A stretch of DNA of 64,000 nt from Adineta vaga. Its lineage: Eukaryota; Animalia; Rotifera. Of this stretch, positions 1 to 64,000 are shown piece after piece. The stretch is taken from contig CP075495.1 of NCBI GenBank assembly GCA_021613535.1, positions 5,084,001 to 5,148,000 of the forward strand, given 5' to 3'. The notes beneath the pieces were generated by a model, which worked only from the letters and a program-made list of their open reading frames with translations, did no database searches and was not told where the DNA came from. The translations under genes and the position numbers were made by a program. Numbering within the stretch: the stretch's first letter is position 1; every line of letters begins with the position of its first letter.

Positions 1-107
1 TTTAAAAACATAGACATTCTTATACTAAACAAATTTATTTTTCTATATATTTTGTTTTTTCTTACTGAAAATACATAAAAGAAAAAGAGAAAAGAAAAAA
101 AATCACA

Positions 108-3100
108 TTAAGTGACAGTACATTTCGATTGTTTGATAAAATTAGCTTGTTGACAACGAAAGATCAGATGAATATCATCGATAAAATATGTATTATTTCG
201 AAAGAAATCATTATTATTTGCTGTTTGACAATAATTCTCAGCTGTATACTCAATAAGAAAACGTTTCATCAATAAATTGGCACTCATAAATGGCCATAAA
301 TAATCATCAAGATTGATATTTTTTTCCGAAAGAAAACTTGATCGTAATAATAAATAAACAATTGATTCATCATTGAAAAGATGTTTTTTTAAATTATTTT
401 CATCTTGTTCATCTTCATAAGATTTTAATGCACATTCAATATGATATGGATTTGTTTCAATACTTAAACGAAGAATTTTGATGAGAAGTTTAATTAGATG
501 ATATTCAATTGAAATATTCGATTGGGAAAGAAAACCAAAAGGAAGAAATAATGTATGATTTAATGGATAATAGATTGGTTCAATATAATATGAACGTTCA
601 TGTTCATCGGATGAAATTGACGATAAATATTGAACATATTCGAGATATGAAGAAAATGTATTTGATAATGTATAATCATTTGGTATTGAATAATGACCAA
701 TACGAATTTGAAGTTGATTTAATTCATTACGAATAATAGTTGTTTCATTGACAAATAAATGATCTGATTGTTCAGTTAAAAGTCGAAAACGATTAATTAG
801 ATTTTCCACAAGAATTTTTCTTGAATTAAGAATTGTCTAAATAAAAATAGATGATTACATTATACTATTTTGATTATTTTTTTTTCATAAACGACAATCC
901 ATCACGTTTTGCTTACGTCAATGCACACACTGAATCGAGAACGTTCCTTTTCTCTCTCTATTGTTTGACGCCCTTAAACAATAGTATATTACTGAATAAT
1001 ACCTTGGATATGTATGTTATTTATAAACAAGAATGTGTTTAACTATCATTCATAAAGGTAAAAGGTTTATCGAACATAGTTCCTAAAATGATGACTTAGT
1101 AAAAGACAAGTTCATATATGTTAATGTATAGTGATTCAATCATTTGAATATTTCAATTGATTTCTTTTTCGTGACAATATATAACTATTTTCTTCATCTA
1201 ATTAAATATGCATATACTATCAAAGAAGAAATGATTCAACTCGTCGAAAATACTTGAATACTACGAATGATGGAATAAATTTATTTTGCATTTAAAATTG
1301 CTTGAGAATCGATTCGTCATTTCTTTTCTTTTTTTATTTTATTTACTAACGATTTGTACGAAAGATGATTGAATTCGATTATTCTCATAGTCAAGGATAA
1401 TTTAATTGAGAACAATCGTCGACTAGCTATTGTGCTTCTTAATTTCAATACTCGATGATACTTAACAAAATTGTTAGATGAATGATTCTATGAATATTGA
1501 TCTTAGTCTTTTTCTCATTACCTGATTATCATCATGAACAACTTGGTTTAATAAAGAAGGATGATAACAATTGAAAATATCAAAACAACTCTGAATATGA
1601 CAGGACAAATTTGGATAGATTGTTTGATATGTATAACTATAAACTTGTTTATGTGGAGTGATATGAATATGATTTTGATGTTGAATATATGGTTGATAAT
1701 ATGGATAAATAAATTTTCTATATTGATCAAAAAATGCATAATTAACTAATGTATCAATGGGTGTGAATTTTAATAAATTTTCATATAACATAGATATAAA
1801 AGGCCAATCATTTGAAATAAAACTATCTGTCGTATGATGAAATATATCAAGATTTATTATTGATATTAATTCATCTGATTTCATTCTTTTATCTAATAAT
1901 TGATCAAGTAAATCAATAGTACATGATTGATTACGATGATTTGAATGAACATTTTGTTCGATCGTTTTTAAATCAGCTGTTACACGTTGAAGATGTTCGA
2001 CTAGTGTATGATTGTCGGTAATTTTATCTAAGACTCGAATTTGTGTGTCAATCAATTCGGGTTTAAAATTACGCAAACGAGATCGAAGAAAATGATTTAA
2101 TAATTTGATTAAATTTTCTAAACCATTACTACTATTTGATATTAATGATGGTAAACATTGATGATAATTCGTAAATGTTAATATACGTTTGATAATCAAA
2201 GAATCTGGATGAAATTCTTGTTCATAAGATTTTATAAGAACAGTTGTATTAGCTAAAAGTTTTTGATAATCATCATCGAATTTTATTAAATTTTTTAATG
2301 CCGTTTGATTGATAGTTGTTAAATTGAAGAAAATTGATGTGACAGATGGTAATTGACGATGACTTGTACGAATGATAGTTGAATAATTGAATGATGAAGG
2401 TAGAAATGTAAAGAATGGATTTGGATAACGAAATATGGATAATGATGATGATATATTTGTGAAATTTGTTTGATTAAAAAGTGTTAAATATGATCTGTAC
2501 GGTTCTTTGTCACTGAGATTACTAAAATAATGGTCAAGTTCATTGAGAAGTATTTCTGGTGATTGTGTTTCACATAATTGATATAAACGATAAATCGATG
2601 TTATATGATTATCTAAATAAACATATTATATCTCCATTATATCGAAAATATTCATACTTTGAATTAATATCGATTGATTACTCAGATTTGTCATAAGTTT
2701 ACCATGAAGTTGATGTCTTATACTTGTCCATTTAGGTTCATTATCATCTTTCCCATCGATATCTTCCATATGTTTTCTTCGTGTCCATTTATCACAAACA
2801 AAATCATAGAAATGTTCACACGGATCTATATTGATATTAACAAAATCAGGTAATTGCCGTTTTCGTGCTGTTGCATTATTATCAAAGTCATAAGTTGAAT
2901 TTGATATTGTCGAAAAATTATTACTATCTATATGATAGATGATTACAGCTGCTAGAATAGCAATAATAGCTAGACATATTCCAAAAAGAATTGAAACAAG
3001 ACAACAATGATTTGTTGATGAATCAGCCATGAGTGGATTGTAAAGATAGATATAGGTTTGTTTTGGTTGACGTCGACAACAAGATTGTTGTCGACTTATC

Positions 3101-3120
3101 CATGTGCAACAATTAGCCAT
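108..3120 (-). CDS. Neprilysin/M13-family-like type II membrane protein, apparently non-catalytic; multi-exon
   Basis: N-terminal TM helix (LVSILFGICLAIIAILAAVIIY) followed by the M13 hallmark 'NIDPCEHFYDFVCDKW'. C-terminal 'IYYPLNHTLFLPFGFL' matches the NAFY...FPAGIL region, and the protein ends 'F.C......KC'. ORFs 2626-3120, 1474-2199 and 108-809 are joined by short introns (e.g. 2613-2657, 1488-1521). No HExxH. Confidence 0.75.
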
Positions 3121-6100
3121 TTTATTCGAATTTGTTGAAGATACTATAAATTAAGAAGAGAAAGAAATCACATAAGTCGCTTCTATTTTTTTCTTCGTCT
3201 AAAATAACTTACGTGCAGATCAATTGACATTGTTGTTGTTGTTGTTGATCTAACAAATGACGTTGGGAAAAATCCGTCATTGTCATATTAATATCACGAA
3301 GATGATAATGATAATGAATAGGACGAAGAAGAAAAACCTTCAAAGAAATAATCAACTACGAGATATAATGTTTTCTTCTTTTAACACATAGACATCATCA
3401 AGCCGCGAGGGTACAATGAATTAATGAAACGTGCATATGTATGCGTGCACATCCACACACCATCCTTTTCCGATTATTCTCGTTCGTACTCCTCATTCGC
3501 TAATTCTAATCGGTTACGGCTCTTCATATATGTATAAGTCACATCAGTCAGTTCCTAATTCTGAACAGGATATAAAATGGTCAACATGCAAGTGAACTAA
3601 AAGGGAAACTGATCGTAGCAATCAAGTTTACGCACATGCATGAATGTGTTGTCCACAATGATTGGACATGTCTCTAAGTAATTTTATGATTTCTACTATC
3701 GATTGACCATTTATTAGTTCATTTCATATTCTAATAATCGCAAATGTAGAAAGTTTAACTTAATGAATAGGACGACACGAATATATATATATATATATAA
3801 ACATAAGAAGAATCGGAAGTTGATTGCTTATATTCAAAACATGTCATTCTCAAAGCAATGCGAAGAATAGTCTCATCTAATTAAAGTTACTTGTATAAAA
3901 TTTGTTTTCTTTCAATACATATATATGTATAGATATAAATGTGCAATAGCCCTAAGACAATGTTACTTGTTCTTGCTCTTCAATTATCCATTAGGTGGGT
4001 GGAGAGAATGAAAAAAGTACTATTCGGTACCATCAAATGATCAAACAATTTCTCATGTTCTAGTCTAATCTTCTCCTTCTGTTGTTCATGTCACTATCCA
4101 TTGTAACTGGAGATGCTAACAAAATGTTGAGTATATATATATACATATATGTCTGTATGTCTGCTTTCTTCTGTCTATTTAATGCTTGTTAGAAATAATT
4201 TCAAAATAAACCAAACTTCTAATGAATCGCACACGGACAATATCAACATACCGATAAATTGAAATTTTGTTCTATCAAAGCAAAATGCTATATGCCGCTG
4301 AAGTAGAGACGACTTGACTCATACTTTTTTTCTTTCTCTTTCTCTTGCATGCTCCCTCTTCTCTCTTTCGGACTCGATATTCAATTCAGATGAATAGACG
4401 ACTTCTTTTGCTCTGCGATGACGATATGTCATAATACACAGATATATAAGTCAACTGAAAGGCAAGGTGAGAAAGGCGTCAAAATAACTATTGGTCATTT
4501 TATTTGAACTAAAGTTACTGTTGTTGTTGTTTAACAGACTATATATATATGATATTCAAATCAAGTACATCAATCAGGAGAGAATTGAAAAGTTATAGAT
4601 ATACGCATGAGGCTATTTTCTTAACAAACTCATTTCATAATCGTCTACAAGAACGTATTTCCTGTAGGAAAAAAAATGAGCGAGTTTATTCATATGTACA
4701 TAAAATGTCTTAATGAAAGTAAAATTTCTTTTCTCTTCATCTTACGAACGAACAAAGATTCCAACATTATTCGGCAGTTTTGATAAAAAAACATCATGTT
4801 GAGAAGACGAGGAATAAAAAAACGAGAAAGAATTGTCATTGATCTATTTACATAATGGCTCATCGTAATACTCGCGGGAGAACAAACGACAAGTCGATCT
4901 TTCTTTTTGCATTTTTTCGCTTTGAACAAACGAACGGAAAAAGAAGCATATGAAAACTTCCGGTTATCACCATTAATGAGAAATTCTCTTTATATCAAAT
5001 CATGCATATAACACTCAGTTTTTCAATTCAGTGGAAATGAAAAAAGATGATTAAGATATAAATTATAGAAAAGCTTTTTATTGAAATAATGACATCACTA
5101 TCTGACGTTAAAGTCTTCTATTCTAACATTTTTTTTACAAGTAGTTAATCATATTCGAATGCTTCTATTTTCTTTTCTTGTACATTAATTATTCTATTAT
5201 ACTACGCAAGATACAAAGAGTAATCTTTTTAGTTTGATTGTCCGAGAAAATGAATCCTATAAGAATATTTCAAGGCAATGATCAGTTTAACATCGTAATC
5301 AACTTAAAAATCGAGATTATCCAAGAAGAAAAAACTCGGTTTTGTTCTATTCATGAAGTGACTGACCTTAGGGATCGAGAGAAAAAATTCCCATAAGATT
5401 ATATGTACATAAATTTTCTTTTCCTTCTTTTTTGACTGACAAAAAACAGGCACTAATTATATACGAAGAGTTCTTTTCTTTTCAATAAAGAATTGAACAA
5501 TATACCTTTGTAAAGAAAACTAAGAAGAAATTATGTAAGAATAGGTTATTACTTTTTGATTTTCAAGCTTGATTATCTACTAATTGTTTTAGCAAAAGGA
5601 TATTGGACCATATCTTTTCAAGAACATGCTTCACAATGAAGAATTGTCGATTAGAACTAATTAATCAATGAGAATAAAGAAAATGTTCCGTTTCATATAC
5701 ACAACACACGTTCGATAAGACTAATCGATCATGATCGATGAATGTAAATTGATCTACCAGATAGATAATTATGTTCAATGAAAAAAACAATGTATTCAAA
5801 GAAATCGAGACCAACTCATCTTGTTTTATAACATTTATCAGCAAATTATATTCGAATGAACTGAAATAACATGCCGATAGACAAGTAAAAGCTCAAAAAA
5901 ATATTAGCATAATGCTAAATCATTCGCTATGGGAATAAACAGAATAATTATTTCGAGACATTAAATAAGTAACGTCAAAATTGTTTTTGTTTTTCTTGCT
6001 CTATATTCGTTATCATATTTATCTTTAATTTAGATGTTAAAATGATCTGTTATTGATGAATTTTAAAGTCGAAATACAATTGCAATTTTTTTCCTTCTAA

Positions 6101-7371
6101 AGCTCATTTACTATTGTATTCATTATCACTCTTTTGTTTGATTGATTTATACAATTCCCAATTGTATTAAACAAAACAAAAAGACATCGAACGAATGTTT
6201 TAATTAGTACTGATATTCATGTTAAGCTATTTATATAAGATTATATAATAGATTCTTTCATTAATTTGATGGATATGTGTACTTTCACTGGACAAAAATT
6301 CATATCATTGATTTTATTGCATGTTGTTATTAACATTGAATCATAAATTTCATCATTCGATTGTTTGGCACTAATGAAAGAATAGTTTCAGATGTTGCAA
6401 ACTTTTTAATGTCAAATATTACTTATAAATAACAGAAACTACAGTTAGAATGTACCAGAAAAAAAACCACATAATAATGAATGACGAAATATATTGAATC
6501 CCGAGTATTTTTTGATCACTATTATGAAAGAAATCTTCGTGAACATGATCAAACTAATGTTAATGATTTTAAACATTAAGATAGAAGAGTAAAATGCATT
6601 ATTAATAAATCAATTATATAAGAAAACGATTACTAGCGAACATATTTGACGTGTAATTATATTCTATTTATTACGACACTACATAGAGTGCCTACTTCGT
6701 CGAGCAAATCAATGAATAAGCAAGTTCATTTTTCACATTTATAATTAAAGAAAAATCATAATGATACAAAATCATATAGTCAATGTATTTCAAATACAAT
6801 CGAGATTTGTCATGCATCGAGATCCAATTGATTGAGTATACGTGTAGCTGATTCTAAATTTGTCTCGGATAGCATGTCTTGTTCAGATGAAGAATCGATT
6901 TCGGATTTATATTCTATATTGTTATAAGATTCATTACTGTCATTTCTATCTAAAAGTAATTGATCATCAGCTTGCCGAAATTTATAAAAAAACGAAATAG
7001 TAAAAATGATCAATAATACAGTATGCAAGTTAGAGTTAGGCGTTGAATTTTATTTAGAAGATTTTTGTATTGTTGAAAATTTTGATGATGATGGTTGATT
7101 TTTAGATTTTTGCAAAGATATTTTCGGTTTTCTTGGTGTTCTTAATGTTATAGAATTCTTTGCTTTGTCAAGTGATTTATTTTTACACAGAAGTCTAGTT
7201 ATTGGAAGAATCATAGTTGCTGTGAGAGTTACAGTGTGTGGTCTAATAAACGTAATGATAAATATTAATGTCTATAGTACACTGTTATGAACAGACTAGA
7301 TTTATCTCTTTTAAATAACTTTCTGTTTTTTTTTCAATAATCAAATAGATTGAGATAGTCATTCCGTTGGT

Positions 7372-7833
7372 TTATAGATCTCTGGTATTCGAATATTCAT
7401 AAATTAATAACATTTGTAATAATACTTTCTTTAGATACTCTAATCTACGTTTCATTTGTCTGTCGAACCATTCGAGAGCAGCAAAATAAGTAATCATCTC
7501 CAAGACGAATATGCAATAGTTTACCGATGTAGTGGTACTTTTTGAAGTATCAAGATCAACATAAACTTTCGATGTCGACAAAAATTCATAATAACAAGTT
7601 GTTCTTATTACCGTATCATTGACCACACATTCTCCTATGAAAACAGATTTTTTATGACTTAATACAGCACGGCATACAAGGGGTTGATTCTTAAATGCGA
7701 TATATAATGTGAATACACCAGTTGATGACCACTTAAATGATCCTTCGTTGAGTACAAGATAATCAGTGATTTTGGTTATAACACAATCATATGAATAATT
7801 ATACTTCTCAATATAGATTGTATTATCAAACAA
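7372..7833 (-). other. Orphan open frame (153 codons, no ATG near its 5' end); possible decayed gene
   Basis: Long stop-free frame for such AT-rich DNA, but it starts at TTG shortly after an in-frame TAA. No recognisable motif. Confidence 0.25.
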
Positions 7834-7966
7834 ATCACGACGGTTTATTATTGACTTCTTGTTTTATTTCGTACTGTCTTTGCGTAAGTTTTATTCTTTT
7901 GAAAACATATTGAATAAATAAAATATAATATGAAATCTTTTATTTAGAAAAGAAAAACTAACATAT

Positions 7967-10900
7967 TCACAACAATTCCAAATCTTGTCTATCTAATGCT
8001 TGTAATGTTTGACAACATCGTCTATAAAGTTCTCGTGCAACTAATTCTCGTTCTGCATCATTTGCACCTGGATACGTATGTAATTGTGGAAATAATAAAA
8101 GTTTTTTCAACGTTTTAATTTGTCCAAATTTTTGTAAGAGATAATCAAATTCATAATTATAATACGGTATAATAGATTTAAATGATAGAAGTGAAATTTT
8201 TGTTTGCTCTTTTTCATTTACATAATAATCAGCTAGTTGTCCAATTGTTGATGCTTGTAATGAACAATAACCAATTGATAGAACAGTTAATTCGGGACAA
8301 CGTGGAATCATTTTTAGAATAAGATTTGAACATGTTCGTGTACCAAAATTATTCATACTTAAATTTAGTTCATTTAAATGTCTTAAATTACGCATGGATG
8401 ATAAAAATTCTAAATCTTTAGATATTAAACGACAATCTTGTAGACTAAGATATTCAAGTGGTTGAATAAGACCACTAAAAAGAATTCGAATATATGATTG
8501 AAGATATGAATAAGATAGATCAAGTTTTCGAAGATATATTAAACGACGAAGTAAATGATTGAAATCTGAACAGAGATTCATCAATATATGTGGTGTTTTA
8601 TAACTAAATATAATTATCAAATTAAATTTAATCAATATTAAATATTTTGTCTTACCAATGAGGATACAAATTAAGAACACGTTGTAAACATAAGACGCGT
8701 AAGTTTCGTAGATTTGATAAACTTCGTACTAATAATTTCAATTCATTTTCTGTTGTTTCCATATTTGTATCACTTAAATGAAGATGTGTAATATTCTAGA
8801 CATAGAGAGAGAGATAGAAGAAGAAAAAAATATATAACTAATATTTAATTACATCTGTATTGGTTAAATTCAAAATGTGATTGATATCAAACGATGTCTG
8901 TGGTGTAAGTATTTGTCGAAAATAATTATTTACCCATAATTTATGGAAACAAAATTGAAATGGTGTTACTTGTTGTAATTCAAGACCCATCAGTGTATCT
9001 TCATTAATAATCTGACAATCAAGTATAATTTTGATTGGTTCTAAAAGAATAGGATAATTTATCTTCTCATTATTCATCAAAATCTTATTCATGCATTGAA
9101 AATTCCGATAGCATCAGTCAATATCGATGTTGATGGATATTGAGATCAGAGGACAAGAAATAATATACATGCTATGTAATCTAAGAGGAAGGTTATTCAC
9201 AGCAAGATATATATTCTACCAAAATTAGTTTCATGTGTGATCGATTTATCATAATATTGATAAACATAATTGAATCCTTCGATATATTTCTCTAATATAC
9301 TTTTCTCAATATCTAGATTTGAAACAAAAAATAAAGGAATGTCGAAATCTAATTTGAAACGTACACGTTCGTTTTTGTAATAAAGACCGTCGATGAGGTG
9401 CTGTCCATAGTAATGGCAAACGAAAAAGTTCTTTGGTCATTTGAATACCTAAAGTAATGAATAGAATTTGAAAAATCAATTGAATATTCATTGTTTTACT
9501 TGTTGTACATCGATGAAAATCAACAATTTTCAAACGTGATATATCTTTTTGTGTGTTTACTAAACCCATAACAATATAATCCAATAGAGTTGAACCATCA
9601 GGTAATTTTCTTTCTAAAAATTTTGCAATTGAATTCATTTCATCATCTTGTTGCTGATTATTTAAATAAACCAGTAATGATGATAATGGTAAAAGACGAT
9701 AGATTTCTAAATGTACTAATGGCCAATAGGCAATTAGAATTTCAATAATTTGATGTTCATTCATAAATATCGCTTCTTGTCCAATTGAATAGAATATGTT
9801 TGCTGGTGTTGATGAACGAATATGTTCTTGTTGAAGACAACAATGTAGATATTTTTCGTTTGTAATCAATTTTCGTATACATAATGAACGAAGTCTTCTA
9901 GAATATAGAAAAAAACAGAATTAAGATATTTATGAATTTATTGTTCGTAATTTATCAATGGTATCAGCAAGGAAAATATAATCTTCAATACGATTATAAA
10001 TTTGCGTAGCAATACGAACATAAAGCTTCTCATTAACACACAACATTATCGAAACAAGGTTATATTTTTTTATCAGATCGTGTATAAGACGAAGAGCGTC
10101 CTCCTTTGTCTTCTGATATTGTTCTAGATCAGGTAATTGAACCATTTTTAAATAGGGTGCTTGCATATCAGTTGGAAAAAAATCTTTTCCTTCAGTATTC
10201 CAACGTTGTTCAAGAAGTTGTTTTGCTTGTTGACTTAAAGTTGAATTATATCGATGTATACGATCAAATCCTCCGGCGAATGTATCGACAAATTCAATTG
10301 CTTTTGGTAAAGTTAACTGAGCAGATGCGTCACGTGTACCTTGATGAAAAAATTGTAAATGAAAATGAGTCATCATATCCAATTGTGATGCACTTGGACG
10401 ATAACCCCACGATGTATTAGCTGGTTGAATTTGATTTGCAATGGCAACACTTCGAACAAAAATAAATGAACAACCTCGAGCAGCATACATCCATTTATGA
10501 AATGTACCAATATAATAATCACAAGTAAGTTTATTTAAGGAGAAATTTGGACTGACTTGACCCGGTCCATGAGCTCCATCGATCAGTACAGGAATATTAT
10601 ATGAATGTAATAGATCAGTTAGTTCTTCAATTGGTAAAAGAAGTGCTGTTGAACTAGTAATATGATCAATAACAGCAAGACGAATATCTTGTAGATCACC
10701 TTTATCTAATTCATCTTGAAATTGTTGAATGAATTCTTCTTTACTTTTAATTGGATATTTGATATCAATCTTTCGAAGTTTCCAACCAAATTGTCGAATT
10801 GTTTCTTCAATCGTGAAAAAAACTGAACCATACGCTAAATTGGTACAGAGTATAGTTCCACCTGTTGATGATATCAATGATGGTAAAGATTTGATTATAG

Positions 10901-11476
10901 CATTAGCACCTACAGTAGCATTGTCTACAAGTGCAATTTGTTCAAAATGACAATCAAGTCGATGTGCTGCTGCTCGTACACTTTCAATATAATATGTATA
11001 TAATGATAAACGAAACCATGAATCAGGATTTTGTTCTTGTTCTAGACGTAAACGTTTTAATTCGTTGTAAACAAGACGAGGACATGGTCCATAACTACCA
11101 TGATTGACATAAACAAGATTCTGGTCAATTAAATAATGTTCACGAAATGTTTTCTCTCCAAATTCAATATTAGCCATGTTTTATTACAAAGCAAAAATAA
11201 ATTCTAGTTGTGTATTTCTATCTGGAATAGAAGGTACTGGGCAGGTAGGGTGAAGGTAGGTTTATATGCATTAGAAGAAGAAAAGAAGATAAGAAAACAA
11301 ATAATAAAATAACAACTCTTATCTCACCTCGGCGATTTTATTATTCGACTTTCTCCATTCGTTTTGGGTTGTTGAATAGGATAAAAGAAATGTTGCTCAA
11401 GTCGAACTGTTGGTATTCGTCGATAAATTTGATCGGCTCGATCAAGCATAGGATTACTGGGAAATGTACCCAACAT
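7967..11476 (-). CDS. LRRC14/PRAME-like leucine-rich repeat protein; exon 1 at 11328-11476, intron 1 at 9898-11327
   Basis: Splicing AG|GTGAG (11327) to TAG| (9898) gives in-frame 'KSPRRLRSLCIRKL', resembling the PRAME N-terminal 'SPRRLVELA' BC-box-like motif. Also 'AYWPLVHL', 'LKIVDF', and C-terminal LRRs (LRKLDLSY, LEYLSLQDCRL, LNELNLSMNNF, LTVLSIGYC). Confidence 0.8.
9930..11177 (-). CDS. Class-V PLP-dependent aminotransferase/C-S lyase (Egt2 hercynylcysteine sulfoxide lyase / L-cysteine desulfhydrase / CefD-like), intronless, nested in intron 1 of the LRRC14-like gene
   Basis: 415 aa intact ORF with 'YVNHGSYG', 'NAT', 'DHITS', 'DGAHG', PLP-lysine motif 'YYIGTFHKW', 'QGTRD' and 'YVRIATQIYN'. 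Confidence 0.9.
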   Translation of the reverse strand: MANIEFGEKTFREHYLIDQNLVYVNHGSYGPCPRLVYNELKRLRLEQEQNPDSWFRLSLYTYYIESVRAAAHRLDCHFEQIALVDNATVGANAIIKSLPSLISSTGGTILCTNLAYGSVFFTIEETIRQFGWKLRKIDIKYPIKSKEEFIQQFQDELDKGDLQDIRLAVIDHITSSTALLLPIEELTDLLHSYNIPVLIDGAHGPGQVSPNFSLNKLTCDYYIGTFHKWMYAARGCSFIFVRSVAIANQIQPANTSWGYRPSASQLDMMTHFHLQFFHQGTRDASAQLTLPKAIEFVDTFAGGFDRIHRYNSTLSQQAKQLLEQRWNTEGKDFFPTDMQAPYLKMVQLPDLEQYQKTKEDALRLIHDLIKKYNLVSIMLCVNEKLYVRIATQIYNRIEDYIFLADTIDKLRTINS

Positions 11477-12052
11477 ATTCGGCGTTTTTTCCTTAATGAA
11501 TAATCTAAAATATGACAATATATATAAAGGCTTATTTATTCGTAAGACCTAGATATTGTGCGCGCGAAATATGTTCTGTCATAAACGACAACAAGCATTA
11601 GTATGATGACGGCAAAGAATATGCTGATAAGTATTCATTCGTCATATGGATCAGAGAAGAGAAGAAAAAAGGATTGCAGAAGAAAGTAGCGAGGAATAAT
11701 TATAGCAGTAATGTAAATAAGAAGAAACGATAAAAAATATCGTCCTGTAGAATTTTTCTCCTCCTTCGAGCAGATATAGGAGATATCAATCCTAGAGTTC
11801 TCAATGTAAGTTTGTCGATGTTGATGCATCGAGAAAAAAAGACGTCTGCTGACTATAGTTGATCTTTAGGAACACATGATAATAACAAAGAATATGTTAA
11901 CGAATGTTTATGCAAAACAATTATTCATATACGTAGGAGGATTAAAATGAAGATTAATTATGTTGAAAAAACTTTATTTTAATTCTCATCTAATAACGAA
12001 TTTTGGATATTTTCTTTTCTTCGAATCAAACAAAGTAACAACAAAACATTTT

Positions 12053-12775
12053 TTAAGTAGCATGAAGTTGTTCATCAGTTAATGTTAATTGTTCTAGATT
12101 CGTTAATTTTTGATCTTCTATTGTTTGTAATATAGTCATGAGAAGTGATTGAGTACGCTCTTTTTCATCACGTAATTCTGGATAATAATCTCGATAATCA
12201 TACGTACGAAATGGTAATTCGTATGTCATTAAACCAAGATCGTAAGCTTTACGTATAGCGACCCGAAGATTTCGTAATTGTGCTTGACATATCGATGTTT
12301 TGAGAACAGGTTCAATTTCACCCGTATGATCATTAACAAATTGTTTTAAAAGTTTTATATTACGATAATCCAATAGCAAATATTCATCTCGACATATTGG
12401 ACATGGATTTCCACGGATATAAAGACCTTCTTCAGCACAAAAATCACGTGTATAATGAGGAAAACGTTGATTTATTCGATTTCGAACATAGTTTTTCCAT
12501 ACAGGTTCTTTACCATAAACAGTCTTATAAGCATCACTTTCCATATAACGAAGAGATGTTTCAATATCTGTTACATTGTACGGTGTACCTCTTAATGAAG
12601 TTTTTGTTTTATTATGTGCTAATTGAGCAGATTGAGCTGTTGGAGTAGCTGGATCAGCAGGTGCTGCTGGAGTAGATGATTTAGCTGCATGATGTATTGA
12701 TGATAACGATAGAAAAGCACGATGTAAACTAATAAAAGATTGAGGTTTGACTAGTGAAAATCGTGAAGATAACAT
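12053..12775 (-). CDS. MRPS18B: Mitochondrial ribosomal protein S18B (mS40)
   Basis: Mitochondrial presequence-like N-terminus; 'SLRYMESDAYKTVYGKEPVWKNY.RN', 'GNPCPICRD', 'LDYRNIKLLKQF', 'AIRKAYDLG'. Confidence 0.92.
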   Translation of the reverse strand: MLSSRFSLVKPQSFISLHRAFLSLSSIHHAAKSSTPAAPADPATPTAQSAQLAHNKTKTSLRGTPYNVTDIETSLRYMESDAYKTVYGKEPVWKNYVRNRINQRFPHYTRDFCAEEGLYIRGNPCPICRDEYLLLDYRNIKLLKQFVNDHTGEIEPVLKTSICQAQLRNLRVAIRKAYDLGLMTYELPFRTYDYRDYYPELRDEKERTQSLLMTILQTIEDQKLTNLEQLTLTDEQLHAT

Positions 12776-15220
12776 CTGAAAAGACAGTAAATAAAAGGAA
12801 ATTATTTTACAGTTTTAGAACTATATGCAAGAGAAGTAATTGTAGAATAATTTTCACGACTCGTTCAGTTCATTTCATTTACAAAATTCGAATTATAATC
12901 ATATTATTTTATCGACACGACAACGACAATCAGTAATGCTCACTTTTGATTGGATGATTCCGATTACCTTTCCGATGTCTATACTGTGATGTCGTTACTG
13001 AAAAGCGGATAATCTTCTTCTTCTTCTTCTTCTCTGTAATTCTTGGTGATTATTTTATTGATACTCTTCCAGTCATAAATTAAACAAAAACAAAGTAGAA
13101 AGCTAAACTGAAACACAAAAAATGTATTTAACAATGATTATTTGTGTTGCACTGTATGTCATAAAGTTGTATACATTATTATGTTTTATTGTCTCTGAAC
13201 AACGTGAGTACAATTAAATATGTTTGAATACTTTTGTTTTCAATTTGTAGCAGAAATACTATTATTATTGTCGAAAATAATAATAGAATGAATATGACAA
13301 AAGAAATAGATCAAGTGTCTAGATGATCAGTCATGCACATTATCAACAATCATTCAATTGAAAGAGATAAAAAAAGACATTTTCTGTCATTATTTTATCA
13401 TTTAGATGATAAATATGATCATTATGGAAAAGAGATTGATTTTAACTCCTAAATGATACAATAAAATTATCATGTTCGATATTGATCGAATCGAATCTAA
13501 TCCAATCCAACTGTTCAGACCATCGTATCGATACTGGTAAGTCAAAATACCATAGATTGTAACATTGATTAAACATCAGTGATAGACGTATACAATATTT
13601 AACTCACCTACCTGTACTCATATACAATTGATTATAGTTAATATTCTAATCGTATGAAATATTTGATTAAATACTACATTGTTTGCTTTTTTAATTTCGA
13701 CAAATGAACATTTGTAAGAATTAAAACGTTTTTGTTTAATGTAAGTATGATCGTGAACTGTCTATTTTCTTTTGTGGATAAAGACGTAATAGTGATATTA
13801 GATAACGATATGATAGATAGGTGCGTTGCGCTAGCATCCGTAACTGATTTCTAACTTAATTGCTTCAGTTGACGAGGACACACGTATTTTTTTGTACGCA
13901 ACGAAAGAATGAATTGATAGGTGTATGCTAGTGTGTGATCAATGGAATGATCGGTTCTGTATGAAATAAAACGATTATGTAGTCACTAAAAAAAGGTATA
14001 CGTAATGATTATAGGTTATACATACACGTTCCTATACTAGAAAGAAGATCAGATGTTCACAATTTAAGAAGACAATTTGTGTTGAGAATATAGCTATATA
14101 ACCTTGAATATCTTGCAATTATGACTGTGTAGTTTTAATCAAAATTTTATGATGGAATATAAATATATACCAAAATTGGACAAAATATCGATGATTTCTA
14201 CGCTTTTACAAACACTTGAAAACTACGTAGGAAGCTCGAAAAGGTATCATTACACAAGCAAGAGTTGAATATGTAAAGGACGCTTCTTACGATTTCTTTT
14301 CTTCTCATAACGAAAGAATAACTTCGTTCATTTATTGCAAATTCAGTTTTTCATCTCTTAACATAGGTATATTTAACTACTTGATTCTTAAACTAGATAA
14401 CTATCGACAAAATAGAACAGCTCTCACGAATCTCTTATTCAAAGCACGATTCCAAATACTTGTTTTTCGAAAGTGTTAAGCTCATAAAAGCTTGATATTC
14501 ACATTTAATGCTAGATACGAATGATTTGTAATCTTGATATATTTACTATTGCTAATCATTCTTCGCAAGTAACTTATTAACAATTCGTGCTATGATGATA
14601 ATATATAGGTATTTATTTGCATTTAATCGGATAGAATCGTTTTAATTTAATCCAGATGATACTGAAAATAAAATGAAAGTTCTGTTCAAATAGTCGAAGA
14701 AAAAGGGAATCATAACAATAATAATTTGATAGAAACATTGTTGTTCGTACATAATTTGATCATATTGAAAAAATATACAGAATATATGAACTCTATGATG
14801 ATCAAAAAGCAATGAATCGGTCGTTTCTATATCATTATACATCAATTAGTTTTCGCATCGGATGGGTAGTTACACACCATTATGCTATGTTGAAAGACTC
14901 ACCTCATGAGATCTCACCATATTTTGCATGTATACATAGCGCTCATTTCTGATTGGTTGCTTTAAAATACCCTTTTTAATGGATGTTTTGTCGTGTCGTC
15001 GTTGAGGGATGGTTTTCTTTTTTTTTCGTTCTGATATACATATTCTGTCTTATTTTTTTTCTCTTATTCAATGTATTGATGTTCTTTTCTTCATTCAAAT
15101 AGATTTTCTATTTGTTTGTTATTTTAGTTAATCATAATTCTATTGACAACGTATGCGTATTTATAGATGAGAGTTGGTACATTCAAGTGACTGATTTTTT
15201 TTTCTTAAAATTTATTGTAG

Positions 15221-18200
15221 ATGAGGCTGTGCAATGCTTTGATTCACTATTTTTTATTTCTCTTTCTCTCTCTATCTATTTCCCAATGTTACGGTAATGA
15301 ACATCATAATCATGCCGATCCAGTGACAACAAAATATTCACAATCAGCTGCTAGTATCGACCCTCTAAATAACGATATAGGTGAGTTTTATTTCATTTTT
15401 TCTTACTATTTGTTTTATACATTTCATCCATCTATATAACTGTATTTATTCTTCTACGTTAGATACTACGAATGTTCATAAACATAATGATGACGACCAT
15501 CATCACCTTCATGATACAATCGAAGCGCGTCTCAAAGCAAAACACAATTTGAGACAATCCGTTCATCAACACGGTGATGACGATAAACATGAAAATGAAG
15601 AAGACTGTAGGAACATTGTTTTCCCATTTTTGCAAAATAAAAATAAAAACTTTTTCCTTATCTTTCATACAGATATCAATCGATTAAATTCAGCATTAGA
15701 AGATAATTATAACCATGAACATCAATTTCAATATGTTGCCCCACCTGTTGTAGAAATTGTTAACAATACAAAATTAAAAAATCAAACAAACGAAAATATT
15801 GAAAAATCATCACAAATACAAAACGATACGACACCATCTCTTTCTACATCTATACAAACACCAACAGAAGAGAAACAATCTACCACCGATGAATTAACAT
15901 CAACTGAAGATTCAAAAACAATTGATAATCAAAAATACATTCAAAATTTAGATGAAAACACCGATTCAAAAATAAGTCTTGAAAAAACTCTACCACCATT
16001 AGAATTAAAAACTAACCAACAACAAAATATTATACAAGAAGATTTATTATTTATTCATAAAGAAACATTATCATCCACACAATCTTATCGAGACGAAGAC
16101 ACATTTGATACATTGAAATCTACTACTGTTTCTACTCCATCTATTGTAGTACAACAACCACCACCAATATCCGATACAGTTCGAGATGAAACACCATTAG
16201 ATAATAATAGTTCACTTGATATTAAATCGTCGACTCCAACACAGTTACAAGCAGAAGATGTCGTATCTGAAAAAGTACAAAATATCAGTGCATTCGATTC
16301 GAAACAACAAACGTCTGACGAAATACCTAGTAGTCATTCCACACATCTGAATTCAACAGTAGAACAAGCGTCCGATGTTATACAAAACATAAGTTCATCA
16401 GATCAAAATACAACATCAATTACTCCTATAAAATCGACTGAAGAACAGCAAAAACAGGATGATTTAGTACAAGATACTAATTCAGAACAGCAACCACGAA
16501 ATACGAATTCTGTAACTCAAGATACATTACTATCCCAACATATCAACAGAAAATCAGAAGATACTTTATCAATACAAAAGGAATCCCCTACTCCTGTTCA
16601 ATCATCAACTCCACCGACACCACCAAGAATCTTGCGTTCGCAAACAGCAAAACTTCAAAAAAAAGTACAAAATCGTCATAATCATGTTCATGGTCATGAT
16701 CATGATCACAGTCATAACCACGGTCATGATCATAGTCATAATCACAATCATGTAGACCAAAAATCAATCAAAACTGAACAAGAACCAGTATCAGAAACAA
16801 TTGCAACGGCAACAACAACAACAACAACAACAGGTAACACTTATTTACTCGATGTTTTCAGTTTCTTCATATTTTTCTTTCTAGAAAAAACAACTATTCA
16901 GTCCACCTTATCATCAACTGAGATATCCGTTTCTGAACAACCCATTGAATCATCATCATTGAAACCTCATCTCGAAACTACTGACCAACCCTCAATTAAT
17001 CTTTCAACCGACGATGAAACTAAAGGACAACTCAATAATATATCAGAAACACAAATCATAAATGATACTGACACACAAGCAAAACATATTACAGAATCAC
17101 CAATTAACAATGTAGTTGAAACTCAATTGAATAATGAAATACAAATCGATAATATAACTGACATTCAAGATCATGATCAAAGTTTAGAACCATTGGACAT
17201 GACTGATTTACCTCGTCAAGTACATGTTCATGATCCAAATGCTATTTTCAATGAATTAAAAGAAGAATCACATAAAAATGATCATCTTTCACAAGATCAA
17301 GAAATGGAAAATAATAGCACGGCTTCATCATTTCTAACAAATGATCATAGTCCACATTTACCTCGTATTCTCGAAAATGAAGAAATTTCAACTACTATTG
17401 CTCCAACGATTGAAGCGACGACTTCAATTCATACACATTCGAATTCCAATGTAAGATTATATTACAATAATTATTTTTTTGAATTATCGATTCTTTGTTT
17501 TTTTTTGCATCTTGCTTTAGATCGAAGATACACAGAATTCTGTAATGTCAAAATCGAATAATACTGATTCTATATTACCAATCGAATTTCGTCAAGTTTG
17601 TTGGCATTTACCGAAATCATTAGAGCCCGGTTTTATATTGATTGAAAATCAAGCATTCCGTTTCGTTAATCTGGTAAAATAACTTTAGTTTCCATAGAAT
17701 ATTTTTCAAATTACACTCTTTTTACATTTAGTTACCGGAATATATTCAAGCAATATTTATTGGTCCAACAGCTGATCGCGAAAAACTAATGAATACAATA
17801 TGGTTTGGCTCAATAAGTTCAATGTGTTTTTTCTTTAGTTTTATTTTTCTTTCCATGGGTGCTAAACGTTTAAAACAAAGTAAAGATGTTAAAGAAATTC
17901 GTGCTCGTTGTCAACAATTACAACAATACAACAATCAATTAGAACTTGAACGTGCAACATTTGAAAAACAAAATCAAAAGTATGATTTCTAATGAATAGA
18001 TCATTGATTTGTTTATTCTTCTTTTTTTGTATATGTAGATTATCAGATGAAGTTGATGAACTGAAAAATCTTCCTATACGTGATACAGATGAAGAAATAT
18101 TTGATTTACGTGAAAAATATGAACATTTATATGCTGAATGGCAACATTCACGAGCAGACTATGATGCTGCTTTGAAAGATATTGATTATAAACAAAGTCT

Positions 18201-20631
18201 AATACAAAAACATGATTTTGAGATGCAAAAACAAGTGGAAAGAGTGGCATATTTAGATGATGAAGTAAGAAAATGTTTGATATTATTGAGTTAGTCTAAT
18301 ATATGCAAATAACGAAAATAATAGAATATAACAATGGAGAAACCATCTGTTTCCACTGAAGTTACATAGAGTTTCGGCATTATGTATTCATATATTCTAC
18401 AGATGTTTCAGTAGATTCCATTAAACTTAGATAAAATTCTTTCCTTGAACTTTATCTCATAATAAAGCTTAAATTACCTTGAATATATATATGATTCATT
18501 GTCATAGAGAAAATTTATTTAAGACATGCATCGTTGATTCTCATGCATAAAATCATTCATACAATTTTCCAATCAAAATAGGTATGACTTTCAATATAAA
18601 TGACATGATGTAGACCAATCTTATCTACTCTCAATTTCAAGGTGAAAATATCCCTTTAATTAGTGAAGTTTTTCTCTATTTTCCGCATTATAACTAATGA
18701 GAAAAAGACGATTTATTTTAATGAAGTTGTACATAATGTTCAATAATTTAGATTCTTCGTCAAAAACAAGAATTAGAAAAAGATCGAGAAACAATCGCTC
18801 GATTACAATCAAATGATCTTTCATTGGAACGTTTCGAAACATTACAGCAAACCATACAGGATCTTAAAGCAGAAATATCACAATTAAAACAAGACAAATT
18901 TGCCCAACTAGATGAATTACAATCAGTTCAAGAGCAAACGAAACAATTAGATCTTGATAACAATCAATTAACTATTAAAATGAAACAACTTAAAGATTTA
19001 CTTCAACAAAGAGATGAAACTATCAAGAATATGCGTAATAAAGTGCGCAATAATCAGAGGGAAGATGCGAACAACAACAATGACAGTGACAATGATGTTG
19101 ATGACGATGATGATGATGATGACGGCGAAGAGAAAACAAAAAGTAATATTTCATTAGCATGAAATTATATCGAAGGTTGTTTTGTTATTATTTGAAATAG
19201 GTGGACCAAATTCTGAACAGAATCAAAAAGAACTTCTATCAAAAATTGATGATGATGTTGAAAAAGCAAATCAGCATCTTCGTGATCTTCATTCCGAAGT
19301 TGAAGAAAAGACGCGTCGTATTAAAGACCTTGATTCGTTACTTAATCAAGAACGAGATCGTTGTCGAGAACTTGAAACTAAACTTAAAGTTGTTCTGGAA
19401 TTAAGAGAACGAGATGCTCATTTACATATTCGTCAACTTGGACAAACAGATGCTGAACTTCGAAAAGCAAGAACGGATACTGAACGTGTTCGTATTTTAC
19501 AACAACAACTACATCTCAAAGAGTAAGTATATGTTTTTCTTTTTGATATACTTTATCATTATCTTTTAAAACTGTGTAGACAACAATTAGAAGATGTACA
19601 AAAAGTATTGAATAGTGAGCAGACGAAATTCAGTGAAGAATGTAGTAAATTACAACATGAAATACATGAAAAATGGATGGAAGTTAAGAAATTAACACGA
19701 GAACTGGATGGAGCGAAAAAAGAATGTGAAAGTCTTCGACGACAGTATGTATTTCTTTTCTCTCGTAAATGTTTTTTGTTATTGATTAAAATCATTTAAA
19801 TTTAGAATCAGTAAATATGGAAGCAGTGAGCGTTCATCACAAGAAAAGACTATGCATAAACCAGTGCCACAACACATGAACACTAGTGCTGGTAATTGTT
19901 TATAATATACTGAAAGGATATTATATATGTATTCTAGGTCGAGTATCAAGTGAACCAGAAACAAATGGAAATTCTCCACCACCACCAATTCCTTATCAAC
20001 AAGGAGACAAGTATGATATTAATTTGATCTTTACTTCAAAGTAAAAGTTTGTTGTTTATTAGTTTTAGACCCATTGATCATGAACGTAATGATTCAGGTG
20101 CTGCAAGTCCATCTGAAATGTTTAGAATGCGTAAGATTCATTGATTTGATTATTTTTTATACAAACTGATTTTTTTTCTTCTGTTTAGGTCCACCACTAT
20201 TCGGTTTACCTCGTCCACCATTCTATCCACCACCATTTCTGCCTCCACACCCACATAATCCATTCATGATGGGAGCACGATTTCCTATGCCAGTTGGAGG
20301 TCCACTTGGTGTAATTTCACCCATTCCACATTTAATGACAAATGGTAGTGGTGGTAGTGATGCTAATAGTTTTGAAATAGTTGATTCTGCTAATATTACT
20401 CCAAATTCTATCAGTTATGACCCACAACTTAATGGATCCGCTGTATCACCAACGCCTGATGGTAAGACATATTTTATAGAGAAACATTTTCGATTAAATA
20501 AGAATTTTTCTTCTTTCAAAGGCGAACAACAAGCAACGACAAAAGTGAAAAAACCAAAGAAATCTCTGAAAAAGAAATCTAAAACCTCGAATTCAACAGT
20601 AGTAGCATCAGCTGCGAAAGAGGACGTATGA
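15221..20631 (+). CDS. TANGO1/cTAGE5 (MIA3/MIA2)-like ER exit-site protein; multi-exon
   Basis: Signal peptide (MRLCNALIHYFLFLFLSLSISQCYG), long low-complexity lumenal region, TM at ~17795-17860, two long coiled-coil blocks ('LQHEIHEKWM...RELD..KKECESLRRQ' resembles the 'AHENW..R.L..A..E...LRQ' segment) and a Pro-rich tail (PRPPFYPPPFLPPHP). Confidence 0.7.
16676..16752 (+). repeat. His-rich coding repeat (HNHVHGHDHDHSHNHGHDHSHNHNH)
   Basis: Alternating-His tract including a direct repeat of the HGHDH/HSHNH unit, inside the TANGO1-like lumenal region. Confidence 0.85.
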
Positions 20632-21465
20632 CGCTACTAAAATTTTTGTTGTTTGTTTTTCCCTTCGGACACTGTTTTATGATACTTGAACGTTTGTCAT
20701 CTTCTCTCTCTCTCTCTATTCAAGGTTTTTTTGTTTGTTGAACATAATTGTTATTTATATTTGCCGTATTTCTTTTTTTCTCACTTGAGGTTTTACATGC
20801 CTATAGAGAGGAAGGATAACAAATCATTCTTCTTATTATTTGTGTTTGTGTATGTGTGTTAATCTAAAGAAGAAAAAATGCGACAAGAGATAGACAATCT
20901 ATTCTTTTTCTCGTATGTATGTGTGTGTGTATTTATTCAATTCTTTCAAACATGTGTACACCTCTCTTCATATTTTTAGCTGTTGTTGTTATTGTTACTG
21001 TGAAACGTGAATACTGTTATTTTGTTGTTGATGTTACTCACCAATGGTGAGTGTACTCTTGTCTTAACAGTCAATATTTTTTTCTTTGTCTTCTCTCTCT
21101 GTCTCTCTATCTCTCTCTTCTTTCGCTCGATTGCTCACGTGCACACTTATAGAGGAATAATATACTGACAAAAAAAGAAAATTAGTAAAGTAGTTCAATC
21201 TTTTCAGACTATAATTATTAGAATAACAAAGATGGTGCTCTTGTGCAACAGAACTTTATTTTAAATAGAATATATTCAAATCTATCCTACGTCAGCAAAT
21301 ATGTAAATCGATGTTTATATTCTTTTGAAGTCTCTTCATAATGAATACATTCGTTTTACATAAAATACTATTATTCAAATTCGTTATCGATATCCTGTGC
21401 AACAGATACTATTGAAGTCTATTTCAATGATATCCTGGATTAAAAACTTCTGTTTGAATTTGTTT

Positions 21466-23695
21466 TCAATTTTTATTCAATTTCTTTGCACTCAAATTAC
21501 GTGTAATAAGTTTAAATATTTCTGGTGATTTCGATCTGTTTTCAGTAGCAGTTACTGAACGAGATCGAACTGCCGAAGGAAGAACAGTAAGATAATCATT
21601 AATATCCTTTAAATTTGGATTTGAACGTCGAATAGTGGCATTAAGTAATATTGGTTCATTGTTAGTTGGTTCTTTAACACGTGGTTTACGTATCGATGCC
21701 GCTTCTGTGTCAGTCATAAAAGTAGTTAATGTTGGTGATGGAACATTAAGTGTTCTTCCTCGAAAAATAGTTTTTGTTGTAGTTAAATCAATATTTCTAG
21801 CATGATCTCTCTTGTAAACAGCTTTTACTTGAGTTTTAATTTCATCAATACCACCCAGCAATGGACAATCTGCATCAGCATCTCCTAACCATGCTGCAAC
21901 AGAAAATCCTTCACTTGCTGAACCACAATTCATAAAATGACATTTCGCACCTAACGTTTGATTCAAACCACGAATAATCGCTTGATATGATTTATCATTC
22001 TTTTTCGGACTTGTATCAATTCCATCAGAAAATATATAAAGATCAACATATAAATATGGTTGTCGCTCAAACATTTCATAGATTTCTTTCAAAACTGTAT
22101 AAAAATGTGTCGGTACTGATCGTGGACTTAATTCAATAGCATCGATTCGATTTAGATTTGTTACATCAGCAATATCAGTTGCATTACATATAGGAATAAC
22201 GGCAGGTTTTTTCAATTTATTATCAAATGTCGTTAGAATTGCTTGATCTAATGGACCTGCAGCTGAAGCAATTTCTTTGAGCAATTGTTTGATTGCTTCT
22301 TTCGTTTGAATAATACGTGGTAAAGTAGATTTCTTATCTACAGTGATCGTTTTCAAAAGATTAAAAGTCATTGATGAGGTAATGTCAACGAGAATATAAG
22401 TTAAACGTGTCCCATTGAAATTTTGACGAAATAAAGTAACTGCTCGCCAATCAAATCGATAATCATCACATGTTTTTGAACATTTTGGACATTGAAATTC
22501 AGATATGCGTGTATCTTCCTTTTTCATTTCAGCTTCGGAATGTTTTTGTTGATCAGAATACGAAACAACTTCATTCAATGCACTTTGGGTAATTGGACAA
22601 AAACAAGAAAGAATGTAGAAACTTCGTTCTAGAACAAAAGAAAAATGCACACGAATATTCAAATCAATCAATTGCTCAATCTAACCTGCAGGATTTTGTA
22701 GTGCAGCCGAATTTGCACGAGGTGAAGTAAATAGATCATTTGTATAATACTACGGATAGAAGACGAATAGATTTATATGAAATATGATTGTTATACATAC
22801 ATCTGGTTTTGGTAAAAGTGGTACGACACAATCTGGTACCCACATTGAACTGGTTGAATGCGATGATATAGGTTTAGTGTTTGACCAAAGTATAGTTATG
22901 GTTGTTATTGATGAAGTGTTCGCTTGAATATCCAATGGAGAAAATATTCGATCGAGTCGTTTTCGAAGGTCTTCATTACCACCAGGTACTTTTGGATAAA
23001 CCGAACGAATTCGCATATTGATAATGTTGGACAGACTATGTAAGGCAAGTGTTAATACGGCGTTGGGACTTGTCATCTGAAAACAAGAACAGAAAGATAT
23101 TGTTAAATATTATCATTTGAAAACCAAACAAAAATATAATACGAACTGCTTGATTTTCTCGAAGTTGTTCTAAAACAAAATGTCGCCATGTTTCACCCCA
23201 TTGTAGACAAGAATGTAGATCAGGATCTACTGCATGATATAGTTCTGCATTCAGTACCATGTCAATAATATTTCGTACTCTTAATTCTCTTGCACCATCA
23301 TCAGTATCTAATCGACAAAGAAGTGCAATCGTATTATACAAACAACTACTATTGGATAATTCAGTTTTAACTGGATGATTTTTTTGCAGAATATTATTGT
23401 CTTCCGATATAACATAGTTTCGAAGATATTGAAGAGCTGTACGATCTGTATCATGCTCATCAACGTCAAATGTTGAAAAAGGTGTAATAAATAAAGGATA
23501 AGTTTTCATAATTGAATTGAATTGAACACATTTATCTTTTATTGCATCAAATCCCTTACGAGTTGTGTAAATGTCTAGTAAAGTATGTAATATTTTCGAA
23601 AATAAATTGGATCGATTGAGAGTTTTACAAGTAGTGCATAGAATAGTATTAACATCTTTTGAATAAGTTTTATCATTACAAAGTTGACACTTCAT
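21466..23695 (-). CDS. Multidomain protein: N-terminal CxxC..CxxC, vertnin/OTU-like domain, degenerate U-box/RING-like segment and vWA domain; 4 exons
   Basis: OTU/vertnin-like motifs 'SSCLYNTIALL', 'ELRVRNIIDMVLN..LY', 'LHSLSNIINMRIRSVYP', 'ITILWS', 'PDCVVPLL'; then 'FCPITQSAL...H......CPKC'; vWA 'YILVDITSSM' and 'YIFSDG'. In-frame introns near 23078-23146, 22750-22799 and 22629-22685. Confidence 0.7.
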
Positions 23696-25276
23696 TGTTA
23701 TTGTAATGTGTTTCGTATTAGTTGTTATTTTATAGTGAAAATTTTTTATGAAAAATATATGAGTCAAATAATATCGTCCTATGATAAAAATCTTGTAATG
23801 TTCTTATCAAACGAAAAAGATTCAACAGATTTTATTATTCATAATGACTAAGTTTTGTTTAATAATATTTATGTCTTTTGACGACAACAGAAAGTAGACA
23901 CCTGGTTGGCTAAAACATGAAAGTTCTATATAAATAGAGAAAGATAGATAAAGATGAAATCTATCTCGGCAAGTATTTGTTTCAAATACATCTATCTATC
24001 TGTCAAACGTGAATGCTGAAAGGAAAGATTGTTGAATAGGTGTGATATTTTTTGTACAATCGAAAATAAGTGTTGAATCAATACTGATTAACAATTATAT
24101 TCATGATATATTGTTTGGTGATCATTGGATTAAATATGCTCTTTGTATATGATCCTTAAACCTGTTAAATCCAGTTAATAAATGCTAAGAATAAAAATGG
24201 CGAAAAATAATTTTCAAATACCAATTCTTATCTTAAGTGTATAAAAACCAGAGTGAGAGAGAAAAGATTAACATTTTGCTATGGACGAGAAAAACGCAAC
24301 ATGTCCTTATATAATCATCATATAATTCTTGAACGTAGGATTTTTTATACAAAAATAGCTTCCTTACTTCTTCAATTTATTCGCTCGTCTGAAATCAAGT
24401 CAGTATACGTGCTGTCAAATTCATTTCGCCTGCTTACATTTCATTATTTGTAGTATGGGATTTTAAGATAATAGAACCGTCACTTAAATCCATTTCTCCA
24501 ATGGTGAATATATGAGAACGAAAAAATCTTATAGACATGTTCTTTTTCATTCCTTATCGAGCGAATGCCAGTATATTCATTCCATTTTATTCTCCTCCGT
24601 TGAAACATTCACAGCGTGATTGATTTCGTCGTCACACTTGTATAATCCAGTCGTAATGTACATTTATTATTTTACTTCAATAGAGAAACAACAGCTTTTC
24701 ATCAGATGTAATAGTCTATCGAATAAAATCAACGAAAAATTCTTTCTAGTTCAAATGAAAAATTTTTGTACGCATTGTCACGAATCGATGAATCACGTGT
24801 TTTACACTCCACTTATTGTATAATTTCATGGACAGAAAAAAAATCAAGGTAAACTACTATTGGATTATACATTTTTTACGAACAGAATCGTCATTCATTT
24901 ATCATAGGGTTCTCAAAACATAGGACTGTACTGTTTATTTGTATTCGATAATTTAATAAACAAATAAATAAAGAAATAACTAAAATACTCATTTTTAATT
25001 AATAGTGATCAACATTAGATAGTTAGTCATGCAAATGACTGGATATTTTTTATATACAATCTAAAGAAATTTTTGAGAATACGAGCACGTATATTATTAT
25101 AGATAAAATTTTCCTATGAAACATATACGTATGTAGGGAGTATTTCACTTTGTTTTTGTCTACTTCTCTAATCCATAGATGTCACGGAGATCAACTATGT
25201 TTGAACATATAATGTCTATATAACTAGATATCTGTCATTGAATTACTATTTGAAATATTCAAATAGTTTATTTCAG

Positions 25277-26745
25277 ATGTTTGTTACTGCACCATTAGCA
25301 AGTATTACGGTCACCTTAGTTCTTTATCTTTTACAAGGTGTCATTCTTGGTTTATCTACTTCAATTCCTATTTATTTGAAAACGGCTGGTTCTACTTGGA
25401 AACAACAAGGTGATTATAGTTTCGCTCATTATCCATTCAGTTTGAAACTACTTTGGGCACCAATAATTGATGTTTTCTATATACAACGTCTTGGACGTCG
25501 ACAAACATGGCTATTACCAATTCAAATATGTCTTGGTCTTGCTTTGATTGTTCTTTCATTTTATATTGATACACTTATTAACAATTTACATGTTATTCCA
25601 TTAACAATCTTGGTTTTTATTGTTCTCTTCTTTACAGCTAGTCAAGATATATGCGTTGATGGTTGGGCGTTAACACTATTTGCTTCAACGAATGTTATTT
25701 GGCAATCGACATCACAGACTATCGGACAAACTTTTGGACGTTTTCTTGGTTCTTCATTTCTACTAACATTTGAATCAGCTAATTTTACCAATGAATATAT
25801 TCGTCAACCATTATCAATCTCTACAAAAGATACCGGATTATTTACCTTGGCACAATTTGTTCGTTTTTGGGGTATTGCTTTTCTTGTTGTTACTTGTCTC
25901 ATAGCGATTGTCTTTCGACAACGACCATCGAATCAAGATAATGTGGAAAAAAAATTGAAACTACTAGAAATATATTTATCTATTTTCAAAATTTTAAAAA
26001 AGCGATGTATGCTTGAATTGGTATTTATACTTTTGGTTTCTCCTTTCGGCTATGCAGCAACTTATTTTCTGACTAATCTTGCTTTAGTCAAGTAAGAAAC
26101 TCTAGTTTTTCTCAATACTATGTTCAAAGAAAATCATGTTCCTCATATTATAGTAATGGTATGTCTCGTGAAACTCTCGGTCTTATTACAATGCCTATCA
26201 TACTAGTGAAAATTCTTGTACCACTAATTCTTTCTCAAACACATCGACCATTGATATGGTTTGCACGATTATATCCTCCACGATTAATAATCAGTATTCT
26301 AATTGGTGTCTATGTTTTCTTTACACCTCAACTAATTAAGTATCCTCATGTTTTTTATTCAGTCTTAATTACTTTGTTCGTTATTAATGAAACAATTATT
26401 TATTTACAACTTGTCGCTCGAGTTGGTTTCTATGCACAAGTTAGTGAATTACGCATAGGTGGAACATATATGACATTAGTAAGCACACTTGGAAATATCG
26501 GACAAACAGTATCAAATAGTGCTGCTACATATGTAGCAGATTGGTTACCTAAACAACATGCATATTCTATTGAAGTTATTGGCTGTACAATGATTGGTAT
26601 TATCTTTTTATTAATAACTTGGCGTATGATGCATCGATTACAAACACTTCCAATTCATAAATGGCATTTGATAAAAGAAAATGATAAACCAACTGAAACG
26701 AATGCGCAAGAATTATTAACAACAGGAGAGATAGATAAAAAATGA
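25277..26745 (+). CDS. SLC33A1: Acetyl-CoA transporter 1 (SLC33A1/ACATN, MFS); one intron ~26092-26153
   Basis: 'LYLLQGVILGL', 'YPFSLKLLWAPIID', 'GRRQTWLLPIQ', 'ASQDICVDGWALT', 'IGGTYMTL..TLGNIG'. Confidence 0.9.
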
Positions 26746-27196
26746 TTTCTATTTATATTCATGTTCCTTTTTTTGTATATTTTACATGCTTTTACTGAAG
26801 AATTCTAATGATAATTATCTGACATAATGATATCAATAAAATCTTCATAATGTCAAACATAATGCAATCGTCACTTTAGTTATCAATAAACATAAAGGAC
26901 TGCTTGACTTTCTTTTACAACTTCATCTATTCATACACATAGTATTGCGTATAAATGATTTTTTTTCTCCGTATCTTTTATTTGCTCTGAATCATCTCAA
27001 TGCGATAGTTGGCAATACAATAAAAGCTTCATGTGCGGTAGATAAGTTGATAAAATGAATTGCTACATAGATATCACTTTCGTTCTATAAAGGTTTACAC
27101 TTATTCAACGATTTTTACTTGAATGCATAGAAGTTTATTCTTATCTACATCTGTTAGACAAACGACATAGTTTTCTTTTTTGAATTTTCAAAAGAT

Positions 27197-28237
27197 ATGG
27201 TTGAAAACACTTTGATCGTTTTTTGTTTGTCCTATATTTTGATATTTATTATATACCTTATCAGTCTTCGGATTAGTCAATATTACAATGTACCATACTT
27301 TTTTTATTTGATTTCAATTGTGTGTTCGTATGGTGCAATATTTATTCCAACATTCTTAGAATTACAATCAACGGTGTTTGTTGATAATGTTTCAATGAAT
27401 TTTTTTATCGGTGGTTTAAGTATTTTATTTACAATGAAGTTTTTTGAATTAGCATTTAGTTATCCATGGATATATATTCGACAAATACCTGCAAGTTTTG
27501 TAGTCATGTATATCATTAGTTTTCCACAAATGGCTGAAACAAAAGAAAAGTTTTCTTCACTGTCGAGTCCAACTAGACGTCAAGAAAATATCCGATCGAT
27601 ATCACGAGGCATTTGTCAATTGATTATTCTTCAAATTTTGCGTTATTTGATATCACCAGTATGGCTTGCACTACCTTCATCATCACTATCTCTATTTGCT
27701 CGTTATATTCGATATGGATTATTTAGCATTTTTCTTTATTTAACCATTGATACAATTAGCGGTATTGGCTTCGGTATTTATGGTCTCGTTTTTGATATAT
27801 CAATGAAATCGGTCTTTCCTGCATTTCCTTTTACCTCGACAAGTCTTCGAGAATTTTGGTCTCGTCGATGGAACAGATTGATTCAAACATCATTACATCT
27901 TCTATCTTTTATTGCTATTCCAAGTCTACTCAATCCATTGATTTCATTTAATAATACAATAAAAGGTTTTCTAGCATTTACAATATCCGGTCTAATACAT
28001 GAATATGTTTTATGGTTTGTCACTGGAAAATGGTCCGGTCAATATATGATATTTTTCTGGATACATGGTGTTCTAGTATTCTTAGAAGTTACATTGAAGT
28101 TTCCAATAAAACCAAATACAAGTTCAGGAAAATTTTTCGGATGGCTATGGACTATAGGAATTACGTGGATTACATCACCACTTTTTTTTGATCCAGTTAT
28201 CGATAGGAATCATATTTCCAATGTAGAATTAACTTAG
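27197..28237 (+). CDS. Membrane-bound O-acyltransferase, wax-synthase/MBOAT_2 type, intronless
   Basis: Polytopic membrane protein with 'PFTSTSLREFWSRRWN' and catalytic-His motif 'AFTISGLIHEY', then 'FFWIHG'. Confidence 0.88.
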   Translation: MVENTLIVFCLSYILIFIIYLISLRISQYYNVPYFFYLISIVCSYGAIFIPTFLELQSTVFVDNVSMNFFIGGLSILFTMKFFELAFSYPWIYIRQIPASFVVMYIISFPQMAETKEKFSSLSSPTRRQENIRSISRGICQLIILQILRYLISPVWLALPSSSLSLFARYIRYGLFSIFLYLTIDTISGIGFGIYGLVFDISMKSVFPAFPFTSTSLREFWSRRWNRLIQTSLHLLSFIAIPSLLNPLISFNNTIKGFLAFTISGLIHEYVLWFVTGKWSGQYMIFFWIHGVLVFLEVTLKFPIKPNTSSGKFFGWLWTIGITWITSPLFFDPVIDRNHISNVELT

Positions 28238-28827
28238 AAATAACGTCTATGAATTCTGTAAATTTGAATGCATTAAAACTGATTTTGTATATATATTTTA
28301 TTTATTTATTTATTTCTACATGGATGGATGATGGATCAATAGAGTACGTTTCTTCCATAGGAATGTTTTAAATGGAATCATATGATATTTTATCTTGTAT
28401 ATTAAATGTAATGGCATTGAGTAGTCGAAAAGTCACGAATAAAAAGGTTCGAATAACCGATTGTCGATTGTATAATCTTCGATATTGTCGTCAAAGCATT
28501 CATCTCTGAGAATGAGAACCATCTGGAAAAGTCGAAAAAATTCAAATATTTTATTAATTGAATATCTTCCTACACAAAGAATACGATTTTTCATAATATT
28601 CATTGCTTCATTACAAAACAAACAAATCAGAAAACAATATAGAAGAAGTTGAAAACTTCTTCTTAATTCTATGAAAAACACCTTGTTTTTTAAATAGAAA
28701 TCGTTGACATTAGCATCTAGCTCACGTCTGTTTTATATTCTCATCAGACTTTCGAAAATAATAGTAACTTATTGGATATATACATATAAATAAGTGATGC
28801 TTTTTCTCTTCACGTAAGCATAACTTC

Positions 28828-29812
28828 ATGGAAATCTCTCTTAAAATCAGTATAGTTTTGGGTTTCGTTTGCTTCTTCTTATGCAAAGCCAATGTAGTGC
28901 CTGCACAAGATGTTGAAAATGCTCCGAATTTATTTAATTTACCTGGAATATCAGCAAACAATCGAACTGATATCGAAATGATTGAAGGTGATATTGCATT
29001 TCCCGCACATGCCGGTCGAACTGCGTTTATTCAATCTCCAAAGTGGCCTAATGGTATTGTACCTATTGAATTCGATGGTGCATTTACTAATGATCAGAGA
29101 AATATAATTATTGGAGCAATGACAACAATAAGTGAAAATACAAATGATTGTATTCGATTCGTTTGGCGTAATAATAATCCAACTTGGTTAAGAATTCATT
29201 CTGGACAAGGGTAAAACAACTAAATCACATACATGTTCTTTGGAGAAAAATATTTAGATATTCTAAAAAATTTCTAGATGTTGGTCACATATGGGAAAAT
29301 CAGTTGGTTCTGGCGCTCAAGATCTTTCTCTTGAAATACCTAGTTGTATTCATCATTCAGTAGCATTACATGAATTATTACATGCACTTGGTTTTGCTCA
29401 TGAACAGACTCGTCCTGATCGTGATACATATGTGCGTGTTTATTATGAAAATATCCAAGCCGGTTAGATAAAATTATCATAAAGATACTATTCTTATTTG
29501 AAGAATTATTTTCTTCATAGGTCAAGCACATAATTTTGATAAATTTGCTTCATCTCAAGTGAACACATTTAATCAGGCATATGATTATGGTAAACATTTC
29601 GTGCTACATTTGCCCATCAATGATAAATTTTTCGAATTTATTTTTCAGGTTCAATCATGCATTATCGAAGTGATGCTTTTTCAACCAATGGTCGTCCAAC
29701 TATCAAACCTGTTCTTGCTGGATATGAAAATTGGGAACCTCTTATGGGTCGTGGAGATAAAATGAGTGCTCAAGATATTCAAAAGCTTAAAACATATTAT
29801 GGATGTCCATAA
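28828..29812 (+). CDS. Astacin-family (M12A) secreted zinc metalloprotease, catalytic domain only; 4 exons
   Basis: Signal peptide, propeptide 'IEGDI', 'KWPNGIVP', 'GCWSHMGK', zinc motif 'HELLHALGFAHEQTRPDRD', Met-turn 'YDYGSIMHY', ends 'KTYYGCP*'. Confidence 0.95.
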
Positions 29813-29982
29813 GACAAATCCATTGTAATTGTTTTCTCTTTCAAAAGAATAAATAATTGTAAAGATGAGAGACAACAAGAGAGCACATTTTTTCAATTTT
29901 TCTATGTTTCTTTATTTTCAAAGCAAAAGTAAATCGATATACAAGTCGGATAATAGTACAGCACATGAATATTCAAGTTTTA

Positions 29983-32752
29983 TTAAGTATGAATCGTTGG
30001 TGGATGTTGTTGTTGATAATAACTATTGGTATTATTGTTGGCATCATAGAGATATGGTGGCCAAAATCCATTCATTGATCCATAATCAAAATGCATGGAA
30101 TTTGATCGAAAAAAATCGTTTGTTGGATAAGGTGTGATCGTTGACATCATTGTTGTTGTTGATGATGATGATGATGTAAGAGTTGGTGGTGAAGACTGTT
30201 CATAGATATTAGGTGATGATTTGATCATTTCTTGATTTGGTGTAGTCACATCAACATCTTTACTTTCACATGCAGGTGCTAAAGATTGTGTTGCATGTAA
30301 AGATGAATCATTATTATTAGTTGATGTTGAACTTGTTTCATCATCAGAATAGACTTCTTCACCATTACAACTCATATCATTATCATTGGATGGACGTGTA
30401 CGATTACCTTGTCGATTGGATTTCTTTTCTTTCGAACGTTTATTCTAATGAAAACAAAATTTATTTATTAAAAGAATTATTCAATATTTTATTTTTGAAA
30501 CTTACTTGAAACCATATTTTAACCTAGAGAATAGAAAAAGAAAAGTGATTTATTTTTCAGTTAATCATCTTAATCAAATATCAACACAAATAACAAAATA
30601 ACCATAACTTCTATCTCTCATCACTCATCGATTTAGTCAAGCATTTCTTTTCTACATAGATAGTTTTTTGATGTGTGTATCTCTATCGACTATATTTTGT
30701 GTGAAGGGCGTATCGGTCATCATGTATTGTCCTTGTCCCATCAATGTACTATGTATATGTATGTATGGGAGGCAAAGGGAGGAGAGATGTCACACATAGA
30801 TCTTACAATCGAATATACCCGCAGGGTTCATACTGACCATCACATCAATATGCATCTTTTTTACCTGTCCATATTCTTTCACAATGTACATTTCTAATAA
30901 CAGGTTGTCTTGTGAGCATAAAGCGAAAAAAAAGGGAACAAAGCATCAATGCGTGCGTGATTTGGATATAAAGAGAAAAATGTCTTTGTATTTAAGAAGG
31001 AACGCCCATTGTACCATTTCTTACCTACTGTGAGAGATATATAGAAATCAATGAAGTAGTCTTGCGAAAAATTCAAACACGGAAATCGAAGTTGATTGTC
31101 TTCACTTCGATATTGATATATTAAATAACAGAACAAAAAATAAGGAATTTTTGTCGAAACGATTTGACTTCAAAACTATTCTGCACATGAATGAATATGA
31201 TCCGATTTCTTAGTATCCGTAGTGGGCGTTGTCATTTCAGATAAGAACTTTTTTCTCGCTCTTTTTTTCTAGCTTCAAACATGCCGACCATTTGCCCTCG
31301 TCTTTCGATTGTTCACGCAATGTTGAGCTCCCCGCTGATGTGTCTTTGAATTTATATATACATACAATTTGAGTTTGCCGATAATGCATCCCGCCTTCTC
31401 CCTCTCTTTCTCAATCTTTTTCTTCGTCTTATTTCTCGTGACTTGTTTTCTGCAATGAAACTATCAGTACACATCATTGCGCAAGTTAGTCATAAAATCA
31501 ATGACATTTTCATGTTATTTTTTCTCTTTCCCCTATCTCGAATACGAAGGATATAGACATTTGCCCGAAGATGGACATCATGAATGATGATCTACAATTC
31601 ATCATTTTTGTACATCGAAAAATAGAAGGACAAAAGACAATAAAATATGTTATGCTTAAGGCAATACATGTGACCTTCAATGTGTCAAATCAACAGATAT
31701 AAAAACTCACCTGAGTTTGTGTTAAAGCAAGCATTGCTGCTAATTCAGCACGTTCAGGCAATGCTAGATATTGTGTACGATGAAAACGTTTATTGAGTGC
31801 TTGTAATTGTAAGGGGTTGTAAATTGTTCGTGGTTTACGAACTTTTTTGCCTTTAGTGGCCATTTTAGGTAATGGAAGTGTTGTTTGTTGTTGTGGATGT
31901 GGATGTGGTAATGGTAGTGATTGAAAACTTTCATTACCATTTAGTGCAGCCAAATTGATCGATTTTTCTATTCAAATATCAAAATAAAAAGATCAATACA
32001 ACAAATAATGCTATTTTTTCTTTCTTGCCGACATTCTGATCAAATGTGATAAACAAACTTCTTTTCCCTCTCTCTCTCTCTCACTCACTTTGTGCCTCTT
32101 TCGATATTATAGATCGTTATCAATCGATCTTAGATGGAAGATCAAGAAATCAATTAAAGTTTTTCGTCTCTATCGATGATAGATCGAATCGAATTTTTCA
32201 AAATATATTTCTACAGAGCATTTTTTCGTTTTATCTTTTGAGTCGAAATCGATATCAATCATATTTCTTTTCTCCTGTTATCAGTATTCTTACGGATAAT
32301 ACTTTAACACTTCATTACTAACGATAATTTTCCTTGACACACACATTCAGATGTGGACACAGTTGGAATCATTTTGATTACTTACCTTCTAATGAGTTTG
32401 TACCATTTTCATCAGGTGAATAAAATGGTTTTATTGGAATTGATGGTGATGATTGAGGAATAGGAAGATTATTGGATGGAACGTAGACTGGACTCATAGT
32501 AACATTGACATTCATATTTAAACCATGCATAGCAAATGTTGGATAACTAGTTGGTGATGATTGAAGTTTATCATTTGAAAAATGTGTTGCTGAAAACATA
32601 TGTTGATGATGATGGTAATGCGGTGGTGGAGATGAAGAACTACCACCAATATTGGTTATATTGGATGATGATGATGAAGATGATGTCGAAGGATTATATG
32701 CAGTAAAATCCGAATAAGGATTATTCGATGGAGAGTAATGGTTTGGAAACAT
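29983..32752 (-). CDS. Dll: Distal-less (Dlx) homeobox transcription factor; 4 exons including an 18-nt microexon at 30506-30523
   Basis: Assembled homeodomain '[44 protein letters not shown]|VKIWFQ|NKRSKEKK'; Ser/His/Pro-rich N-terminal exon. Confidence 0.95.
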
Positions 32753-34653
32753 TTCGTTGCGTGTATGTGTGTATGTATATGTGTCTGTTTGTGAGAATGC
32801 ACAATTTGTCTCTAGTCACAAAATAGTGTGATAGTGGACCATATTTTTTTTTCGTTTCGAATCTTCTCTCTCTCTCTTTCCCTCCTTCTTCGCTTCTATT
32901 GTATACACAGTGGGTGGTTGACACCAATGATTGGTCTACACAAAATATGTATCAACGAAAAGGGAACGAACGAAAAAAAAGGGAACATTGAAAAATTCTC
33001 CTTTTTTTTATTTCTGTTTGAAGAAGATGTCCCCTGTGCCGATGATTGGCGAGACAGAAATGAAACGATCCAACAGATATAATTTGACATGCTTGATGGC
33101 GTCAAAACAAGGAAAAGATGAACAGGAGTATTGCTCGAAATGATAATTGAACTTCTACTTTACTTGAAAGATAACTGTCGTTATAGAAGAACTAAAGTAG
33201 CAAACAATAAAAGATGAGACTATTCACATTTTCGATTCGTGCGATTTTTCCATTTGCACTCGGTAGGTGGTTGACGTCTACGTACTTATTTAGTTAACAA
33301 AGGTGACACCGATAAAAAGCGTACTAAAACTTGCTCTTCGATGATCAAAAAATCACGAATATTTTCATCTTTCATATTTGAATTTTACTTTGAGAAAATA
33401 ATTCGATCATATATATTCAATGAATATAGTGTTCTAATTTTTGATTACATCAATTCTATAATGATAATAGCATCCTCAAAATTTCACAGCTTGTTCATCA
33501 TCCACTCAAATCATTCATGCTTTATTGACTTGCTTTCTTATTGAATATGTAACGTTGATAAATGCCCACTCATCATCCATATTACAGAACGATATGTCCC
33601 TGTATATCACTAGCACTTCATTTGCTATAGATGATAACTATTCTAGCGTATATACATAGAAATATTTAGTGTGTTAAACTTATGTAATAGATCTTCCAAA
33701 TGGTGTGATTTCATTCCAACAAGAGAGAGAGAGAGAGCGCATGAGCAAGCGAGAAAGAGAAAAACTTAGTGTTACAATGTTCCCATCATTGATAGACGAA
33801 AAAAGTGTTGCATTCCTTTTTCTGTCTTGTAACAATCTAATTGAACAAATATAGATTGTATTCATTGCATATATGCATGGTTCATCTTTCTCCTGGTGAG
33901 CGCGTGAATGAATCGTATTGACAATTTTCCCATCGACTTTTTTTCGCCTTGTTTCGATAGATATACCTATGATTCAAATTATAAAATAGTTAGAAAAAAG
34001 ATCAGATTTAACTTACAAGATAAAACATAGACATAAATGTTTCTGTCATGTGTTCGTAGAATACAACAATCTTGGCGAAAGAATTCTATAATATTTTAAG
34101 TGATTTAAATATATAACTACTTTTGTTTTATATCATATATGCTTATTTATTAGTTGTATTACTTTGTCCTTGCCTTCATTTGATATACTCAAATCGTTCA
34201 TTCATTTCACACATGGAAATTATCGATAATCATATTGATGATTTCGTTTTATTTGATGATGATAGGCTTTTCATATGTCGATCAGAAATCCAATTCTGTA
34301 TGACAAAGCATGAATGTTTAGTTGTCATTATTACTTTTGAAACTTGTTTCTTTCATAATACATGGGTATGAAAGCGTATGTCTATAATAATCATAAAGGA
34401 AGATAGGCAAAAGTGATGAAGGATATAAGAACGAAATACAAATTCTTCCCTGTGATCATTTGGACGAAATCAAATGCATAATTTTAATTTGACCAATATG
34501 ACTTTATTATAAAAAAAGGAAGTAGTGAAACAATGAAAAAAGAGAAGACAAAGAAGAAGAAATTACATTCTTATTCTTATTTACAACCACATTTTAAGCA
34601 CCTACAAACACACACTCACACATACTGTTATTGAAGATCGAAAAATAAAATAA

Positions 34654-36401
34654 TCACCAACCACCGGCACGTCGGCGGCCAGTTGATTTATCAGCTGGTT
34701 TGGTATCTTCATCATCTTTCTTCTTTTCAGTTTCTTCAGATTTCTTTTCTTCTGTAGCTTCTTCTTTCTTGTCTGTATCATCCCAACCTCGTCGACGTCG
34801 AGATGATGCCGTTGAAGTTTCTTCTTTCTTTTCAGTATCTTTCGTTTCTTCACTTTTCTTTTCTGTATCAGTTTCTTCTTTTTTATCTGTATCATCCCAA
34901 CCACGTCGACGTCGAGATGATGCTGTTGATGTTTCTTCTTTCTTTTCCTCAGTTTTCGAAGATTCTTCAGTTTTTTGATCATCTTGATCCCAACCTCGTC
35001 GACGTCTTGATGATGTTGTTTCTTCTTTTTTGTCTTTTTCCTTTGTTTCGTCTTTATCTTTATCTTCGTCAGTTTTCGTAGTTTCTTCAGTTTTCTTATC
35101 TTCTTCTTCCCAACCACGACGACGACGAGATGATGTTGTTTCCGCTTTCTTATCTAAAAATCAAAATGATACAGTAATTCGTACTATGTTTTTGAATTTC
35201 ATGGTTATATTTGAATAATATGCCTATACCTGTTTTCGATTTGCTTTCATCTTCTTTTGCATCAGATTTTTTACGTTCAGATGCTTTGTCTTCGTCCTTT
35301 GTATCACTAGCATTGGATTTCTTTCTTATGGGTTTGTCATCATCTTTATTATCGGTATCCCAACCACGACGTCGACGACTGGCTGGTTTTTCTGTTGATT
35401 CTTCAGTAAGTGAAGTTTTCTTTGTTTTCGTTTCTTCAGCAGGTTTTTCGTCTTCTTCTGATTCAGCTTTTCCCTCTTTTTCTTCTTCTTTTTCTTCAGT
35501 CTTTTCTTCATCTTTTTCTTCAGATTCGTCTTCTAAAGTTAAAAATAAAATAGACATAAAACAAAATCAAATTTTATATCGATTAACCTGCAGGTTTTTC
35601 TTCATCATCAGCTTTCTCTTCTCCTTCTTCTCCTTCTCCTTCTTCATCAGCTTTGGTTTCTTCTAAATATAACAATGTGTAGTCTATCAAGAATAGAAAC
35701 CAATCAATTTCTTACCAGTTTCTTCTTCGTTTTCTTCTTTGGACTTTTCTTCTTCATCACCTTCAGCATCTTCTATAGTACAAAAAAGAATATGGATAAT
35801 TTCTGATCAATTTTGCGAAAGATTTTTGATTTTTTTACAAATCAATCGAATCAAATCAATTACCTTTAGTAGTTTCATCACCTTCTTCTTTATTTTCGTC
35901 ATCTTCGTCACCAGTTTTTTCCTTCTTTTCACCATCTTCAGTTTCTTCTCCTTCTTCGCCCTCTTTCTTCTCATCTTCTTCACCTTCTTCACCTTCTTCA
36001 CCTTCTTTCTTCTCTTCAGTATCTTCATCTTCTTCTTCTGCAGCATCTTTTACTTTCTCGCCCGTTCCACCAGTTTTACTTGATTCCAATGCATCAAATT
36101 CTTCTTGTGTAATTTGTTTTAAAAATAGCTGTAATTTTTCATGTTCAATCGCTTGTAAAAAATCCAAATAATCACCACAGCATTCTTCTTCTTTGAAAAT
36201 TTGTGGTAACAAAATTTTACCATCTTCTGTTTTCTTGCCACTTTCAATAACGAAATCACGATCTTCTTCATGTTCTGGCGCAGCAACGTCAATTGCTTCA
36301 TACTCAAATTTCCACGAACTAAGAACTGCAAAAACATGAAATTGTCGTTTACGTATATCACGACGACCAGTTGTTGAAATAAAAAAAACACGAAGAACCA
36401 T
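34654..36401 (-). CDS. SH3BGR-family (thioredoxin-like) protein with very long E/K/D-rich tail; multi-exon
   Basis: N-terminus 'MVLRVFFISTTGRRDIRKRQFHVFAVL...EAIDVA...LLPQIFKEEECCGDY.DF..A.E...L..FLK' is the SH3BGR domain; acidic exons follow, ending 'TGRRRAGGW*'. Confidence 0.88.
34780..35380 (-). repeat. Five coding repeats of SRRRRGW[D/E] separated by E/K/D/T-rich spacers
   Basis: Copies at ~34780-34803, 34894-34917, 34987-35010, 35107-35130 and 35357-35380; synonymous codon differences between copies. Confidence 0.92.
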
Positions 36402-37662
36402 AATTTGAATTCAAATACGTAATAGAGGATAGTCCAAATGAGTGTAGTACAAAAGAAAACAATTGATCAACAGTCAATCATTGAGAAAAACATCACATTG
36501 TATGTATATTGTTGGCGTTTGCTTGTGTATTCCTATAGGATGCGTGGTAAAATAAATGGATAGAAAGAAAAAGGAAAGAGACAAAAAAAATAGCAGACAC
36601 AAGTAATACCAATATTGTACCGTTCTGAGAATGGTGGTTGTAGAGTTTTGCCCTTCTTCTTCTTTTTTTTCTCCTTGTGATATTTATTACCATAGATAGA
36701 GGGGATACAACCGTCGTTGTCTTCTTATCCCTATTCTTCTTCTTCTTCTTCTTTTTCTTCTATGTCGTCTTAAATCAACAGCTCTAGTTTTTCCTCTTGA
36801 AGAAATCGTCGCTACGTAATCGTCATCTTCTTCGAAAGGGTCGAATGATTACACACATATTATGCGTTTATACTGCGTTGTTGTTGTTACCATGTATATA
36901 TTCTGAGAACAAGTTAATATCTTTATAATACAACTGGACAATTGAATTATCAAGAGATATTTTTGAAAAATATCTACGTAATTTTTAATTCTAGCACTAT
37001 ACTAGTAATAATGTCGTTTCTCGAAAAGAGAAGAAAAGAAAGGAGCAATTGTATCCGATATACAATAACAATCCTACTGAGTTCTGTTTTGGGAAAGCTA
37101 CATTAAGTTGTAGGCGATGACTCAACAATAATAAACATATGATTTCAAAAATTTATTTTAAAGAATAGTGATAACGACAAAGTCATTGTATCAAGTTTCG
37201 AAGTCCTATACTTTATCATCGTATAATCAACATAGATAATTTGCATAAAAAATTAGTAATATCAACTCCTGCAGTTCTGATATTTATCCAAGGCATTGAG
37301 CTTATGATGATGAATGAAATAATACTATTAGCATTAGCAGTGAAACAATTTCATTTCTCTATATTTGTAACGAGCTTCTTTTTTTGTTTTCTCATTTATA
37401 TCTGTTCAGTATATAAAAGGTAATATACCAACGACATCTTTCTCATGTCATTAGTCATCAACGTCTATATTTTGAAGACCAATAACGAATCTTATGAATC
37501 ACATTATAAATATTATGTTCATCATCATCATCATAGAAGAAGAAGAAAAAACGGTACATACGAACGAATGAGAAAAAATACGAATATTGTTTCATTTATT
37601 TAATTTCTAATCTTTTTTCTGATATAAAATTTTTTTTAATTACTATTGAAAAACCATTCATC

Positions 37663-38475
37663 ATGCAAAATGCCGCGGCATCTGCATCTAGTACCACAGC
37701 TGACAATATGGCTGTTCTTATGGATATGGGCTTTTCTCAAGAACAAGCCAAAACAGTAAGCTTTGAAATTCTTGATTAGAATTGTTTCATACAAATAGGT
37801 CTCTATTCATTTAGGCTTTACATCGTGTAGAAAATCTAGAAGATGCCATTGCATTTTTACTTAATGATCAGACTCAACCATCTCCACCATCATCTCCCGG
37901 TGTTTCTCAAGTAATTATAGCATTGTCTTTTACCATAGATTTCCATTAAAACTCTCTTTTAGGCTGATACAAGTGATGATGAAGCATCCTATGCTGCTAA
38001 TCCTCGTTGTATGAAGTTTATTATCAATACAGGTCATCCATATTTGTCATTTTCCGCTTGTTTATTAAATATTGCGCAAGCATCATTCGATCTATATGAT
38101 CAAATCATGGAACATCGTTCACATTTATTATCATTTAAATCTTGGCATCATCATGGTGAATTAAAACAATTATTTGAATGTACGAATGGTAATCAATTAC
38201 GAGAATTAAATCAACAATTTGAACTTACATTAGATGCTAATCAAATCTGTACAGCATTAGTTCATGATTCCAAATATAATGAACCAGTTTGTTTAGCTAT
38301 ATTCGGTATTGCATCCTATCTTGAACAGTATACATCACAATTCAAACGTCTGCGATTATGTCCATCGAAATTTTTTATCAATGACGATGATGATAATGAT
38401 GAAGATCACGATAATAACATTCATAATACTAAGACTACTAATGAAAAAAAAAATAATGAAATCGCAGGAAACTAG
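37663..38475 (+). CDS. UBA domain + peptidyl-tRNA hydrolase 2 (PTH2)-like domain, catalytic motifs degenerate; 3 exons
   Basis: UBA 'AVLMDMGFSQEQAKT|ALHRVENLEDAIAFLL'; PTH2-like pattern 'MKFIINT', 'SWHHHGELKQLF', 'LVHD', 'VCLAIFG...LEQYTSQFKRL'. Confidence 0.7.
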
Positions 38476-39115
38476 TAATGATTTTGTTGTTGTCGAAAAA
38501 CTGTATCTTGTTCATGTAGATATTTCTATTGGCAATATTCTTTATATATATATTTGACAGTTCGGGTTTTCTTTTATATTATGTGTATCTTATTGGATAA
38601 AATATATATTTATAAAAAGAATGATTGTATGAAGAAGACTTTATTCGATGTATTTTTAGTTTTCAAAAAGTAATATTTGATGAACAGAAGATTCAGCAAT
38701 TTGTCAGAAACTAAACTGAATAGCTTATCGACAGGAAATACTGTTGTTTTTAAAAAGAAAATGTTAATCATTTCCTATTAAAGATGAAATTTCACATTTT
38801 CATATATTCCTGTTAAAGGAAACTGTCGCATTTTAGCTTATTATAACATCAACTATCTATATATTCTTTCATTTATAATAAGAAGATGAAATCTATTTCA
38901 ATTATGTTGTACTAACGACCTCTATTGAATTTATAGCAACAATTCTAACTGGAAGGTAAGGTCATCTATTTCAATATACCATACTCGAATACGATGATGA
39001 TTTAGGTTAGGTAAACTGTAGATTTATCCAATTTTTTTGTATTTATGTTATGTAGTGAAGTGAAGACCTTTTTTTTAATCTTATTACGAAAAAAGTCAGT
39101 CTTATTTCAGATCAA

Positions 39116-39563
39116 ATGCTTTTCGGACGTTCATCTGATAACAAACCAGCTGCACCGGTTGCACCAGCAGCTCCAAGTTTCGAAGATCAATTACCTACCG
39201 TAATATGAAACAAATAAATTCATCATCTCTCTGAAAACTTTCTTATTTTTTTGAAATTTAGTTACGAGAATTTCTTCGTGAATATAATCGTATAGCTGAA
39301 GTATGTTTCAATGATTGTATCAATGATTTTACAGGTCGAACAACAACCGCATCCGAAGTATGTTATCTCTAACAATGATTTCATATATATGTGTGTATTA
39401 ATTCTTATTTATTTTTATTTGGAAATAGAATTCATGTGTGAATATTTGCTTGGAGAAATTTCTCAAAGTAACACAACGTATTTCTCAACGTTTTCAAGAG
39501 CAACAAATGTTAATGAATGAAAATCAAGTTGTTGCCGGAAAGGCAAAAGGTCTTTTTCAATAA
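39116..39563 (+). CDS. TIMM9: Mitochondrial small Tim chaperone Tim9; 3 coding exons
   Basis: 'LREFLREYNRIAEVCFNDCINDFTGR....EN SCVNICLEKFLKVTQRISQRFQE': twin CX3C motif. Not in the ORF track because of introns. Confidence 0.93.
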
Positions 39564-41893
39564 ATATTTGTCTTTATTGAGTTACGTTTCATACGTGATG
39601 ATAATGATGATAAACTTGAATTAATTGATCGATCAATTGAACGTGTTTCTTTCAAAATTTCTAGAAAAAAATAGATACAATTAAATATTTAATAGTCGAA
39701 ATATTTACGAGAACTTTCGTCACCAACATTACGTAGAACAATAGGTGATGTCTGATGATCCTAGATAGTTGAATATAGTTCATTAGAGATTGCTTGAGAT
39801 ATTAAATAACTTACATCATCATCATCTGTCGTTTCTAGTGTCATGGTTTTGATAGTGTTCGATATAATATCAAATATGTATTGAAGACGTTCAATGAAAT
39901 CAATAGGTGGCTCTTTAACAGTCTATAAAAACACATTCTCAAACCAGTTCGATTATCCCTTAAAACAAATATTTACTTGAGTACCAACATGTTCACAAAG
40001 CCTTTCGATAAGACGATAATAAAATCATTAATATGACGTACAATACGATTTTGTTCTTCAATGGAATCATTTATATAGAATGATTCTAATGTTTGACATT
40101 GTTCACTCATTGTATTTAAGATTTGATGACGACTAATCAATACAAAATAAGAAGCATCCCCTATTGTCACTATTCGAAATAAACTTACGTATCATTTTTG
40201 CAATCAATAGACATTTCTATAAGTTTCAAAAGCTTATCCATTCGATTGATTTGTTGATTAATTTGTTCTTTTTCTTCTGTCATTCTATTTGTCATTGTTA
40301 ACACTAAATTTCAAATGATTAATCTTAATTTATTTATTTCTACTAAATTTCAGACTAGTAATCGTTTTTGATGTTATTTCATTGATCATTGCTTTCAAGT
40401 GTTCAGAATTCTACTCGAAGAAATGAAAATAGAATTTGATGAGTCTAAAAATCTTAGCTTACACTGATATCGATTGGTAATCCAGCCATAATGATATTAT
40501 AGAATTGATCGTACATACAACGAATTTGAACGATTTCATCACTCTTCATCAGAGTCGAATTTTGTTTTTCTATATTTGCTGATGGACCACCTGTACTAGT
40601 TAATCGTCGGGAGTCAAATACTGTTGCCATATCATTCATAACTACAAATAAGGATTGTTTTTAAGTTACGTCGAAAATCTTCCTAGTCATTTACCTGTCA
40701 TCTGAACCTGATATTGATTTTCTAATTGTTCAGCAATAGAAGCCATTGCTTGTTCATGTATAATACGTCGTTGACGACTCTACAGAAATAAACAATACTT
40801 ATAATATCTTATTATGATAGAATTTACTTGAACTTCCGTTTGAACTAATAATTGTTGATAGATTTTCTAGTAGAAATAGTATAGATAAAGATTTCCACGA
40901 ATGATGATTATCTAAATATATAAAATTAATCTTACCAGTCGACGTTTATTTTCTGCAACGATATCTGTAAATTCTTTCTTGAGAATTATTCTTTGATCAA
41001 ATTTTTGTCCGATATCTTTTTGCATATTTGGTAATTCTTTTCGTAATAAATCTAAATCCTACAATGCAAAATTACTGAAGAATGAAAATTATATCGTTGA
41101 ATCAAATTTTACACATTGTAAATGTTGTTTACAAGTATTCAATGTTTTATTGATTAGATTGACGCTAGTTAATCGATCTTGAATTTCACGAATACGACTT
41201 GTAAGCATTTCAGTATTCTAAATGTAATATTTCAAATCAATAGAAAAATCGTATGTTGCACTTACATGAAATAGTTTCGTGGGTAATGAAATAGATTGAT
41301 TAGTTCTTTGAGTACTACGAATTTCATCTTGTAGAAATTCAAGCCGATGAAGTAAACATTGTTGAAGAAATAATAGTTGATCATGTTGTTGCATAAGTCG
41401 ATCTTGTTTATTCTTTACATATTCAATACCTTCCTATTGGATTTTCTTTACATTCTATTATGTAAAATAATGCTGCAAACCTTACAACAATGCGAATATC
41501 TTTTCCAAATGCGTTAATCTGTATTTATTATTGAATGAGAATAATTAAATTTGTAATAAGAAAAAATGATAACCTTTTCTCCAGATTTTCTCAATGTTTT
41601 TCGCAGATCATTATTAAATGTTTCCATATCATGTCGTTCACTTTTTATCTTTGTTAATCGATCAGTTTGATCACCCAACAGACAAAATTCGACATTTTCT
41701 TTACAGTAAAATTATCATCAATCATCTCTAGGTCACAATCAAAAGATCTACTTAGCCATTGAACACGATTTTTTAAATCATATACTCGATCAACAATATT
41801 CGTTAATGGTTTTTCTATATGAGTATCACATCTATAAGTAAAATAGAGAATTAGATACAGAATAAACTTTATACATTACCCAAGACGAGGCAT
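39557..41893 (-). CDS. Intron-rich coiled-coil protein, possibly CCDC151/CCDC183-like (outer dynein arm docking type)
   Basis: Chain of more than 10 short exons with GT-AG introns: 'MPRLGCDTHIEKPLTNIVDRVYDLKNRVQWL', 'LEFLQDEIRSTQRTNQ', 'SRQRRIIHEQAMASIAEQLE', ending 'RNSIKTNIY*'. Family call is weak. Confidence 0.6.
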
Positions 41894-42254
41894 AGTCAAC
41901 AAAAAGTAAAAGAAAATTAAAATATTCTTTTTGATTTGTAACCGTTTCCATGACTTTTAGTTAATAATGACTATTGTATTTGCCTTCACTTTTATTTGAC
42001 GATGGATTTTTTCAGCGAATATTTTGGATAAAACAGAGGAGGAATCAATGAAAGTATAGTTCGCAATTAACATATTAAATCAAGGAGTCTATAGAAATAT
42101 GTAGACAATATCTCAATTAATTTTCATTCAAACTGTTACCTGTGATGATAGATACAAATTTGAGTAGAAACGATCAATCTCAATATACGATCTAGGATAT
42201 GATCAAACCTAGAAAACTCATGTACTACGTTTGAAAGAATATTGATTTAGTACA

Positions 42255-42256
<2 letters not shown>

Positions 42257-42285
<29 letters not shown>
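42257..42285. repeat. (TA)n microsatellite
   Basis: About 14 uninterrupted AT units between divergent genes. Confidence 0.9.
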
Positions 42286-42430
42286 CAATCCGAGACGTTT
42301 TCACGCGCTATTTTGTAACTTATTTTTATTTTCTACTTGACAACGTTTATTTTCATTTATTATTTGTGTATTTGTGTTCGTCTAAAACTTTTAACGATAA
42401 ACTAATTTAATATTTCTATTTTCTATTACA

Positions 42431-43460
42431 ATGCCTCCAAAACGATCCAAAGCGGTAATCAATACTACAAATTTTGTATGCTGTAAAACTTTGTTGTCAT
42501 AGATTGATATGAAGAATGAATTATCCAAAGAAGCAAGCAGAGCATATAAAAAAGGTATGTATAGAGAGAGTTCATCAAATAAAAATCATGTTGTAATATT
42601 ATATTATTTATTTAAAACAGCGGTCAATGAAGCTGAATATTCTAGAAAACGCATAACCAAAGAAACAAAAAATGCACTTGATAAAAGTTCGTATACTAAT
42701 ATATCGCAGAATCGTTTAAGTTTGTGATTAATGAGATAAACTTAAATGAAACGTCTTCGTTTCTATGTATCTATGATTTGTTTAGCTGGTAATAAAATCA
42801 AGTATACAGCAGCTCAAGCAAAAGATGCTGTTGCTGATGCAGCTAGTACAACCAAATCAAAAGTTAACAAAGGTGCTAAGGATATCAAAGATAGTTTTGA
42901 AAAAGGTAAAACATTTCATCTCTGATTAATTTATCAATAGTTGCCATTTATCTATTTTCTTAGGAACAAAAAGTACCAAAGCAGCAACAAAAGATGCGAC
43001 TAAGAAAGCGAAAGATATGGCTGAAAGTACAGGAAAAGCTATAACAAATAGTAAATATCAATTTTTTTACAAGGAATTACATAACAATACGACTTGAATT
43101 GATCGTTGTTTAGGAGCGAAAAGTGCGGCAAGATCAACACGGAAAGCTACAGATGATGTCTATAAAGGAACGAAGAGAGCTGCTCGAAAAGGTGAGTGAT
43201 AAATTAGAAAAAATTACATATACTCCGTGTATATTTACCAGAAGAAGAATTGTATATATACAATTTTGTTATTCTTCAATATTAAAATATTTGACATTCT
43301 TATTATAGCTGCAGATGGTATGCAAAATGCGGCCAACACATTAACATCGAAAACTAACGAATTTGCTCAGAAAGCTGCAAATCCAGCTTCTCAAGCGGCA
43401 AACAGCGTATCTCATGGATTATCAAACATTAAAAAATCAATTGAAGGATTTTTTAAATAG
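42431..43460 (+). CDS. Basic, hydrophilic LEA(group 3)-like amphipathic-helix protein; 7 exons
   Basis: Assembled 'MPPKRSKA|IDMKNELSKEASRAYKK|AVNEAEYSRKRITKETKNALDK|TGNKIKYTAAQAKDAVADAASTTKSKVNKGAKDIKDSFEK|GTKSTKAATKDATKKAKDMAESTGKAITN|RAKSAARSTRKATDDVYKGTKRAARK|AADGMQNAANTL...KKSIEGFFK*'. A/K/T/D-rich, no Cys or Trp, AKD motifs. Confidence 0.72.
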
Positions 43461-46400
43461 AATCAATTGTAATCATTGATTGATACAAGTTCAATCGATC
43501 ACGATCATTAAAGAAAAGAGTACATTTAAATAGTCCTTGAATTTTAGAGTCTATTTGATAATCATTTTGTTTTTTATGATCAATCGATAGAAGTAGACAT
43601 AATCTTGACACAATTCTTCTGCACATTACTAGAATAAACATGATTTAAGTTGACGAATTCTTGTAAATTTTACAATCTAGAGACACTCCACTTTCAAGTT
43701 AAATTATCCGTGAAGAGAACATTTATTATGCTAACCTTCCTGATAATCATTTACATAAATCCTTGTAAGTGTATAATAGAAAAAAATTATTTCTTACAAT
43801 TACTGTATCATTAGATAGTTACTATGTTTACATTATGATATCCAGCTTATTGAGGTAGTTTTCATCAATGTAATGTAAAATAATTAGTAAAAAAAACATT
43901 TTTTAAATTCAATGATTCATTTATGTTATTAATAAAATAATATTAGTCATAAATCAAGATAGCAATTCTTTTTATTGATCTCGAAGAGAATAAATTAACA
44001 TAGAAAAATGTCATATGGAACGAATCTCATGTGTACATTGACATTTGACGAGTAAATCGCACTGTTCTATATTAGTAATGAGATCTTATGACGACATTGA
44101 AAAACGACAATCTAATCTCGTACGTTTACTTGCCAGAGGAAGATTAGACATTTCTGATAATAAACAAGAAAATTTTCTTCGTCTTACTACGGAATTATTT
44201 TTCTTGTTAGCTGTCAAAGACATCGATTCAAAGCTATTGACATGGACACATGTGCTATGTTTACCAAGCACTTTGAAGCATGTACTTCATCCAATTAAAA
44301 CATTTGTTACTGATTTTTATTACGAATAAATCAATAGATAAGAGAACATCTCGTTACATTTCAATGATAAACTTTTAATAAAATTTCTCATATCAGTTCA
44401 ATTGATTTTGTCTATTATTATGCTTTGTTAAATACAATTTATTTTCAATTGATATAATTTACAATTAAGAAATTGACGACTTTTGGTTATTTCGATAATG
44501 CGTATGTAATATTTATAATGTCAACGTACGGGTTTTTTTTTACCAATAGAATTCTTAACATAAAGAACAGACTGGCAATAGTTATCTCGCTACTATCAAC
44601 AACTGTCTTTTGTTCTATGCATGAGTACAATTCTTCTTTCGTCAATAAATTACCAAAATAAGCATTAACATACAGATAATTCTCATGAAATAAAAGATCC
44701 TTTCCATACATCACGAACATATCAAAAAGCAATTGTTCTTCTACTAATAATGTTAAAGCTTGTATTAACGCATAGCAATGGATGCATGATTAGTTCAACG
44801 ACTTTTTGTCTATGATCAACCCCACCCAGTGTTCGACACCTGATTAGCTCAACTAATCTTTTTCTCCTTTCAATCATCTTTTCTTCTCTAGTCTATTCGT
44901 ACAATTGTTGAACATATATCCATATATATATATATAATTGACCTTTATTCGTCCTTCGCCTACATGCATACTCTTTCACTTTTCATTGTTCACTATCGAT
45001 CTATTGACACACTGTCATTGTCAAAGATCCGACTAACACAACGGGCGGTGTGTATACTTTCTTTTTTTTTGAAAATTTTTATTGCTAGATTTGATCCTAC
45101 ATTAATAGAGTACTACTCATTATCAAGGTGAATAGTTCTTGTACAAATGAATCGATAGGTGACTAAGATTCTATTATATTCATGATCGAATAGATATAAT
45201 GTTTTTCTTGTTATTGAATAAACACCTTGTCGATTTTCTTATTTTCAAAAGCAAGATATTCTCGAAGATAGTGTTATCGAGACATATTTATCTCATCAAA
45301 AATAATACAACATGAATCCCCTAACTTCTCAATCTAATCTGTCCATCGATATAAGTGTCAATTTCTTTTTTTTTCTTCTTCTTTCCTCTACCCATCAATT
45401 CTCATCTTTTCTTTGTCAGTATGAAGTGCGATTCTGCATGTCCACTATATATACATATATATTTCTCTTTTTTCATTCTTTTCCATGCCGCTTCATCCGA
45501 CAGAATGATTAGTAAAATGTACAGTTGGCTGATAGTTATGTTCTGTCGAGTTAGCTTGACATATGTCCATGGGACGACGGATAGTATGAGTGAAATGACC
45601 TTGCCTCTATATTTCTACTATGGCGAGGTCAAGTTATGAGCATTCGTGCAAAGGAACTATCCTAGATAAAGATAAATGAGTTGATGGATGGTTAAGGCTA
45701 AATTTCTTCTTTTTCCCCATTATCGTTGTCGATGAATAACCTTGAACCAATTAGCAACTGAGTAACTTTCTTCTTTCTCTTCGAAGACGAAAAGAATCTT
45801 GTATCGTTCTCTTTAACAGTAGGAACATAACATAAAACGCTCTTTCTTCCTACTTTCCGATGACTTTCATATTACACAACGAAGAGAAAAAAACTTTACA
45901 CAATAGTAATTGATACCCATTTTGACAAGAAAGAAATTGAACGAGAGCATTAAGCTATATATACATATATAAGTGCGCGTCTTAGCGACAAAAAGGTAAG
46001 TTTTATTCATACTCAACAACACACCTCGTCAACTGGTGCGAGTTAATCATTTTCATTGTCGGCAAGAACGAATAATAAGTCGACACTCTCTTGATGATCT
46101 ACACAATCATATAAAAAAAAGGAGAAGACAAGATGTGAGACAAAATGCACTAATTACAGACAATGTTTTTGGCTAAAGAAACATGCACTACTGGTTAGTA
46201 TAGCGTCGTACACACACATATATTTCATTTTGCAGTCCTTGTTCTATCGGAAGAATAGCAAATGATAGGGAAAAGGAGAGAAAAAAAGTAGGAATAGTAA
46301 TGTTTGTCAGCCAAACGACGCACAGACATTTGTCTCTTTCCTACGAACGGTATACAAAAGAAAGATAGAGCGATAGATAGAACGCGATCGGGAGCTACAT

Positions 46401-47695
46401 TCTTTACTGTTGGAACATATAGATAAACACGCACAGAGTATTGTCCTCAGCATTGTCTATATAGAAAGAGCAATAACAAAAGTACTGGTAGAATAACAAT
46501 TGTGCATATGAAAGAGTAGGTAAGTGATAGTAGTTTATAAATCGCGAGATAGACGACTATTATATTTTATTATATTATATTATATAGTAGCTGAATCCTT
46601 TCTCCTTCGTATATAAAATGAGCTCTTCTTTTGCTCGTTGTTATGATGAATAGATAGATAAACGAAGGGTAGGGTGTATATGGTAAACATCAATTACATA
46701 ATGGAAGAAATGTATAAAGCCGGACTACTTTCTTCATCATCATCATCATCATCATCATCTTCTTCTTCTTTTGTCGTTATATGTTATTCGTCTATCGATG
46801 ATATGTCAACAATGTGGACACGAAAAAAAGAAGAGGATTAGAACAAAGAAAGTGCCTATTTTATTGAGAGTATATGTTTGCGGTCAGTTGGTAGGATGCT
46901 TCCATTGTTATCTCGTGACATGCAACGTTTTCTTTCTTTTTCTTTCAACTGTCCCTGACAGATCGCCTCAAGTCTTTATATTTAATATAATCGCCACTAC
47001 TTTGCTTTTGGTTGACATTCTACTCTTACTTTTTTCTCTCTCTCTCTTCATCTCGTTTTTTTAACTTTATTGCGCAAGTCCAATTACAAGATGACGAGGT
47101 AGACGATCACAATGACAGGAAAAAAGAGTAAAGAAAGAATGAAGTGGTTGCAGTAGTAGTAGTTACGAATAAAAATACAATAGCATTAATGGCGCGGAAG
47201 AGCAAGCTATCGTCATTGTCGTACGTCTTGATAGCTTTCAAGAGAAAGTGATTAGAGCTAGGCAGTCTCAAAAGGTTTCAAATATTCTTATTCTTGACTT
47301 TACTGTTGTTTCGCTTTGTACACCAACGATAAATGTATATGGTTGTAGTCTAGACTATACATTGTACACTAAACCTTCAACGTGCGTATTCAATCATATG
47401 GAGTCCTATAGTCCAATCTGCATATCTAATACTTGCTGCAAACGAACATTTTCGTTCTTTCCTTTTCTTTTCTCTCCTCATTTGTTCATTGAACTATATG
47501 CACTTGTATGTACATAGTCGAGCCGATTGACATTCAAGTGTGCGAGAGAGAGAGAATTTCGCTTATACTTGTCCGCTCATTTTTCTCTCTCTCTCTCTCT
47601 TTCTGTTTCCTGTATATACATCTGTGCCAGTATATACACGTCCTAGAATAGAACATTTTCTCTTTTTTTTAGTCATGGTCAATGTCTAGTAATCG

Positions 47696-50600
47696 ATGAA
47701 TATGAGTATATTACTTAAATGGAAGAATAAACTTCAGGATCCAGCGGTATACGAAGTAAATTCAAATTTCATACGATTCTTTTTTATATTAAGACTACGT
47801 ATATTTACTAGACAAAGATCCGTGAGTTTGATGAACGTGTGTCACTTCTCAAAAATGAGAATGTCGAATTGCACAAACGTATTGATCAGCTCGAGGCTTT
47901 GGTAAATAATATATATTATAAAAATATATCACATCTGTGTCTCATATAACTTCGTTTCCTTTTATCTATCAATTGCTAATAGTGCACAACAAGTGTCGAC
48001 ACTCAACAAACACGTTCTCTCCAAGAACATATCCGTCAGCTTGAACAAGAAAACGGACGATTATTTGTGGAAAATCAATGTCAACGGCAAGAATATGAAA
48101 GTTTTCTAGATCAATTAACGACAATGGTTTTAAGAACAGCATTTATGCATGAGGTAAGATAAAGACATAAAGAATGATAATGGTCAAGCTTTGCGTAATT
48201 CTGTCTCTCTCGCTCTCTCTCGTTCTCTTTCTTCATTTATCCTTAGAAAAGGTCAGTATCAATCCCATCAAAGCATTCATTGTTGGCTAAAAACAAAAGA
48301 GAAAATCTGCGGCTAATTATTGCAAAAAAACTTTGATTTCATAATCCGCCTTTTGGTTATTTCTCATCTTTACAGTAGCTGCAAAAGCAGACTGAAGCAG
48401 CATATGTCCTATAACAATTATTCCCTTCTCTCTCTCTCTCTTCTTTTCTTTTCTTCTTCTTTCTCGTTGTTGATGGTTAATGGTGTGCGGTCAGCAATCA
48501 TGGATAGTAGTTACTCTTTCTATTGAAGAGAGAAACGAATGAACAGCGAAAGCAGATGTGACAGAATAAAGGAAGACATCACCGGACATTGCTCCTTCTT
48601 CTTTTGAACATTTTCATTTGTCTTATGAAAATGGTCAGTCGACCGACAACAACATCACCCTCAGAAACTTTTATTGTAAGTAAAACTATCTTTATGCTTC
48701 CTTGAGTTTTGCTAATCGATAGAAGATGATTCAATATTGACAGTTGAAAAGAAAGGAAAGAATGAAGGTGATGCCAAATTCTATTAACACAAATTGAAAG
48801 ACACATTTCCAAATGGTATCCTTCGCAATGGTTCAATAATTATTCCACTTGAAAAAATTTCCTTGTCTGCCTATCTGTCTATCTTTTCTTGTCAGTTGAT
48901 TTCCGTCCACAAACTACACTATGTCAATGGGTCAACATACGACTCAGATTACCGTCTGCATCTCGACAGGTCACAGCATCTTTCTTTGAATAAATAATCA
49001 GGCATAGCACATCACAACTGATGGTCAAAATTCAATGTTGAATTTCCTTCCGGGGATTTCATTCATTTTCTTCTCCTATCATCAATTTACCTTCTTTAAT
49101 AACCTTCGTTCTTGATGATGATGGACTGCATATAGAAGGTACAGCTCAAAGCATACATACGAAAGTGACACACGCATCTAATATTGTATTTAAGTGAGGA
49201 AAGACGAATGAATATATACATTTATGATGTAACTCTTTCATTCATTTTACACACATCTACAAAGTGATGCATCTATACCAAAAGTAGAAAAATGAATACA
49301 AAAGAGCAACTATTATTTGATGATCTTATCTATTGATTACAAGGAAATATTTATTTATTTAGAATATTCGTAAAGAATGTGCATCAATATATCATGTTAT
49401 CGAACGACTATCAACATTAACTACAAATGCAATTCAAGACGACCAACCAAATCAAGTAATATTTAACGAAAAGAAAGAAAAAGAAAAGACCTCGAATTAT
49501 TTTGTTTCATTTGTTACTTATTAGATTGAACATCAAGTAAAACATTTAAGAAGTTTATCATGGGAAAATTTAAATTCCAATTGTGAACTAATTTCGAATT
49601 ATCAATATTTATCTCCATCTCCAAAAACGACTGCTGAATTTATTCGACATCTCTATCAAAACCGATCATCATTATCACCTTCATCATCTTCATCATCATC
49701 GTGTTCATCAGCAACAACTCATTGTTCATTTTCTACATCGGGTAGCTGGACATTAGATCTCGTAAGTTAATCTACAAACTATTTTGATATAAAGATTCGA
49801 GCAAAAAAAAATGTTTTATTAACATAAATGACATCCGTCCGTTTTTTTTCTTCTTTTCTGACATTATTCATGATGTAACTTCATCATTTCGAACAAACAT
49901 TATTTTAATAGATACTTTCTATTGCTTCGGGTCAAATTCATCTTCAACGGAAATAAGAATAATTGTTTGCTTTCTTTCGAAAGAATCGATGTGTATATCG
50001 AATGATAAAATTGTTTCTTCTCCATTTTTTTTTCACTAGCCACTGTACAATAAAAATACAAATATTCAATTGCCATTACTACCAATTACGAACGAATCCA
50101 TAGGTGAAATTTTTACAAACAATAGATAATCCTAACGTGATAAAAATTTCATTTTTTCTCTCTTCAGAATTCCCAGTGGAACAAAAAAACGAAGAAGAAC
50201 AACGAGAACAGCAAGTTCTTCAACGTTCAGAAACATTTATTATCACAAAAATACCACAAAAAGAAGACAAGGAAGAGGAGAAAGAAGTACCCTCTTCTGT
50301 TTTGCTTTCCGATGTCAAAACGATGACAGCAAATGAACGTCCTACTAATTCCAATATTCAACGTTGTTCATTAACACGAGCAATGCCTGCGACAACGACA
50401 ACTGTCGTGCGTCCTTCACGATTACCATCGCGTTGTTCAAATAATCGTCCACTACCAAATGTAACTAATACTTCAAATGTAAAAGCTCAACCATCGAATA
50501 ACAATAATACTAATCGTTCTCTTTCGGTTAAAAAAGCTTCAAAATTACCCATTCGAACAACGACATCATTAACAAAACAAGTAGCACCCGTGAAAAAAAC

Positions 50601-52445
50601 CGTCAATGTTCCAACATCTGTTGCAACAAAGACGAAAAAAGATTCAACTGTTATATCTACTCGAGCTGTTGCATCAGTTAGTGCGGCAACGACAAAAAAA
50701 CCTATTCGACCACCAACGACAGCAAAATCATCTATTGTACAAACGTCTACATCTAAATCTCGATCACGTTCGATAACGGCAGTTCATATGAATACGTCGA
50801 TTCCATCAGTTGTCAATAAACGTACGAGAACAACACCTCCAGTAGTTAAAAAAAGCTTTGTAGAAACAGCTGTACCCTCAAAAAAACTAGTTAAATCCAT
50901 GGAAGAAAAACCATCTTGTCCAATCGAACAGATGAATTCAACTTCGAGTGAATCCAGTATTGAAGAAAATCAACGACGAAATAAATTATTAACAATTGTT
51001 CAAGATGAAGGCTATTCGACTTGGTCCTCATCGGATGTAAAGGATGAAATAATATCAACTAATATAGTGAAAAATGACAGAGATGAACGACGACGAAGTA
51101 CAGGACTTGTTAAAAGTTGGCTTGATACAACAAACAAACGATGTTCAAGAAAACCGGTGAAAGAAGGTATAATTTAATATTTAATTTAACAAATGATTAT
51201 AGTTATCGAAATTTTGTTCTTTAAATTTTAGTGGAAATTGATAAATTAGAAGAATTCACTCGCGAATTATCTGATGGTTCATCCATACTTTGTCCATTTG
51301 TACGAAATCGTTGTTCGAATGGTATTATCATTCCTCTTGCTTCAACAACATTATCATCAACATTATCTCCACCATTACCACTTCAATCAAATCCTTTAGA
51401 TAAAGATATTTCAATTGATAGTCTTGAAGCTGCTACTGCTGATAATCCTCAACAGAAAACACCAACGTTAAGACCATCACTATCATTAGTATCATCGTCT
51501 TCTTCATCATCAACATTTTCTCGTTCTGAAACATTCGAAAAAATTTTAACTAATCATTCATTACCTATCATTATGGATGATCTTGCTGATTCAACTGATT
51601 CCACCTGTTCAGATGTGAATCCATTATTTAATATGTCAGAATATATTGAAGATAATTTTCTCGACCAAGATCATCAGTCTTCGTCATCACAACCACAAAT
51701 ACCAAATCCAAATGAATCGATAAAACCACAAAAACGTTTGATGTTTCCTGGTTTATTTAATCGTTTAATTTTTCTTCGTCGTGTTTTATCAGATTCAGAT
51801 TTACAACAAAAACTATGTTGTCTAACAGATAATGAAATACAATATCATGTCTATCATTCAAATACAATCCATGAACATTCGATTGAATTAAATTTAACAA
51901 ATACATATGGTTCAGAATCTGAATTGCATGTTTGGTCACATGATTGTGCTGAACAACGAAGATTTGTTAATGAACGACAACAACAATTGTTAATTCAATC
52001 GAAAGAATCGAAAGCTAAATTATCTCATATTGAACGAATGGTAAATGACGAAAATTTTAGTTTCAATTCAAAATACATTTGTATTTCTTTTCTTTCATAT
52101 TAGATTCGAATGACTTTGGATGATAATGGCGAAGATGAAACAAATTCTTATGAATTAGATAGTGAAGAATATGATCAACAACTAGCACTTGAACGTCAAA
52201 CATTACTTCAACAGATTTATGAATATCCTTGGTTGTTACAAGATGATGATATTGATCAACCGACTATTTTTTCATCACCAAATACTGAACAACCATTATT
52301 ATCACCTTCACCAGATTTAGTTGTTCCATCACATAATCCAGATTTCTATCAACTATGTGCATTAACAAATAGTAGTTCATTTGCAACATCTTTTGGTACA
52401 AATTCTAGACATACAACACCACCCATAGCTTCATCTGTTTTATAA
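47696..52445 (+). CDS. NCKAP5/NCKAP5L (Cep169)-like coiled-coil protein with SxIP-type motifs; multi-exon, true start uncertain
   Basis: 'HIRQLEQENGRLFVENQCQRQEYESFLDQLTTMVLRTAFMHE|NIRKEC' parallels the NCKAP5L N-terminal 'RLRELEAENSALAQANENQRETYERCLDEVANHVVQALLNQKDLREEC'. Basic S/T/P-rich region contains SRLP and SKLP. Confidence 0.7.
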
Positions 52446-52583
52446 CATTTTTCTCTTCTTTTTTTTTGCTCCTCGTTTTTTTCTTCTTCTCTTCTTATTG
52501 AGTGTGTATACAATGCTTTCTTTTTCTTTTAATACAAAAAATGAACAGAAGAATATATTCGCAAAAACCTTGTTTTTTATTAT

Positions 52584-54189
52584 TTATGTTTTACGTAGTG
52601 CTTGTTTCAATCGAGGTGGATCAATCCATGTAGGTCCTTTAAAATCGAGATATCTTTCTTCTTCTTCATTGAGTTTTGGAGGGGATTGAACATGCATATG
52701 TGTACCTTCAACATGAAGATTAGCTGTTGGAGAGACAATAGTCTAAAATGAAAGAAAAATAGTCATTGTACTTAATGATGCAATCGTTTTCTAAACATAT
52801 ACACGTACTGAATCATCTTCAATCTTTGATAATCGTGGTGTATTTTTATCTAATTCATCTAAAATATAATTTTATAAAGATATTCAATTGAAATATTGAT
52901 CATCAACGTACTAATTAATTGTGCGAATGTTTTATCACCCGTGTCACTACGTATTGTCAATTGTCCTAAATCCACTGCAAGTAAACAATTATTTCCAATA
53001 TCCTTTGTAATATCATCTGCAAATAGATCTGTCACAAATGTATTCCTAAATAAAACATGAAAGAAAATTCTATGAAAAACAAATTATTATTTAGATCATA
53101 ATTACTTAAATGTAGCTGTATCAGCTACGTGTGCTTCATTGAGTTTTTCACTAATAACAAGATTTGTTTGTTCCAATGCTCGAACTTGTTCTTCCAATTC
53201 TGTTACATGTTGTTCTTGTAAAGTAAGCTGTTTAATTAAGATAAAAAACATTAGAATGATTGAAAAAAAAGAAAAACATGATAGATTACTTCATGTCTCA
53301 TATATTCATTTTCACTTAACATCTTCTTTGTAAATTGATCAAGACCTAAGGCAACACGTTCAGTTGCAGCTCGAGTTTTTTGATCGATTTTATTTTGTGC
53401 CATTTGTGTTAATGCTATTCGTTCTTCATTAGTACTTTCTGTTAGATACTCTAAATGATAATTGTCATACATATGTATATATCTTTCAATTGAGAAGCAT
53501 CGTGATCATATACTTGTGAGAACTTCATAATTTTCTATCATATTCGCGAGTTCACGTCTTAATGAATCAACAGCGCATTGTTCTTCAATTCGTGTTACAT
53601 CACGATATTTGATACATTGCTTAATTTGACTTCGAACTTTGAATATTTGAACTTCGACTTGAAGCATTTGTTCATGAATTTCTTTGAATAATTGAAGAAA
53701 AGAGAAAGGAACGTTACTTTTTGATAAATATTCAATAGTTACTTCTCAATTCTTCTTCTTGTTCTGCAGCTACATTCATCTTTTCATGTACAACTGCATG
53801 AACCTGAAAATCAAGAGAAAAGAATTATGATGAAAAAGATCATTCTAATCAAACTTGCTTCTTCTCTGCCAATTTTTGGATAAGTAACATTTTCTTTATC
53901 GAATTGTAAAGCATTTGTAACGAGATTTTTCATAGATTCAGCACATTCTTCACGTAGATGTGCATCACGTCCAATTAAAGCTTCATTTTCTTCTTCGAAT
54001 TGATAGACACGAAAACGCCATTCTTCTAATTCTTTATCAATAACGGATATTCTTGAAAAATCAAGCTAATTAAACGATAAACTTATTTCAAATAATGATA
54101 ACAAACTTGTATTCGAGTAAAGCTTCATAAACATTATCACCTCCTTTCTTCTTCTTTTTACCACCTTTCTTCTTCTTCTTTTCCGCCAT
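52584..54189 (-). CDS. CCDC83-like coiled-coil protein; multi-exon
   Basis: 'MAEKKKKKGGKKKKKGGDNVYEALLEYK|ISVIDKELEEWRFRVYQFEEENEALIGRDAHLREE...', 'KYRDV...EEQCAVDSLRREL', 'LQEQHVTELEEQVRALEQTN', ending 'LKQALRKT*'. Absent from the ORF track as a unit. Confidence 0.65.
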
Positions 54190-54673
54190 GACGACTCTTT
54201 CTGTCTTTTAGTTTGGCAAGTTGATGATTGAAGTCTTTTATTGTTCGTTCAGGTGAAGAAAAAAAAAGACGTCGCTTAATGTCGCGTGCACACGTGTTAA
54301 AAAAGCGGACATGCTGCTACGTCGAATCCAAGGCAATTCCTCCTTGAGTAATAATTGAGTGGCGCTAGAATTGAACCAAAAAAGAAACTCATGTGTGAAA
54401 TTAAAACATATAGATTAATAGAATAATATGACTTCGATTAATTTAATTTAATCACAGTTAGATTAATTTTATATTGCAAATGAGATCCGTAATCAAAATC
54501 CTTTGTAGAGATGAAATCAATAAGATTTCAATTGTCAAAGTACAATACTAAATGTACATATTGATCGACAAGTAATTTTGTACACTTTTTCTTTCTATTT
54601 ATCTCTTCTTCAAATTATTGACAGACAGTATTCATTTAATACAGTATTCTTGATAAGGATTACCTAAAATACA

Positions 54674-55561
54674 ATGTTTCTTCTCTTCTTCATATTATAT
54701 CTCAGAACATCATCAGCTCTACTTCTTTCTACTGAAAATCGTATCTCAACTCGAAATATCACATGTCAAAATGGACCATCAGCAGGAAATTTAATTTTTA
54801 ATTGTGAAGCATGTCTTGTTATATCACGAAATTATGAAATTAGAACAACACTTTCTATTACTGGATCCGGACCAATGGGTACAACTTATGCATGTTTACA
54901 AATCAATCAAATAGAAGCCTATCACGAAAATCTTGTTCGAGAATGTGAGAACTTTCCTCGAGGTACATTAAATGGTTATGATGATTTCTGTGTTGCTTCA
55001 CCTTATAATAAACTACGGGGTTCGTATCGGGCGTGCTTATGTATAACTAATGCTTGTAATTTAAATTATTCGGAATGTGTTCAACGTACGAAACCATATT
55101 GGGATCAAAAACCACCAACATTTAGTAATAGCATTGTTCAATTAACTGATCGAGTTAAATGTTATCGACCATATGAAGATTATAGACCACAACCATATTC
55201 TTATTTAACACCATTATGTTCATCAAATGATCTTGAATGTAAAAATTTCCTATTCGATCATGGTGTCGTTTGTGCAATTAGTGTTGATCGAACAAATCAA
55301 ATCATACGACAAACTTTACCACCGTCAATTTATTCATCACAATTATTGAAATTAAAAACGACACTTTGTAAATCTTTTACTTGGACATCTAAAAGTATTT
55401 ATTTTACACAATGTCAATATGATGAAACAATATGCATGTGTGCTGTTGATGGATGCGATAGAGATTTAGAAACATGTCGAACAAGTGGAACAACAAATAC
55501 ATATATTTATCATTATTCGTTTTCTTATTTTCTTGTACTTGTCGTAAATATTTACTTTTGA
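54674..55561 (+). CDS. Secreted/GPI- or TM-anchored Cys-rich protein with two Ly6/three-finger-like units
   Basis: Signal peptide; two units ending 'CLCITNACN' and 'CMCAVDGCD'; hydrophobic C-terminus; intronless. Confidence 0.65.
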   Translation: MFLLFFILYLRTSSALLLSTENRISTRNITCQNGPSAGNLIFNCEACLVISRNYEIRTTLSITGSGPMGTTYACLQINQIEAYHENLVRECENFPRGTLNGYDDFCVASPYNKLRGSYRACLCITNACNLNYSECVQRTKPYWDQKPPTFSNSIVQLTDRVKCYRPYEDYRPQPYSYLTPLCSSNDLECKNFLFDHGVVCAISVDRTNQIIRQTLPPSIYSSQLLKLKTTLCKSFTWTSKSIYFTQCQYDETICMCAVDGCDRDLETCRTSGTTNTYIYHYSFSYFLVLVVNIYF

Positions 55562-55921
55562 AATAAGACATTAATACACTATTTCGTTTTTCTTTTGTAT
55601 TCAATTGATCTAACAAGGATTTATGTCAATGTATGTATAATGGCAATTATTGAATCAATCAAGTTTTTATAAATATTTTTGAAGGATAAACATATTGATA
55701 TAGTTACGTTGAGAGCGCCTTCGTTTTTAATTAAAATAGCATATTCTTTACCAATATTAATTCTGTAAAAATTCAGAAGTAAACATATATCTCTGTATTT
55801 ATATACAAGAAATCAAAACAAAAGACATAATAAATGTTTTCGAAAATAAAAGGAAGAACAGAAGTATTTTTTTATGAAAGCAAAATGTCCATAGGCATTC
55901 GTTGGACCTTCACTAAGATAT

Positions 55922-56591
<670 letters not shown>

Positions 56592-56659
56592 CGTTTTTTG
56601 TAAAGATATGTAATATGAAAAATAATAACAATAAGAATATGAATCTTTCATTTTGTTTC

Positions 56660-56855
56660 GTGTTTATATAGTGTCCAACTAACGTACAACTTTTTTAAAT
56701 CTGATTGGTTGATATCGACCAATCGTGTTGTCGTTATTGCACCATTTGGAAAATGATCAATGAAATACATTTTTCGTACACGTTAACTATTGCGTTCTAC
56801 AAGTTTCTTTTCATTCTACAACCAATCATATTCAAACAAATGTGTCTATATAAAC
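56660..56855. promoter_or_regulatory. Bidirectional H2A/H2B promoter
   Basis: Inverted CCAAT boxes 'gattggtt gatatcg accaatc' (56703-56724), flanked by outward-facing TATA-like boxes (tttatata ~56663-56670; tatataaa ~56847-56854) in the 313-nt gap between the divergent ATGs. Confidence 0.7.
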
Positions 56856-56904
56856 GATACCTTTTGCATGTAGTTGCATTTCATTTCAATTTTATCAAAA
56901 CAAC

Positions 56905-57548
<644 letters not shown>

Positions 57549-57904
57549 TCAATCAAGTACATCGATATAGAACATTTATTTTTCCATTGTCATTGTCGTC
57601 TTTTTTTTCTTCATTGAAAATTCTATGTATTTCTTGATGATTTATTGTTGTATATGAAATAAAAATTGAAAGAAAACTATTGTTATATCGTCAGTTTAAT
57701 TTTTTTTCTTCCATTGAAATTCGTCATGCTTACAAAAGATAATTCTTGTTCTATTTCTTATGAGAAACAGGTACACATGATATTTAATTCTATATTTTTT
57801 AGTATCTACTATACTTTTGTCAGTTTATTTAGTCTACTAATGTAAGAGTGTTAAATGAACCACAAATATTGAATGTGAGAAATGATGAAAGAAAATAAAG
57901 TAGA

Positions 57905-59156
57905 TTAAAATTTAAAAGCATTTTTCTCTGTAAAGCCAAGCTTTTTGAGAAGACCGGTTAGTTCACCCTAGAATAAAAAGATTTAAATTTAATATTCCAA
58001 TACGATATTCAGAATATTCATTCGAAAGATCGTCTATAAATACTCTTCTCTTCAACGTGAGTAACTTTGCTCTATTGTCTTTTCAATAACATACTTGTTT
58101 ATAATCTTTTGTTTTTTCCCCACTAATCAATTTCATAAATCCAGGTGGACCACAAATCATAGCCAATAGACTTTCGTCATCTTTTTTAGCTGGCATTGGT
58201 AATAGTTTCTTCAACATATCAGCATTAATATAACTAAATAATATGAATAATATATTGCAGATATAGATGGAATTATAATATGAACTTACCCAACTTCACC
58301 TTTCCATGCCTTTTTAGCTTTATCATCAGTAAGTTTATCAACTGTGTAATGGAGTTGAAAACGATCTGGATATTTTTGTGCAAGTTTATCGAGACTTTCT
58401 TTTAATAGAATATCATCTGTCGTTGTATTAGCAAATAGAAGAGTAACTTTAGTTTTATCATCTGGATTGAGAAGAACTTCTTCAATCATTTGAACCTTTG
58501 AATAAAATTTAAAAAAACGGCCTGTTTTACAATTGATTTCATACAAAAACTTGATTATACCATTGGTGTAATACCAGTACCACCAGCAATTAAAGCAAGT
58601 TTTTCAAACTTATTCGCTTCATATGGATATTTTGGAACTGAAATAGAATTAATCGAAAGAAGATATGAGAAGAAAATGTTTTTTAACAATTACTTGGTCC
58701 TTTAATTTCAATTGTATCACCTTTTTTCATTTCATGAACGTGTTTACTCATAAGACCTTGTGGATAATTCTTAATAACAAATTCTAATTCACCAATTGTA
58801 TTTGGTCGTGATATAGGTGTGTAAGGTCGAATCTCATCTTTTCCATTAACATTTGTTTTGAATACTACACAGGAAGCAGTTTTTCCATTATATTTTGCTT
58901 TGGGATCATCAAATGTAAATGTAAATATATTTGTATTATGATTATATTTCTTAATATTGGATAATTTCAACGGGCGAAATGCATTTGGATCAAGTCCATC
59001 AGGTGCTGAAGCAGCTTGAGACTGACCAGTTGATTGTTTAGTTTCAAGTACCATTTTTTTACCTGGTCCATACGTAAGTAAATAACCAGCACCGGCAACT
59101 GCTAACCCGGCACCTATCCATATCCATTTTCGTGATGCACGAGCGGCTGCTGACAT
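57905..59156 (-). CDS. NADH-cytochrome b5 reductase, mitochondrial MCR1/CBR2 type; 5 exons
   Basis: N-terminal anchor, 'YNHNT', 'IRPYTPIS', 'IKNYPQGLMSKHVH', 'KGP', 'AGGTGITPM', 'LLFAN...DILL', 'CGPPGFMKLISGEKTKDYKQ|GELTGLLKKLGF...AFKF*'. Confidence 0.92.
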
Positions 59157-60022
59157 ATTATATTATGACGATGATTACGTTACAACGACAAAAATAAAAT
59201 TAATGTGTGTAATATAAGAATGACAAGGCAGAAAATTTCGTATGCTCAGCGTTATTTCCAATCAAGTGAAACAGAGTAAAGGAATTACGACATCTATAAC
59301 AGCAAGCAAAGATATCGAACTCAGATGATCAGTCTATATTCCATACAGTATAATAGACGTAGACTGATGAGAGCCGATAGTTTTACCGAAAATTGTTGTA
59401 TTCGTATGTTTGTCTGTTGTAAGAATATGCTTATAGCCTAGATCATCCCAAAAGGTGATATCTTTTATATCCAGAAAGCTGATTTTATACAACATTACAT
59501 CTGATATGAGATCTTCGGATAGATTGAGAAAGATCTGAGTAATCAGATTATATCATCATTTTAGTCAGAATGTCCAAAAAATGACGTAAGTGATGATTTC
59601 GTCAATCAGAATTTTGCGTTCATGCAATGTTCGTCATAGTTTATTACCATGCATGCACAAGTAAATTCCTTACCTTATAATTACAATTATATATTTTTCA
59701 AGTATTAGAGATCGAACCTATTGGCTAGTGAAAGTATGAATATTATCGCAAGTAAGCCTTGATTTTTCGATATATAAAGTACTTCGTCATCATGACCGTG
59801 TAAAAGATAAATATACTGTACCGCTCTCACCTTTGCATGACTATATGTAAACTATCCGTTTATTTATAAAAGTTGCTTGTCATACAAGTTTATAGATGTA
59901 CCAATTGCCAATAAAAGAACTAAAAGTCTGCCATATCATCGTTACTATGCAGTAAAATAACTATAAATATTCATGCGAATAATTCATTATCCATACAATC
60001 AAACAATTCTCATTATAATACA

Positions 60023-60934
60023 ATGACTTCGTCTATTTACAAAAATATTTTACTCGTTGGAGCTACTGGTACTGTTGGTGAGCAAGTTCTTTCAGCTCTT
60101 CTCGCCGATGCAGCATTCAATGTTACAATTCTTTCTCGTACTAATTCAAAAGCAACATTTCCATCCAATGTTCAAGTAATTAAAATCGATTATTCAGATA
60201 CAGTAGCATTAACAAAAGCATTGACTAATCAAGATGTTGTTATTTCAACTATTGGTGGTGAAGGTTTAGCAAAGAATTTCGGCGAAGTATTAGTACAAGC
60301 AGCAATCGATGCTAAGGTAAAATGGTTTATTCCATCTGAATTTGGAATTGATTATGAAGATCCTGCAGCAAATATTCCTCTTTTTGCTACAAAACTTGCC
60401 GTTGTCAATCTACTCAAAAAACATTCATCACATATTGCTTATACATTGATTACAACTGGTGTATTTGTTGATTGGGGTTTTGATAATGGTTTTCTTAGTT
60501 TTGATATTAATAATCGAACTGCTACTCTCTATGATGAAGGCAAATATCGTGTATCTGGTATAACTCTTCCATCTATTGGTAAAGCTGTGGTTGCTGTACT
60601 TCACCATCCACAACTAACTCAGAACAAACGTATTTTCGTTGCCGATGTAACATTTACACAACAAGAAGCTTTAGCACTTTTTGAACGATATACAAATACT
60701 AAATGGTCAATAAAACATATTCGTACAATCGATGCTCGTAAAGAAGCCGAAGAAAATTTGAAAAAAGGAAACATTCAACAAGCATTTGGCGGTTATTTAT
60801 TATCTTATATCTACAATGAGCATGAAGGTGGTAATTTTGATGGTAAAACAATTAACAAAGATTTAGGATTATCAACTGTATCACTTGATCAAATTGTTAA
60901 AGAAGCTGTTTCAAGAAAAACTCGCACTAATTAA
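60023..60934 (+). CDS. NmrA/isoflavone-reductase-like atypical SDR, intronless
   Basis: Rossmann motif 'NILLVGATGTVG', 'DVVISTIG', 'AAIDAKVKWFIPSEFG', 'TG.FVDW'. Confidence 0.92.
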   Translation: MTSSIYKNILLVGATGTVGEQVLSALLADAAFNVTILSRTNSKATFPSNVQVIKIDYSDTVALTKALTNQDVVISTIGGEGLAKNFGEVLVQAAIDAKVKWFIPSEFGIDYEDPAANIPLFATKLAVVNLLKKHSSHIAYTLITTGVFVDWGFDNGFLSFDINNRTATLYDEGKYRVSGITLPSIGKAVVAVLHHPQLTQNKRIFVADVTFTQQEALALFERYTNTKWSIKHIRTIDARKEAEENLKKGNIQQAFGGYLLSYIYNEHEGGNFDGKTINKDLGLSTVSLDQIVKEAVSRKTRTN

Positions 60935-61598
60935 CAATAAACTCTTCTTCTTTTTCTTTTCTCTAAAGTATATTTACGTTTTTAAAATATTTAATAAAAA
61001 TATATGATTACTACATAATAAACTAGTGACATCTATAATTTATCATACAATATAATTCAACATCTATTTAGTGAATCAAAAGTTCTCACATTTTTTTATT
61101 TTCATTGATAAAAATTAGTAAGATCTAAAAGATATGTCTTCAATATGAATCATAATCAAGCTTAACGTCATTTATGACTCAGAATATAAACTGACAAATA
61201 CATACATACATTGTGATTGTGTATGTAAGTAAGTTATATATCGGTCATTGCTCGAATGAGTTGATGTTTATTCGAGACTCATTTAGATTTCACTATTCAG
61301 TATTTCAACAATGATAAAAGTCATTTTTATTATTTTCAGTTTTGGTATATTCTTTTCTGTAAGTAAACGAACTATTTAAATCAGTGAAGTCTATGAATCA
61401 TTATTACATCTTTTCAATAACAATAATGAGAATACTTCCAGAACAAAACAAAAACAATGATCTATTGCGATGTTTAGAAAATTCGTACAATGTAAATAAT
61501 AGCATTTTCTATTTACTCTTATAGATACATTGCATTGAGAAATCTTCATCCTAAATAATACATATATATCCATTAATCGATAAAGAAAAATTATCATC

Positions 61599-62358
61599 AT
61601 GTCGGGTATGTTAAATTTATATTCTTTTTAAAGTTACATTTAATAATCTTATGTTTTCATAGATAAATTGGCGTTTCAATTTAAAATGCAAACAAAAATG
61701 CTCGAACGACAAGCAATTACTCATGACAAACAAGAAAAAGTTGAACGTGATAAGGTTAAAAAAGCTTTAATGAAAGGCAATCTTGAAGCTGCAAAGATTC
61801 ATGCTGAAAATGCAATTCGACATCATAGCGAATCATTGAATTGTAAACGAATGGCTGCTCGTGTTGATGGTGTACAGGCACGTGTTGCTAATTCGGCAGC
61901 ACAACGACAAGTAAATCTATTTATTTCTTTCTATTCTACAGATTAGAACGAATCAATTTCAAATCTTTAGATGGCACAAAGTCTTAAACAGACGGTTTCA
62001 TTGATGTCCAAAGTGACTGCTAATATGCCATTGACAGAAACATCTAAATTAATGGATAGTTTAGAGAAAAATTTCGAAGATCTGGAAGTTAAAACAAAAG
62101 TTATGGATGATGCCATGCAAAATGCAACAAGTGTACAACAACCAGTCGATCAAGTTGCTAATCTTATGCAAGAAATGGCTGATGAAGCTGGTATTGAATT
62201 AAATCTTAATATTCCTGCAGCACCTGCCATGGGCACTTCAGTTGCTCTCAAAGAACAAGTAAGAAAACCTTTTCGCTATTATCTTCATTCGTTATATTTC
62301 ATTTTTTTTCTCCTAGGACGAACTCAGTCAACGATTAGCTAAACTACGTGAAACCTAA
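61599..62358 (+). CDS. CHMP1: ESCRT-III subunit CHMP1 (Did2/Vps46); 4 exons
   Basis: 'FQFKMQTKMLERQA...KVKKAL.KGNLEAAKIHAENAIR...RMAARVDGV', 'V..LMQEMADEAGIEL', MIM 'DELSQRLAKLRET*'. Confidence 0.95.
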
Positions 62359-63055
62359 TTATTATACATAAATTCATCAAACATATATTAAAACATTAAA
62401 AAAAAAAATCGAATGACTCTCGGTGATGTCACACAAAAAAAACTCAACTTAGTTGCATTATTTCTTTATCTTTTCTTTTTCATTCTTATTAATACAAGCT
62501 CTTCATATGTATATAAAATCAAAAATCTGTATGTGCATGCATGCTCATCTGTTTTTTCTTCTTCTTTCTTCATCAAGATTTCACATGTATTTAAAAATCG
62601 ATTAACTATGTATATTCAATAATGAATCATTATCAAACATAGAATTAACAAACGGTTTTTATCCGCCTCTTGAAGTTCGATAAAAATATGTCTGAAAACG
62701 AAAAAGAAAATGTGTATTTCATATTCTTTTATTCATGTATCGATATATATATATATCGAGGACGCACATTACTTCGGCTTAAATCAACATGAGTGTGTAA
62801 TACATGATATGATCTTTGTATATTCATTTTTGAAGCGAAAAAAGGAATCGAAGAAAGAGAAAAAGAAATAATCGCCGAGTACTAAATCAAAAGCATACAA
62901 TCTTGTTTTTTCTGCTTTTCATCAAAAATATTTTTTGTATATTTATATAAAACACATCTGTCTCATTTTCACATATATATATATAACGAAGCATTCAACA
63001 AAGTATATAATCAAGAACCAAACAAAAAGACATGTAATGAAACATCGACGTGAGC

Positions 63056-63951
63056 ATGAGTAGTAGTGTTAATGACGAAGATTATCTCGATCGATTGAGT
63101 CGAGTTATACCATGGCATCGAACATTTACATTCTATGAACGATTATTCATTATAATTCTTGTTGCTACATTTATATCCATTGTCGGTTGTATCTTTTTAT
63201 TTCTTATATACTCGCGTTCTCGTTTACGAAAACGATATGTTTCACAAAAGAATTTAGGTAAGTCGTTGTAGTAATTAACTGATATTCAAATTGATTCTTT
63301 CGTTTGATCCAGACAAGGAGCATTGTATGGAAAATGTTTTGGTATTTTCTGAACCACCAAGTTATGAATCAGCTGTTCGAACAAGTAACAGCATGGCCCT
63401 GAATAAATCAAACAAGAATCATTTTTCAAAATCAAGTAGACAATCATCTTATGGTACTGCATCGGAAAGTGATGGTACTCATACGCATAATGTAAATATT
63501 TGCATAGAATTTTATCAATATTCATGAAAGAAATTATACACAATTCTTTTAGAATGGTTTCTTACTTACGAATAGTACACATTCAATAACAGCAAATGCT
63601 AGTTATCCATCCTTTCCATTTGCTCAAATTCATGTTGAATTTAGTTTTGATCCAATGAAAAATCTATTGCATATTCATGTATTGAATGGTGAATATATAT
63701 CTCTACATTCAACATTTGATGACCAAGCTGAATTTTTTATTCATATACAATTATTAAATAATAAAATTTTAAAAAAATTTCAAGAAATTCAAAATAAACA
63801 TCGTTCAAATTTACAATTGACTACATGGAAAAAACAACAAGAAAAAACAACGAAGTCTGTCATTACTATAGACGTTGTTCGATCGTGTTATAAAGATGAT
63901 TTATATTTTGTTTATTTAGAAAATTATCTCGAACAGCAGATGATAAATTAA
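63056..63951 (+). CDS. Single-pass membrane protein with PPxY motif and a degenerate C2-like domain (synaptotagmin-like topology); 3' end uncertain
   Basis: N-terminal TM (LFIIILVATFISIVGCIFLFLIY) then basic stop-transfer, 'EPPSYESA', and 'AQIHVEFSFDPMKNLLHIHVLNGEYI' resembling C2 beta1-2. Introns near 63258-63311 and 63492-63552. Confidence 0.5.
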
Positions 63952-64000
63952 CATGTGATGAATATTTATCATTCGAACTTCATAAAGATGATGCAAAGAC

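Follow-up and report, generated by a model that had tools for sequence, protein, structure and literature searches.

A same-strand nested gene pair in bdelloid rotifers: an Egt2-like lyase gene in the first intron of a PRAME/LRRC14-like gene

A PRAME/LRRC14-like leucine-rich repeat (LRR) gene of Adineta vaga, a bdelloid rotifer, holds in its first intron a complete gene for an Egt2-like PLP enzyme. The locus lies in a stretch of 64,000 nucleotides (contig CP075495.1, positions 5,084,001 to 5,148,000; the window), in whose numbering all coordinates are given, and the features of host and lyase are all on the minus strand. It is a same-strand nested (intronic) gene: the guest open reading frame (ORF) lies within one intron, the host exons are joined across it and the guest has a separate RNA. 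We consider it likely that the two genes form an ancient and very compact pair giving two mRNAs, with the lyase mRNA resolved by spliced leader (SL) trans-splicing and its own polyadenylation. The host mRNA receives the SL at 11505|11504, and its exon 1 is cis-spliced over the 1430-nt intron to exon 2. The lyase would mature as a monocistronic mRNA, its 5' end being made by SL trans-splicing at 11222|11221, 44 nt before the ATG, and its 3' end being set by an AATAAA hexamer at 9942-9937; cleavage would fall within the 32 nt which are also the pyrimidine tract of the host 3' splice site.

Structure and identity of the host gene

Host exon 1 (11328..11504) comprises a 28-nt 5' untranslated region (UTR; 11504-11477) and 149 nt of coding sequence from the ATG at 11476, and ends in phase 2. 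The donor GT of intron 1 (9898..11327; 1430 nt, GT..AG) occupies 11327-11326 and the acceptor AG 9899-9898, exon 2 starts at 9897, and joining 11328 to 9897 restores the frame (..K S P R|R L R S L C..). An intact 415-codon lyase ORF fills 87% of this intron on the same strand, leaving 150 nt from the host donor to the lyase ATG and 32 nt from the lyase stop to the host acceptor. The first-pass annotation, made from the sequence of the window, had given the same donor, acceptor, restored frame, intron length, degree of filling and two gaps, and all of them hold. It had also assigned exon 1 to the LRR gene and named RNA reads across 11328-9897 as the check; the junction 9897^11328 is present in the RNA-like contig sets of three studies (X1, X12 and X13) and in none of the contigs of the DNA run X10, so the assignment stands and the splice is real.

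Exon 2 (9497..9897) is followed by exons 3 to 7 within 7967..9445 (9445-9365, 9312-9220, 9040-8853, 8795-8656 and 8603-7967), the last of which carries RI-type leucine-rich repeats by domain matches and ends in a TGA stop codon at 7969-7967. Added exon by exon, the host exons total 1689 nt, or 562 codons plus the stop. The remaining introns measure 51, 52, 179, 57 and 52 nt; the 179-nt intron (9041..9219), whose retention leads to an early stop, is retained in the main X1 and X12 contigs and spliced in one X13 contig. A search of the A. vaga genome for host paralogues that could serve as an un-nested comparison gave none, exons 1 and 2 being single-copy.

The 5' end of the host mRNA carries the spliced leader. 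An AG acceptor stands at 11505..11506, with 11504 as the first host base, and the bdelloid SL of 23 nt was looked for as its 3' part joined at this acceptor. Host contigs of X12 and X13 reach 11506 and continue for nine extra letters, and these, read with the AG, spell the final 11 nt of the bdelloid leader; the X12 contig bearing this end is 1874 nt long. SL RNA genes with the matching sequence occur 54 times in this genome, and the published rotifer SL also matches (PMC3795323). Trans-splicing itself is known in bdelloids (PMC1925144, PMC3795323). No contig set contains an SL-like loose end at the exon 2 acceptor 9897, which would have pointed to an operon-style rescue of the downstream gene.

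Comparisons of full-length orthologues and of homologues support the identification of the host product, a 562-aa LRR protein, as PRAME/LRRC14-like, which the first-pass annotation had proposed. The exons, queried singly against a Pfam set without PRAME_N and PRAME_C models, match LRR families alone. The link comes from full-length orthologues. Homologues P0133, P0135 and P0140 bear PF27089 PRAME_C, and the clusters closest to orthologue P0128 are those of PRAME_N/PRAME_C and LRRC14B (feature score 0.94-0.97, TM 0.63-0.69). The peptide of exon 1 shows homology to the N-terminal ends of P0128 and P0133-P0135, which include non-bdelloid PRAME-like proteins. A BC-box-like motif is defined as an N-terminal L-x-x-x-C-x-x-x-(L/I/V); in the host, such a motif (R-L-R-S-L-C-I-R-K-L) begins at the first full codon of exon 2, and the start codon and the residues preceding the motif come from exon 1. 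The bdelloid orthologues retain the motif, as do P0134 and P0135, and an Elongin/Cullin-type adaptor role of the host through it is putative. Exon 2 has no match among solved structures and seven among 1.8 billion representative proteins, the sole full-length one (P0124) being bdelloid. Several bdelloid annotations begin the PRAME-like gene at an internal Met and lose exon 1 and the BC-box-like motif, and one merges lyase and LRR gene in a single protein of 875 aa; the locus thus corrects public models of the bdelloid PRAME-like gene.

The nested lyase and the processing of its mRNA

The guest is an intronless gene of 415 codons (9930..11177, stop codon included) for a class-V PLP enzyme of the Egt2-like C-S lyase family. 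Pfam places the ORF in Aminotran_5 (PF00266, E 2.6e-18, 66.6 bits vs a cut-off of 21.5), and its best solved relative is Egt2 (5uts, E 1.8e-25), with F-H-K-W of the lyase aligned to C-H-K-W and D-G-A-H-G to D-G-A-Q-G. We take the lysine of H-K to be the Schiff-base PLP lysine. About a quarter to a third of the residues in the aligned core are identical to Egt2, as estimated from the alignment, and PvdN, C-DES and cysteine desulfurases match in the structure search too. These comparisons support a place among class-V (fold type I) PLP enzymes, in the Egt2-like branch, with C-S lyase activity predicted. The earlier description of the nested gene as an intact Egt2-like class-V PLP enzyme is borne out by the domain match, the lysine motif and RNA contigs, which also show it to be expressed. 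Orthologues in other bdelloids are 56-79% identical, followed by a nematode protein (53%; its gene has introns and different neighbours), molluscs (about 34%) and bacteria (about 32%). A recent horizontal transfer of the lyase finds no support, nor is it refuted.

The lyase is expressed as an RNA of its own, and the two genes have separate mRNAs. Lyase contigs distinct from those of the host span 9935-11214 in X1 and 10597-11223 in X13, and the lyase:host depth is about 5:1 in X13, 2:1 in X1 and 1:1 in X12, these being values from assembled contigs, from which true 5' and 3' ends, strand and abundance are not readable. The segment from the host donor to the lyase acceptor (11222..11327; 106 nt) contains a pyrimidine tract and an AG at 11223-11222, and may be an outron or promoter segment, or a mini-intron. 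The 44-nt lyase 5' UTR (11178..11221), which would follow the SL junction, starts with ATAG; if exon 1 were joined there, an in-frame stop (AGA TAG) would result. The X13 lyase contig matches the genome up to exactly 11223, the A of the AG, and then has five unmatched letters, a break with the same geometry as the host SL junction. Eight lineages retain an acceptor with ATAG or ATAA directly after it, including the Adineta-like L013 and L031 (both ATAA, in contigs without exon 1). Because the lyase 5' end breaks off at a conserved acceptor, as the host mRNA does at its SL junction, we conclude that the lyase mRNA probably receives an SL of its own at 11222|11221. The trans-splicing proposed at this locus by the first-pass annotation is therefore shown for the host, by the SL letters at 11505|11504, and only probable for the lyase, as five letters are unread.

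The same five letters bear on another reading, in which exon 1 would be spliced to the acceptor at 11222 to give an mRNA of SL, exon 1 and lyase, the lyase being translated by reinitiation or leaky scanning from a message resembling those of the cholinergic locus with their shared 5' exon. The segment of 80-174 nt between donor and acceptor does resemble a proper small intron, the unread X13 letters past 11223 would fit the end of exon 1, which also is AG, and in six lineages the phase-2 exon 1 and ATAG would put an in-frame stop right at the junction. However, the 11328^11221 joint is found in none of X1, X12 and X13, although contigs can drop rare forms, and graphs of 31-letter words should carry about 30 exon 1 letters, not five plus two. 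An upstream ORF of 50 codons would also mean poor translation of the lyase, and the RNA would be a likely target of decay. We regard this use of exon 1 as improbable, and the choice between 3' splice sites suggested by the first-pass annotation finds no junction in any contig set.

At the 3' end, an AATAAA hexamer (9937..9942) lies within the last lyase codons, and the 32-nt spacer that follows the stop (9898..9929), which is the pyrimidine tract of the host 3' splice site, is the expected place of the lyase 3' end. The hexamer overlaps the lyase stop codon in L008, L010, L012, L013, L014 and L028; L011 and L032 are without a canonical AATAAA there. The first-pass annotation had seen no room for a private polyadenylation site; since a canonical AATAAA stands at 9942-9937, and over the stop in six other bdelloid lineages as well, there is room for a private signal and that objection falls. 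The lyase polyadenylation site most likely lies inside 9929-9898, directed by the hexamer. In L011, a lyase stop coinciding with the host acceptor itself was considered and rejected, the ORF in the correct frame ending 42 nt earlier.

Some contigs run across the boundaries of the two genes. An X12 contig (10597-11341) is continuous and unspliced from the lyase into exon 1 through the 106-nt segment. An X1 contig (9870-9964) crosses the lyase stop, the spacer and the host acceptor unspliced, at a depth of 2.3 (lyase 13.5, host 7.6 in X1). L028, an RNA-type contig of another bdelloid that starts within the lyase, extends from lyase codons 191-411 over the stop and 27 nt into exons 2-7, all downstream introns being removed. 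Contigs of this kind are as compatible with a shared precursor or a read-through mRNA as with an intron 1 that is removed slowly. A functional bicistronic mRNA, in which the lyase message would ignore the AATAAA and continue into spliced host exons 2-7, would account for L028 and for the X1 contig that crosses the matching boundary in A. vaga. However, the depth of the latter is low, one contig over two genes does not prove a single molecule, the downstream ORF would begin at an internal Met and miss the BC-box-like motif, and the hexamer at the lyase stop codon is conserved; we think such a mRNA has little chance of being a functional product. Two mRNAs, with the lyase resolved by trans-splicing and polyadenylation, remain the preferred reading.

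Conservation of the arrangement and origin of the transcripts

Adineta-like lineages, Rotaria, other bdelloids and Didymodactylos all share the order mitoribosomal S18, exon 1, lyase, exon 2. From the Adineta-like lineages through Rotaria to Didymodactylos it is accompanied by the phase-2 donor, the acceptor with ATAG or ATAA and the AATAAA over the stop, and in six other bdelloid lineages a conserved exon 1 peptide lies upstream of the lyase. Of the short public contigs with lyase orthologues that were examined for mRNA ends, L013, L014, L031 and L032 are of genomic type and L028 alone is of RNA type. The host donor lies 80-174 nt from the lyase acceptor in six lineages, and the lyase stop lies 27-57 nt from the host acceptor in the compact ones; upstream of the lyase ATG there are about 500 nt or more in Didymodactylos and L031, and downstream there are 1.2 kb in Didymodactylos. 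A second Didymodactylos copy keeps the host gene with the lyase reduced to remnants, and the host is therefore independent of the guest. Dating of the nesting by relatives, suggested in the first-pass annotation, finds the arrangement across the sampled bdelloids including Didymodactylos; on this comparative evidence the nesting is ancient and predates the deepest bdelloid split sampled.

Where transcription of the lyase begins is a separate question. We see roughly an even chance that it starts at a site of its own within or close to exon 1 or the 106-nt segment, and a chance clearly short of even that it comes mostly from the host promoter. The model of the first-pass annotation, which we find doubtful, supposes one promoter and either/or processing, with an SL-capped transcript from upstream of 11504 meeting one of two fates. 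Cis-splicing of 11328 to 9897 would give the PRAME-like mRNA and discard the lyase in the lariat; addition of the SL at 11221 and polyadenylation just before 9898 would give the lyase mRNA and discard exon 1. The locus would then be an operon-like unit folded into an intron. In favour of this, the upstream and downstream gaps of the compact lineages offer scant space for regulatory DNA of the lyase's own, an SL caps the host mRNA and probably that of the lyase, and contigs run unbroken from exon 1 into the lyase (X12) and, on the other side, from the lyase to exon 2 (X1, and L028 in the other species). Transcripts from the host promoter must, moreover, hold all the lyase signals in sense orientation. 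Several points weigh against the single promoter. The outron rule known from nematodes calls for cis-splicing instead of trans-splicing where a donor lies 106 nt upstream of an acceptor, yet the contigs lack the exon 1 to lyase joint that the rule predicts. Didymodactylos and L031, with their longer flanks, have room for private elements. The lyase/host depth ratio differs among samples, although a choice in processing could also cause that. Finally, any pre-mRNA with a long intron is expected to show unspliced continuity, which cannot separate a shared promoter from host pre-mRNA because the two look alike.

A transcript from the host promoter necessarily contains the signals of both genes, which builds in a degree of competition: cis-splicing on one side, trans-splicing with polyadenylation on the other. 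A regulated switch between the two mRNAs is unproven. We can offer only tentatively the further idea of a conserved polycistronic unit, in which one SL-capped precursor would be split into two mRNAs by a three-way competition over shared signals. The host donor would either pair with the distal acceptor or be bypassed when the SL joins the proximal one. The host pyrimidine tract might double as the U-rich downstream element of the lyase polyadenylation site, splicing and cleavage factors excluding each other there, and the conserved ATAG after the proximal acceptor could act as a fail-safe stop for mis-spliced exon 1-lyase RNAs. If true, this would give rotifers their first described operon-like unit; a literature search for rotifer operons found no paper describing any.

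Comparison with known systems

The closest parallel is the cholinergic gene locus, where VAChT/unc-17 lies in the first intron of ChAT/cha-1 and transcription and processing interact in complex ways; both loci have a single-exon ORF on the same strand in the first intron of the host and an arrangement conserved over a long time (PMC3053374). The cholinergic genes serve one pathway and some of their mRNAs share a 5' non-coding exon, whereas exon 1 of the rotifer host is coding and no exon 1-lyase junction occurs in X1, X12 or X13. A PRAME-like adaptor and a C-S lyase are not known to be functionally linked. The likeness to the SL-resolved operons of nematodes, tunicates and chaetognaths consists in the capping of a downstream ORF by an SL (probable for the lyase) and in the very short spacing of signals; in those operons, however, the genes stand in tandem, whereas the lyase is nested in an intron of its host.

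As in ordinary animal intronic nested genes, the guest is complete and has its own mRNA, and the host still splices correctly. Unlike them, the pair is packed to an extreme (87% of the intron filled, the hexamer over the last codons, the host acceptor 27-57 nt past the stop), lies on the same strand and is kept across the whole rotifer class. Nesting on the same strand poses the question of how the host transcript ignores the full signal set of the guest, and with 106 nt from donor to guest acceptor and 32 nt from guest stop to host acceptor the locus offers a compact, conserved case for testing it.

Host gene structure and splicing across the nested gene

All genes relevant to the nested locus lie on the minus strand. 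The coding part of host exon 1 sits in a 64-codon ORF (11518-11324), with its ATG at 11476 and a GT donor at 11327; on reading the sequence, the exon ends at 11328 in phase 2 after 149 coding nt. Exon 2 begins at 9897, directly after the intron-1 acceptor AG (9899-9898); the two leftover bases of exon 1 and the first base of exon 2 together encode Arg, and the reading frame then runs on as R-L-R-S-L-C-I-R-K-L. Because the exon-2 frame carries a stop at 9923-9921 and its first in-frame ATG only 35 codons farther into exon 2, exon 1 is required for a protein start that includes this segment. Intron 1 measures 1430 nt and is 87% occupied by an uninterrupted 415-codon ORF (11177-9930), with 150 nt between the host donor and the nested ATG and 32 nt between the lyase stop and the intron end. 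The remaining host introns measure 51, 52, 179, 57 and 52 nt, and the exons (149, 401, 81, 93, 188, 140 and 637 nt) add up, exon by exon, to 1689 nt, or 562 codons plus stop. The first-pass annotation had described the donor, acceptor, frame, intron length, nested ORF and spacings accurately. Variants at the host acceptor (9896 and 9908) occur in contig set X1 and DNA run X10: one is a synonymous change to the earliest complete exon-2 codon, the other inserts a base into the pyrimidine tract, and both may reflect allelic or strain variation.

RNA evidence came from assembled contigs of public runs, with X1, X12 and X13 from three studies, classed as RNA-like because splice junctions are present, and X10 as DNA control. 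The proposed host junction 9897^11328 (GT..AG, minus strand, skipping 1430 nt) is real: contigs in all three RNA-like sets contain it, and it is absent from X10. A 1874-nt X12 contig joins exons 1 and 2 to the downstream exons and ends at 11506 with nine extra letters; adding the AG at 11506-11505 to these gives the final 11 nt of the bdelloid spliced leader (SL), as also in X13. This places SL trans-splicing of the host mRNA at 11505|11504, 28 nt upstream of its ATG. The published rotifer SL is GGCTTATTACAACTTACCAAGAG (PMC3795323), and more than half of bdelloid mRNAs are trans-spliced (PMC1925144). A 13-nt word (the observed leader plus GT) occurs 54 times in the A. vaga genome (100.8 Mb, six contigs) versus twice for a control, the matches being SL RNA genes with the sequence ..GCTTATTACAACTTACCAAGAG then gtaaata. 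They lie mostly in head-to-head pairs about 168 nt apart, clustered at C5:9.88-9.93 Mb, C2:8.68-8.69 Mb and elsewhere (L015-L026), and the SL exon varies slightly among them at its 5' end.

The main host contigs of X1 and X12 keep the 179-nt host intron (9041-9219, minus strand); X13 has one contig with it spliced out and another with it kept. Since retention brings a stop within a few codons, a large share of steady-state host mRNA may be unproductive.

Conservation of the nesting and identity of both proteins

The nearest proteins are those of Adineta, Rotaria and Didymodactylos. The order S18 (a mitochondrial ribosomal protein gene), exon 1, lyase, exon 2 recurs in R. sordida (L008, L009) and in two contigs of one environmental assembly (L010, L011); L032 holds S18, exon 1 and lyase as far as the contig end. 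Exon 1, lyase and exon 2 are also present in L014, where exon 1 was found through sequence reading and alignment and S18 is absent from the contig, and in L012 (D. carnosus, the most divergent orthologue compared), where no S18 gene is called on the contig. Exon-1 peptide identity is 51-57% in L008-L011 (E 1e-15 to 1e-17) and L032 (E 2e-13), and 39% in Didymodactylos (E 6e-4). In A. vaga itself, S18 (12053-12775, minus strand) lies directly upstream of the host and has the deepest RNA contigs in the window; its adjacency to exon 1 is conserved in Rotaria and other bdelloid contigs.

The phase-2 end of exon 1, with ..S/C-P-R and a GT(A/G)(A/C)GAT donor, is shared by six lineages. The lyase acceptor follows 80-174 nt past this donor in the six lineages with exon 1, and the next letters are ATAG, which joined to a phase-2 exon 1 would read Arg-stop; ATAA takes their place in the Adineta-like L013 and in L031, where exon 1 lies outside the contigs. 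At host SL acceptors the next letters are ATTA, ATAA, AGAA or ATTG. ATAG may be a safeguard against mis-splicing, or mere acceptor context. Spacing is looser in Didymodactylos, with about 550 nt ahead of the lyase ATG and 1221 nt past its stop. A second D. carnosus copy (L030) has an annotated host gene with exon 1 and a 2.2-kb intron 1 (4130-6360) containing only short decayed lyase fragments; the nesting is therefore older than that duplication, and the host survives without its guest. Upstream in L030, PPR and DYW-deaminase domains are part of the S18 gene model as well, and S18 is separated from the host by an AA_kinase gene. Host and lyase are each single-copy in the A. vaga genome, where four lyase paralogues are only 27-34% identical.

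The A. vaga host exons match only LRR models (LRR_Zer-1, LRR_1) and ribonuclease-inhibitor-type repeats. PF27089 (PRAME_C) is found in homologues P0133, P0135 and P0140, and orthologue P0128 adjoins PRAME_N/PRAME_C and LRRC14B clusters (features 0.94-0.97, structure TM 0.63-0.69). Exon 1 is an ancestral part of the protein, because the N-termini of P0128 and of non-bdelloid homologues align to it, including S/C-P-R before a BC-box-like L-x-x-x-C-x-x-x-L. Several public annotations of the locus contain errors: in P0129 (Rotaria magnacalcarata, 875 aa) lyase and LRR gene are fused, while P0130, P0132 and P0124 begin the LRR protein inside exon 2 and miss exon 1, the BC-box-like motif additionally being missing from P0130 and P0132.

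The lyase scores over the curated cut-off for PF00266. Among solved structures it comes closest to Egt2, the ergothioneine C-S lyase (E 1.8e-25), and its H-K-W lysine motif aligns with the Egt2 counterpart; class-V/cysteine desulfurase entries, PvdN and C-DES rank next. By family the guest is a predicted Egt2-like class-V PLP enzyme. Its closest relatives beyond bdelloids are two intron-containing nematode genes with other neighbours (Mesorhabditis belari, 53% and 49%; L027, 8001-10446 and 17303-18446), far closer than the next homologues in molluscs (about 34%) and bacteria (about 32%); this odd distribution could reflect transfer or patchy loss.

Ends and origin of the lyase mRNA

The best-supported reading is that the nested gene matures as its own SL-capped, separately polyadenylated mRNA, while host exon 1 is joined in cis to exon 2 over it. 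Lyase contigs are distinct from those of the host (9935-11214 in X1; 10597-11223 in X13; 9993-10532 and 10597-11341 in X12), at lyase-to-host depths of about 5:1 in X13, 2:1 in X1 and 1:1 in X12, contig depth being a weak measure. In X13 the genome match ends at 11223, the A of an AG after a long pyrimidine tract, with five non-matching letters beyond. The proven host SL junction has this geometry, its acceptor AG being at once the final two letters of the SL, and the lyase is probably trans-spliced at 11222|11221. Cis-splicing of exon 1 to the same acceptor is compatible with the X13 end in that exon 1 also ends in AG; however, such a junction should bring about 30 exon-1 letters into a contig built from 31-letter words, and the joint is absent from those listed for the RNA contig sets.

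At the 3' end, the first-pass annotation considered the space too short for a 3' UTR or polyA site of the lyase's own. This exclusion is unsupported, because AATAAA is present at 9942-9937 (minus strand) in the final lyase codons, and cleavage 10-30 nt past it would fall within the 27-57-nt spacer that also serves as host pyrimidine tract. The hexamer lies over the lyase stop itself (last Lys codon, TAA, then A) in L008, L010, L012, L013, L014 and L028, with six overlapping copies in R. sordida; the canonical hexamer is absent at the stop in L011 and L032.

Molecules unspliced at intron 1 also exist, as continuous contigs indicate: 10597-11341 of X12 passes the host donor and covers 14 nt of exon 1, 9870-9964 of X1 (depth 2.3) spans the lyase stop and host acceptor, and L028, an RNA contig of another bdelloid, runs from lyase codons 191-411 through the stop and 27 nt into host exons 2-7 with all downstream introns out. 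Such RNA is equally compatible with a long intron being slow to splice, with a precursor common to both genes and with read-through.

The outron rule of nematodes predicts cis-splicing at an acceptor that has a donor 106 nt ahead of it. That this joint is unseen suggests lyase precursors without the host donor; looser lineages offer space for a promoter, and transcription of the lyase from its own start site is an evenly balanced proposition. A promoter common to both genes is a more tentative possibility, favoured by the tiny spacing in most lineages, SL processing of the host and likely of the lyase, and continuous RNA on either side of the lyase; the small remainder falls to a mixed or other origin. 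The earlier interpretation of a splicing-switched bicistronic locus under one promoter is partly supported: the host splice, the nesting and SL trans-splicing (host; lyase likely) stand, whereas the polyA exclusion does not, and a regulated switch between the two mRNAs is hypothetical.

Relation to known nested and SL-processed loci

The locus is noteworthy for its compaction and its conservation across Bdelloidea, and a literature search found no paper on operons or nested SL-processed genes in rotifers. It is a further example of an already known arrangement, the nested gene. SL-resolved operons share its logic of capping by trans-splicing, but their genes lie in tandem. The closest analogue is the cholinergic locus, in which, from nematodes to mammals, intron 1 of ChAT contains VAChT as a single-exon ORF, with several promoters and alternative splicing (PMC3053374).
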